Shown here in pieces: positions 1 to 64,000 of a stretch of DNA of 64,000 bases (position 1 is the first letter of the stretch; every line of letters starts with the position of its first letter). Origin of the DNA: Iphione sp. A-MEVVRFRX5 (Eukaryota); assembly GCA_976226885.1 (NCBI GenBank), contig OZ320322.1, positions 47,244,001-47,308,000 on the forward strand. The letters run 5' to 3'. The notes under the pieces were generated by a model that saw only the letters and a program-made list of their open reading frames with translations, did no database searches and was not told the DNA's origin. A program made the translations under genes and the position numbers.

Positions 1-87
1 GAAAAAGCTTCTGTGATGCTTCACTCAGCTATTGAAACGTGTTTTTAAAGGAGCAGATCATGCCATATGTTTGTACTTTAAAGACAG

Positions 88-88
<1 letters not shown>

Positions 89-146
<58 letters not shown>
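89..146. repeat. (GA)n microsatellite
   Basis: Seen directly; bounds approximate. Confidence 0.95.
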
Positions 147-151
<5 letters not shown>

Positions 152-2384
152 GAAGAAAGCAAGAATGCCTCAAGGGGGAGCTAGAGGGGCAGAGAGGGAG
201 TGAGAGAGACTCAGAGAGAGTGAAAGAGCCAGATGGAGTCTAATTATTAGCAGTCCTGCAATGCTCACTTCTTCATTCCTTTACTCGCATAATATCCAAA
301 TTGATGAGTTCTCTTCATTCGATGTAGCTTTAGCCTGCATAAAACGCCTCCAAGTCTTCCTGCTACAGAGATAAATGCCGAAGTAAACAAATTCTCAGGG
401 GTTGCTGTTTTGTGCCTGTTGTTTGCGGTGGTTTAACGTTTTTTTGATGCCAGTGTTCGTCCGCGTATACTCCTCGTGTATGTAGGTCTGCATACAGCGC
501 CGGCCGGGCAGGGCCGGTGTCGATGTCTCATGTTTAAAACGGTCCCTTCCCAAGCTGTTTCCCTCTTGTTTAACATTTTGCCGTCCATTTGAAGTGGCAC
601 GGGGTATTTTTCTCGCTCGGCGTACATGCAGGTTTCAAAATGGAAAAATATATTTTGGTAAAGTGCATGTGATGTGATCATCTGCTCAGCTCGTGTGAAT
701 CATTCTAATTTTAATCATGCCGCACACGTCTGGAAAAGTAGCTTCTTGTATAAGCTTCTCCGAATGACCAGCCCAATGTCACCAAATCAATGCATACATT
801 ACAATATATAGTGAGTGCATGTCTTTTTGTCTCTATTTCGCCAGCTTAATAGACCACTCTTACAATGAGGAGAACTATGCCTTATCCAACAGGTATCCTC
901 GTCAAAAAGGATACATGCTAGCTTCATCCTGTAGGTATCCGTAGGTATAATATCCTGCGACATGAGATTACTCGATGTTTGTAGATGTAATGGTGATCCG
1001 TATCTTTCGGTGCTTCTTTGGCTATGTCAAAGTTATATTTCAGAACACAGTATTTTATACGTAACTGTGTAAACTGAGTCTGGCTCATTTGAGGTTCCAC
1101 ATGATATTCAAGGATATTAGTGCATGCATCATCTGTTTGCTCTCAAAATACGTGTAGTTCAACCCTAGAATACGTAGGTTTATAGCTAAACAGATCCAAT
1201 ACGCGTATGAGCCATGGAATCTGGATCAGGTTACAAAGCGACAGGGTCATAGTATCTTCGCAGCATGTTATTACTGCAATGAGACCAGTCCACACTTTGA
1301 TGTGTACACACGTAGATATGATCCTTTTGTACTGTCCACATTACAAAGCCATCAGACTGGAGTTGCCATAGGGACAGATAGCCACGGGGACGGAGTGGCA
1401 CTTCCTGTGACATGCAATGATGGGTCCTTAGCCTTTAACACCCTAGTTTTGCTACTCCTTCTCAGTATTATATTCTGGTGATGGGTCTCGAATCCCGAGG
1501 GCATATGGAGCATTTAGCATCTACAATTTTCATGTTTCATACATGGTCCGGTTTTCCTAGTTCAGGTCTCTGCGGTCTCTGGTTACTATGCCATTTTGAA
1601 TACCTCGTTGGTAGTTTCCACGTTTTTTTTGTTTATCTCCTCGCTCGAGAGTACCAAACACTTCTTATTCATGATTCAGGCCTAAAATAATACAGTCGGC
1701 TCTCAGTGTAGAAGTCTATCACCAGGCTGTTTTCATCAGACTCATTCCTGGCAGTTTTGTCTCGATCTGGGAGTGTTTTTTTTCTATAGGCCAGGTTTAA
1801 ACTGCTGTAATCCCAATCAATAAATATATCAGCATCCGAAACGTCACATAAATCAAGTCAGGTTAACACGACCCTACCGGCCGCGGCACAGGGCCCCAGA
1901 GATAAATCAATATCGATGTAAAAACGTTGTTTTCCATGTGCCAACTTGGCAGACGTGGTGTGATTCCAACACATCCTCACCGGCAGCACCCTTTGAAGTG
2001 CCCGACAGGGTCACCTCCCAGCAAATCGTAACCCGTTGCAAGCTTTGCTCAAATGGGTTCGCTCGGGATTACCATGCCATGATTGTTGATTATGAGAACA
2101 TAAGTATGATATCGAGCAGTTATTATGAATGTGTCATGCAGTGGGCTCTCGCACCATACAATTATTTAGAATGCAGGTGTGTTTTCTCCGAAACTAACAA
2201 TAGCTCGTATTGCGCTCGTGCAATTCACCAGTCCCTTTGTTGAACTGACAAAATGCAGGGATCCCGGTTTCGTCATATACATGTACAATTTTTTTTTAAT
2301 GTCACCTTATTTTTGTTTTGTCTGTTATTGAGCTCTGTCACAACTTAAAATTGCGTCTTCCTTCGTCATCTTCTCATTCTTTCA

Positions 2385-2386
<2 letters not shown>

Positions 2387-2457
<71 letters not shown>

Positions 2458-2472
2458 CGCTCGCTCGCTCTC
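2387..2472. repeat. (CT)n microsatellite grading into (CTCG)n
   Basis: Seen directly; bounds approximate. Confidence 0.95.
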
Positions 2473-2746
2473 TCACCTTACGTATTTCTTTCCGATGATA
2501 TATCTCCTCGTTACCTTTCCGTGTCTCCTTTTCTCATTTGTTGAGGTCCGAAATCTGCGTGTTAATCCCTCGCATTCACGGGAGTGTAACTCTTTCGACT
2601 TTACGCTAATCAGAATCGCTCTTAGAGGACACGTGACAACCTATCAACAATACACAATAGACGCCCATATATTGCGGCATTCGAACAAGTACTCCAGCCC
2701 CCACAGGACACACCTTCCGAGAAAGGTGAAGGTCGCGTCGCGGTAG

Positions 2747-2760
2747 GTTGCCATGGAAAC
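2747..2760. promoter_or_regulatory. RFX X-box GTTGCCATGGAAAC in a CpG-rich, promoter-like patch
   Basis: Direct match to the palindromic RFX consensus GTTRCCATGGNAAC. Confidence 0.6.
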
Positions 2761-3396
2761 TTGACCCGGCAGCCGATCGATTCTCGGGACAACGCGTGAA
2801 ACGCACTGACGAGAGAGTGTGAGAGGTAGATGGATAGAAGCACATGGAAAAAGAGCGAGGCGGAGAGTGAAATCTGCTCTATTTCAAGGGCATTTAACCG
2901 TCATTTCTCCTGCGACACTATAATGGATGATAGCACAGGGAGCAGTAGCAGATTTATGATTTGACGTTTTGACCACGGATATACCAGGAGCCACTCTGTG
3001 AGTGCTGGAACCGCATCGTGTGAGTTATTCTACTTCTGACTGGGCATGAGCCGTGAAGTCAGGAGCCGGGATCAGTGGAGCTGATGTAACACTGGATTAC
3101 ACTGTGTTGTCAGCATCAGGAGGCATTCTCCGTCATAGGTCGAACCATGGGAATGTGTTTGAATGAGGATCTTACAATGGTGTGCTTCTGTGTGAGTTTG
3201 GGGGCAGCAATAATTGATTGTAGCGGCATTCTGAACATCTGTCATCTCCTGATTGTTACATGTTCATCTGTCAGTCAACGGCTCTGCCAGGCAGGCAGCC
3301 GAGTAAAACTGCGCATGCAGTGCTATATCACCTCAGTATTTGCTCTCCCACTCTCCTCCTCTTCTTCTTCCTGCTGTCTTCCCTCTTCTTAACCTC

Positions 3397-3554
3397 CAGG
3401 CCCGTAGCCAAGGGGGTATCGGGGGTATCGGACGATACCCCAGAGAGATTGATTACTATAGATCCTTATATGGATTTTTAAAAATTAGTTCCACCTCTGT
3501 GTTATTGGGGGTATCGTCCGATACCCCCCACAAAAAGCCCTGGCTACGGGCCTG
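3397..3554. mobile_element. MITE (158 bp) with 14-bp perfect terminal inverted repeats
   Basis: caggcccgtagcca (3397-3410) / tggctacgggcctg (3541-3554). Internal inverted GGGGGTATCG(G/T)(A/C)CGATACCCC blocks. Flanking 5-bp direct repeat acctc on both sides. Confidence 0.8.
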
Positions 3555-3953
3555 ACCTCTCGGCCGTTTACCCTGTCTCTGTCTGTATCTCTGTCAGATA
3601 TACATATATTCTCACTTGAGATCTCTTAACCATTACAGAAGAGAGATTCACACGTGTTATTTTGGTCGTTTACTTAGTTAAGACGTGGCAAGCGTGTAAA
3701 AAAAAGTCTTATTCGTTTACTTATAGAGGCAACGTAAGCAGACAACGTGTATACTTGTCTCTAGGCCTCAATCAACGGATACCTTTCATACTATTAGATT
3801 ATGGCAATGCTGTTACATTCAGTGCATTTCAGTGCATGTAAGACGTAGCCTATGTTCCTTTCTCATTGAATGGTTTTTCATTTGAATATTTCAATGAATG
3901 TATCGTAAAAATGAGTCGAAGGCAACATATAAAGCTCAAGGAAGCTTTCCCTT

Positions 3954-3956
<3 letters not shown>

Positions 3957-3989
<33 letters not shown>
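3957..3989. repeat. (CT)n microsatellite
   Basis: Seen directly; bounds approximate. Confidence 0.9.
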
Positions 3990-3992
<3 letters not shown>

Positions 3993-6900
3993 CTGCTCTC
4001 TCTGATTCTGTTTCTGAACTCCCTCTCGGACTGCCCATTCTGCTCCATGTATATTGCACCGGTCACTGTCAATGTGACATCGACCACGTGACAGGTACAC
4101 GTGATACCGGCCAGTGGAAGTGATTGTCTCTTCTGATCTCTGACCTGAACGTGTCTCCCTTCGCCCAGTTCACCTGTGACCATTAGCGCCACCCATCCAA
4201 CGAGGGACGAACTTTCATGAGATCAATTGCCCAGTTCCCCCCGCGTCATTTCTTGATAATATGTGGGACGACAGGAGAGTACATGTCCATGTCATACCTC
4301 AGGAATTCGGTTAACTTAAATCGATTTGGGATAATGCTGAATAATGTCACCCCCTCCCCAAATCACCATTTTCCCCGTTGGCTTCGTCGGACGGTCAAAA
4401 AGAGCTTCCTAGAGTATAGAGTTTCTTGAAAAGCAGTTACTAGCTACAGGGTGTAATAGTGCTGACAACCATATATAAACTTCAACATCAAAAGAGCTGG
4501 TCTGACATTAAATACCCCCTCAAGTGGCCGTTTCGCTAGTAATGAATTCATGGCCCGTAGCCTGTAGCGACAATCACATACACTCACAAGCAGCGCTCGA
4601 GTAAGGCGTTGCTCATTCAGATGGCCTTTTTTTTTATCTGCAATGCAGATGTAGTATATACTATATAATGTATAATGCGTGGGCCAAAGCTCGTCATAAT
4701 GACGCGATGTAATTCGATCGACATGCGGTAGGTCCTTATAGTTGATGGTCCATCTAGCCAGCCACTCTGACAGAGCAGTTCGTGAGATAATTGCAGGAAG
4801 ATCTAATGAGTCCGACCGAACCTGGACAGGAGAGAGTTGGTGGAATGCAGAGGACGGCTGGGAGTTTCTATAGAACACATAACGGATAAATAAATATAAA
4901 TATATGTACATTTATATAGATATATACATTCGCAGCTCTTACTGTCATCATAAGTGGTAATTATAGCGTTCACTTGCAACAAATGGCCACATGTGGGGTA
5001 TATATGTCTGTAGGGTGACCCGGCAATTTTTTTTTAGAATCGTACTGAACTATCAATGTATTCAAGAGAACTGACTTCATTTAATGGAAAAAAATAGGAA
5101 GGATGTATAGAGAAATATCTTAATGTGTGGGTAAATCCAAAGTATTCATGCGTTATCCTGGCTTAGTATGTAAAGATGGTGAGCATACTGGTATAGGTTC
5201 GGTTGCATTCATAAACGTAGCAGTCGTTTCCTGGGCTGCCGTCGTTTTTTTGTGTGGCGCTGGCGAGGGGCCCGCGGCTACCAAAGGGTGTCCGGTTTAA
5301 AAATACTCACCGTGTTTGAATCGGTCGCAGGCATTGAGTTGGGCTTGTTCGTCTGACAAAACACAGACATGTGACAGATGTCCAGGCGCAATTCCCCCGC
5401 TCAAATTAATCGATCGTGCCTGTCGTTGAACAACATGTGGGAATTTCGGCGTGGAGAGATTCCTTGCTGTCAGATCCTCCCCTTTACGTCGCCTTTATAA
5501 AAACAGACTTAGCTGCTCTGGAACATGAGAGCTGGCATTCGTGAGGTACCGGTTGTACTGATGATAAATGTCTTCTCCTGTGGGAGAATCGCTATGTTCT
5601 ATGCTTAATGCATGGAAGTGGCATTACTCTGAAAGTGTATATATTTACTCAGTTCTTATTTTCATGATATATGGGCAATTGGTACCCACAAAGTTAGACT
5701 GTACGAATATTTAATTGCATTTAACCAATGGTGGGATGGGAGTCCAGTCAGCATATTCATCAATCATTGAAAGCGGTTCATGTGGATGTAGCGTGTGTAA
5801 ATTATGAAGACACAAAATAAATGAGTCTACCACTGCAAAATTTATAACTTTGTGCAGTAACGTTATATTGTTCTTTTAGAGGAATTAGAATTCTCTGGCT
5901 CTGGTAGAACGTATCAACGCCAAAACTGCTAATTTTCCAACCAGCTAATACTTGTCTCTCTTGTCGTTGCCACAAACACCCATACGATGTATAGAGGGAC
6001 AAAACCATTATTGTAGAAATTTGATAGGGAAATTCTTTTTATCTCATGGGACTCTAGAATGATCCTTGTTTAGCATAGATGGGCCCTTCTCTTTCGAAAC
6101 AATATGAAATAAAACCTGCCTCCTTCCGGTGTCGTCCCTTCGAGTAACTGCTTTTGAGAGTTAATCTCTAAATTTGTTTTTCGTTTTTCCTATGTCTTTC
6201 AGATGGCTCCTTTGATATTACCTTCCATCTTGTCCTTATCTCTACCTTGTGTATGGAGATCTGGATGGAAGAAAACCCAGTCGGGCTTTATTTCCGTCTC
6301 GTCCTCTTCCTGCCTCTCCATTCATCTATCTTTGTCTTGGTGGCTCCCTCCCTTTCTGTCTGGTTAGATGAGTCATGTTTCCGAATGTCTCTAGATTTTT
6401 GTCAGCTCTGCTAAGAGTTTCGAGCCATTGCTGTCCTGGAAAGTTCTACTCTTTTCTAATAAAACTCCTCATGGGAAAATTAAGAGACTGTAGGAAGAAC
6501 TTATATCAAATCTGGCAATCCTGAAAAAGGGGATGTCCTTACCAATAGCACGTTTAATTCAACAAGAGAGAACAACTAAAGATGCCTTGTCAAAGACGCT
6601 CACTAGCGACCCTGTCCACTTGTCTATCTCCGCCAAATACGGTTTCATCCCACAGACTTCGCAGTAGACAGTCTCTAATGCGGGCAAAACCCGCTCATCT
6701 AATCTAACATTCTGTCACGTGGCATCATTAAAACCGCAGGCCAAGTTTAAAGTTGACATCAGATCCCTGTGCCATCGGCCCGGCTTGTTGCGGTGGTCTA
6801 TAGTGTCTGGTCTTAGCCTGATTGGGGCAATCAGGGGAGATCTCCACCTCGGAATAAAACCCACCACCACACATTGTCGTTGGCCGCCCGGCCGCCTCTG

Positions 6901-9900
6901 TAACGTTCTGTAAGGGCGTGCATGCCATAGTTGATGGAATATCGGACAGACAAAGTGGCAGACCTTGATTGCCGCCGTTAGGCTCGACTGTAGACAATTA
7001 GACAATGAGCTTTAAAAGCCCTTATGACAACCTGTTATAAGGATCGAGGGATCGGCTGGGATGACTCAACGTTGAAATTAATGGGAAACAACTTTGTAAA
7101 GGGTGGGCTTCGGCTGACGGTTAGGGATTAGTCACAAAGAGGAAGAGAAAAGTAGACATTATATAGGACACAAAGCTATATAGCTGTGTGCGTCAGCAGC
7201 ATTTAAATGCAAAATATAATTTTGATGAGATCACGTATTTCCCATCAGAACGGCTATACACGTGTGGGCTACTTTGGCGTAGTACAAACGAATTTCACAA
7301 AGTACCGTTTATAGGATTATAATACTGAAATCGGGCGGGCTGCTTGTATCACATTTCTAAAATAACTGTCCAGATCACCTCAGTGATATGATGCAAGGGC
7401 TTGCAATACAGGTATGGGCCCCAATATGCATGTACGGTATACATATAAAGAGAATATGACCTCAGAGAATCACCGTCGTAACATTAACTCATGAAAAAAT
7501 GGGCGATGAATGAAAGAAACCCAGAAGATGATATTTGATATATCACTGCAGTGATGATAAATATTTATAGGGCTTACTAGAGAAAAATGGGTCTTTGGAG
7601 GTTTCTAGTTAGCACAGGCATTTACAGGCGTTAAAAACAGCACAAATTCTGGAAGCGTTATGTATAGGGCCTATATGTAGTTCATATATTACTGTTTAAA
7701 AGAGTCAACACGAGAATGCCATATAACGCACTTGCATTTACGGCAGTTCATGGAGTTATGGTTCCTGATGGTTCCTTACATAGTACATGTGCTAGTATCA
7801 CTTTTTTATATCAGTTAAATGATCAGTAATAGAACAATTACAAGGGAACAGTATATTGTGAGATGTTATGATACACGTTGTTATTTCCGCATCATTATAT
7901 CTTTTCCCAAGGCAGCGAACGCAGTGTCCATTTGCAGCTACACCATTGGAGGGTATATGCAGATGTATGTAGCAGTTATCGAGGTGGTACATTAGCTGTC
8001 TCCCTCTAGAATTACGTGTTGTTACAACTGACAGTTACCTCTATTATCGACCACTGCTAGAGCACCTCTGGTGCACATTCGGCTTCCCCGCCGCTTGTAC
8101 GGCTCCCGCTGCATTTAGACTGCATTGCTGAGGACCGATGGTGTTCTGGCGGGGGTCCCAGACGGTCGGGTGACCGTTCGGAAAGTTATGCCTGCAGGGA
8201 CAGGCTGATACTGGTCCGTACACGACTATCTTCGTCATACGTGTCTAGCAAATGCGTTGTGCGGGTCTTTATTTGTCACTGTGCACGCTTCTCCTAAACT
8301 AAATACTCACGTACTTCAATGCCGACAGAAACAGGACTCGCTTGACCAGCAGAGGTGGACTGTATGCTGAAGAACTTTCCGAACGCCCCCAACGTCTCGT
8401 GGCCGCCAGACGGCTACAACTGCTGCTTCTATTGGTTTCTACTCCTCCACCTGCAGCTGCTGTTGTTGCTGCTGCTGCAGCTGCTTTAGTGGTTCCAGCA
8501 GCTACATGCTGAATCATACCAGTGTGCCGTCATACAAGGCATGTACAGGAACTGACGGGAGGCGCTGATCTCTCCTCCACAGTCGCATGCCACCCTGGAG
8601 TATACAGCACACAACATGTGGCAGAGACACAGCAGCTTTTACCTCTCTCCAACGTCTGTTGTAACTGCACTTGCTCAACGCAGCGATAAGTGAGTGGGAA
8701 CGGCCGGGCCTGCTGCTTGCCTTGAGCCTGCCCTCGTAGCAGTTGTCATAAGGAGGTCCACGGGGACTGCATCCAGGCTTTTCCATCCATTACTCGCCTG
8801 ACAGGACCTGTCTATCAGGAATCTATGCTCGGCAGAGTACCTGTATGTAGGCCTGCGTGGAATGTGAAGGCTGAGGAGTTTCTTTTTGTAACTCTGAGAT
8901 CACTACTTGAAAGAAATGTTAGGGATTACCATTATTACTTCGAGGCACATCTTTATACATACGTGCGTTCTCATTAAAGGGCGAGGAATCACGCGCTGAA
9001 GTTGTGGAGACTTATTGCACAGCGCTACCACATTAGGAGAATGTAGGATACCCTTAAGGATCTCCCGAGAAGAAGCCTCACGGAATATTTGACACATCAC
9101 TATCTCCTAAATATAGAGGAATTACTGTATTCCTTCGAGAGCACTCTGTTTCCGTCGTGCACTGAAGTGTAGATGGTTTTCTCCTAATTGTGTTCTTTCT
9201 CATATACATGTAGGTTACATGTGCATGCTACTTATCTTCAGCACCACGGCATGTTTATAAGTGGCTGGTCGGTTGGAGAAAGTGGTACTTTAGTTATAGA
9301 TCTTCACCGATAACAGGTTGCTCGACGCGAGTTCCTCTATATTCAAGTTGTTTCCAATCATTCAGTGAAGAGGCTGACCTCGCACTGAGGGTCTTTACGA
9401 GGACAATACACCCTAGATTCTTAGCAAACGACTTGAGTGGGATAAAGCTCAAGCTAAACTGGTGAGAATAGCACGGAGCCGCTTATGCCAAGGTCACCCA
9501 TCTTTGTACAAGAATGTCTGGTGTTGTTGGTCATTGATTAATCATCATGCATTTATGAATGTCCTGTGTTTGTGCGTGGGAGTCTATGAACAGAGCAGAC
9601 TGCTAAGTTATATGCAAGTAGGTATAAGGTAACGAGGTATGAAGTGCATGGGTCGAATGGCTTATGGCCATGTTGACATACTGTACATGTTTGTGTTCTG
9701 AATATTCATTAAGGTGAACAGAATTCCAGTATTTGGGCATCCTATCTTGAGACAGTGTAGGAAAATGCTATAATTATAGTCTTACACGTGGAGCTAAAAG
9801 CTAGTTTATATAGATTTGAGTTAAGGTATACTTTGAGAGATTTCATCAGATAGCCTGTAGCTATCACTATTTCAAAAAACAATATAAATGCACATGATTC

Positions 9901-11415
9901 GTATAGCTACACCATAGAAACGCATGTAGACGCAGATATAATCGATCCAAACGCAGTAATCTTAGGTAGAAATGAGCTAGCAGAATGATATCGATAAGGA
10001 AAAACCACAATATCTCAGGCACAAACGAACAGTAGGAAATGAATACCGCCCAAACTAGCCACAAATTAGTGGTTTTGATTTAATAGAAATCAATGAATAA
10101 CGGCTAACAAGTTTTGATAAAACTGGTGGAATGAGGAGGGCCGACAGACTTGCTTGGGCTTATCTACATTATGACAGACATTGTATTGAACATAGTTGAA
10201 TTATAACGATAAGCGGATGAATGCACAGCAAGTTTTATCATTTTGATAAACAATTTTTACTTCGTCGTGCTCAAAAAGAACAAGGCAGTTTATAGATATC
10301 GATTAAAGGCTCGTAGTTGAAGTGAGTCCCGATAAGGAATTTGTCTAGACCTTAACATGCCGACATGCAGATGAATGAAAAGTATAACTGACAAGTTTGA
10401 TAAACTTTTAGCTTTACTGGAAAACAGTGATACTTGAGATATTGATTTATATTTTCCTGGTTGGAGTAAGTGCCGAGGAGAAGTTCGAGTTCATATATAA
10501 CACGCGCGTCCCATTATAATCTACCGGCCACAGGCTTGAGTAATTTCTTCAGTCTGTATTAGCTGATATGAATATTTAAATATTCATTTCGCATAGATCG
10601 TCAGTTACCATGCTGTCTCGGCATTCGACAAATTGGAGAGTTAATTTGAACGCCCCTTCCGAATGATCGATATATGGGCAGTGTCTGGATGTGTCTGAGA
10701 GCGTGTTAGTATCCTTCCCAACCGCCTCTGTTCTCTTCTCATCAAGGTACCAGGAAGTATTGCCTACGGGTCCCTTGTCGTTTGGATTCATTATCCACTG
10801 CGACTAATCATACACATCTGAAAGGAAGTTCGTGGATGCATATTGGAAACGTAAAGAATGGAAGGATCTGCTAGTCTTGCCAAAGGATATCCAGTGACTT
10901 TCTGAAAGTTTTCTTTTCTTTCGGCTCCAAAGTAAAAAGGAGCAAAACAAAGACACTGGAGAAGACCCCTAGGCTCGGCCTAGCATGGTGCTAGAAGCTG
11001 TTTCAATTTCGTTAGAGCAGTGTGGAGCTATCTGATCATTTCTGTGGATCTTACTCTGCTTTTACAAAATGACCGCAAGACCAAGCATTAACCCACCACG
11101 GTTCTTAACCTCTTTGACTCTGTACATCGGACCCAAAAGTAAATTACGTAAGTACCGGTACTTCAACGGGGCGCTTCAAGGTCATGCATTTACTTATATA
11201 TATCGACGGTGACTGTTTTTATGGACGACTTTGAATTCGTATTGAAAGGGAACAAATGAAACATCATTAACACCACATTGTGCTACTTATTTCCAGCGTC
11301 GAGGGTGTGTACTTGTGTTCATACCTCTGCCCTCTGTAATCTAAACGTGTCCTAAATTGTTAAATTTATAATTATCAAGATTAATTCTATGGTCTACTTC
11401 GTCTATTTTCAACAG

Positions 11416-11582
11416 ACTCAAGACGCTCTAGTGAAACCCGCCGCTCTAGCGCTGCCAGTGATGACGTCACAGGAAGTGACGCCTTGGAGCAGCGTCGCGC
11501 ACAGCGATTGGCTCACATCCAGCGCGGTGGCGCCCCCACCGGCGGCGGTCGTCAACGTGACGACTCGCTAACATCACCCGAG
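11416..11582 (+). CDS. SVIL: Supervillin-like gene, first identifiable coding exon (phase 1 in, phase 0 out)
   Basis: Acceptor ttttcaacag|, donor CCCGAG|gtcagt. GC-rich open frame (D)SRRSSETRRSSAASDDVTGSDALEQRRAQRLAHIQRGGAPTGGGRQRDDSLTSPE joins in frame to 12606. The upstream start exon was not found. Confidence 0.7.
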
Positions 11583-12605
11583 GTCAGTGAAGCGCGTCCG
11601 TTATTCACGGACCGTTTGATGGGATGCTACAGGGTTACATCATGATGATTTAATTATAATCTTAATGAATTATAAATTCACTGAAAATCAAACATTTCCA
11701 TGACATAACCTTTCCCCTGAATGCCTCACTGCCAAAAAAAACCACAATACACACGTACACACAAAGCCACATACAGTTTGTGTAGTTGATTCTCTACTAA
11801 GCCAGCCATGAATATTCTTTAATGGATGGGGTATTGACTACGCTGGGCGATGTGAAAAATATGCAGACTTACTGTAAGTAAACTCCCTGTAGCATCCCGG
11901 TATGAGGTGAACTGCTCTGCGGATATTAGGATGCATTTAGGTATATGCGGCTTCGATCAAATTTGAGCTTTTTTTGAAGTTTTGGTACAATTTGCTAACT
12001 ATAGGTCTTAGCAAAAGCATTTGCAGAATACAGTTGAACTAATCGGAGAACATTTCCTTACTTTATTCCAAAGCTTGCACCAATACGACTAAAAGTGATC
12101 TATTTAGGTCTATAGTAAATATGACCTTCTAAACAATAAATGTTTTCATATTGACCGGCTCTATTCTTTGACAACTGTATTCACTGAGCGTTCGGTTGTT
12201 GTTCTAAACCGTTGTTTTTTTCTACAAATAAGATAAGCTCGCTTGATGCTTGTTGCCTTGAAACATGCCTATTTCCCCACAACCAGCTATCGCTCTCTCC
12301 TCTATGGAATGCTCTCTATATATACGAAATAACTTCCTGTCAGAACTACCCCACCTTCTTGAATGTGTACCTCTTTAAGAGATGAGCACGAATCGTTAAA
12401 AAAAACAAATGTATTGATCTCAGGTGATCAACCGAGGTTGGGATCTTGGCGTAGAATTTGACCTGTGCGTAGACCAATGTGGTGGAGACCAGTGTTGAAT
12501 TGTTGGAGAGTGATGGCCTGGTAGTGGGTTCGCAATAGAGCATGTCTCCGCGGCTGTCATGGCGCTGCCTCTTGTTCTATAAGGCACTAACCGTCCGCCT
12601 TCCAG

Positions 12606-15353
12606 CCCCCCTCTGACGTCACGTCCCCGACTCACCGCCAGCAGAGACCTCTCCAATCGCCGACTCGCGGTAGTCACCATGGCAGCGGCAGTGGAAGTAG
12701 TGGCGCCCCCTCTAGGACACTTTCGCCCATAGCCGTCGAATCACGAGTTCGACCGGAAGCGGCGGTTGCTCTCCAAGCGAACGCACCCGTCCCTGCTTCG
12801 GTCGCTTCCGGCGTTTCTGCGGTGGAAATAACGCCGAAATATGAAACTAGTCCAACGGGTGTCAACACCACTACTGTTCAAGGTAAAGCGGCGACCTTGC
12901 CGCAGTCACCCACAAAACAGCACAGTGGACCGACTTCCCCGGAGAGAAGGTCACTCGCAACAGAAATAATATCGCCAGAGAAGTCTGTGTTGCGAAAGGA
13001 AGCTACAGAAAGAGCTCCAATCACGGGAGCTTCTTCATACAGGGCTCAAGTAAGAGAAGGAACTGCCGCTGGAAATGTGCCCAGAGGCCTGGATGCAAAG
13101 GGTGGTGCTGGTGTTGGTCCTGTGAGGGTTTCGGCTGGTGGGCAGCAGCGTGCTGGAATTTCGTCCCCAATTTCACCTTCAACAGAACAAGGCGCAGTCA
13201 AGTCAGGTGCGGTCAGCACTGTACCGCAAAGGTACTCCGCATCGACTGGATTGACACCATCACGGGTGGCGACGTCCAGCAGTGTAGGTGTCGATGGCGC
13301 AACAACATCATCCATTGTAACTACGAGGACTGTCACCTCCCCAACCACATCCCCAACTGGAAAAGCTGTCAAATCTCCTGTTTCTACCGTCACCACAACA
13401 CAGGCTGTACCACGCACAGTTGCCACACCCAGAGTTGTTACTTCCCCGACAGAGAAAAGGCAGCCCGTGGTATCTCCCCAGACTGTCACCACTAAGTCAG
13501 TAACAGTCAGTGCTGCAGCTGTAAGCCCAACCAGAACAGTGACATCACCAATACAGGTGTCAAGCTCAGTCATCTCAACAAAATCACCACTGACAACAGC
13601 AGCTCCAGCAACACAGCCTTCAAGTTCTATTGTTGCCAAAAAGCCAACATCGCCAAAAGCTGCAACAACAGCACCAATACTTATATCAAGCTCAAAAGTT
13701 ACAGCACAGCCAACATCACCAACAACTGTTGCAACATCATCAGTGCAAGTTTCAAGTTCTGTAGTTGCAAAAAAGGCTATATCACCCACAACAGGTACCA
13801 CAGCTCCAATACTTGTATCAAGCTCCCTAGTAACTTCAAAGCCAACATCACCAACAGCTGTAACAGCAGCACCAGTAAAGGTTTCAAGCTCTGTGGCTGT
13901 GAAAAAGCCAACTTCACCAACAGCAGTTACCACAGCACCTGTTCTTGCATCAAGTTCGATTGTGACACCAAAACCAATATCACCAACAGCTGCAACAACT
14001 TCACCAGTGCATGTGTCAAGTTCTGTGGCTGGAAAGAAACCAACATCACCAGCAGCAGTGACCACAGCACCAATACTTGTATCAAGCTCCATAGTAACTT
14101 CAAAGCCAACATCACCAACAGCTGCAACAAGTACACCAGTGCAGGTTTCAAGCACTGTGGTGGCAAAAAAGCCAACATCACCAACAACAGTTACCACAGC
14201 ACCTGTTCTTGCATCAAGCTCGGTGGTAAAAACTAAGCCGGTATCACCATCAGCTATAACCACTGCACCAATACAAATTTCAAGTGCTCTGGTTACAAAA
14301 AAGCCAACATCACCTACAGCAATAACAACATCACCAATATTGGTAACAAGCTCAGTCGTTACAACAAATTCCATCACATCTCCCACAGTATCGACAGCAC
14401 CACCAGTACAAGCATCCAGCGCTGTGAGCACCACAAAGCCAACATCACCTCCAGCCGTGACTTCTTCACCGATATCTATTTCAAGTTCCGTCGTCACTGC
14501 AAAAACTGTGACGTCAACCACTACCACGGTGGCATCTCCTACAACGGTTACTGCAGTGACATCACCAAAGACGCAATCTAAACCCGTTGAGAAGGCCACC
14601 CGAGACGTCAGTCGGACACCGGTGTTACAGATCCAACCGAGAGATGCACCCACGTCACCGACAGAGACGGTGGGGTCCCCTACCTCCCCGACAGTGAGGT
14701 CGGAGACTTTCATCACGCCTACCAAGCTTCCGACTTCACCGGTGCCAGAGGCGGTCAAGGGAGAGGCCGAGCCCCCACAAACACATGGGAAAACAGGGAG
14801 GGCTCCAACAACAGCCAGAACCACAGTAGATGTGCCCGTCTCTCCCACTGCTGTGTCAGCCCTGAAAGTACAGCCCACGAGTCCAACCAGAGAGAATCCA
14901 GCTGAAGTACCACCCTCCCCGTCGGAAGTCGATAATGCCGTGCAGGATCTAACTGCCACCCACATAGCCAAACCCACCGAGAAGCCTGCTGTTCAGAAAG
15001 CTGATACCCCAATACGACAATCCCAAGCAGTGGCTGGGAGCTTAAGTGAGAGACATGTACACACTTCAGCGGTAGAGATTAAACCCACGTCCCCAAAGAC
15101 CCAAGGGGCCGTCGACTTTACTAAGTATGGTATCCCCGAGAAGGTAGGCGAGCCCCTTGAACCCCTCAGACAGGTCACCAAGGAGCCACTCAAAGACGCC
15201 CCTAGCAGCGCTGCCTTAAGCAAGAAGCCGGACGCCCGGAAGGCCCGTTTCGGTAGTCAATATGGCCAGGCTCCCAAGATGGAGTTTGGCATGGTCTACA
15301 CGAAAAAGCCGGCTCCACCACAGCAAGTAGAGAAGCCCTCAAACGCACAAAAG
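12606..15353 (+). CDS. SVIL: Supervillin-like gene, giant 2748-nt S/T/P-rich exon (phase 0/0)
   Basis: Branch-like cactaac (12585-12591), then ccgtccgccttccag|. The frame is open from 12591 and contains track ORF 12822-15413. Donor CAAAAG|gtaaga at 15354. 916 codons. Confidence 0.8.
13638..14498 (+). repeat. Coding tandem repeat: about 13 copies of a 66-nt / 22-aa unit, consensus KKPTSPTAVTTAPILVSSSVVT
   Basis: Read directly from the translation: KKPTSPKAATTAPILISSSKVT, AQPTSPTTVATSSVQVSSSVVA, KKAISPTTGTTAPILVSSSLVT, SKPTSPTAVTAAPVKVSSSVAV, and so on. Confidence 0.9.
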
Positions 15354-15585
15354 GTAAGAATCACTGTAAACTGCATTTTTCTCTCTTATTTTCTCATACT
15401 TATTCGTATATAAACAACTGGTGACGCTTGAATCATATGGATCGCACTCATGACCAATGATCCACTGTGTCTGATGTATCCAGGAAGCTGTTTCCGTAGT
15501 TACTATATGCCAAACGACGCCGGATATAATTAGATCCAGAGGTGTTTCGGGGCAACTGGTGTCCATGTCCCGGAGGCATGAATCG

Positions 15586-15599
15586 GTTACCATGGCAAC
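15586..15599. promoter_or_regulatory. Intronic RFX X-box GTTACCATGGCAAC
   Basis: Direct consensus match about 230 nt into the intron after the giant exon. Confidence 0.6.
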
Positions 15600-17791
15600 A
15601 TGAGAACGGCCCCCCTGACTTTGTTTAAGGTAGGGGATCCGCTCCAGGGTTGGCTTGCACCAGGCGAACGCTAGCATCATAACTAGTACAATAGGTCTAA
15701 CCTTTCTACCTGTGTGATTTACCGCTTCTAGGGGGTGTTGTTTCTGGAGTGAGGCACGGTGCAAAGCAATGGGGGCACACGAGGAGGGGGAGGGGTGAAT
15801 GTTGGTCCTGTGTGTGCGAGGGGGGGGGGAGGAAGTTCGAGAGAGGGAATGGAGCACCAAAGCTATGGTGGGAAGGGAACTAGGCGAGTCTGACAATATG
15901 AACAAGTTAAAAGGTCACATGGGCAGAATTCTGGAAATGAAGACCACAAAAACGTAATAGAGACACGTACGGTCCAGAATACGAAGAATTTCCAGAGTAC
16001 CATGAAAACAGACAAGGCTATGTCTAAGGTAATTCCCAGGTGCCATCATGCAAACCCAGGGCAATCAATGTACGCTCGAAATGCGGTGCTAAAAAAGATA
16101 GCAGGTCGAGAGGCATTTGACACATGCCGTTTAATGGAGAGGGAGTAGATTGATAGATGGGAAAGGTTCACCCCGGGTCAGTAAAGGAGAGGTTATGACA
16201 AGGTGCTACAGATACACGGGTATGATCTGGGAGGGTGAGGGGTTCAGATTAAAGGTATATGTAGGATTAGCGAAGAGGCCGAAAAGAGTATGGAACAGGG
16301 AAGGATGGTAGATAGAGTCAAAGCCATATGTAGCAGGAGGTCCGCGTATAATATACGTGTATATTTTACGAAACAGGCGGGCTAACTACAAGGATGGAAT
16401 GGGATAAAGGTGTATGGAAGCAGAGGAAAATGTCGGGAAATATCAGACGACGACAGTGGAGGAGAAGAACAAGGAAGAAGCAAGGGATCTACTGGGCGTT
16501 ATTTCCATCTGCTGTACATTTGCAGTTTACGTAGCACATAACCAATTCATTCCAGCATTTATGGACTGCGTATATTACATAAATTATATATGCATCGAAA
16601 CGAAGCTAAAGAGAAACGCTTATAATAAACATGGGGACAGTTATTTGGAAGTATCTAGAAACAAACACACACGGACAAAAAATAGATACACGCACACACA
16701 GAGGGAGAGAATTCATCCATCAGCACTGCTGAGAGCATGGTGTAAAATAGAAAGATGATTACGATAGCAGGTGTGAGTAAGCTAGTAAGGAACGTGTACC
16801 CATTGGAGCCAGGGTTCTGGATGAATGGGCCGAAAGGCTACCCAGAAATAATATTTTGGGGAGTGGCTGCAACAGACGAGTCCAGGAGATGCGGTGTGTG
16901 GAGTGGGAGGGGGTTAGGAAGGGCTAGCTAGGTGGGTATATATTTTGGTTGGAAGGTAGGTGGCGTGGAGGTGCGAGGTGAGAGGTTACCCTAGAGCTAC
17001 ACTTACTGTGTTCCCAGCTCCTAGGCATAGGACAAAGGGTGGATTCTGTAGGATACACCTGTCTATCTCACAAACGATCCTCACTAGACTTAAGGCCACG
17101 AGCTGAGGATGTTATCACCATCATCCACTGCCATGTGAGATTGATAGGACTACCTGCATCCTGGTGGACGGAAACAAGGAGCATATGATTCCCGAGACGA
17201 GATAGCGACCAGTGTGACATGGCTGTAACGTATGCTGACCAAGATGTTTCTACTTGATCCCGAGAGGAGGAACACTTCTTCAAGACGGAGTCATAAAAGC
17301 TTTACATAACGGACGTGGGTTCTAGTGTAGCAAGAAGGATATATCCCCTTGCGGGACGTGCTTCCTTTAATACGTAAGGAGCAACTGAAAGCCCGAGGCC
17401 ATTGGGAGCAAATTGTAGTACTTAGGACAGGAACTACCAAATTTGTTAGTCTATCAGATATTACATGTATGTTATCCGAGATGTGACACTCTCTTTGACG
17501 TTGGCGTTGTACGAGTTACCTTGAATACAGGCTTATCCGTGGAATTACTCAGACTTTCTAGGATTTCTTAGCAATGTGATCTTTTATGGTTGAATCCAGC
17601 GGTGCAATAATGAGCACGCGTCAATGCAAAACACGAAAATGTCACCAAGTATTCAGAGAGACCACCAACGAATCGCGATTTATCAGAGGAATTAATGACA
17701 AATCCAGTAGTTGAAATTACAAAGGGATTACAACGAAATATCGAGAAAACAACAACGCAGGCAAAGAAAAGCAGTCATGTTCCCGTGTAGA

Positions 17792-17813
17792 CCAATGGAC
17801 AGTATATATAAAA
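17792..17813 (+). promoter_or_regulatory. CCAAT plus TATA box (candidate internal promoter)
   Basis: CCAAT at 17792 and TATATATAAAA at 17803-17813, followed within about 115 nt by a strong donor CTG|gtaaga at 17928. Confidence 0.35.
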
Positions 17814-20800
17814 CCTGTGAATGACGTAATGTGGATCATGGATATTATACTAGAAGTAGTTTATAGACTCTGCGAGGCTTTGTCTCGCGTGGCAGAACAT
17901 CTGCTTCTCACGGAGCGATGGCAGCTGGTAAGAATTCCGATTCCTTTGCCTTCGTCTACAGCCAGAGGTTTCACACTGACGTCTTTCCTCGCGGGTCTTC
18001 TATGTGATCCCGGAGTAGTATACAGGAGTAGTATTATCAACCATTGTTGAAGGTTAGGGATCAGAACACATCTGGGACTGCCCTCTGCTCTCTGGCTTCG
18101 ATTAAGATTCCAGGTTTTATGTGTTCCCATGACATAGGCCCCTACACAGGCATGGTCTTGAATAGGTTATGAAACACTCTTGGTCGGGCTTGCATTCAAA
18201 TGGGGCAGGATTTTACCCCGACCAGGATCAGGCTCGCCCAGTAAATTTATATTACACATGATTACTCTCACCAGGTTCCTCTTAGCTTAGCACTGATCAA
18301 TACGTTTCTCCCTAGAATGTCAAATACAGTTTGTATAGTTTTTCAGATTGGTTGGATGATTTGGGCTGAAAACTATACAGACACAAATGTACCCCCTGAC
18401 AGATGTATACATGTACAATTATATGCATTCAACACAAGAAGAAGAAACTCTCATTTTTTATCTCTTTTTAGACTTCAAGTATCCTGAAACATGCCTTCAT
18501 TGTAATAATATTGATTTACAAAAACCTCTTGACCCTCATACCAATGAAAAACGTCAATAACTTGAACGAAATACAAAAAGTCCGGCACAGGAACCACTTT
18601 AGGCCGCTCGTTAAAAGATTTGATATAAGAGGTGATTTGCTTATCGAAGAAATAGAGCAGTAATATAGGCAAGAGTTTCAGTCATCTACAATGCCATACT
18701 ATGATAACTGCACTTGATATGTTCCTGTCCTGTCTGAGTCTAGCCACTCCATGGTACCGTTTGATATAAGAGGTCAATAAGAAAAAGTGTTCAGGCCAGT
18801 TTAGGAAAGGCCCTAACTAGATAAGTTATAGTGCTTGTTTATCAGAATTGCACTACCTTATGGAAAATGACAGTGCCTAGTAACTGCTAACTACGTTTTC
18901 AAGAAACAAGGCTAAAAATGGTAGAATTAGTCATTATGAATTATGACACTGCGAACCGTCTTTTACTAGAAAGGTCAGAGTGTCTGTTTATTAGAATTCA
19001 TTGAGAGGGAGACAAGGCTTGATTGTTGGTGTCTAATAATTCCAAATGGTAGGGTCTAAACTGTCACTTACCAGAAAATGGGGGGGGGTTACCTGTTAAT
19101 TAAAGCTGTACTGTCATGTGGAAAATTGACTCCTCGCAGAGCAGCAAAAAGTCACCTGCTACTAGAAAACTTGCAAGTGATTTTTTCGAAATGTATTTCA
19201 TTTGAATTATCTTCTACAATGGATGACCACCATAAAGATTTACCAAGGGACTGTTAAGTTCACTTTCAGTCGCCATTCACCTTTGGGATTTTGAGTGAGT
19301 CCGCCCATCAAAAAAGATCGATAAAAAAAGAATTCATTCCGATTCAGCCGCCAGTTTTTTCTTTTCGAAATTTTGATGAAATGCTATTTAAAGACCGTCG
19401 CGTTTCTAAGAAACGGTAAGAAACTCATAAGATTTACTCATAATGAGTCGTAACACTCTGAACAGTCAATGCTTGGAGAAGTCAAGCTGCCTGAGAGTTT
19501 TCTCGACCCTAGCGAGAGTCAATGGTGTCCTACCGTTGGTACTTCCTGTTTCGAATAAGCCGTGATAGGTCGTCAGAATGACCAGTGATATACATGTACA
19601 TGTATTTGCATATAGGTGCATATAGATATATAGAGATATATGTGCGTATAGGTGTACACAGGGTGCTACTGACAGATAAAAACACAGGGACACAAAAATA
19701 AAGATACAGAAAAAAGAGATACAGACAGGAAGCAAAGTGTAGTGAATAGAGCCAGGGAAGGAAACGAGGTTGAATGATAGTTAAAGTGTTGGTGGTTGAC
19801 AGCAGTCATCCATTTATATGACGAAAAGCCCATCAGAACCTCAATGGTGTGTGAACGCACTTTTATGTATGTTAGGCAAATGCTAATGACATTTATACGG
19901 GCTGCTTTTGAATAGAAGCCAAATTCAGTCTCTGGCGTCGACACTTTGACGGTGACGAGCTACCTTATATGGCACCTACGTTAATGCAGCCCTCGCTCCA
20001 GTTTGGGATCCTCCGAGGTCCGTACACGGTAAGAAGGCAGGTTCCCGAGAGCTACCCACCCGCTAGAAAACAGGACAAACATGTTTTGAAATGGCGACAT
20101 GCAAGGAAAATGACATATGTATTTCCTCCTCCAAACCACTTCCCGAAAAATTCCCGCGGGGAATATAATTCGTGTTGAACTTTTTTCAGTGTTAAGCAAA
20201 TTTGATACCATGCTGTTTCCGAAACCCCGTCCCATGCCACGGGGCGTATTTCACCGAAGGTGGTCCAAGGAGTGAAGTCTTTTTTCCCCAGAGCGTTTGT
20301 TCTGCGGGCTGACCCAGCAAAGGGCATAGCTTCATAGAAGTCTATGCAATGTAATAACTGCCATGGAAGGACTGACAACGAAAATACACCTTTACAATAT
20401 GCGTTGACCCTCATCGTCTTGATATAGCGATTGATTTAGAGTGCAGTGAGAGCTGCTGGTACAGATCTGTTTTTAAGATACTCGTCAGGTGAGGCCCGTA
20501 GCAGTCACGCTCCAAGGCACGGAAGAAGTAGGCGGTTCACGTCCACTGACTCTCCCTACTCCTCTGACTAATACACGCTTGCTCACAAGTGTTTCACCTT
20601 TCTCTATGGAGAAACTTGGGTTTAAATCCCATGTACATGTGTAGCGTGTAGTATGTTTTCACATGCTACACACATTTGTAGCCTACATGTAGCGTGTTCA
20701 TCTTCCAGCCCAGTCAATAAGTATAGATTCCACTGAAGATATGCCCTCACGGCCGTGAAAATACAGGGCATTGGATACATTTCCAATTCAAAAACACACT

Positions 20801-23450
20801 ACATGTAGACAAAACACATGGTACCCTCCCGCGATTATCCTATGCCCCCAAACATGGTAAAGACACACTTTCAGGGCCGTGAAGATATGTGCACATGGAA
20901 ATCATGGCTTTCCAGGGTCACCTGATCAGTCTTAGAAATAAACCTCAGCTGAATTCGTTCATATACGGGCCATTATACTGCCACAAATGATACGAGGTTG
21001 CTTTTGAACTGCTGTACCAGGAAATTCATAGGTTGAAAATGGGCCTCTCGGCCCATAATATTGGGTAGAGTTTTACAAGCCGTTTAAAGAGGCGTAAACC
21101 GGTCAGCTCTAACCTGACACCTATTCAACAACGATATCAAAATGACAATGTTTCCATTCACATCTTTCTCTGATGTTGATTCACCCTTTCTTTTTACTTC
21201 ACCTTTCCAACTGCCTCTGCCTGACCTTTTTCTCTGTCCCTGTGTCCCTTCTCTAGATCATTCTAGATTTCCCGTATTGATTTAGCTACCTTCAACCAAG
21301 ACAAGATATCTTTCTTTTAGTGCCAAACATCATTGGTAAACACAGACCACGTAAACCGACCGTTTAGGTTCCATCTGAATGCACCATATAACCCTTCACA
21401 GTGTCAGCCGTTTAGTTCTGCCAGCAGCAGCATTGACACCGTGGCCCTCTTCTGACCCACCGTGTATAGGCGTCAGTCTTAGTATGTCAACACTGGAACA
21501 CCTAGAACTATAGATCCCCATAGAGGTGTGTATAGAGCGTCTCGACGCTCACACTGCCTGCCACCGGGTCGCCGTCGGCAGACTCCATCGACGGGCATTT
21601 TTGCCCCCACGAGAGCTTTTGGATCCCACTGGGATCATCAGGTAGTGGGAAATGTCTCAGTCACGCCACCCTGGGCCGCTCCTCACCACGGCCGACCTGG
21701 ACTTACAGGATGGTTGATACTTAAACACTGGCAACACAGGAGAACGGAGTAGGATCAATCTCCCACGCTCGTACACCACAGCTCACACTACCTCAGAGGT
21801 GCGAGAGGGTGATATACACGGGGGAGGAGCCTCCTCCTGCTCTTGCTTGGCCACCTCCTGGTCTATGTGGCAGTGAACTACATGTACTTGGCTCTCTGTG
21901 ATACATCCAAATGGGATATCTTTTCCACGCGTATATGGAGGAACTCTTTACGAGTACTGCAAGTATAGGTGGGTCATTCGTCTTTCCACAGGGTTTGTGC
22001 CCCCACTTAAGGTATAGGTACACTGATATATGTAATTATCCTAAGGCGACTCACTGGGAAGAGGGCACGGGTGAGACCCGGGGTAATGGCCCTATCAATT
22101 GCACCTGTATATAACACATGTGACTCCAGCAAAGGTGTGTGCACTGCTTGTATACACAGGAGACTGCGGGGATACAGAGGAATTCACCCTTCTATTGAAG
22201 TTCTGGAACAAACCTCTGGGCTCGATCGACTCTCGGTAGGTCCTCCCTGTTGACGCCATGGCGTGATGGCTATAACTATCAAAGCATTACTTATTCACAG
22301 GCGGGCACAGTTCTGTAAGATGTTATTTGAAGAATGCCCCTAGAAGGAACCGCCTATAATTACCCTTGAGATGGTAAATAACACAACATGCTGTCTGGGC
22401 ACGCCTGTGTTGTTATAATTCGGTGTGGTCTCCAGCCAATATGGGCTCCTTGCCAAATGATCAACTCCTAAGGGGACTGGGACTAAAGATCACTCAGGCA
22501 AGTTCTGAAGGGTGCAAATAGGCTCTGATTACAATTACCCCAGGATCATCATCATCGTAGTTTTAATGTTTCGTTACTTAGGCTGAAAAATTCACCACCC
22601 CCTCCCATACTGAACATATATATACACTGTACATGTATTGTGCAGCGCTTCCGGTTTGATCAACTCTGTTCCACTAAACATGACAGAAGTGTCCGCAGAG
22701 GGGGGCACGTGGGATAAAATGGGGCGATCATTTGATGGTAATTACCTCCATAGGTGATTACAAGGGTTAATGACACAATTATCTTATACAAATTTGCTTA
22801 CAGTGCAGACATAGAGGCTAATCATATATAATCAGAACTCATTTACCAGGATATTTCTGTTACAGGGAATTTAATCTGGATAAAGATATAACCTTGAGAC
22901 AATGAATTAGACTGTATCATACTAACGGTTGATCCTGTAAAGAAATATATACCGAAACGTCCAGGTAGTATCTTCTGTCTACATATCTTATATAGCTTCC
23001 AACTGGGAAGACCTGTTATGAGTGTTATGCTCAACAGGTGCCAGCTCCATCAGGCGGGGAAAAAATGGTTGCTCTCACGATGTCTTGCATACTTGAATGC
23101 AGTCTTTATGCTTCTAGTTCAGGAGACGCGACACGTAATCTTTTGATCTCTTCAAGTTCTTGTCTCCTGTCCTGGCTTTCTCTAAATAGGATTTGTAACT
23201 AGTTTGTGAAGAAGAATTCAAAGTATTTCCTCAACGCGCCGACATATTTTGTGCTAAGTGATTCATAAAAAAGATGATACTGTGTCTAACATTTAGGTTG
23301 ACTGAACTTTATTTTCTTTTTTTGTAAAATATAACATGGCGACAACAGTCACTGTAGTTTTGATAAATCACCCATGCCTCATTATGAATGAAGTCCCAAC
23401 AAAGATAGTTATTATTACTAAATGCTAATTACGTTCCATTTTTTGAACAG

Positions 23451-24089
23451 GGGGACGCCGTCAACAGGGTCACAAGGCCCAAGGATACCCCGACGTCTGT
23501 AGAGGCGTCGGACGCTGCCAAGACCCCCCACATCGCCGCCCAGGGGTCTGATTCTGAGAAAGCAGTGGAAACGACTTCGACGACAATAACAACCAAAGAA
23601 ATAAGCGGTGGTAAAGAAGTGTCAGAGTTAGTCCGTAGATTCTCCAGTCCTGAACCGGAAGTAGGAAAAGCAACAAGCGTTCCCCGCCGGAGGACGCCGG
23701 AGCGGACGCAGAGTCTCCGCGAGGAGAGCAGCGGTCGCGGCGGCCGCATTTCGGTGCCGACGCGAGGCCACAGCTTCCGTCAAAGCGATCGCGGCGTCGA
23801 CATTTCAGCGACGACCCCGCAGATCGAGCAGGATAAAGGGAGCGATACCGGAAGTGACGCCATGAGCGGCTCGTCGGCCGTAACCCGGCGGCGCTTCAAC
23901 GCGGTGCCCGCCGACGACCAACTGATGAAGATTCTCAACAGGAGGAGTCGGACCCTGGAGGAATGGGAAGCAGCGCAGGCGGTTGAAGGCGACGTTCCGG
24001 CCCAGGAGGCGGCCGTCCTCCAGTATGAGCAACGCCTGCAGCAGGAGAGGCGGAACAAGAGCCTGGAGCAGGTCATAGCGGACGACGAG
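23451..24089 (+). CDS. SVIL: Supervillin-like exon (phase 0/0)
   Basis: Acceptor ttttttgaacag|GGGGAC, donor GACGAG|gtgagg. 213 codons, GDAVNRVTRP...LEQVIADDE, including track ORF 23565. Confidence 0.85.
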
Positions 24090-25390
24090 GTGAGGAGCTG
24101 CTCTAAGTGTAGACGGCGGTGATGGAAACGGTGGGGGTCCGGGTGGGATAAGCCTGGCTTAAAGTGAGCAACTCCTTATGTTCTACAATGGCTTAGTTTT
24201 ATTGAGAGGACTAGCTTGGAAGAACAAGATGGTGATGTTTCCTTCGAGTCTGTAGAACAAGACCTTTGATGAGGCTGAGCGTTGTATCTAAGATGGGTGA
24301 AAAGGTCCATTTAGGGGAGGAATAGATCAATTATTAATTAGATAAAACAGTTATGTTATTTGCCAGGCCCCACACAGGGTCCGATGTAATACTAATAGGA
24401 AGCGCTGAGGATCCCGGGGTGTGTGATATTTTATATTTTCCCTCCAACAGAATCAATTCAACTTACCGTGGTGCAAACCCATTCGTTTCTTCACTGTTGC
24501 GCCTGTCGTCGATGTAGATGTATGTAATCACTCCTCTCCATGTGTGTATCTTGTATCACTCTCCTTGATATTTATTTGATCACTATGTTTTGAGACGAAT
24601 ACTTGCCTTGGAATGGGTACAATAGCACACAAACACGCCACATTGTTGGGAAAAAAACATGATAGGACACACAATCTTGACAAGCGGATATGTGTCATCA
24701 AAGTTCTTGTTCTAAAACGATTGTTACGCGGTGTCTTGCACGGAAATTTGGTTTCATTTGCGACGTGCGTCTCCAACTCACTCGTGATGATGTGCATAGA
24801 AAAAAGCAACGCATGCAACGTAATCATGCTTCTTTGTTGTATTTTTTGTTGGTGTTACTCTCCTCTCCTTCGCTGATTTCTACTTTTCCTCTTTTATTTT
24901 CTCTCCCGGTTGTCGTTCAAACTTGTCGCCTGTCCATCTCCACATCTGAGCTCATGTTTTTCCAACAAATTGTTACTAATAATGAGGGTCTTTATCGAGT
25001 GAAGTATACAATAAAATGGGAAACGTACTGGAGGAAGACTGTGGGGGGAGCACTGCATATGTGCACATAATGAGCCAGCATGTGCTCCTATAGCCAAGGA
25101 GAAAATGACGAAACTTACATAAGAAGAAAACTAATGGGCCTTGATACAAGACCTCCGGGCCTAAAGAAGAACCCAACAGCAATTGATATGATTACATGAT
25201 TGTCAGCTGTCAGTCTTATTCTGGTGCATACGCCAACATGATACGGACACATTTACGTACACTGTGTCTGAGATGTGCCAGTGGCGGAATGTCACGTCGC
25301 TTCCTTCTTTATGTCACTATTTGTTGAGCACTTCGTCATGTAAGACTGTAAGTAACCGGTCGTTTTCTTGCTTTTCCTTGCCTCCATCAG

Positions 25391-26163
25391 GTCCTGAACG
25401 TCCTCAAGGCACGCCGCACCGAGGTGGACAACAAGGAAAACATCTCGGAGGTCTCCGAACAGCAGCCGCCATTACAGAGACAGAGCAGTACGACGACGAT
25501 AGAGATCACGCCGATGGTGGTCAACCAGGAGCCAGTCAAGCCAGAGCCCATCGTACCCATCTTGAAGCAGCCCCCGACGAAGGAGAGTGAAATCAAAGTC
25601 TCCTCCATCCTGCGGACTCCCAGTCACGAGGGCTCCGAGCAGAGCCGCGTGACGCCCATCCTGAAAAGGACGGAAGGTTCCAAGGAACCGGTGATAACGT
25701 CGATACTCAAAAAGGACGCCCCAGCGGAGAGTGAAACGAAACCGGTCTCCATACTCAAGAGCGTCGACTCGCCCGACGCGGGGAAGCCTGCACCGGTTAC
25801 TACGTCACACGAGCGGAAACCAGTGACGTCACCCACCCACCAGAGCAGCACCTTCATCATGGTGACGTCATCGGCACGGCAGCGGGCCGACCCTTTCGTC
25901 GAGGTGACCTCTGGTGGAGAGAAGCAGCTACCGGTGGCTAAGAGCGTTTCCCTCCAGCGCAGTGAAACGCTGAGGGATCAAACCCCAGTGCATCAGAACA
26001 ATGTCCAGGAGACGAAGAAGCCGCTGAAGCCCATCCTTAGGAAGGCCAAGACCGTAGACGTCAGCGTCTGGGACCCTGAGCTGGAAAGTGTGCTCAAGAA
26101 GAGGCGAGAGATCAACGACCAGGACGATGGAGCCTCCAGTGACCAGGGCAGCGACCAGCGCAG
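25391..26163 (+). CDS. SVIL: Supervillin-like exon with ILK/ILR motifs (phase 0/2)
   Basis: Acceptor ttgcctccatcag|GTCCTG, donor CGCAG|gtgagt. VLNVLKARRTEVDNK...SDQGSDQR. Confidence 0.87.
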
Positions 26164-26541
26164 GTGAGTCTGTCTCGTGGGCTGGAGATTTCAGAACAAA
26201 GCCTTGACCCGTCAGGTAAAGAGGGAAATGATTGATTTGTGACCGCAGCACAGGATGCAGGTATGATCATGTGGGAGATGATTATACCAGACCAGCGGCC
26301 AGTCAGGAAAGTGGGGTGTCGATCAATGAGTGGCCACATGAAAAAGTGCAGGTATGTTTATGTAGGAGATGTAAATACTAGGACAAAGCACTGACTGCTC
26401 AGGAACGGTGATCGGTGAGAGTGGCTGCAGAACTTAGTACAGGTATGTTTATGGGGGAGATCACTGTGTTGAGAGAAAACACTGATTAGTCAGGCAAGAA
26501 GGGAAGTGATCATAGAGTCACTACAGAGTGGAGTGCATCTA

Positions 26542-27387
26542 CAGTAGAACCTTGTTGTTTGGCAGTTTCACAACTAGGGCCATCTCTTTATCCGGAGCAG
26601 ATTTTGCTTGAAGCAAGCCGTTTTTATATAGTTTAAGTATGTCTCAAAAACAAAAAGATCTCTTAAATGGAGACACTTTCACTGCTGGGAACTGGGCGTG
26701 CCCTGCTAAGGCCAGCTTTCCATGCATACAGAAATTTTTCCGTAGAGAGTAGTTCATCCAGAAATTGGGCCCATTTTCTGGACTCTCCAAGCCGTGGCTT
26801 TCCATGTATACGCATGCATGCATGCGTGCATGCATGTGTGTGTCAGAGAGAGAGAAGAGAGAGAGAAAGAAAGAGAAATTGGAGAGAGAAAGAGATAGAG
26901 AGAGAAAGAGAGAAATTGTGCATTTTTTTGTGGAGGTTGAGGCATATTGGTGGAAATTTTGCAGTTTTTTTTGCAGAGGTTGAGGTATATTGGTGGAAAT
27001 TGTGCAGATTTTGTGGAGGTTGAGGTATATCAGTGGAAATTGTGCAGGTTTTTGTGGAGGTCGAGGCATATCTGTGCAGTTTTTAGGCAAATGATATGTA
27101 AATTATAAAATATTTCATAACATCTAACATATGTTACACAGTGTTTCTCCTTTCTTAAAACATCTATTTCAGTATGCTACTCATCCCTATAGGTATCTGG
27201 AGTCTGGAAAATAGCTAAATTTATCGCCCAGGTTCATTTTTGACCTCCGGACCTGGAGCATGGACCCGGGTCCTTGGAAACAATCATGTTGACAACCATA
27301 GAATCGTTTTTTTTCCAGAGCATGGAGCCCATGCTCCGGAGACAATTTCCGGATGTATGGAAAGCCGGCCTAAATGAGGTTTTACTG
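26542..27387. mobile_element. Non-autonomous Tc1/mariner(pogo)-like element
   Basis: Left end TA|cagtagaacct, right end aggttttactg (reverse complement cagtaaaacct; 10 of 11 match). The right flank is TG rather than TA. Carries a GA microsatellite and a minisatellite; no ORF. Confidence 0.5.
26913..27085. repeat. Minisatellite of about 41 bp x4 (gtggaggttgaggcatattggtggaaattgtgcagtttttt)
   Basis: The gaggttgagg anchor recurs at about 26933, 26976, 27016 and 27057. Confidence 0.8.
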
Positions 27388-28039
27388 TGCATGTTTAGGG
27401 AGGCTGACTAATGAGGGATCTAGGCATTAGCCTGTAAGGAAGGTAGTAATTGATAGGAAAGCAGGTTTGAAAATGTGTTGCTGTGACAGGGGACTTTACT
27501 GGATGAAAATAAGTATCGATCAGTCATGCAAGGAAGAACTTAATTATTGGGTGATCACAGGGTGAAGGATGTGTTTATATCGCAAGTACAACAACAGAAC
27601 AAAGCATCAACCGTCCCCAAAATGAAGGGGATATGACAGGTAACTAAGGAAAAAAACAATGCTGAATGTGTAAGGGGAGAATCAATTCCATAAATAGATA
27701 CACACTGACCAGGTGGTTGAAACTGATGACAATGGGCAAACTGAAAGTGCTTGTTCATAGAAAATGACAGAATTAATATTATGCATTTGCTAATCATGTG
27801 AAAAAAGGAAGTGGTTTCAGATGACCACAGAGCAGGATAAGACCTGATTTCCTTACATGCGTTGGTGTCCAGGGGAGTGTGTAAGAGGTCCGGGTGTGTC
27901 TCCAGTCCATTTGCATGTGCTACTGGTTTTTTGCATGCTGATACACAGGGGTGTTCCATACCTGTGGGAAACAGATGGGAAACGGACAGGGAAAGAGAGA
28001 AAGAGAGAGAGAGAGGAGATAGAGAGAAGAGGGAGAGAT

Positions 28040-28260
28040 ACATGTTATTTGTGGAGGCTTAGGCATATCGGTAGAAATTGTGTGGTTTATTCATGGAGGT
28101 TGAGGTATATTGGTGGAAATTGTGCAGTTTTCCATGGAGGCAAAGGCATCTCAGCAGATATTGTGTGGTTTTTATGCAAATGATAAGCAAATTAGAAAAT
28201 ATTTCATATCATCTATCACATGATAGACAGTGTCTATCCAGCTAAAAACCCTCGTCTCTT
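28040..28260. repeat. Diverged second copy of the GA-tract / 41-bp minisatellite block (3 units) plus its 3' flank
   Basis: Anchors at about 28054, 28096 and 28137. The shared downstream block gcaaatgata...aaaatatttcat...cagtgt matches about 27087-27145. Confidence 0.75.
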
Positions 28261-29881
28261 TAGACTACTGTGCATTGGTGTGCATTGTGTAAAAAAATAT
28301 TGGACCTGGTCTGATAATGGGCAACGCACATCAACACAGCCATGCACATGCACACCTCATGAACATAAAGAACATCCTCCATTAGAATCAACATGATCCA
28401 TAAAACTGCACAGGACTCCACATGCACACAACTGCAGGTAAGGAAACCGGGACTAAATAAGGGACAATGGAGATGAGCGGTGAAGAGGAGATTGGCGATG
28501 GGACTAGTCCATAGCAGGGTGGTGTATGAGGATTGATGCTTTGTGAATAGAGACAGAAACTCTACTAGTTCAGATGGTTAGGAGGTGAAAGAAAGTTCAG
28601 TGTTAGGTGATGTAAGTGGTCAGGATGATCAGACACCGCGGTATTGTTAACGATAGATAAGCTTAAAATGATACGAACAATAAAAGAGTAAGACAGAGCA
28701 AAGGACCAAGACACGACGTGTGAAGTTGGTAGAGGAAGGAACGAGGGATTGGGAGGCTACGTGGTGACTTGTTGAGCAAGTAGAAATGCATTGAAGTGTT
28801 GACGGTTTAAAAAAGACACAAAATGTAGCAAAAGAGAATATAGGTGAGGTTTTGACATGCGGTACGGTATTAGGGATGACAGTGAAGGTTGGGAGAGGGG
28901 CAACTGCGGGGTAAAAAAAGTAAGTGAATGAGGTTAAGTGTAGTAGGGTGGCAGGTAGCAAAGTGGCAGCTTCGATCAGAGGAATAATGAAGTTTGAAAT
29001 GATAATGGTAAAATTGGACGTGGCCGCGATCATGACTTCAGCGGTAAACACGTAAGAGTGATTGTTGATATAATAATAATAGTGATTCTCAGTGTAAAAG
29101 GACAGAACCACAGATGGGCATTTTTCGGGGCGTGAACGAAGTGGTTGGTGGTGGTGAAGGGTGGTAATCTAAGAGGGATGACATGACACGGGGCGACGGA
29201 AAGTGAAAAATTGTTCTTACTTCTTCTAGTCCACAAATACAGAGAGTTCACGCTTGTTCAAACACCTGCATTCCCGACACGACTCTTTGAAAGATGAAGT
29301 ATTACGGCGAGACAGTCAGGCATTGGTATCTAGCTGCTTTGCTAGTTCCCCATTCAGGATTTTGCAATATTTTTGTTCGTGATGATGGGTCGTTCACGTA
29401 AGCAAGATCTCGATGTATGCGTGTACTGTTACGTTGATAGTGACACTACGGACTAGTAGTAACCTACGTGCAGTAACGAACTTGAGAAGAGGCAGAGGTT
29501 TTCATAGCTGGGCACAGATGTATTTGGCAGTGCTGCACACGTCTCAGTCATCAGTACACCATATAAGCAGATCAGTGTCAGAGATATGCTGGGAGCAGGT
29601 TCTCTAGACGCTTGTTTATGGTTGTAATCACTCTTATCGAAATTCAGAAAAAAAATAATTTACAAAAAAGATTGGTATTCACAGTGTAAAAAGGAGCTAC
29701 GTGCAGCTCCTGGCTCCTCCTTACTGGAATTGAACGGCTTTTTCTCACGAAATGCCACATTTACTAGACTGTCAACCGTACATCCAATGCACATACATCT
29801 ACCTACTGCTTCCTGTGTGATAAGCATCTGCCGACGCCATAATGTACCTGTCGGTTAGACATTCAACTTCCCTGTCCACAG

Positions 29882-30046
29882 ATCCTCGGAGGATAAGCAG
29901 AATGGCGAGAGGGCGGAGCACGACAGCGAACCCAAGCTTTCTATTGCCGAGAGGATCTTTAAGATGGAGTCGAAGATCGAGGAGAACAAGCACAGCAAGT
30001 CCTACACGGGATCTGGATCAACCACGCCCAGGGTCATCAAACTGAG
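29882..30046 (+). CDS. SVIL: Supervillin-like exon (phase 2/2)
   Basis: Acceptor ccctgtccacag|, donor CTGAG|gtaagt. Encodes SSEDKQNGERAEHDSEPKLSIAERIFKMESKIEE...; the KLSIAER module resembles the KLSVAAK and LSLAEKL modules of supervillin. Not shown in this frame by the ORF track. Confidence 0.85.
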
Positions 30047-30523
30047 GTAAGTAGGCGAACTCGCCATTTAACTGAGGCCGATTGTCGAACGTTCATTCGC
30101 AGGAGCCCACTATTGATCCAATTAAAAAGTCAAAGCTTTTGGTTATAGCCGGAGATATTATCAAAGGGAACAGTTAATGTCAGGAGAACATATTTTCAAG
30201 AGCTTATTCTAGTCGATCAGGCGATCAGAATTTCGAATGATGTCTTGCAACATTTACTAGACGACAGACTTTGATTTTGATAACGCTGGAATCTCTTTTG
30301 TGCACGGATGAATACGAGCTTTTCGGGTAACCATTATTCTATGAGATTTTTGTAATTTGGTGGCCATGCGTACTATAATTGTGGTACGACCAGTTTCAGC
30401 CTCATTGAGGTACTTTTAATAACATCGATCCAGAAGGTATTCTGATTTTAAGAGAAGGACGCAGGCAGTCTCTGTCGTCGTATACTTTGGATGTTCTGAC
30501 GTAGTGTCTGACCTCTCCACCAG

Positions 30524-30772
30524 GAGTACTGTTTCCGGGCCCGCGTCACCGAGAGGTTCCGGTTCTCCTCTCCCCTTGACCGTGGCCGCCGACGAGGACG
30601 ACGCAGTCAACGTCGACCTTGCCGACGAAAACCTCCTGGCGAAACTCGCCGACGTCGCTGTAGTTCGGGATGCGGCCGACAGGAGGCGGGAGCGGTTCCA
30701 GCAGCGCAGAGAGGACAGCTGGCGGACGAGAACGCTACCAGTCACCGATGTGGAGGTCACACAAGCAGACAG
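30524..30772 (+). CDS. SVIL: Supervillin-like exon (phase 2/2)
   Basis: Acceptor ctctccaccag|, donor GACAG|gtgggt. Contains RRRERFQQRREDSWRTRTLPVTDVEVTQAD, a TQPVT-type module. Confidence 0.85.
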
Positions 30773-31082
30773 GTGGGTTTTACTACATGTACGGGGTGAT
30801 ATCAATGCATATACATTGAATATAAATTTGTCCAGGGCCTCGCTGTACATAGGCCTACAGAACATTATTTACAGTCACCCTATAACGAAAAGGTGTGGCA
30901 TAACAAAACGTTTCACATTTCACATCCTTACATCATGCAATCTACGTACAGTGCGGTAGTGATATTTCTTACACATCCTTTGTTTGAAAACAAAAGTTTC
31001 CAGCTTTTCCTCTAGCAAGACCTGCCATCCACACCAGGCCGTCTCCTGATAGAGGCATTAACGCTCTTCATTGTCTTTTCAG

Positions 31083-31257
31083 TTTGCGATCGGTAAGTGC
31101 CTTTCGGCAGGAAGTACTTCGGCGCTCGTCGGCAGCCGTTTTCGCGCCCCAGGTTGACGAGGGTCATTCCCCTGACCAGGTCAGAGCGACGAGTGGTTCC
31201 TTCCGTCGCCACGGGAGGCGCCAGTCGCGCTACAAAAGTGTCCCCGTCACCAATGAG
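31083..31257 (+). CDS. SVIL: Supervillin-like exon (phase 2/0)
   Basis: Acceptor ttgtcttttcag|, donor AATGAG|gtagtt. Ends RRHGRRQSRYKSVPVTNE. Confidence 0.78.
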
Positions 31258-32027
31258 GTAGTTCTTATTTACGTTACGTTATTTAGCAGCCTGCGCTTTG
31301 TGTACATCGCTCTGGGATCAAGGTAACTCTTGCGGTGCTGCCTCTGGTGGTGGTCGCCGTTTTAATACACTGTCGTCATAGTAACATTCACGCACATCCC
31401 CAAACAAGTCATGCTTAGGGTTAATAGGTAGACATCTTAACCTCTTAAAGAAATATTCACAGATAAGAGATCATTCTTACACCTTACATGATTAATAAGC
31501 TTGGGGCAATAGTTAAATTAGATGACTTCAAGCATAAATGTTTCGCACATGTAAAGAACTCATTGCTCATTAATGGTGAAGGCCCCTGCCTGGTGCGGTC
31601 TTATGAAATAACATACAAATACTCATACAAAGAGCCACCTTAGAGTGAGAGACAAGAATAACTACGGTGAAGCACTGAAAAACTCGGTTATAACAGTAGC
31701 GCCATATGTTCCTATCATGTATGACTATCAAGCAGGAATCCCCCTGTAGCTATATTCAGAACTGATAATACGTACAGCTTTTTTCTGCATATCTGCTATT
31801 CACTAGACGTTTAAACATCGGTTCAGTTTGTAGATACGTTTCTTAAAAGCATCGCTGTAAAAAAAAAAGCAAAACTGGAACAAATGGAGCTTGAAATCTG
31901 TCCATAGTTGTTATTAGACTTTTATATAAATGTCTCGAAATAATTACTCAAATATTTACTCAAATGTGTTGAAACCTTGACTTGGCTGTTTTGACTCATA
32001 GTTGTTTCTACCTCGTCCTCGATTCAG

Positions 32028-32111
32028 GAGCTGCGAGATATTCCGGAGACCTCCGTGGTCCAGCAGGACGCGCAACCCGCCCTCTCCAGGAAGAAGATGG
32101 TCCGTAAAAAG
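32028..32111 (+). CDS. SVIL: Small supervillin-like exon (phase 0/0), possibly a cassette
   Basis: GC-rich island in an AT-rich intron. Acceptor cctcgtcctcgattcag|, donor AAAAAG|gtgctt. ELRDIPETSVVQQDAQPALSRKKMVRKK (28 codons). Confidence 0.6.
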
Positions 32112-32482
32112 GTGCTTATTCCCAGCTAACTTTACTTTCATTATTCATAAAGAGGACCGTAGACGACAGTAAGGGGATTACATGAGTATAGAGTTTAGTA
32201 AAGTGAGAAGAACTGTATTTAAGGCAATACGTTCTCCGTTGTTCAGACCAATATTGAATCCTAGTATCAATAGTAACAGCTGTGCACATGCATGTGTTTA
32301 TTTTCCCCTGCTGTATTCTTCCGCATACACTACACTCTGGGACGTAGATTTATCAATGCTAACTTTATAATATATTGATCAGTAATGATGTTGATGATGC
32401 CATGCAACAACCAGCCGCCATACTTGTTCCCACGATGTACACAGTGTAGTTGACCCCTTCCATGTGTGCGTCTGTGCTTCAG

Positions 32483-33051
32483 GTGGAGGCAGCTCGTGCT
32501 GCGGCCTTTGAAGACAGCGACTCCGACTTTGATAAACTGGTCGAAATGAACCGACGACGGGCGGCACAGGCCACGATGTCACCACAGACGACTGACACGT
32601 CGACAGCGCTGCCGCCGCCGCAGCTGCCGTCGTCGCTAACAGAGGAAGCAGGGGCGGACGACGAGGGGGAGGCCGCCGATCAGGACGCCCTCTCCAAGAT
32701 GAGCGTCACCCAGAAAATGGCGCTGTTTCGGAAGCTCGAGGAAGAGGAGAAGGAGAAGAAGAGGGGCGGCTCGGCCACCAGACGACTTCTGGACAGGCGG
32801 AAGCGGATGGAACGCTCGCGAACGCAGCCCGTGACCGAGGATGAGATCGGACAAGCCGCCGTCATAGCCAAGGAACAAAAGGCGGAACAACAGGAGCAGC
32901 AGATGTCCTCCACTGGAGGTCAACTTCAAGGTCAAGACGACAGCCAAGGCTCATCCGTGTCAAGGTCGATCTCGTCCAGCCTTAGTCTGGAGAATATTAA
33001 CATGGAGTTAGATGAGAAAAGAGACTCCAACTCTGAGGATGACGTCTCAAA
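32483..33051 (+). CDS. SVIL: Supervillin-like exon with a complete supervillin repeat (phase 0/2)
   Basis: Acceptor tctgtgcttcag|, donor TCAAA|gtacgt. KMSVTQKMALFRKLEEE...RRKRMERSRTQPVTEDEIGQAA parallels recalled human SVIL KLSVAAKRLLFREME...DRSLTQPITTEEVVIAA. Confidence 0.9.
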
Positions 33052-33270
33052 GTACGTGCATAAACACTTATACTCGGATAATTAATTTTACCTTTCTAGT
33101 AAAGTAAGTAAGGAATATTTCTAGAATCACCTGAAATTCCTTGATGTGACGCAAACCATTTACTTGTATATGTACTTGCCTTGTGATAACGATTGTTTTA
33201 AATTTGCACAATTTCCGGAAGGAGAAGAATGAGACACACTTGACTTAACCACCATCAATTTTTATTTCAG

Positions 33271-33391
33271 ATTAACCCTTTCAGAAAAGTTGAAGCTTTT
33301 CTCCCAACAGGAAGAGGAGAAAACACCCAAACGGGAAACGCCGGTCATGAGGAAAAAGACGCGGCGTCTGCAGTCGCGATTTAAGACGCAG
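33271..33391 (+). CDS. SVIL: Supervillin-like exon (phase 2/0)
   Basis: Acceptor tttttatttcag|, donor ACGCAG|gtatga. (K)LTLSEKLKLFSQQEEEK...RRLQSRFKTQ, compare recalled human LSLAEKLALFNKL...RYQTQ. Confidence 0.9.
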
Positions 33392-35465
33392 GTATGAGCT
33401 CAGGAAACTGACTTTTATAACACCAGTTCCACACTTGACAACAGAATAACAGCAACCTGCACCCGTACACATTATTCATCCACATGTATATATATTTGAA
33501 AGGAGGCTTTATCTTCCTCCACCATATGCTTTATCACAGACCTCGTTTCAGCATTAATATGTACATAGCTTATGCACAGAGGACTTCAGCACCTGTTGGC
33601 AAAGTTGATATAATTGTTGTATGGCAATCTACTCACTTGATATTGTGCAACTTTAACACCTGTCAATTTATGAAGAATACATCGTTTACATCTACTTACC
33701 TACACTGGAAAGTGTGTGTATCTCTGCCTGGAAATGTATCTATACGAACAAGTACATGTACGTGTAGATACCACTCTTAACGCTGTATCACGCAACTTAA
33801 ATGAATAATAGGATGCTTATGTTTAATTACTGACCATAAAAAACAAGTACGTGTATATCTCACATCTCCAATAATGCTTTGACATACATCTTATTTGAAC
33901 AGTCTGCAATATACATGTATAGTCATTTTCTTAGAAACGACACAAACTACAGAATTTTGAAAGGGCTGATCCCAAGCTAGGCTGGCAATACTATTCATCA
34001 ACCACCATGCAAATGCACCTATAGTGATTATATTTATGAAAAGTCTGTCGCTTACATTTTCATTTGACACATTCCTTATCATTGTATATATAAGTTTATA
34101 CCCCCGACAAATGCACATTATTTCAGCAGTATTTACTAACGGGTTAGATAATCAATTGCTAACACAGGATTAGGTCCTCCATTCGATGAACTGGCACCGT
34201 ATACATTGCAATACTAATCTTGTCGCCATTTGGTCAACGCTCTTCTCACCGTAATAAACATTATGAAAATGTACAGCAACCTTATGTGTCATGATAATAA
34301 TCTATCCTCGGCTGTATATAACGCTCACCTTTGGTATCACAGCGAGGGACTTGACAGTAGAGACCATCTAGGGTCTATATTTGACAAAAAGGGAGAGGAA
34401 GATGGAACACTAATTAATACTACATGTGCTTTATATAATCCTACAGTCGGGAGCTAACTTGGTAGGTATCGAAGTGGATTGATCAGTGCATAATGAGAAC
34501 TCCGAATGAAGGTGGTAATTTCTGTAGGAGAAAATAAAAATAAGCCTGAGTTTACACCCGCTAGTCACTTAGAGTAAGAAAACTGAATTTTAAACACTAT
34601 ATCAGACATCCTTTGAAAACTATTCTCGATATCTTTCCAATAGATCAAGATTCTTTCTGTTACAAGAGAAAATATTAGGATGACTTGGTGTGACCTCACA
34701 GAGCTAAAGACTGCATAGAGACAGGTCTATCGCTGCAGTGACCTTCATTCTAGACAAAGTGGAAATGTGAAGAGAACGTGCAAGTCCCCTCTGCAATGTC
34801 CTAACCCAGGAGACCGAATACTAATTTCTAATGTTGAGCTCTCTTCTTTCGAAGTCTTCCATTCCCAATACTCTCTGTTACACCGGGACCCGATTCCGAA
34901 TTCAGTTTTTCAGGATTTGTTTTTCGAACAGAGCCTCGTGCTTCCTTGACCTTTTTGTGTTGTAAAAATGCAACAAATGTGATGCAACGAATATAACACT
35001 CAAACTGTCATTCTACAACAGTCGCCGTTGAATTAACACTCAAGTATAATTACACACCTCAATTTGCGTCTTCTTACCTTGTATTTCTGTCTGTTTTTCG
35101 TTAGCTTTTCGCAGCTCTCCTAGCTTGTCGCTTCTCAACCTTATCACGTCCTGTCTTGTTTAGTTTGGCGCACACACTTTCATGGCCGCTGCATTATTTG
35201 TTTACCGTAAAGTCCACTCACAAACAACGCTTACAGGCGAAACAGTCCATGTGTCTTATTTACAATCGAACCCAAAAAATGGTGGTGTTTTTTTTCACCT
35301 CCTTGTGTAAGGTATGAAGCAAGGAGTTCTTAAGAACTTTCAATTATTTGTATATGTGAAGGATTAGCCCATCAAATCCCCCCTTATAACTGATTTTCTT
35401 CTCCTGCCTTTAAAGATGAAGTGAACAGGTATTACCTTCTCTTAAAATTTTAACGCTGCCACTAG

Positions 35466-36407
35466 GATAACCCTCCCTCTCCTGAAGAGGACCAGTCCAA
35501 GCCCATTAAGGTATCCATGCTAATTCAGTCGTTTGACGATGGCCTCCTCCCTCCGGCCCGACAGAGTGCTTCCGGCGGAGGGGTGAGGAGGAAGGAACGG
35601 GCGTCCCCCAGAGACGCGGGAGGCCAGCGGTTAAGGTCTGGAGGCTGGAAGAGAGTGGGAGGAGTATGGACGGCACGGGGAGGAGTCTCGCGGGAACGCC
35701 CCAAATCCTCGCACCTCAGGAGAGCACATAGCCAAGGCCCCCTGGCGGCCAAGATAGAACTTTTCGAGCGTTCAGATCAGCCCAAGCGTGTCAAACAAGT
35801 CAAGCGATTCGTCGCTGCCTCCAGCTTTCAAAAGGAAGACCGTGCGGCGCAAGCGCACAGGAAGCGGTCCACTTTCGGGGGGTCATACCAGGGACCGACA
35901 CACACGACAACCGGAAATAAGCGTCCGCAGAGGTTGGAGGGCCTCGTTGTCGCCGCCGATAGCGCTGAGACGGATAAGAGCGGCCCTTATGTTCGGGGTC
36001 GCAAGCACAAGAAGCACATGCAGCAGGAACAGCTGCAACAACAGCAGCAGCAGATGCAGGCCCGCCAGCAGGGCCAGGAGAAAAATCTTAAACAGAAGGA
36101 GGTGCATGAAACGGCCAGCAGAACCAGGCGCACGGCCAGGTCAGACAGCGCCTCCCCAGAGTACAAGATCCAGAAGGTGGCGGTCACTAAGCAGATGTTT
36201 GAAGCAAGAGGCATCGGTCATCAGCAACGGAAAGAAGACCCACAACCGCAGGGGGTTCCTGTCGTAGGTGTTCTGGCTTCTCCTGGGCAGGTTGAGGAAT
36301 CCCCCACCACCTCCACGGAACTTTCCTCCTCCACCACCGACCCATCTCTTTCCCTGGAGTCCTCCGGCGGGTCGACACGTCCCGCTCTAGCCCGGATGAA
36401 CACACAG
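35466..36407 (+). CDS. SVIL: Large alternative exon: cassette (phase 0/0), or alternative first exon from ATG 35517
   Basis: Acceptor ttaacgctgccactag|GATAAC is in frame with track ORF 35517. Donor ACACAG|gtggtg after ...LARMNTQ. 314 codons, with a poly-Q stretch. Confidence 0.7.
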
Positions 36408-38228
36408 GTGGTGCCCTCTTGTAGTCAGTTGGGGGGATGTTTCTCTATCTCTCGTCGTATTGTCTATCCACTACCCCTCTTTTCGGTTCTTCCCCCCATA
36501 GTGAAAGCCTGTAGTACATCTCAAAAGACTCTTGGCAGGACAACTGAACCCGCAGGCGATCTTTTATTACCGACATACATCCTTCCGGGCGTTAAGTCAT
36601 AAATCCACCTGGTGGGTTTCGAGTGAGGTAAGGGTTATCAGATCATGTCCCTTGGCTCTGAGTCACGAGATATACTACACGTTTTAATCACGTATTCAAT
36701 GTGGTGGTAGGGCTGTCTGTTGTCGTCGTGCGTCTCTCATACTACATCGTTCTTCTTCATCTTTCCCCTTGTTTTAAGGAGAAAGGATTGCCCCTTTCTT
36801 TTCTTAGTGCATGGAGGCACAATGTTGTTTTTTGGGCGCTGTCCAGTGACCCTTGTTGATAATCAGGTTATGTTGTCGGTCATGGTAGAAGCTGCAAATA
36901 CTGGCTACACGCCATACCTTCACAACCAGACTGTACAAGCGATCATCCCCAGTTGCATTTAGCCAGACCGGACCGGAGTTAGAATACAACCGAAAAGCCT
37001 ACCACACCGGTTCCCCATCGACCAAGTTTCGTGTTGAACAGCCGGCTTGCCATATACATGTACCCCCAAAGCCTAAATGTATAAATGAAATACGATCACA
37101 CATGTGGACCTGATCTTCTATTATCAACTTGACCGATAGTGTAGCCTTTATATCGAGTTCTACCTGTAAACGTCCATCTGTTAGTAGTATATGAAAGGAA
37201 GCGGAAGTGGAACCTTTCATTTCCTATTACTGTTGCTCCGTACCCTATCGTCTGTAGTCTCTGAACCGGTGTTCTTTTTACGTTGCAGTATATCCTCGTT
37301 TTATTTTCAGGTGTAAACCATTCAATATCTATAAACATGCATAAATCAAATTAATATTTTCATTGACCATCTTTCTTATATTGAATAGACCAAAGTGTGT
37401 CGTACTTCGTGTCTGCTATTAATTTCTATTTTGTTCCTACCTCTACCGTACTTATGTATTTCATCTCATCTTCATATACATGTGTACTTATTTTATTTGT
37501 TGGCGTGCATTAACTATTCATTCTATGATGTCTATGTGGTACCAGTTACAGTTGTGGAGCATGGCCATTTTTTAAGCTTTTGCATGACTTTTCTACGGTG
37601 ACTCCGGAAATTAATGACCTTTGGTGCCTTCTACAGTTGAATTTATTTATTCGTTTTAAGTGAGCGACATTGCTTACGGCTTGATTATGGACGTGTTTAG
37701 TTTCCAAGTGACAATATTGAACAAAATTATCCAGCTGCCAAATTCCTATACGCACACCAGAAGCCAGACTATGTTGTCAAAAGTTCAGTTTTAAGAAATT
37801 GACAGAAATTAAGCACGTTTATGTGATTTTTAAAAATGTTTTATCTAATAGGTATAAGGTTTCAAGTGTATTTGACATGTGACAACATCCTTCGCAACTA
37901 CTTCCTGTCCACCTTGTTAAAGTAAAGGACAGAAACGATGATCCTATTAATATTGGTATAACTTTTGAAAATACTTAACAGCCATTTCTGATGAGCTTAA
38001 ATTAATCAACCCCATGCTTTATAGAGTGGCTACACATGTACTTGGTGCTACACCGGATCAGCGGTACCCAGTCCAAATTTTTCACCGAGAACAATACTCA
38101 TCGCTAATTTATAACGAATGTCGAATAGCCGAATTCAAACTATTTCACAAATAGCCTCAGTCGCCGTAAGAGCTTTGAAAAGTCGATCCGTATCAGACCC
38201 AAACTCATACTATTACTTGCCCTTACAG

Positions 38229-38475
38229 CCGGTTACAACGGAGGAAGTGGAGAAAGCAGCCCATCGGATTTCCCCTCTTGCTCTGAGCATGGTAAAACCA
38301 CCGGACCCGGAGATGTTACAAGGCATGTCATTGAAGGATCAGAAGGAGTTCATGGCAAAGTGGGCCACGGAAACGCTCCAGCAGCTGAGCTCGCGGCCCA
38401 CCTCGCAGACTGGCTCTAGACCAACGTCCAAACCAGGGTCAGACGGGGAGGAGGAGCTTGAGAGCAGCTCAAAAG
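38229..38475 (+). CDS. SVIL: Supervillin-like exon (phase 0/1)
   Basis: Acceptor ttgcccttacag|CCGGTT begins PVTTEEVEKAA, completing the TQ|PVT motif across the junction. Donor AAAG|gtaaac; a second in-frame donor lies at 38548. Confidence 0.88.
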
Positions 38476-40454
38476 GTAAACTTCCCTTGGATTTACCATA
38501 TGCATGTAATATCACAGTGTTTGATAAGCAGGAGAGCAGCTCAAATGGTATGTGTCAGTGATTCCACTCCCTAGGGTAATCCCATTGATTTGAACTGTGG
38601 ATAAAATGCAGTCAAATGTCAAACCTTCCGTGGTCTGAAGATATTCCCAACCGAATCATATTTTCAGCTAAATGGAGTGTGCCGTTGTCATACTTCGACT
38701 ATTTTTAGCAACCAGGCAATGGCGTAGTTGTGATGTATATGTATAAGACTGCATATATGACTGTATGTGTACGACTGGTGGTATGTTGCTGCCTATCTGC
38801 AATGACTTCGTGAGCTCCCTTCAGCACAGAATTGCCACAGCTATGATTTCATATGCGTCCAGAAGGAGATTTTTTTTCCTATTATTATTTTGTTGCCCCT
38901 AGGTAAACATTAGTTCATAAACTATCCACCTACAGGAGCCACTGGTATGTAACAACAGTATAACATATCCCCTTAGAAGAAAGGGTGAATGGAGAGACAT
39001 TATCCTCTGTATGGTGTGGGGGTGTTACTTGTAGCTAATGAAAAGTGGTTATTAGACACCATGCGTATGATTTATACTTGTTATTGGTTGGTGGGAGGTT
39101 ATGTAAGATATCAAGCAGCAGAATTTAGATGCGCCAGACACTCGACATGCCCTCGAAAGGCTCTGATCTATTCAGGGTCTAGTATTCATGTGTTTGATGA
39201 CATAATCGCTATAAACAAGGTCTATGGGTTTTATACGAAATGCATCCTTACACATACACATATGTAGAGTATTATTTATTCTTTATAATCAATTGTCGAT
39301 GTAGAATCATAGCTACGCCACTATAATTGTTATAAGGATATAGATGCATACAATAGTTTAACCAAAGATATATGCGTGTACATGTCGTACCAGTGTGTAG
39401 GATTTAGTCCGAGAGGTCCTCTGCTACTCAGACTCCATAGGCATTTCTCTCTTTCACACCGATGTCCACACATACGTAGAGACACACGCACATATACATG
39501 TATGGTGTATTTATACGGGAGTATAATACACTGGTTGACGGGGTCATATCAGTGGTCCCAGATAACACGTTAGCTAGGTTGCTATGATGCACCTATTATA
39601 TATGTGGTTATTTTCTGGTGTTGTGCACTTCTGTATTAGAGACCGCCACAACACTGCTAACACTGAGGACCGGGCTCCGACATGGCTTATTGTAAGCGAC
39701 CCTGATACACAGTATTTACATTAATTTTCTTTGTCATAGCCAGGTTTTAATACCTCCATTGGATTAGCATTTTGGTTTGTCGGTGTACACGTAAATACAT
39801 ATGTAACTTGTATTATTTAAGAGGCGATCTACGTTCGTTTGCGCCAAAGTAACGATTCCGTAGTATCTGAAACTTGTGTGTATACGATGTCTATATGTTC
39901 TTCAGAGGTCATCCGCATAGAAACTGTACTTTGTCATGATACATATTGAAATGTTTATGCATTGAAATAATCGTTGATTCTGACAATGGCGTCGATTTAT
40001 CATCTGAATAAGCAGAATAATTAGGTTTTTATGCGTGGATATAAATAAGCATGGCTACGATCTGTATGTGTTCCACTATGTATACATGAACGTGAATAAG
40101 AATCTCGTGCTGTAATGCAGTTCAGCGTTTCCCGACTGAAGGCCCGCATCGAGGCCCTTGAATGGGGGCGGGGTCTATTTTTAGGTTCAAGTGGAACTCG
40201 TCAATAAGTAATTTTTTTGCTCTATTGATATTTTTCCAAGTGTTGCTCTACTGATAGGTGGGATGGAATGTGTTCCACGAAGCGGGGTAGGGATACCAAT
40301 ACCTGTACTGCTGCCACGCAGACAACCATAACACTTTCATAGATAATTTCCCTTTCCTAGCTCACAAAGATGCTGTGCTACTTGGGGACCTGTTGATATC
40401 CATCATCAACATACATGTACATGTATATGTAAATGTCTCCGTTCTATTCTCCAG

Positions 40455-41133
40455 ACAAGTCTTCTGTTCGTGGAATCTTGAGGCCGGAACAGAAGGCGGA
40501 GCTGGAGAAGGAACTGCGTGGTATTCTCCGGGCGGCAGGGGCACCCTATCCCCTGGAGCCTTCCATCCCCTCGGTCCGGGCCGACCCGGTGGGGCCGGTC
40601 AGGCAGCCCCCGAGTATCCTCAAGAAGGAACAACCCACCCAGCAATTCGCCGACCAACCCCAGGCGAAGAGTATCTTAAAGAAGGACTCTGCGTTCGAGC
40701 AGGGACGGCCTGAACCCGAGAAGAGCGCACTCAAGAAGGAGAGCACGTTCGAGCCGCGGGTCACCGAGCCCGAGAGACCTAGCCTGAGAGCTGACGCGAG
40801 GTCGGCCAAGGTCGAAGAGAGCAAGAGCATCCTACGCAAAGAGGTGGCGTCCGCACCTGAGGTGCGCAGTGTCCTCAAGGTCAGCTCCGTCGAGGTCAGC
40901 AAGACGACCGAATCAACACGGGGCATCCTGAAGAGCCGAACGAACGTGGAGACCGAGGTGCACAGCATTCTCAAGCCGTCTGACCTTGACCAGGACCAGG
41001 TGCAGAGGTCAGGTCAGAGTCAAGCGAGCAGTACGGAGGACGACTCGTCGACGAGCGGCGGCGGCAAGAGGATTAAGAACGACGCTGTCGCTAGGCGGAG
41101 ACACCATCGTGAGCTGCGAAAACAAGGAGAAAG
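40455..41133 (+). CDS. SVIL: Supervillin-like exon with a SILK/GILK array (phase 1/2)
   Basis: Acceptor gttctattctccag|, donor GAAAG|gttagt. DKSSVRGILRP... compares with recalled human SPVRSILKS. Confidence 0.87.
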
Positions 41134-42935
41134 GTTAGTCAGATTTACATGTATTGGCAGAGGTACACATGTAGGCCTACATACATACATTCATATAGTC
41201 TACACACTGTCAAGCCATGTTATCCGACATGTAAGTATCAAATCACTCATTGTCTGACCGAGTTTGAAACTAACTTAGGTGGAACGAACGCTATACAATG
41301 TATCTTACATCCAATGTAACACACATTGCCGTATCCCAACTTGGGCTCACTGTAATTGAATTATACAGTAGGTATGTTTTACTATTACTGATGTGATATT
41401 GAAATGCTGTGCCTTATAAAATAACCTAGAATCTAAACGTAGAATATGAGTGCACTCAATGATAAAATTGTGGGTATTGTGTGCATGAAGCGTTTCGTTG
41501 TAAGCAACACATATATACATGACGTAGTCACATGCACATATATCATCAAGAGGTTTGTTGTTAGTAACTGGGAACGGCTTGATGAAGAGGTAGGTACAGC
41601 AACATAAGATCCAAGTACATACATTGGGGAATGTTGTCTCCTCCTCTGTGTGAGATATTGAACTGAATGGAATCTTTGTTTCACTTCTCAGGTAGGCCCT
41701 ATACATGGTACTGAAGTCTTACATAGAGTTCATAAGTTGTGTCCAGACGTCGACCCAGCCCCTGGGCTGTTAAAGCTAGCTAGGAGTATTTTCTTTAGCA
41801 GGCCTAGCTGTTACTGCCGGTCGGGTACCTATGCATAATAGTATGTGCCAATATACATGCTGAAAATACCCACAGATATTCACACACGCACATACATACA
41901 ATTTGGGCGTCAACTGTGTTAGATCTGTAATAGAATATGTTAGAATATTTGTTTCCTTAAATGATAATGAGTGAAACTCAAAGAAACAAACCTATAGAAT
42001 ACTACACGTATACTTGTACACGTAGCCTACGTATATAGGCCTACGAGTTATGATTATGCAGTGGGACGAACATTCTAGAGGAATATCTTCCCGGCAATTT
42101 ATGCAAAGTAACCCTTCTCAAAAATTTGATGTGGTTCATGCACCGGTCGTTATATCTCCTAGTATTTGCCGCCAATGACTTTTATCGTTATCTGGACAGC
42201 CCTGCGAATATGGAGTACCAGCAGGCCTACTTATCGGTACTTTTGTATCATATAGGCGTTATGGTATCAGAGATAGACCAAGACACTTGGTTTTAGCCTT
42301 GACTTATTTGGGCATACATGCGTTTGCATACGGAATCACACTTTTCTGAAGAATAGTTAAACACATCCGTCACTTACATATCATAGCTAGAAAAGTCAGC
42401 TGGAAAGGGATATGCTTTTTAGTTGGAAGACGCATTTTGATGTTACGTGACTGGAGAGAGTTTTTTGTTGCTTATTTGAAGAAGGAGTGTCCGATTAATT
42501 GTTCCCATAAATACCCCCCCCCCCCCTAAAATTCCGTCTTCCTGAAATTGGCCACTGCAGTATTCAGGGTTTAGTTATGTCAGCCTATAAATTCCTGTCG
42601 TTTCGTTCTTGGTGCGGTAATATTTTGTAAAGGTGATTTATATATTTCTGTGGCCATGAATGAATCACACAGTGGGCCTGCTGTTTATTTCAACTCTGTG
42701 TCCTAACCGTCAGCCCAACATACTTCCATCTGCTGACTTGAATGGCAGCAGTTGGCGCCTCCAGCATGACACGCTTGACTGCTCTCGGTGACAGGCGGCC
42801 TCCCCCGTGAGTCATAAAGGACTCGTCCATTTGAAACATTATATTTTACTTGTTTGTCATGGAAATTTTATATCACAGTCACTTAATCACATAACTAGAT
42901 AATGCTGATAGAAACGAAAATTAATGTGTAGTGAA

Positions 42936-43074
42936 ATTGGGAATCCTGGCTTTAAAACATCACCTAAACCAAGCGCGGGAAACCTGCCACCCCTACCGCA
43001 GAAATGGCAGGTCACAAAAGCTGACCCAAATTATGTTCTTCCGGGTCACGTCAAAAGTGAGCGGCGGATTCAAA
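42936..43074 (+). promoter_or_regulatory. Candidate cell-cycle promoter upstream of exon 43736
   Basis: ATTGG (reverse CCAAT) at 42936, E2F-like GCGCGGGAAA at 42973-42982, and GGCGG followed by reverse CHR TTCAAA at 43063-43074. Confidence 0.4.
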
Positions 43075-43735
43075 CTGGTTTGTCAAAACAAAATGATCCG
43101 AACTGGTCGTCATTTTCTCAACAACGGCGTCGAATTTTACGTTAATAGAAACTTCGAGTGACAAACCCGCGCTGTATTACCAAGGAAATCTACACTCATT
43201 ATACAGGGAAGCACCACATGGACAGTTAACGTGTTTTGTAAGTAAATGTACTTGACCTTAGCCCGACTGACGTTGGGCAACGAGCGATCTGTCTCTCTGC
43301 CTAGTACAGGAATTTAAATCATATTTTGTCACCGGCACTTTTGCGTCGCGCTTGGTTGAGATGCTCCTTTGTATGGTTTAATATTTGCAACTGACGAACT
43401 GTTCTCGGGGTGATATGTTGCAGTCTTTTCATTCGCCCACAGTGCCAAGTGACAGTTACACGAGACGGTGTGCAATCAACCAGTGCGCAATTTCCATTTC
43501 CGATGGCCAGACTGTTTTAAAAGACCTGCACGTAGTGTGACTTTCCGTGCCAAGGCATGAACACTCTTAATCCAAGCTGTCACACTGTGGACTGAAATTA
43601 TCAACATTCAACTGTTCAAGTATTACGCCGTCTTTATATCAGTGTCATTTGAGTGTTCACTTACAAGCATTATAGTCAGCTACTCAGTCAATAATAGTCA
43701 CTGAGGTAGATTAGAATCGAAGATATATTTGAACA

Positions 43736-46227
43736 ATGAAGCGACGCAGTGTAGATATACAAACAACCAGCAACAAACGGCAGAAGCCGACAGAAAATAT
43801 GTCTGACCAGTCATCACCTGGCAGGAGCCAGACTTCTCGACGCACCCCTCTCAGACCCCTCTCCGCCTTGGATCACCTCACCCCGAACCCCGCGTACCAG
43901 CTCGGGGGCAAGTCGCCCCTCCGTGGGGGGATCCATGTGGGCCTGTCACCGGCCGTGAAATATGCCGACCGTTCGCCGCCGGAGAAACAAGCGCTGACCT
44001 TTGACCCGCAGCAAGAACAGGTGGAAGACGTCGGTATGAGGGCCAAGCCCCGCACCCGTAGAGCCGCCAGAGCAGCGGCCGCTTCTGCCACTTCCCCCGA
44101 GCCCGACGAAGAAAGCAGCGACATTGTGAAGCGGCTCAGAGCTAAGCTGAACGCCCGCAAGAAACGCGCTAAAGAGGCAGAGCAGCGGCAGGCAGAGGAC
44201 AAGGAATCCAGCGACGTTGGGACGTCTGGATCCACCGGATCCGGTTCCGGCGGATCTGAAGAGTTCAACCTGGGCGGTTCGAGCGAGGAGGACGCCGAGC
44301 TGAAGGCGGCCAAGACGGCGAGCGCCAAACGCCGCGTCCTCCTGCAGAGACGCAGCAAGTTCCGCATGAGCGTCGTGAAGCAGGTGGCGGAGGCGCGGAG
44401 GAAGTCGGGCCTGAGGAGCTCCCCCGAGGAGGAGGAGGAGGAGCCGGAGAATCTAAACAACGAGGCGGCGGCGGCGCAGCCGGCGGAGGGGGCCACTGAG
44501 ATGGATACAGAAGATCAGCCCGACGGTGACACACGCCAAACGACAACAGAGGGACGCCGCTGCAGCGAAAAAGTTGTCGGAAATAACGACGTTGACTTAG
44601 CGAGGCCGCATATGCCTAGGTCTAAGCGGGCGAGATCAAAGGCGAGTTCCTCCTCGGAGGATGACACCGCTGGCAGGAGCACAAGGTCGGGCCGCCCGCT
44701 TCCTAAGAGACTCATGAAGCGTCTGACAGCTGAGAAGGAGCCGGACACTGGAGGGAAGAGTCCGCCAGCAGACGGCGAAAATACTCCCGAAATAAAACCA
44801 GAACCAACAGAACAACGTGCTGGCGAGACGAGGGAAAAAGACATCGCGGGAACGCCCTCCTTAAAGAAAACTATATCTGTCACTGAGCTCACCGGTTCCG
44901 GATTGGTGTCGTCCATGAAGAGAGGGTTTGAAACTGGAGCTGCTCGTTTAAAAGAAGTTACCGGAGGAACATGCTCAGAGCCAGAGAAGACGCGTGATTC
45001 CGAATCAACGGTGGAAGTTGTTGAATTGAAAGTGCCCTCCTTGATGCCAGTCACTCCAGCTGAAAAGAGTCCGATGAAGACATCGTCGTCCGGTGTGGAG
45101 AATAAATCTTTCCGGGCCGAAATAACTCTGAATTTAGGGGTCGATGAGAGCCTATCCGAAATGGAAGCAACAAGCCCATCAAGGGAGATCACACATACAT
45201 GCGCGGTGAAGAGTTCTGAAGATCCGAGATCAGGAATAGTGAAGGAAATGTCCGGTTGTTTAATAGCGAGCAAATCCCTAGAATCTGACGGCCGAGGAGG
45301 TGAGCAGCTCGTACCAGCTGGAGACCTGAAGGAGGATTCGACTGTGAAAACAGGTCATTCTGAAGCAGCCACTGCACCAACACCTGCCACACCCTACTTG
45401 AAAGTTGAGGGGAATGCTACAGAAATGGATGATAGCACACAGAAAAGAATAGTGGCCGGTGGAGATATCAGTGTCAGCACTCCATTGCGACCTGCGGAAG
45501 AGCGGAGCAACAGGTATGGCCTTGGAGATGAGATTGGAGAAAGCACTCCCAAAGTGAAGGACATGTTGAAGGTGTTTTCTGCAACCAAGGGGAGTCAGTC
45601 TGACCGCAAGCCTCTTCGTCAGAGGCCACCAGATAAGGTGAGAAGACAGAGCCTCGAGGGAACCCCTACCATGAAGGAGATGATGAAGCGCTTCCACAAC
45701 AGCATACAGGCTACCTTCGGGAGTAAGCTGCTGGAGGAGTCCTCCCCGGAGGGACCAGAACCTGAGAGTAATGCCAGCACCAAAAGACCATTGACAAAAA
45801 CCACTGACCAGGCTGCTGACCACACAGCATCCGATTCCCTGGGCGGTCAGCGAGATGCGGCGTTAAGGACTGGTCAAGACCTGGTTCACGAGAAAGAATC
45901 AAGGGGGCAGCACCATGTTAATCTCCAGCAAGATGTTATATCCTCTCCCAAGAAGAAGACTCCCAGAGTGGACGAGGGTCTCTGCCCAGGAGATGGGGTC
46001 AGGGAGAAGCCGGCTAAGGTGTCCTTCTCCCCTTTTATTCTCACCCGGACCATTTCGCTCCGTCGGGCTGAGGACAACGAGAGCTTGAGTAGCCCCAGCG
46101 TCAGTGGGGAGAGTGTCGACGACGAAAGCTTTGAGCAGATGTTCACTCTTAATAAGGAGGTGCTCCAGGAGGAGGGTGAGGAGCAGGACGAAGAGGAGGC
46201 TATGGACATACAGGAGGAAGATGAAAG
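43736..46227 (+). CDS. Very large alternative first coding exon (about 830 aa, intrinsically disordered), or first exon of a separate nested gene
   Basis: ATG 43736 with an in-frame TGA 6 nt upstream; 834-codon ORF. Donor GAAAG|gtatgg at 46228 is phase 2, the same GAA AG ending as exon 40455-41133. No poly-pyrimidine acceptor at the 5' end. Confidence 0.72.
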
Positions 46228-49200
46228 GTATGGTCCCTAGTGTAGACACAGGTCTTACTGTTTGATTTTGAAGCCGTCCGTTCAGTGCAGTTTGCCTTTT
46301 TCACCGGCATAGTTGTTGACTTACTTTCCCTAGATGGTGTTTGATAGTGGATAAGAGCCCGTTTTCATTCGAAAGTTGATGAGTGCAATAATGGCAGCCA
46401 TTTTGCCCCAATGATTGGCATTTAAATACCCTAACGAAGAATGTGGCTCGATAAGTAAAGGTTAAAGTGAGGGCAGATCCCTAAATATAGCCTTCACACT
46501 GGAGGAATGGCTTGTAGGACCCACTTGGTCGGACACTGAGTAAAGTCTGTCTTAGCAGCAGCGACTAAGCAGGCTGCCCTCATAATTTTTATACACACTG
46601 AACCAAGTAAGCTGGTTTGGAGCCAAGCCCTTTTAACCGTTGACTATTGCCGGCAATCTTTCCGGTCTGCTGAGCACGGTAGCAAATCTGCAGCTCTGCC
46701 GGTGTATGTCGGTAGTCATGTGGGTTGGATCCGTTATGTGACATGCTCATATTGTTCCTTTGAAATCCATTAACATTTTATAAGTCACAGGCGCGATAGA
46801 AGTAACCGTTTCCTAAACATGGCCTTGGGGGTTATGCCAGTAGAATTAGTTTGTCTAAGGTCTTTCTGGTACGAATCTCCCTTCTCTCGAGAAGGAGGTG
46901 GTGGGAGGGGGGGGGAGCTAAAGAGAAAATTTTCTTTGCGTTGATCTTTAATGATGTGTACTCATGCTGCTTTGATATATACGACCATAATAATGTATTT
47001 CAGTTTATAATGTTTCTCTCTGTTCCTGTCGTATCTGACGGTCTCGTCTGGAGGCAAGTCGAATATCAGTAACTCTGCGTTTCTGTGTACTTTATACATG
47101 TATGTATAGCTCAAGTACATTTCCACTGTATTTTGTTTTATTTCTGTTGTTCTGTTTGCTCCATTTAGAGACGACTGTTGACATACACTCGATTTACCTC
47201 CAGGCTTTGCCTAATGTACATTGTCTGTAAACAGGGTTTGTTTTTGTTTACTTTTAGTATAGTGACTGATTGGGTTCTGGGAACAGCGTTCTCTTTGTAA
47301 TGTGGGTGCGATTATTTGAGCGTCAGTGTGTGCGAAGGTACGTCTTCGCTTGTCATCCTGTGTGCGTGCGTGTGTGTGCGTGGTCGTGACGAGGCACACC
47401 TGTCCCCGTTGGGGTGTGGGGGATCTCTACTTGACCTTGACTGTAAAGGTTGACCTCCGTAAGTGAGATATGATCTCACTGGATGACCTCAGCACAGAGT
47501 GAAACCTTGGGGGTCGGCGCTTTTGGTGTGACTGTGGTCGGGGGGGGGAGTTATTTTAAAACCTTATTCATACAAAATATTTTTTTAAAATATAGGATTN
47601 NNNNNNNNNNNNNNNNNNNNNNNNNNNNNNNNNNNNNNNNNNNNNNNNNNNNNNNNNNNNNNNNNNNNNNNNNNNNNNNNNNNNNNNNNNNNNNNNNNNN
47701 NNNNNNNNNNNNNNNNNNNNNNNNNNNNNNNNNNNNNNNNNNNNNNNNNNNNNNNNNNNNNNNNNNNNNNNNNNNNNNNNNNNNNNNNNNNNGTTTGCTG
47801 AATTGTATGTCACTTCCTCATACGGGTTCATGTGTTTATATGCATCGTGTCTTTTCATATATTGGTGATATCTCTTCACATCAAAAATAATAATCTTGAT
47901 CAATGATCTATGTTCGGCGAAAGATGAGTTTGTGGGCTCGTTATTCATCATTACTGATAATAACCACGAAGTGTCTCGGGATCTGCCACTTATCTTGTTT
48001 GGTGGGTTTCTTTCCTGATACAGTCTTTACCATCTATTCATTGTGTCCTGTTACTGTCAAGCCACTGGGCAGTTGGTCTGTTTGTCCTGGAACCAAAACC
48101 CGACATATCGTTCACTAGTCTGGCATTATTTCAGACTGCATGTACTGGTAATGTCTCAGTGGGTCTCATTGTTGCGTGTATATTTTGGAACAGTCCATCC
48201 TTCTGTCAGTTGTTTACTTGGCCATGTTTGCACATCGTTGTTCAAAATCGTGCGTTTTATTCGATCTCAGTATTCACAATCGTAACAGTTTTATCTCTGA
48301 ATCCTTAGCCATTCAGGGTTATTTCTAGGTACGAGAGTACCGTTCAACTAGCCCCTGAGTGAGTCATATGTTATAGCTACCTAAATACAACATAGACAAC
48401 CCCCCCCCCCCCTCCCCAGCCTCCACCTGTTCACGGTCTGCTCACACAGCTCGTTAGGAGACAGCTGTAATGGATATGGGGCTTGCTCTTTATCCTTTTT
48501 TTTTTTTTTTTTTTTAGCTGAATGTACCTGTCAACCCAGGTGTCAATGTCAGTGAACGAGACCTGTTGACACTCATCTCAGGGGCTCTTTTGTTTATATT
48601 GCTTCACAAAGAGTACAACGAGTACAAAGTTCAAGCACCACCAGACAATACACGTATCTTCTTACGTGTTTCATACTGTACGCGAGTTTTAGTAGGGTGG
48701 AGGGGGAGGGGGGGTTAAGTAGGGGAGGAGGGGTTTACGGTTGTCATGGCACGGGGAGATAGCTGTGTTTATTTGTGTGATATGTGTAATATGGAGTGTG
48801 TAATGTAGAGGTGTGATTGTGTGGTTTTCTGTGGTGGTGCGCGTCTACCCATGATTTTGCATATTGTATATATATGTATATATGTATATATATGTGCTTG
48901 AGTAGTACGTGTGTTAGAGAAGTATCATGAATGTCCTTGTTACGACAGATTGAAGCAACGTCAGAGTGTGTGTGTGTGGTGTGTGTGTTGTGTGTGTGTA
49001 TGTGTGTGTGTGTACATAGATGTGTGTCTCTCTGTATTTGTCCTAACATTTCCTTTGCCCTTCATTGTCTAGACTGATTTTGTCTGGAGCATGTTGACGC
49101 TGCTAAGCCGGAGCGTCTTGAACCACGAAATCTTCTTCCATCTAATCCGTCAGACTTCCTCAGTCATGACCTTTTTCAAGATGCTTTCACTGAACACCAA

Positions 49201-49637
49201 GTAAGAACTTCGGATTCTTCCACTTTAGTTTGTCCTACTTCTCCACCGGCCATAGAAAGTTGGCGGCAATTATTGCAACATCAAAAAATGTACGTTACCT
49301 TTTTTCCCCCCATAAAGAAAGACATCAGACCATAAGAAGTCAGTAAGTGCACTTTCAAATCTATTTGTCCATATGCTTAGATTTGGTAATTAGGCTAGAC
49401 TTGGGCTCGCGTCACGATTACTTTATTAGAGGGAGATGGTAAGCTTCGGGTCGCTTGGGTAGGTTATGGTTATTGGCTCTAAGTGGTAGAGATTACACCA
49501 GATTAGGTTAATTACTAGGACTCGAGCAGTGGTTTACACATATATACCAATCAGCCAACACATCATCACCATTCTCCACGTATGACATGTTACTTAGCAT
49601 GTAGTTTTGAAAAAATTTGATACATATGATGATACTT

Positions 49638-49951
49638 AGTGTAAGAAAAAATACCTGTGTTTCCGGTAACATGATGAAAAATTAAAGGGTCGGTAGGTGT
49701 TTTTTTTAAATATTTTTTTTATAGTTTTAAGTCATACTGACACCAAATGGCACTATCAATTATAATGCTTTAGTTTTAATAAAACTGGTATCATATGAAG
49801 CTACAGCTGTAAAGAAGATAATGGTGTGCTGTACAAGTCTCAATCAATATTCATTTTGAAAATATTCACAAAACAAGAATGAGTAAAAAGTTCAATACCC
49901 ACAAAATTAGGGTCGGTCGGCTTACCGAAAAGAAATGCTTTTTTTTTACTA
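49638..49951. mobile_element. Degenerate MITE-like DNA-transposon remnant
   Basis: Imperfect inverted ends (taagaaaaaatacctgtgtttccggtaac / cttaccgaaaagaaatgctttttttttact) with internal gggtcggtagg and gggtcggtcgg blocks. Confidence 0.4.
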
Positions 49952-52900
49952 GGGTTTATCAGTATATTATATTATATATCCTTTGCTTACCATCACGTCA
50001 TCATCTCTACACCACACATTCGTCACTGTATTTTTAAAAAAAAATACATATTTTATAGTGAATGGACATTTTTCCAAAGCGTATAACCACCTTGGTGAAC
50101 TGTCGCCTAATCATGCCGTACTACGATAAGAAAACGATTAGTCCACTAAGCAGGTATCTTTATCTGGAAACGTCCTTGTCCTTTCCATCACCACTAGGCA
50201 TAGGCAAAGCACAGTCAAATATAATGCTCATGTCATAGTAGATTTGATGGTGCTGTCCCTTTGATGTCCGAGAATGGGGTGGGGTATGTACAATGCATGT
50301 ATAGTATAACCCTTCTAATGCGACCACTCGAAGGACGGACCCAATTTTGCCTGAATCGAGGGTCCGGCCCTCATTCGAGTGCTTTGCTGTTCTGTTTTGT
50401 ACTAGGGGGACCAGAAAAAAATTAACTCTGGATTACCAATCTAGTTGAGATGGCCGCAGGGTGCGTCTGCTATTGCACGTAGACACTATTGTCATGCCGA
50501 GCTCTTCCTAGGAGTGAGCCACCACCGCCCCACCTTTAGAGCAAAGCCACCCATTACTGCGAACCAGTGAACTTTGTTCTTGAACAAGGGGGCTTCGAAC
50601 TCGTAGATTATCATTAATGTTATCGTCCTATCGGGAATCGTGTCGTTTTGTACATGACAATGAGCACATCCCCGCCCTGCTCCGTGGGTTCTTTTTTTGG
50701 AGGGGGAGGGGGAAGGGGGGGGGGGGTGCCCAGCCTTGCTGTAGAAGGTTTGCAGTGAGTCATTTCAAACTTGGTTGGCCTTTCAGGTTATCACTGCCCA
50801 CTTGAGTGAGGAGGTGTACAAGTGGTCGCTGCGCTTTTTCTAAATGCGGCCTCAGTTGCCACCTGCTACCAGAATGCTGTTTGTGGCAACTCATGTCAGT
50901 TTACTCTTGTCCTTCTGTCTCTTTGTCTGTTTGTCTGTCTGTCTGTTTCTGCGTTTGTCTGATTGTCCATCGTCAGGTATTTCGATTAGTCTTGATCGTT
51001 GTGGGTTAGGTTAGATTCTCTGTAGGGGAGTATATAGATCAAGAGTTAAATAAATACATGTTTTAATTATAATTAGTCATACAGATAGTGACCTCGGTAT
51101 GTAGGTGAGAAAGTAGGTTTGTGAGTGTGATTGTCCGTTTATGCACACCACTTTGTGGTTGTGCGCGTGTGTGCATGTTTAGCATCATGTACATGTGCCC
51201 GTTAGGCAAATGATTGGCACGATAAACACTTGACATGATAAACACTTGACATATTATGGACTAAATAAACACTCCACAGCTTACCTCACGCGCGATCAAA
51301 GGGGATCTTCTGAGGGTCCCGGGGAAGACAGATGGCGTGTCTCGCACAGGATGAACAACATCAGTCAAGATGTTTTAAAAGAAACTTACCGCTGTGGTTT
51401 TATGAGTTACTAGAGCTGTGATAAAGTCCACAGTTTATATACACATGTGAGCCCAACTTAACCAAAGGGGCATGAACATCACTCAGTGGTAATGGTTCAT
51501 GATCTAACATATGTTCATATCACTCTTGATACAGCAGGGATAAGTGTGATTATCACAACTCATACAATGGTTCAAAATAGCAGTACTAACTCTGTACGCG
51601 CGTACGAGATTCATATTTCTGCTCGCTCCTCTGTAACAGGGTGTTTTTGAGATTACAAACTACATGTACATGTTATCCCTGTTGACTATTAATCTATAAG
51701 GGTAGACAAAGCCTGCGTGCGTTAGGGAACTGTACACTTTCTTTACGAGATTAGCTCTGGGCCAGACCGGAGACATTCAGCTGCCGAAACTTTCCATCTA
51801 GCCAAATTGAATTTCAGTCATTTATTATACATCTGTAACCTCCTTGTCACTTTTGGCTTGTCTGACTTTATCATCTTTTTTGTCCTGGATATGTATATGC
51901 ATTGTTTTTGAACAAGTTTAATCTCGTTGTTTGAAGTGGGCCAAGGGGAGCCGTTCAATGGGCGTTGCATTGTACTTTACAGGCCGTAAAATCTGTAACC
52001 TAATTATATGCTGAAGCCGCCGAGACACATGCCTCGTCTCTCTCCCGTAACAAACCTTAATTGAGCTGCGTCGCTTTCCTACCATATAAGGCTATTTGGG
52101 CCAGCCGGTTCGACCCTGATCCAACTTGGGCTTGACCCCTGGGGAGGGAGGTATATGTCTGCTGGTAAAAGGCCGGGGCGGTATATGGTGTGGCTGTAGC
52201 TTAATGTGGAGGATGCTCTGTGGAGCTGATCGAAGGCAGGAAGGTCAGTGCTGGAGCGTCGGTGGGCTTTCGGGGGCGGGGGGGGCTGACTGGGTGGAGG
52301 GGGAGGTTTGGTTGAGTGGCGGGAGATCGGGTGGGCCGGTTGAGGGGGGGGGGGATGGCAAGTCGTCTTCACAGATGTTGAATAATACTGGATTCGGATG
52401 GCCAGATCATCAATAAGGAGGTAATCAAGTATTGAAGGGGTGAAGACTCTACAGATATTCAGCTGTTGAATCACAAATGATTAAAGTAACTTTGAGAGGG
52501 GGTAACAAATGGGATTCCCGTGGAAATAAGATGAAACATGAAGAAAATTATGAACGACTCCTCTAGCTATCTGTCTCTACCTCTTGGTCTCTTTAACAGT
52601 TCAACAGCAGTTTAAATTTCCACATGATGCTGAGCAATTTAATCAAACATCGATCGTTTAATTCCTTGTGAACTCCACATGATGGTCAGAAAGTTTAAAC
52701 AGATATGAAGAAATTTGACAATTAGATGCAATTTCATCAAACACTGGTCATTTCATTCCTTGTGAACTGATCAGACAAAAAAATAAGTTCTAGCTTATAA
52801 CTCTTCATTATAACCCGTAACAAGATCTTGATCTAACTCTTAGAAAGCTCTGTGCAAATTAAATAAACAAAAGAGTAGGTTCCGCTAATAACTTGAGCGT

Positions 52901-54223
52901 GGAACAAAGTCCTATTCCTACTCTTGAAAAGTTTCTTACTAGAGAGCTTCCAATTGGTANNNNNNNNNNNNNNNNNNNNNNNNNNNNNNNNNNNNNNNNN
53001 NNNNNNNNNNNNNNNNNNNNNNNNNNNNNNNNNNNNNNNNNNNNNNNNNNNNNNNNNNNNNNNNNNNNNNNNNNNNNNNNNNNNNNNNNNNNNNNNNNNN
53101 NNNNNNNNNNNNNNNNNNNNNNNAGTTACTGTCAGTCTACGCAGTTCAAGTAATTATTCATATACAGTTTCGACTAGCGTTAAGAACTACATGTATAGGC
53201 AGTTTCCTTCCTGCTCGTAATTTCTTTGTACATGCTGCCCATAACCAGCGCTCAAGCCATGTGTAACATGGCAGCGCGACCTGTAGCCCGACCTGCTGGT
53301 ATCTGGCATAGCCTCCCATTTCGGTACTGTGAACCAATGGGTACCAGTCAAAGAGCGGAGCGCGTCCGGCGCGTCGCTTCGTCCTCGGAGGCTCCGCGCT
53401 CTGTCAGTCTGACTCACAATACCAGGCCGGTCGGCGGGATAGGGGACGGGAGGCGTGGGGAGCACTTCAACACAAGTACGGCGGACACAATACGCGGTGG
53501 ATTCATAAGAGAGAACGCGGCGTACGGCATGAGGAGACGGACAGTGGAGTACTATTGTCATCCACGTGGGGGGGCTTGGATCTCTTCTGTGAAAGTTTCC
53601 TTGTTTGTAAATCGACCGAGTAGCAACACTTGTTGCTGTTGTGACACTTGCTGTTGGGACACATGATATGATTCTGCGTGTTGTTGATGTGTTTGTGGAA
53701 TGCTGGGTGGGCAGGAAGAGGTATAGGTTTGGCTGAGGCGAGGATCGAAGTCGAGGCACTGAAACCAAACACTTGAAACCCGAACATATCCCCCGCACAT
53801 AGCATCACATATATACAAGTGTTACACACGGGTAGCGAGGCTAACGAAGCCGTGCTATTTAAGGTACATGTATAAACCACCGCCCGCTATACTCACGCAC
53901 ACACACACAGTTTTCTGTGTATACATGTGTATGGGCATGTACATGGACACGTAAACAGACATACAGAGTGACATACGCACCATGACGTGCACGCACGCCC
54001 GGCTGGTGATGACCATGTGTAATACACCAGCTTGACTCCCCCACGATGACGCACAGGTGGCCTTGTGGGGGGAGACCGGTGATAACAATACTATCTTGTG
54101 TGTGTGCCAACGTTCAAGACTGAGAGGGAGACTCTTGCCAGGACGTCAGTACGAGAGGAGCCATCACCAGGCGTCGACGTGAACCGTGAGGAGGCAACTC
54201 CGCCTGAATCTAGTCTGTCAAAG

Positions 54224-54226
<3 letters not shown>

Positions 54227-54294
<68 letters not shown>
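54227..54294. repeat. (CA)34 microsatellite inside an otherwise exon-like open frame
   Basis: Seen directly; translates as a His-Thr repeat in track ORF 54098. Confidence 0.95.
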
Positions 54295-54301
<7 letters not shown>

Positions 54302-54555
54302 TCTGAGAAGTTCTCGCACTGTGATAGGAGACAGCTAGTCCGAGTCGAGGAGACTCTCGACTCCAACGTGTACTACTTAAGTAAGAGATCCTGGAAGTAC
54401 TGAATTATATACATACACTTGGAGAGGAGCCAATAATTCGAGACTTAAAAAACACCCGGCGACCCACGAGCGTAGAATTGACCTGTTCAGGTTCGTTGGC
54501 GGGAGGGTTTTCTCAGGACGTGTTAAGAAGTCGAATGTGATCCAGCTGGACCACA

Positions 54556-54923
54556 ATGAGCATGGAGTCGATGTACGGGGGCCGGGCGGGGGAAGGTCAG
54601 GTCCTCGGGCTTCACCCCGTCTCCCACCGGGGGCGGCCGGGCAGGGCGGCCGGAGGACACCGCCTCAGGACGGTCACTTACCCTGGAGGAGCAGCCGCCT
54701 TGCCTGCCATAGCTGAGGACTCGGTGGCCTCAGGGACCAGCACTGTTGAGGCTGTGGAGGAGGCTGGAGGAGATACAGGAGGAGGAGGGGCAGCAGCTGG
54801 AGCTGGTGAAGAGGTGAAGGCCAGGTCTAATAGTTTAGGTACACTGAGAGACATTCAAGGTTTCCGGCAGAAACAAGCGGTCAGCCAGAGGATCCAGCCA
54901 GAGGAAGGCCAAGTAGGGAGGCG
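54556..54923 (+). CDS. Candidate alternative first coding exon (about 122 aa, Gly/Ala/Glu-rich)
   Basis: ATG 54556 with an in-frame TGA at 54538. GC-rich ORF with RLRTVT and RSNSLGT kinase-like motifs, ending at a perfect donor AGGCG|gtaagt in phase 2, compatible with the other phase-2 ends. Confidence 0.55.
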
Positions 54924-57460
54924 GTAAGTAGAGCCTGGCACCACCGTCAGCTTTGACTCATCCCATTGAAACTAGAGGTTGGCATGGTGCCCAACTAGCA
55001 GTCATGGCCCAATGGCACCTCACCTGACAGACAGATACAACTCGAGCTGAAAGATGGACAGGGATAGGTAACAGACAGGTGAGGAGGGGGGTGTGGAATT
55101 AACTGGGGTTCTCAGAGAGGCAAAGGAGTTGAGCTGAAGGTGGTTGACGTTGCATACCCATGACATGGCTTAAGAGCTGTCTCCCCTGTATGTTAATTGT
55201 ATGGACCATTATATAGCTATGTTAAAGAGATGCACGGTCTCCTAGGTGGTCTTATGTTTGCACCAAGCTGCGTATTGATATCTGCAACAATGACCGTTAA
55301 CATGAGAAATACGTACAAGCACGTTGTCTTCTGCACATTCAATACTCCTGCACGGTGTGTATAGCATACCGGTTACCTGTCACCTGTAAGGATGTTTCCC
55401 TTCGCTGTTGATAGTGTTATCTGTAATTCAGGTGAGAGGGACCTTACTGGCCCTATCTTAACCATATCAGTGTTGACAGTACGAAGCTTAGACTATTCAT
55501 CAGGGGATAAGATTAGAGATAACAGATTATTGTCCCTCCAGTGGGACAAGGGGCAGTTGTCATTTTTCTAATATCTATATACATGTACATGTGCCTAAAT
55601 AAATACATAAAGCTATACACATGTACAGGTCTATCCCTTACATTTATATATTTATGCATTTACCTCTAGTCCCTGTATGCATTAAACTGCACTTGTACGG
55701 CATGAAACAGTTTGAGGTTGTAGTTCGAAAACATTCAGACAATCTGACTAATAGATTCGTTTAGATTAGATTGAGTCACATTTCAAATGAAGCTCAAGTC
55801 CTTTTTTCCGCGTGTACAGCATGTTGTCCATAGTGCTGTTCTTTTTTGGTCGCATCAACAAATAATTCAGCGTTGTATACTGCTGCTCATTTGTCGCTGC
55901 GGCGAGCCCTGACCAAATTCTAGTCAGTATTTATGAGTAAAATGTGCTAAAAGACACGATAAGTGACATGGATCCTCATTTAAATACCACGCCCGGAGGT
56001 GCCAGCGTGGATGCAGGCGGTGTGGGCCTGCGACAGGTGGTAATATCCAGCGAAGCATGACAATTGAACCGCGTGGATGCGTCACGGTTCATCACCCCCA
56101 TCACATAAACTGTATGGTAACACGGGGTTAACTGGGGTTGTACACACTAACAGCTGTCACTTACCTGTCGGTGTTTCTCTCTTTATTGTAAAGGAAAAAA
56201 AAGTATCCTGATTATAACAATTCAGGACTTCACATAGTTCACATTCGCCGTCACCTACTTCCATACATGGACACAGTGTTTCGTACACGGTAACTGTATC
56301 TATATTGAACGGGACGATAGCGCCTTATTACACACGGCGGCTTCACACTGCTGTACACGCACATACGCACAGGAACATAGTTGTCCATACACAAGTGGAT
56401 ACACACGCGCATGTTTGTATGCAAGAGTTTGGCAGACGTTAAACCACAACACGAGCATGTTATACAATAGTTCCTACCGTGTCTCTCAAGCTAACCCCTG
56501 TGTATGCAGGATTACATGACCAGGCCCAGTTACAGGATATGCCAAACATAGTACGAGGTGGCCCTGGTATATGGCAGCCCAGGGGTTGAGGATAATATTT
56601 CTTAAAATGCTGACAGCCCCTTAGACGTTCCCAGGTCGTGGTGGGGACGAGATGATACACGAATGAAAAACACGTATCAGAAGTGTGGGTTCGGTGGAGT
56701 CATATTACGCCTTGTTACAGTCAAATTTCTCATTGCAGAATGAAACCCTTTGCGCCAGTTAGTGGTCTGGAAGCCTCTGCAGTTATCCAATGGACCCTCC
56801 GATCCTCTTCTGTGGATGAGTTTGATTACTTATGTATGCTGTACAGAACCCGATCACATCAGTCCATCACACATCCCTTAATCCAAGCCTTCCCCCATCC
56901 GCATCCCCATCCCCGCTACACACACGCGCACGCACTCGTGCGCGCGTACATACACACACACACGCACACATATATACATGTATATGCACACAACGCACAC
57001 TGTCCTCCTACTTTACGTTATCTCAACTGTCTATGCTCTTTGGCAAAGGACAGCCTCGACCCATTCACATTAAGTCATCATGTCCTAATCGAGCCGAGCT
57101 GGCCCTTATCAAACCAGCATTCTCACTCCGCCTTAATTCACCCTTCACTCATAATCCCATGTCGGCCGGGTGTACCGGCAGCCCCATCTCTCCCGGTGAA
57201 CGTCAAGTACCGCACTTCCCTCCGCTCAGGGACAGTCCAGACGTCATCGAGGCGCTTATCGTGAAGGGAAAGTGGATGTACACATCCAGTTCCACGAGCA
57301 GACACAAACATACACACATATACACGCATACGGTCTTACAATACAGCCACCAAATCTCTGTCTCAGAAGGTTTTAACATAGAGTGAATATTGTACGTAGT
57401 CGCAGACAGACGCATGCCAGTATTTATGTACATATATGTACAATCGCACCTACATACACA

Positions 57461-57530
57461 TGTATGTATGTATGTATGTATGTATGTATGTATGTACCGT
57501 TGTACGTATGTACGTATGTATGTACGTACG
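57461..57530. repeat. (TATG)n / TACG tetranucleotide microsatellite
   Basis: Seen directly; bounds approximate. Confidence 0.9.
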
Positions 57531-57842
57531 TAGAAGATCCAAAGACCTACGTTTAAATCTACAATACACACATGTAAAAGAAATCACTTGTACTCGTAGG
57601 AACTCCCTTTTTAACTAGATATTTAACCTAGAACTTACAGCCTTTAGCTCGTTTTATAGCTGTTTTTTTTTTTAGCTTGTAAATAGTATGCTAAAGACCC
57701 ATTGTTCAGGATGAGATGCCAGGATATCCTACGTTGCTTCCTACTTTAACTTGGAATCGAGTTAGTTTCTTTGTATAGAGGATACCATCTTTGAAATCCA
57801 CCTCCTTTGAGACGCTGTGCACTAGTCTGCATTAGGTTGTGT

Positions 57843-57874
<32 letters not shown>

Positions 57875-58699
57875 TGGTCAGTGTCCTTGTAGGGTTGAGG
57901 TCAGCAGCAGTAGGGTTGGGATTTCCACCCGATTAGTCGATCCATCGATTGGCCCCGCTCATCAGATCATACAGACTGTCAGTATACCTGATGATGGTGG
58001 TATACGGAGAGGAGGACGCTCCAGACACAGGGGTATTCCCCACCTACCCGCCCACCTGGGGAGTGGACATGAATTAGGATGCTTGCCAGTGTGGCTCTGT
58101 CTTTATCTTTTAGTCGTATGACTGCATGGGGCCAGAGGACGCGGGAGTTACCCTGACAACAGCAGAACCAACCCCCAGAAAAAGCTTATATTAAAAAAAN
58201 NNNNNNNNNNNNNNNNNNNNNNNNNNNNNNNNNNNNNNNNNNNNNNNNNNNNNNNNNNNNNNNNNNNNNNNNNNNNNNNNNNNNNNNNNNNNNNNNNNNN
58301 NNNNNNNNNNNNNNNNNNNNNNNNNNNNNNNNNNNNNNNNNNNNNNNNAACGAGGGTGGGCAGGGAAATAGGCTGTGTTGTTTACAGTACGTATGTAAAA
58401 CACTCGGGAATAATAACTGGGGATTATAACGGTCCACTTTGTACCACACATGCTGCCATGATCTCCTCCTTCAGACCAGCAGCACATGTACAGTCAGCAC
58501 TAGATTTCCGAACTCTCAATATACATGTATACGACACAGTGTGCCATTTTCAAATGATATCCTCTGATACAAAAAAAGCACTGTTCTGTAGAAATAGGAC
58601 TCCATACCCGAATGTATTCAATGTTTGAACAAAAATACATGTACACGACACGGCGAGAATTCAGACATTCAGTCCTGACTGTACATGTATGTTTTTAGG

Positions 58700-58725
58700 T
58701 ATGTACATGTATGTATGTATGTATG

Positions 58726-58755
<30 letters not shown>
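58700..58755. repeat. (TATG)n microsatellite
   Basis: Seen directly; bounds approximate. Confidence 0.9.
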
Positions 58756-58756
<1 letters not shown>

Positions 58757-61103
58757 TGCATGTAGGGATGTATGTAGTATAAGAGGAAAATATCTCTAGG
58801 TTAAAGTAATATCTTTGATACTGCATATCAAGGCCATACATATCCCAGGACCTTCATCCCTCCTAGTGCTTGGCTCCTGGACATGCCCCTCATGCCATAG
58901 AGAACAATGAGAAGCGGCAATCCGTGCGCGCGTATCGATTATGTTTGTGTGTTCCTTCCTGCTTTAACTGTCCTTGGCCGCCGACAGAGGTCGTACTGGG
59001 TACCTGTAGGGTAGGGCAGGGGTCAGTGCATCTGGTCAAGTGCCAGACGCCAAAAAGTGCCAAACATCTGATAGCCAGGCCAAGGCAGTTGTATCGTGTC
59101 TGTTCTCACCAGATGCCAAAGTACATGTATGGAAGAGATAATATCGGCCATCTCAGTAAACCACACGAAAATTAGTCCTGGAATAGAAGTTGTATTCTCA
59201 GTTTGGACATAGTAGCGGGACTATCAGAGGTTCTGTTGGTAGAAACTTGATAGATTTAGAACATAGGGATAGCTGTTGGTAAGTTGTATAGTCAACTTCT
59301 CTTCACATTTATACTTAGCAACACAGAAATAGCTTCCAGAAGTTCTGATGTCAACTCAGAGACATCTACATTTAGATTAAGTAGTTCACACATTTACAGT
59401 CTAGCGCGTCATCCATAGACATCTGTGAGGGATATTTTAGGAACAGTGGGGGAAATCATTATAACATCCCTATATGCTTTGTGGTCTGAACTAATCTCTT
59501 TTTGTATGTGTTTCGATATTTATTCGATTAAAACTCAATTTGAAAGCTCTTAACCCAGCTCAAGTCCCGAAACTTGGATTGGATTAGGAAGATGACTAAG
59601 ATAACTGTAGTCTAGACCCTCGCTACTGCAGTCGGGCTCCGCTCCTGGCAATTGCAGCATAATACTTGTAGCTGTCTGACCTTATTGTTGAGAGGAGGAA
59701 TATATAGAGTACAGAAATGGGTCCTATTATCATTACATAATGGTTAGACCCCTTGACCGCATTGATGGGTCAGACCGGAGAGTGACTAGTTGTATCTCTC
59801 TACAACTCTTGTTACCTCCACTTAGTTTAATTAGGTTGATATCCTCTGGTATTTGTCGGTTAATAAGCTATACTGAATGAGACGAAAGGCCGAGCTGAGA
59901 TATACTTCAATAGAAACCCTCCATTTGGGCCAGTCTTAGTTCTTACCAAAACTGTCCTTATGTGAGGGATGTCCCTATTGGAAACGTGGCTGTCCACTGT
60001 GCAGTAAAATCAGAGAATACTCATACCCTGTGACCTTCCTCATGACTTGAGGTGAACCTGGTATTATTTAGTGAGCGACCACCGTTATCTGTGGAGAGAT
60101 ATAACCAAACAGAGCGGACTGGTTAGTACCCACGGTTAGCAAACACTCTTATCTACGTTAAGACCTAACTATATACATGGACAGGCGACTACTTAGTACT
60201 CAAGATTATTTCCTGCGAGTTATACGATTCCCATGAGACCGGTCCCCTTTGGCTCGCTTGATGTTTTCATCCTCCTTTTTTTCCGTAAACGACACATCCG
60301 GGAGTGGGTGTTTTCTTCCGGATTTTCTTTTTGTTCTTCGACCGATCCCCCCACCCCCACCCCCACCTCCAGTTATTTTGTTTCTCACCAGGAAAACACT
60401 ACCGTGGTATCGTGACCATTTCTCCTCCTTATAAGCCCAGTTATCTCCCATAGGCCTGCCCAGGCTGTATTCAGACTCTGCCTCCATAGTCTAGGTGAAG
60501 TCAACGTTTGGTAATGGTCTGTAATTAATGACGTTGATCTTCGGGCATTTTACCCACGTAGGTAGGTGTCATTGAATTAAGGAGTGGTGATATGAATGAT
60601 TCACTAGAAACCTTGACCAAATTGGCAGGCCGGAGGACAGTCAAGGTCTTAAATATGGGCAATGCCACTTATTAGTCAGACTCTCTTTAATCAAGATGGT
60701 GTCTCTTCTCTATAGNNNNNNNNNNNNNNNNNNNNNNNNNNNNNNNNNNNNNNNNNNNNNNNNNNNNNNNNNNNNNNNNNNNNNNNNNNNNNNNNNNNNN
60801 NNNNNNNNNNNNNNNNNNNNNNNNNNNNNNNNNNNNNNNNNNNNNNNNNNNNNNNNNNNNNNNNNNNGTCTCCGCTTTCCCTAGATCAGAGACCTCTATC
60901 CTTCCCTNNNNNNNNNNNNNNNNNNNNNNNNNNNNNNNNNNNNNNNNNNNNNNNNNNNNNNNNNNNNNNNNNNNNNNNNNNNNNNNNNNNNNNNNNNNNN
61001 NNNNNNNNNNNNNNNNNNNNNNNNNNNNNNNNNNNNNNNNNNNNNNNNNNNNNNNNNNNNNNNNNNNNTGTACTTTTCCGCCTCTTGTCCCGTATCACCT
61101 CAG

Positions 61104-61141
61104 GTCGGCTGAGATCAGGGTCAAGACCGAGCTCGTCACTG
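61104..61141 (+). CDS. Candidate short shared exon (phase 2 in)
   Basis: Strong pyrimidine tract tacttttccgcctcttgtcccgtatcacctcag|, then (R)SAEIRVKTELVT. The donor is weak and uncertain. Confidence 0.3.
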
Positions 61142-62093
61142 GTGTGCGTGTGTTCCTGCCTCAACCCGAGCAGCCCCCATGTTGAAGGCTGTGGCCATTC
61201 TGTTGATAGACGGTAATGGTAACTCCATGTAAACGGCAGGAATGGGCTGATTGTCCTCGAGAGGGCTGGGGGGGTGTTGCTGTCTCCCTCCAGCTCCTCC
61301 CGCAGTTAAGCTTCGGCTGGTATGGGCATGGTTTGGTGGTATATATGCGCCTCAAGGGGTAGCTTTAATAAGCTGGGGCATGGGTGTGGTGACTGCATAT
61401 ATCGAGTCCCCCCCAGACTTCCTCTGTCTTATCCATTGTCTCCTCTCTTTATACCGTCTTGTTTGTCCCCTTCCTCTCTTTCTCCATTGGTCTGCCTTAC
61501 TTCACTTCTTTTTCCAACTCCCTCCGTCTCGCCTCTATATGCTTCCTCTCTGCTNNNNNNNNNNNNNNNNNNNNNNNNNNNNNNNNNNNNNNNNNNNNNN
61601 NNNNNNNNNNNNNNNNNNNNNNNNNNNNNNNNNNNNNNNNNNNNNNNNNNNNNNNNNNNNNNNNNNNNNNNNNNNNNNNNNNNNNNNCTACCAGCTCCTT
61701 TCCTCCTTTTTGTACGTTTCCTCTCCCTTTTTGTCTACTTCTGACGCCCCCCCCCCAGCTTCCGTCTCGTCTCCTCATTTGATTGTCGGTCCTTGTTTGT
61801 CTGCTTGTCTATCTTTATTTGCTAGTGATAATACGATGTCGTATATATCACCTTCTCAGTGTCTTGGCCTAGCTACACAGAGAAGTGACCGAAACAACGA
61901 CACCAGCATTCCGCTACACCCAAATGTTTACTAAATAGGTGTCCTTGTTTCATTTATGGAGATATCTACTTGTCAAAAACAACATGAATATGGCTAGAAA
62001 TAAAATGATATTTTCCATGAACAACATATCTCTCGACATGTTAGTATTGATAAGTTTTATGTTTGTAAGGGGGAAAGGGGTCGTTCTGTTCCC

Positions 62094-62244
62094 AAAGAAA
62101 AAAATGACATCACGTACATTTGTACGTAACACACACACACACACACACACATCTACACACGCATGGGGGAAGGATCGTAAAAAGAAAAAAAATGACATCA
62201 CGTACATTTGTACGTAACACACACACACACACACATCTACACAC
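62094..62244. repeat. Local direct duplication of about 65 bp (aaagaaaaaaatgacatcacgtacatttgtacgtaac(ac)n atctacacac)
   Basis: Copies at about 62094-62160 and 62181-62244, differing in A-run and CA-run length. Confidence 0.85.
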
Positions 62245-64000
62245 TATTGGGGTATGATCGTACTTTGGCCTACATTTGTCCGCCTAAAGGTGGGGGCCGG
62301 GGGATGGGGGAGATTCCATCAACTCAAGAATGGGGCGAGGGGGCGGGTGGATGGGAGGGCCATCTGGATGCATGTAACCCCATGTTGCTAGGGTATGGTA
62401 TATGGGAGATAGGACAGAGCCTTGAGGCATTCCTTAACATTAACCAGGCCAGTTTGATGGTGCCTGGTCGGGCTGGTGTGGATTTATATAAGCACCGTGT
62501 GATACAGGCCGATAAGATGAATCCGTCTTCCTGGGTGATAGAGAATCCAACAACGCTCATTGCATAATTTGTTTATATGCACTAGGAGAAGTTAAGACTC
62601 CCAATTCTGTGTGTTTTGCTTTCTCTCTACAGTACTGGACAGTGAATGATTTGTATTTGATTATTTACATACACACATACGTGCGTGCGTGCACAAAGAC
62701 GCATCACACACATGTACAAGTGCAGATACATGTACATACATATGTAGTTTCAAAAAATCTAAAGCAGTCAACGCTGCCCTAGATCCTAGATCCAAAAAAA
62801 TACAGCGGTCATCATGTAACGTTGTACATACATGACTAATTACAAATATCAAAGGCCAAACTGAACATAGTCCTCCCATAGTCTGCTTGTGACATTGCAT
62901 GTAGAATAGTATGATATCACACGTAATTGTGTAGTATGATTAACTTCTTAGTACCATGAGGAGGAAATGCAGTACACCCACGAGGAAGAGACAGGCGTGA
63001 GTTGGTCCTACTCAAGTGTTCATGTATGTTATAAGTTAATAAGTTTTATAAGTAGGTGATGCAGTTCTTCCGCGAGGAAGTGTCTGGGATTGAACAGCGA
63101 TGTGTTCGCATCACTGAAGTCCCTGTAGATGTCATTATAAGTCATACAGCATTATTACCAGATAGTGTGGTACAACGCACGTACTGTTGAGTACTCATGT
63201 AAGTCACTCACTTCCTTCGGGCAGGTATTCATGAAGTGCTCGTGTTTGTCATATAAGGAAGTGGTTGTGAGATAATCAGTGTCAACGAAGTGCGTTATAC
63301 TCAATACAATGTAAGTCATTTAGGATTAGGAGCTGGCAGCTGTGGTCTGTGGTTTGGGTGTTTGGAGAAGAAACGTAGTTAGTTTGAAGGTCTCTCCGAT
63401 GACCTTGATCGGTTCCAGGGTCAGAGTATAACCGCCAGTTTGGCGTTTTATATAAGTGAAGCCCGGCAGTGCTGGATCACCACCCCGCCGTCGCCACTCT
63501 CATTTTAGTAAACGACAGCCATTAGTTTTCCCTAAGCTTTTAAGTGCCGAGCCTGTTTTTCATTGTGCGCATACTCGGGCAACTTAAATTAAGCCGTAAT
63601 CACAGGCACTCATTCCATTTCCTTGAAAGGTGAAATATTAGGTGGAAAGGCAGGCGCCCAGTTCTCCTGTCAGTCGTCGGTCTAGAAATATACAGGCAAT
63701 AATGGGCTCGATGCGGCCACAGGCTGTCCTATATATATACATATATATAAATATATACATGTATATATACTCTGTTGACTGTGCTGTCGATAGGCTACAG
63801 ATATTCCTGACTAAACGTTTTCCTGTCCGCGATAACCATGGGTCTGCGGATGAGTTGTCGACGGATGAGCTCTGCATGATCCGGAGTTCTTTTTTAGTCT
63901 CGTGATAAGGAAATGGCTGCCCAATTATCAGCCTACCGGCATCTCACTCACCCAAAGAACAACAAAACCTATGAGAGGAAAAGAGAGAGAGACAGAGACA

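What the first reader, a model, noticed from the sequence alone, without database searches (positions are those of the whole stretch)
42936..46227. Candidate cell-cycle-regulated alternative N-terminus (about 830 aa) with CDK sites, NLS, D-box and RVxF
Seen: upstream reverse CCAAT, E2F-like GCGCGGGAAA and GGCGG-TTCAAA (CHR). A possible 5'UTR donor gtaagt lies at 43238. The exon encodes 7 full S/T-P-x-K/R sites (SPGR, TPLR, SPLR, SPMK, SPSR, TPLR, SPKK), basic clusters (KRRS, KRQK, RKKR, PKKK), an N-terminal RxxL (RTPL), three helices of the V/M-x-x-M-x-x-x-F type (VSSMKRGF, VKDMLKVF, MKEMMKRF) and KVSF (46016-46027) directly followed by SP. Established: E2F/CHR/NF-Y sites mark cell-cycle genes, RVxF docks PP1, and vertebrate supervillin acts in cytokinesis. 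Inference: an internal promoter swaps the whole SILK/TQPVT N-terminus for a mitotic or nuclear one, so the isoforms would carry mutually exclusive PP1 motifs (SILK arrays versus RVxF) on shared downstream exons. It could instead start a separate nested gene.
Basis: partly seen in the sequence, partly recalled or inferred. Interest (0 to 1): 0.72.

Follow-up and report, generated by a model that had tools for sequence, protein, structure and literature searches.

The report
Alternative N-terminal exon of supervillin-like gene
A conserved 830-codon exon with its own conserved promoter sits inside an intron of a supervillin-like actin-binding gene. It most likely gives that gene a second, disordered N-terminus carrying nuclear-import, degradation, CDK and phosphatase-docking motifs, but no transcript data were available to prove the splice.

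Summary
Window 43736-46227 (+) is one open frame of 830 codons. It starts at an ATG two codons after an in-frame TGA and ends at a phase-2 donor, AAG|GTATGG.

- **Relatives:** only two exist in 5.8 and 1.84 billion proteins. Both are unannotated ORFs on invertebrate-type contigs, in the same place: 2-4.4 kb downstream of the SILK-array exon of a supervillin-like gene.
- **Conserved features:** the MKRRS start with upstream stops, the phase-2 MAG|GTA donor, a bipartite NLS, RTPLRPL (D-box-like), two CDK sites, KV[S/C]FSP (RVxF-type) and five predicted helices.
- **Promoter:** an ETS-like site plus GGCG[G/C]-N1-5-TTCAAA (LIN54 CHR consensus TTYRAA) occurs once per locus, at the orthologous spot in all three species.
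- **Downstream:** the next conserved exon, (R)YHTQPI…HTQPITS, starts ag|G in all three species and accepts phase 2. Every upstream donor yields Arg there. Gelsolin repeats and a villin headpiece follow.
- **Not tested:** no sequencing run was listed, so splicing, cell-cycle expression and PP1 binding remain untested.

Verdict: probably an alternative-promoter N-terminus of the supervillin-like gene (about 0.6). A nested gene is the main rival (about 0.2).

The parts
43030..43080 (+). Conserved core-promoter block: CTTCCGG (ETS-like) and GGTCAC, then GGCGG-A-TTCAAA (GC-rich CDE-like element plus a CHR matching TTYRAA)
   Evidence: Three-species alignment. The composite GGCG[GC]-N1-5-TTYRAA occurs once in 94 kb of this locus (43063), once in L001 (9133) and once in L005 (9059), each at the orthologous place. 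The CHR consensus TTYRAA comes from PMC4974476.
42936..42982 (+). Reverse CCAAT (42936) and E2F-type GCGGGAAA (42975). Both are present here but not conserved in the other two species.
43081..43237 (+). Putative non-coding first exon (5'UTR), ending at the donor TTTT|GTAAGT. The start is not mapped.
   Evidence: Sequence. A GT donor lies 138-183 nt after the CHR in L001 and L005 too. This is inference only; there are no reads.
43238..43711 (+). Putative 5'UTR intron. Candidate acceptors lie about 24-30 nt before the ATG in all three species.
   Evidence: Inference only.
43736..46227 (+). Coding exon of 830 codons plus 2 nt. It runs from the initiator ATG (MKRRS…) to the phase-2 donor AAG|GTATGG and is mostly disordered.
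   Evidence: ORF. Stop TGA at 43730. Orthologous ORFs P0001 and P0002. Conserved start with upstream stops. Conserved donor. AlphaFold2: 701 of 830 residues have pLDDT below 50. Single copy in the genome.
43739..43786 (+). Bipartite-NLS-like KR-x10-KRQK (aa 2-17)
   Evidence: Alignment A2. KRRS…KRQK is conserved in L001; L005 has KRRS-x9-KRRK.
43841..43861 (+). RTPLRPL (aa 36-42): D-box-like RxxLxxL overlapping the CDK site TPLR
   Evidence: R, P, L, P and L are invariant in three species.
43913..43972 (+). SPLRGGIHVGLSPAVKYADR: the most conserved N-terminal block, containing the CDK site SPLR
44108..44410 (+). Two long basic helices (aa 125-157 and 187-225) containing the invariant blocks DIVKRLRAKL and ELKAAxTASAxR…LQRxSKxRMSxVKxVA
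   Evidence: AlphaFold2 pLDDT 80-96. Alignment A2.
44876..44932 (+). Invariant block SxxELxGSGLVSSxxxGFE (aa 381-399)
45545..45718 (+). Two repeated TP-x-x-K-x-[ML]-x-K-x-F helices (TPKVKDMLKVF and LEGTPTMKEMMKRF), with RRQSLE between them
46016..46033 (+). KVSFSP: an RVxF-type PP1-docking candidate followed at once by an SP site
   Evidence: KVSF, KVSF and KVCF in the three species.
46228..46233 (+). Splice donor GTATGG. The read-through frame stops 4 codons later.
40433..41133 (+). Upstream SILK-array exon of the host gene. Its donor GAAAG|GTTAGT is also phase 2.
   Evidence: Orthologues lie upstream of the ORF in L001 and L005.
54556..54923 (+). Third 5' module (ATG 54556, donor CG|GTAAGT, phase 2). 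It may be an alternative first exon or a cassette; this is unresolved.
   Evidence: The L001 orthologue shares RTVTYPG and a phase-2 AG|GTAGGT donor.

Best explanation
The 830-codon exon is most likely the first coding exon of an alternative transcript of a supervillin-like gene. That host gene has a long disordered N-terminus, gelsolin repeats and a villin headpiece.

**Proposed mechanism**
- Transcription starts at an intronic promoter about 0.65 kb upstream, marked by a conserved ETS-like site and a GC-element/CHR (TTCAAA) pair.
- A short 5'UTR exon is probably spliced to just before the ATG.
- The coding exon's phase-2 donor at 46227 then joins the conserved phase-2 acceptor exon '(R)YHTQPIEG…HTQPITSIE'. 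This exon lies 19 kb downstream, outside the window, at G000:C22:47309280-47309477. The SILK-array exon (donor at 41133) is predicted to join the same acceptor.
- The product would replace the long SILK/TQPVT N-terminus with a mostly disordered head, placed on the shared actin-binding body.

**What the new head carries**
- A bipartite NLS.
- A D-box-like RTPLRPL.
- Clustered CDK-consensus sites.
- Two basic helices and two TPxxKxMxKxF helices.
- A KVSFSP RVxF-type motif.

This is anillin-like regulatory logic: nuclear in interphase, and controlled by CDK, PP1 and APC/C in mitosis.

**Shown:** the exon, its start, its donor, the conservation, the synteny, the promoter footprint and the phase compatibility.

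**Inferred:** the splice partner, the transcription start, cell-cycle regulation, nuclear import, degradation and PP1 docking.
For: **The exon is real and begins the coding region**
- The open frame is 2.5 kb.
- The only relatives are two ORFs: E 9e-65 and 5e-33 by word search, and 2.9e-65 and 1.5e-33 in the exhaustive search.
- All three start MKRRS directly after stop codons.
- The exon is single copy in this genome.

**The donor is conserved**
- The donors are AAG|GTATGG, AAG|GTACTT and CAG|GTAGGC. All are phase 2, and a stop follows 0-4 codons later in the read-through frame.

**Position and strand inside the host gene are conserved**
- In both other species the orthologues of window exons 38.2 kb and 40.4-41.1 kb lie 1.9-4.4 kb upstream on the same strand.

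**The shared acceptor is conserved**
- The next exon conserved in all three species starts ag|G TAC CAC and exits AG|GT in phase 2.
- Apart from the 54.5 kb exon, which has an orthologue in L001, no other conserved coding segment lies between the ORF and this acceptor at 30 bits or more.
- All eight donors examined end AG| or CG|, so with the acceptor's G each gives Arg before YHTQPI. These are the SILK exon in three species, the ORF exon in three species and the 54.5 kb exon in two. Two of them are the non-consensus CG|.

**The host gene is villin-superfamily**
- Villin headpiece at 47.9 bits, and three gelsolin hits just under the cut-off.
- PDB gelsolin match at E 7.7e-10.
- VHP located by genome search at C22:47334518.

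**The promoter block is conserved**
- TTCAAA fits the LIN54 consensus TTYRAA (PMC4974476).

**Weak evidence against termination after the exon**
- No AATAAA or ATTAAA occurs within 3 kb after the ORF stop in this genome.

**Motifs and structure**
- Motif enrichment and conservation.
- Disorder plus conserved helices.
Against: - There is no transcript evidence. No RNA or DNA run was listed for this sequence, so neither the transcription start nor any splice junction has been seen.
- No annotated protein in the databases joins this N-terminus to a gelsolin/headpiece body.
- Phase compatibility alone has a one-in-three chance.
- The ORF exon's donors all end in the consensus AG, so the 'always Arg' argument is weakest for this exon.
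- The promoter pattern was defined after seeing the alignment.
- The CDE-like element is 1-3 nt from the CHR rather than 4 nt.
- The CCAAT and E2F sites are not conserved.
- [ST]P enrichment is common in disordered regions and is not specific to CDKs.
- Calling the upstream exons supervillin N-terminus rests on motif similarity (TQPVT, SILK) to vertebrate supervillin recalled from memory, not on a tool result. Pfam has nothing for them.
Confidence: 0.6

Rival explanations
1. The exon belongs to an independent gene nested on the same strand in the supervillin-like intron. It would have its own promoter, and would either splice to private small or non-conserved downstream exons or end after the exon.
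For: - It has its own conserved promoter and initiator ATG.
- No database protein links it to a gelsolin/headpiece body.
- The read-through frame ends within 4 codons in all three species, which would also fit a real C-terminus.
- AATAAA or ATTAAA occur 276-676 nt after the stop in L005 and L001.
Against: - The MAG|GTA donor in phase 2 is conserved exactly at the ORF end in three divergent species.
- Apart from the 54.5 kb exon, no conserved private exon was found in the roughly 19 kb downstream.
- This genome has no poly(A) signal within 3 kb.
- Same-strand position inside the same intron is kept in all three species.
- The phase matches the conserved acceptor.
Confidence: 0.2
2. The exon is the true and only N-terminus of the villin-like gene. 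On this reading, the upstream SILK/TQPVT exons belong to a different upstream gene.
For: There is no transcript evidence linking the upstream exons to the gelsolin/headpiece part. Pfam gives nothing for the upstream exons.
Against: - The SILK exon ends in a conserved phase-2 donor in three species, so it must splice onward.
- In L005 only about 0.9 kb separates that donor from the promoter block, and no conserved exon lies between them.
- The acceptor exon carries the same TQPIT-type motif as the upstream exons.
- The CG| donor in L005 keeps Arg at the junction.
Confidence: 0.08
3. The exon is an internal cassette of the long isoform, not a first coding exon.
For: It lies between two exons of the host gene on the same strand, and it exits in the same phase as its upstream neighbour.
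Against: - An in-frame TGA sits two codons before the ATG, and stops precede the ATG in L001 as well.
- Conservation starts at M1 (MKRRS) in all three species.
- A phase-2 entry at the candidate acceptors before the ATG runs into a stop (read).
Confidence: 0.04
4. The frame is a chance ORF, a transposon remnant or a pseudogene.
For: It has no Pfam family and only two database relatives.
Against: - The frame stays open for 773-830 codons in three species at 33-40% identity, with invariant blocks.
- It is single copy.
- Synteny is conserved.
Confidence: 0.02

Closest known systems
Vertebrate supervillin (SVIL) and its splice forms SV1-SV5, including archvillin
   Same: - A villin-superfamily body of gelsolin repeats plus a headpiece, behind a long intrinsically disordered N-terminus.
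- The vertebrate N-terminus is also about 830 residues and binds myosin II and F-actin (cited in PMC6192639).
- Vertebrate supervillin acts in cytokinesis together with anillin (PMC3842989).
   Different: - Known vertebrate isoforms arise by differential splicing of internal coding exons and share their N-terminal sequences (PMC6192639). Here a whole different N-terminus would come from an internal promoter.
- The 830-aa exon has no detectable sequence relative outside three invertebrate-type assemblies.
Anillin
   Same: Regulatory logic only: a disordered N-terminus with an NLS, a D-box-type degron and CDK sites, placed in front of a cortical or actin-associated module. This comparison rests on general knowledge.
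   Different: There is no anillin-homology domain and no PH domain. Pfam finds nothing in the exon, and the PF08174 matches in this genome lie on other contigs, C15 and C17. The exon is not a family member.
CDE/CHR (DREAM / MuvB-B-Myb-FoxM1) promoters of G2/M genes such as cyclin B, CDK1 and CDC25C
   Same: - TTCAAA fits the LIN54 consensus TTYRAA (PMC4974476).
- A GC-rich element lies directly upstream of it.
- The pair is conserved in three species and sits about 140-180 nt before a candidate first donor.
   Different: - The spacing is 1-3 nt rather than the canonical 4 nt.
- The GC element matches SGCGCS only in L001.
- There are no conserved CCAAT boxes.
- Neither binding nor cell-cycle expression was tested.
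PP1-interacting proteins with RVxF docking motifs next to mitotic phosphosites (KNL1, Ki-67 and RepoMan type)
   Same: K-V-[S/C]-F lies in a disordered region, is conserved in three species and is followed at once by an S-P site.
   Different: - Only the short motif is shared.
- No SILK motif precedes it in this exon.
- The flanks do not match the Ki-67/RepoMan extended motif.
- No binding test was done.

Membership tests
Supervillin-type villin-superfamily gene (host gene) | C-terminal villin headpiece | tested here: met
   PF02209 at 47.9 bits (cut-off 27) on L004:6326-6607. Also found by genome search at C22:47334518-47334607 (+), with PDB villin headpiece hits.
Supervillin-type villin-superfamily gene (host gene) | Gelsolin-type repeats before the headpiece | tested here: met
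   Three exon ORFs hit PF00626 at 19.4-20.8 bits, just under the 21-bit cut-off. One of them matches gelsolin G4-G5 in the PDB at E 7.7e-10.
Supervillin-type villin-superfamily gene (host gene) | Long disordered N-terminal extension encoded upstream on the same strand and spliced to the gelsolin core | tested here: inconclusive
   Large same-strand coding exons lie at 12.8-41.1 kb and have conserved donors. The TQPVT/SILK similarity to vertebrate supervillin is from memory. No transcript was available.
CDE/CHR cell-cycle promoters | CHR element TTYRAA near the transcription start | tested here: met
   TTCAAA at 43069 is conserved in L001 (9142) and L005 (9068-9069) within an aligned block. The consensus is from PMC4974476. 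The transcription start itself is not mapped.
CDE/CHR cell-cycle promoters | CDE (SGCGCS) four nucleotides upstream of the CHR | tested here: inconclusive
   A GC-rich element is present in all three species, but at 1-3 nt spacing. SGCGCS is matched exactly only in L001.
CDE/CHR cell-cycle promoters | CCAAT boxes (NF-Y) upstream | tested here: not met
   This genome has one reverse CCAAT, 132 nt upstream of the CHR. L001 and L005 have none within 400 nt upstream.
CDE/CHR cell-cycle promoters | G2/M-peaking expression and DREAM/MuvB binding | not testable with these tools
   No sequencing run was listed.
RVxF-type PP1 interactors | [KR]-x(0,1)-[VI]-{P}-[FW] in a disordered, accessible region | tested here: met
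   KVSF at aa 761-764, with KVSF and KVCF in the orthologues. pLDDT is below 50 there.
RVxF-type PP1 interactors | Physical binding to the PP1 catalytic subunit | not tested
   No complex prediction was run, because no usable PP1 sequence was in hand and the claim is only an inference.
APC/C D-box substrates | RxxLxx[LIVM] core in a disordered region | tested here: met
   RTPLRPL at aa 36-42. R, L and L are invariant in three species.
APC/C D-box substrates | APC/C-dependent degradation | not testable with these tools
   This needs an experiment.
Anillin | Anillin-homology domain (PF08174) followed by a PH domain | tested here: not met
   The exon has no Pfam hit. The PF08174 matches in the genome are on C15 and C17 only.

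The most novel reading that the evidence does not exclude
In one invertebrate lineage, supervillin may have gained an internal CHR-controlled promoter and a new 830-residue head. That head would make a mitosis-specific isoform: held in the nucleus in interphase by a bipartite NLS, switched by CDK phosphorylation and PP1 docking at KVSFSP, and removed by APC/C through RTPLRPL. In effect, anillin-like regulatory logic would be grafted onto supervillin's actin-binding body, while the long SILK-array isoform serves non-dividing cells.
Probability: 0.25. Interest if true: 0.65.

Novelty: new variant of a known kind. Interest (0 to 1): 0.5.

Why it matters
Supervillin is known in vertebrates as a membrane-actin-myosin scaffold needed for cytokinesis. 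Its known isoforms differ only by internal exons.

A whole alternative N-terminus driven by a conserved intronic promoter would show a different way to retarget the same actin-binding body, for example to the nucleus and the mitotic cortex. It would also give a compact, testable set of short linear motifs (NLS, D-box, CDK sites, RVxF) that have stayed fixed while the rest of the exon diverged to about 35% identity.

The case also shows that alternative first exons can be inferred without RNA data. The inference here used three things compared across three species:
- conserved donors;
- one shared acceptor;
- the amino acid formed at the split codon.

Tried and rejected
- **Read evidence.** Two run searches (rna on 43000-46400; any on the exon) listed nothing.
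- **Family scans.** Pfam on the exon gave nothing. Pfam on seven other N-terminal exons gave nothing meaningful.
- **Protein searches.** The word search, the exhaustive HMMER search and the profile word search returned only the same two unannotated ORFs. No annotated full-length isoform could be found.
- **ESM Atlas.** On the exon it gave only weak look-alikes among disordered proteins (0.78; KNL1, BRCA1 fragments), which is uninformative. On the 38.1 kb exon it gave noise (NmrA-like).
- **Anillin idea.** Rejected, because the PF08174 matches lie elsewhere in the genome.
- **Shared DIVKRLRAKL-type motif.** I tested whether this motif, resembling 'RIARYKA', recurs in all N-terminal modules. Only one match was found in 94 kb, so the idea was dropped, although the L001 orthologue of the 54.5 kb exon has DRIARYKADK.
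- **Contig walking.** Two look-ups failed because I trimmed the wrong end of minus-strand ORFs. One look-up hit a repeat and returned unrelated contigs.
- **Conservation of E2F and CCAAT.** Not found.
- **Complex prediction with PP1.** Not attempted.
- **Organism.** The taxon of this genome and of the two ENA assemblies could not be determined with the tools.
Full report
**Observation**

Window 43736-46240 (+) is a single open frame of 834 codons.
- An in-frame TGA lies two codons before the ATG.
- The frame ends GAA GAT GAA AG|GTATGG, with a stop four codons into the read-through.
- Up to the donor the exon is 2492 nt, so it exits in phase 2.
- The seven full [ST]P.[KR] sites exceed the 1.7 expected from composition-preserving shuffles (P about 0.001). 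[ST]P dipeptides are about twice as frequent as expected in this exon and in both orthologues.
- The number of RxxL motifs and the single RVxF are not above chance by count.

**Is it a gene part?**

Pfam finds nothing in the exon. The word-indexed search of 5.8 billion proteins, the exhaustive HMMER search of 1.84 billion representatives and a profile search all return the same two relatives. These are P0001 and P0002, unannotated ORFs on long contigs of two ENA assemblies.

The three proteins align over their whole length at 33-40% identity, with invariant blocks:
- M-K-R-R-S at the start;
- SKRQKP;
- R-[T/S]-P-L-x-P-L;
- P-[L/A]-R-G-I-x-x-G-L-S-P-A-V-K-x-A-D;
- DIVKRLRAKL;
- E-L-K-A-A-x-T-A-S-A-x-R…L-Q-R-x-S-K-x-R-M-S-x-V-K-x-V-A;
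- E-L-x-G-S-G-L-V-S-S-x-x-x-G-F-E;
- F-R-x-E-x-T;
- T-P-x-x-[K/R]-D-x-L-K-V-F;
- L-R-R-x-S-L-E-x-T-P-x-x-K-x-x-x-K-x-F;
- K-V-[S/C]-F-S-P.

In L001 the ORF as called began at a later Met. The frame in fact opens MKRRSVD directly after stop codons, as it does here. The exon is single copy in this genome. It is therefore a real first coding exon under selection, not a chance frame or a repeat.

AlphaFold2 with the three-sequence alignment predicts disorder for 701 of 830 residues. It predicts helices at 125-157 and 187-225 (pLDDT 80-96), 607-615, 646-661 and 796-808.

**Where it sits**

The window is G000:C22:47244001-47308000.
- *Upstream exons.* Upstream on the same strand lie large disordered exons, including the SILK/GILK-array exon 40433-41133.
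- *Gelsolin and headpiece.* Downstream, at 76-90.6 kb from the window start, exon-sized ORFs hit the gelsolin repeat three times just under Pfam's cut-off. One matches gelsolin G4-G5 in the PDB at E 7.7e-10. The last ORF is a villin headpiece at 47.9 bits.
- *Other villin-type loci.* The genome's other three headpiece loci go with strong gelsolin hits elsewhere.
- *Host gene identity.* The host is thus a villin-superfamily gene with a very long N-terminal extension, which is supervillin-type architecture. The TQPVT and SILK motifs of the upstream exons resemble vertebrate supervillin as I recall it. That last point rests on memory, not on a tool result.
- *Synteny.* In both other species the orthologues of window exons 38.2 kb and 40.4-41.1 kb lie 1.9-4.4 kb upstream of the orthologous ORF, on the same strand. 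The position inside this intron is therefore conserved.

**Donor, acceptor and phase**

All three ORFs end in a MAG|GTA donor at the same aligned position and in phase 2. The donors are AAG|GTATGG, AAG|GTACTT and CAG|GTAGGC, and a stop follows within 0-4 codons of read-through.

I walked the two foreign contigs downstream and found the next exon conserved in all three species.
- It lies at own 65280-65477 (L002:1280-1477), at L009:16067-16229 and on L011 minus strand 4849-4668.
- It encodes (R)YH[T/S]QPI…HTQPITS[I/F]E.
- It starts ag|G TAC CAC and exits AG|GT, so it is phase 2 in and phase 2 out.
- Further conserved exons follow at own 68.7 and 69.4 kb.

Between the ORF and this acceptor the only other conserved coding segment is the 54.5 kb exon. 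It has an orthologue in L001 (RTVTYPG, phase-2 donor).

The SILK exon also exits in phase 2: GAAAG|GT in this genome and L001, and GAACG|GT in L005. All eight donors examined end AG| or CG|, so each forms an Arg codon with the acceptor's first G. Two of them use the non-consensus CG|, which still keeps Arg. This suggests that R-Y-H-T-Q-P is selected whichever 5' module is used, and hence that these donors share this acceptor. For the ORF exon itself the donors are all consensus AG, so for that exon the argument shows consistency, not proof.

In this genome no AATAAA or ATTAAA lies within 3 kb after the ORF stop.

**Promoter**

One conserved block appears: CTTCC[G/T]G and GGTCAC, then GGCG[G/C] followed 1-3 nt later by TTCAAA.
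- The composite GGCG[GC]-N1-5-TTYRAA occurs exactly once on both strands of 94 kb here (43063), once in 22 kb of L001 (9133) and once in 22 kb of L005 (9059). Each occurrence is at the orthologous place, 670-940 nt before the ATG. The pattern was defined after seeing the alignment, so its uniqueness is descriptive, not a clean test.
- TTCAAA fits the biochemically defined LIN54 consensus TTYRAA for the CHR (PMC4974476).
- A candidate GT donor follows 138-183 nt later in each species (here gtaagt at 43238). A candidate acceptor lies 24-30 nt before each ATG. This suggests a short 5'UTR exon and intron.
The GC element is not at the canonical 4-nt spacing.

**Motifs**

Conserved in all three species:
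- a bipartite-NLS-like KR-x9-10-K[R]xK at residues 2-17;
- RTPLRPL (RxxLxxL, D-box-like) overlapping TPLR;
- SPLR at residue 60;
- the SP/TP at residue 737;
- KV[S/C]F followed by SP.

Five of the seven full CDK sites are specific to this species.

**Interpretation**

The best reading (about 0.6) is an alternative-promoter first coding exon that gives the supervillin-like gene a second N-terminus. The proposed mechanism is nuclear import, CDK/PP1 switching, APC/C turnover and CHR-controlled G2/M transcription. It is inferred from short motifs and their conservation only.

The main rival is an independent same-strand nested gene (about 0.2). It is disfavoured by the conserved in-phase donor, by the lack of any private conserved exon and by the missing poly(A) signal. 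It is not excluded.

Smaller rivals:
- The upstream exons belong to another gene (about 0.08).
- The exon is an internal cassette (about 0.04). This is contradicted by the stop before the ATG.
- The exon is a chance or transposon ORF (about 0.02).

**Comparison with the known**

Vertebrate supervillin isoforms SV1-SV5 differ by internal exons and share their N-terminal sequences (PMC6192639). Supervillin works with anillin in cytokinesis (PMC3842989). I found no description of an internal-promoter N-terminus in the searched library.

The exon is not anillin, because it has no anillin-homology domain. It only resembles anillin's regulatory logic.

**Limits**

- No sequencing run was listed, so splicing and expression are untested.
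- The taxon is unknown.
- The status of the 54.5 kb exon is unresolved. It could be a first exon or a phase-2 cassette. An in-phase AG lies just before its ATG in both species.

Noticed in passing
window 54546-54923; orthologue L009:3104-3775 (= L001:21844-22515): A third 5' module has a phase-2 donor (CG|GTAAGT here, AG|GTAGGT in L001) and a shared RTVTYPG motif. The L001 copy also carries DRIARYKADK. An in-phase AG lies a few codons before the ATG in both species, so it could be a 378-nt phase-2/phase-2 cassette rather than a first exon.
   Followed up: partly
window 12822-15413 (+): An 863-codon open frame is made of about 25-residue Ser/Thr/Pro/Val-rich repeats (…KPTSPTAVTTAPILVSSSIVT…), mucin- or PEVK-like, on the same strand as the supervillin-like exons. 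I did not check whether it belongs to the same gene.
   Followed up: no
L002:1280-1477 (G000:C22:47309280-47309477), outside the window: The shared acceptor exon carries two TQPI motifs (RYHTQPIE and HLTQPITSIE). It is conserved in three species at 52-86% identity. All upstream donors form an Arg codon at its first base.
   Followed up: yes
own 68736-68927 and 69397-69471 (L002:4736-4927 and 5397-5471): Two further exons are strongly conserved between this genome and the L005 species (66% and 92% identity): …KERPTSIADRLSLLQ…DVRQFTVAGKLE… and AGKAMTPDSPLLARKRKPKVPLARG. They probably belong to the constant middle part of the gene.
   Followed up: no
window 43873-45823 (-): Long minus-strand ORFs (207, 252 and 181 aa) lie opposite the exon. 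They look like by-products of the purine-rich, GC-rich coding strand (GC 0.56, AT skew 0.30 in 44-46 kb), not genes.
   Followed up: no
G000:C22:34875920-34897369, C22:50178855, C1:112324717-112337088: Three other villin-headpiece loci exist. Two of them have gelsolin repeats above the Pfam cut-off nearby, and they are presumably the ordinary villin/advillin-type genes of this genome.
   Followed up: no
L008:1-3686: An LTR-retrotransposon-type pol ORF (RT_RNaseH, integrase) and a Baculo_F-like env ORF lie on an unrelated contig of the L005 species. It was reached only because the ORF used for walking was a repeat.
   Followed up: no
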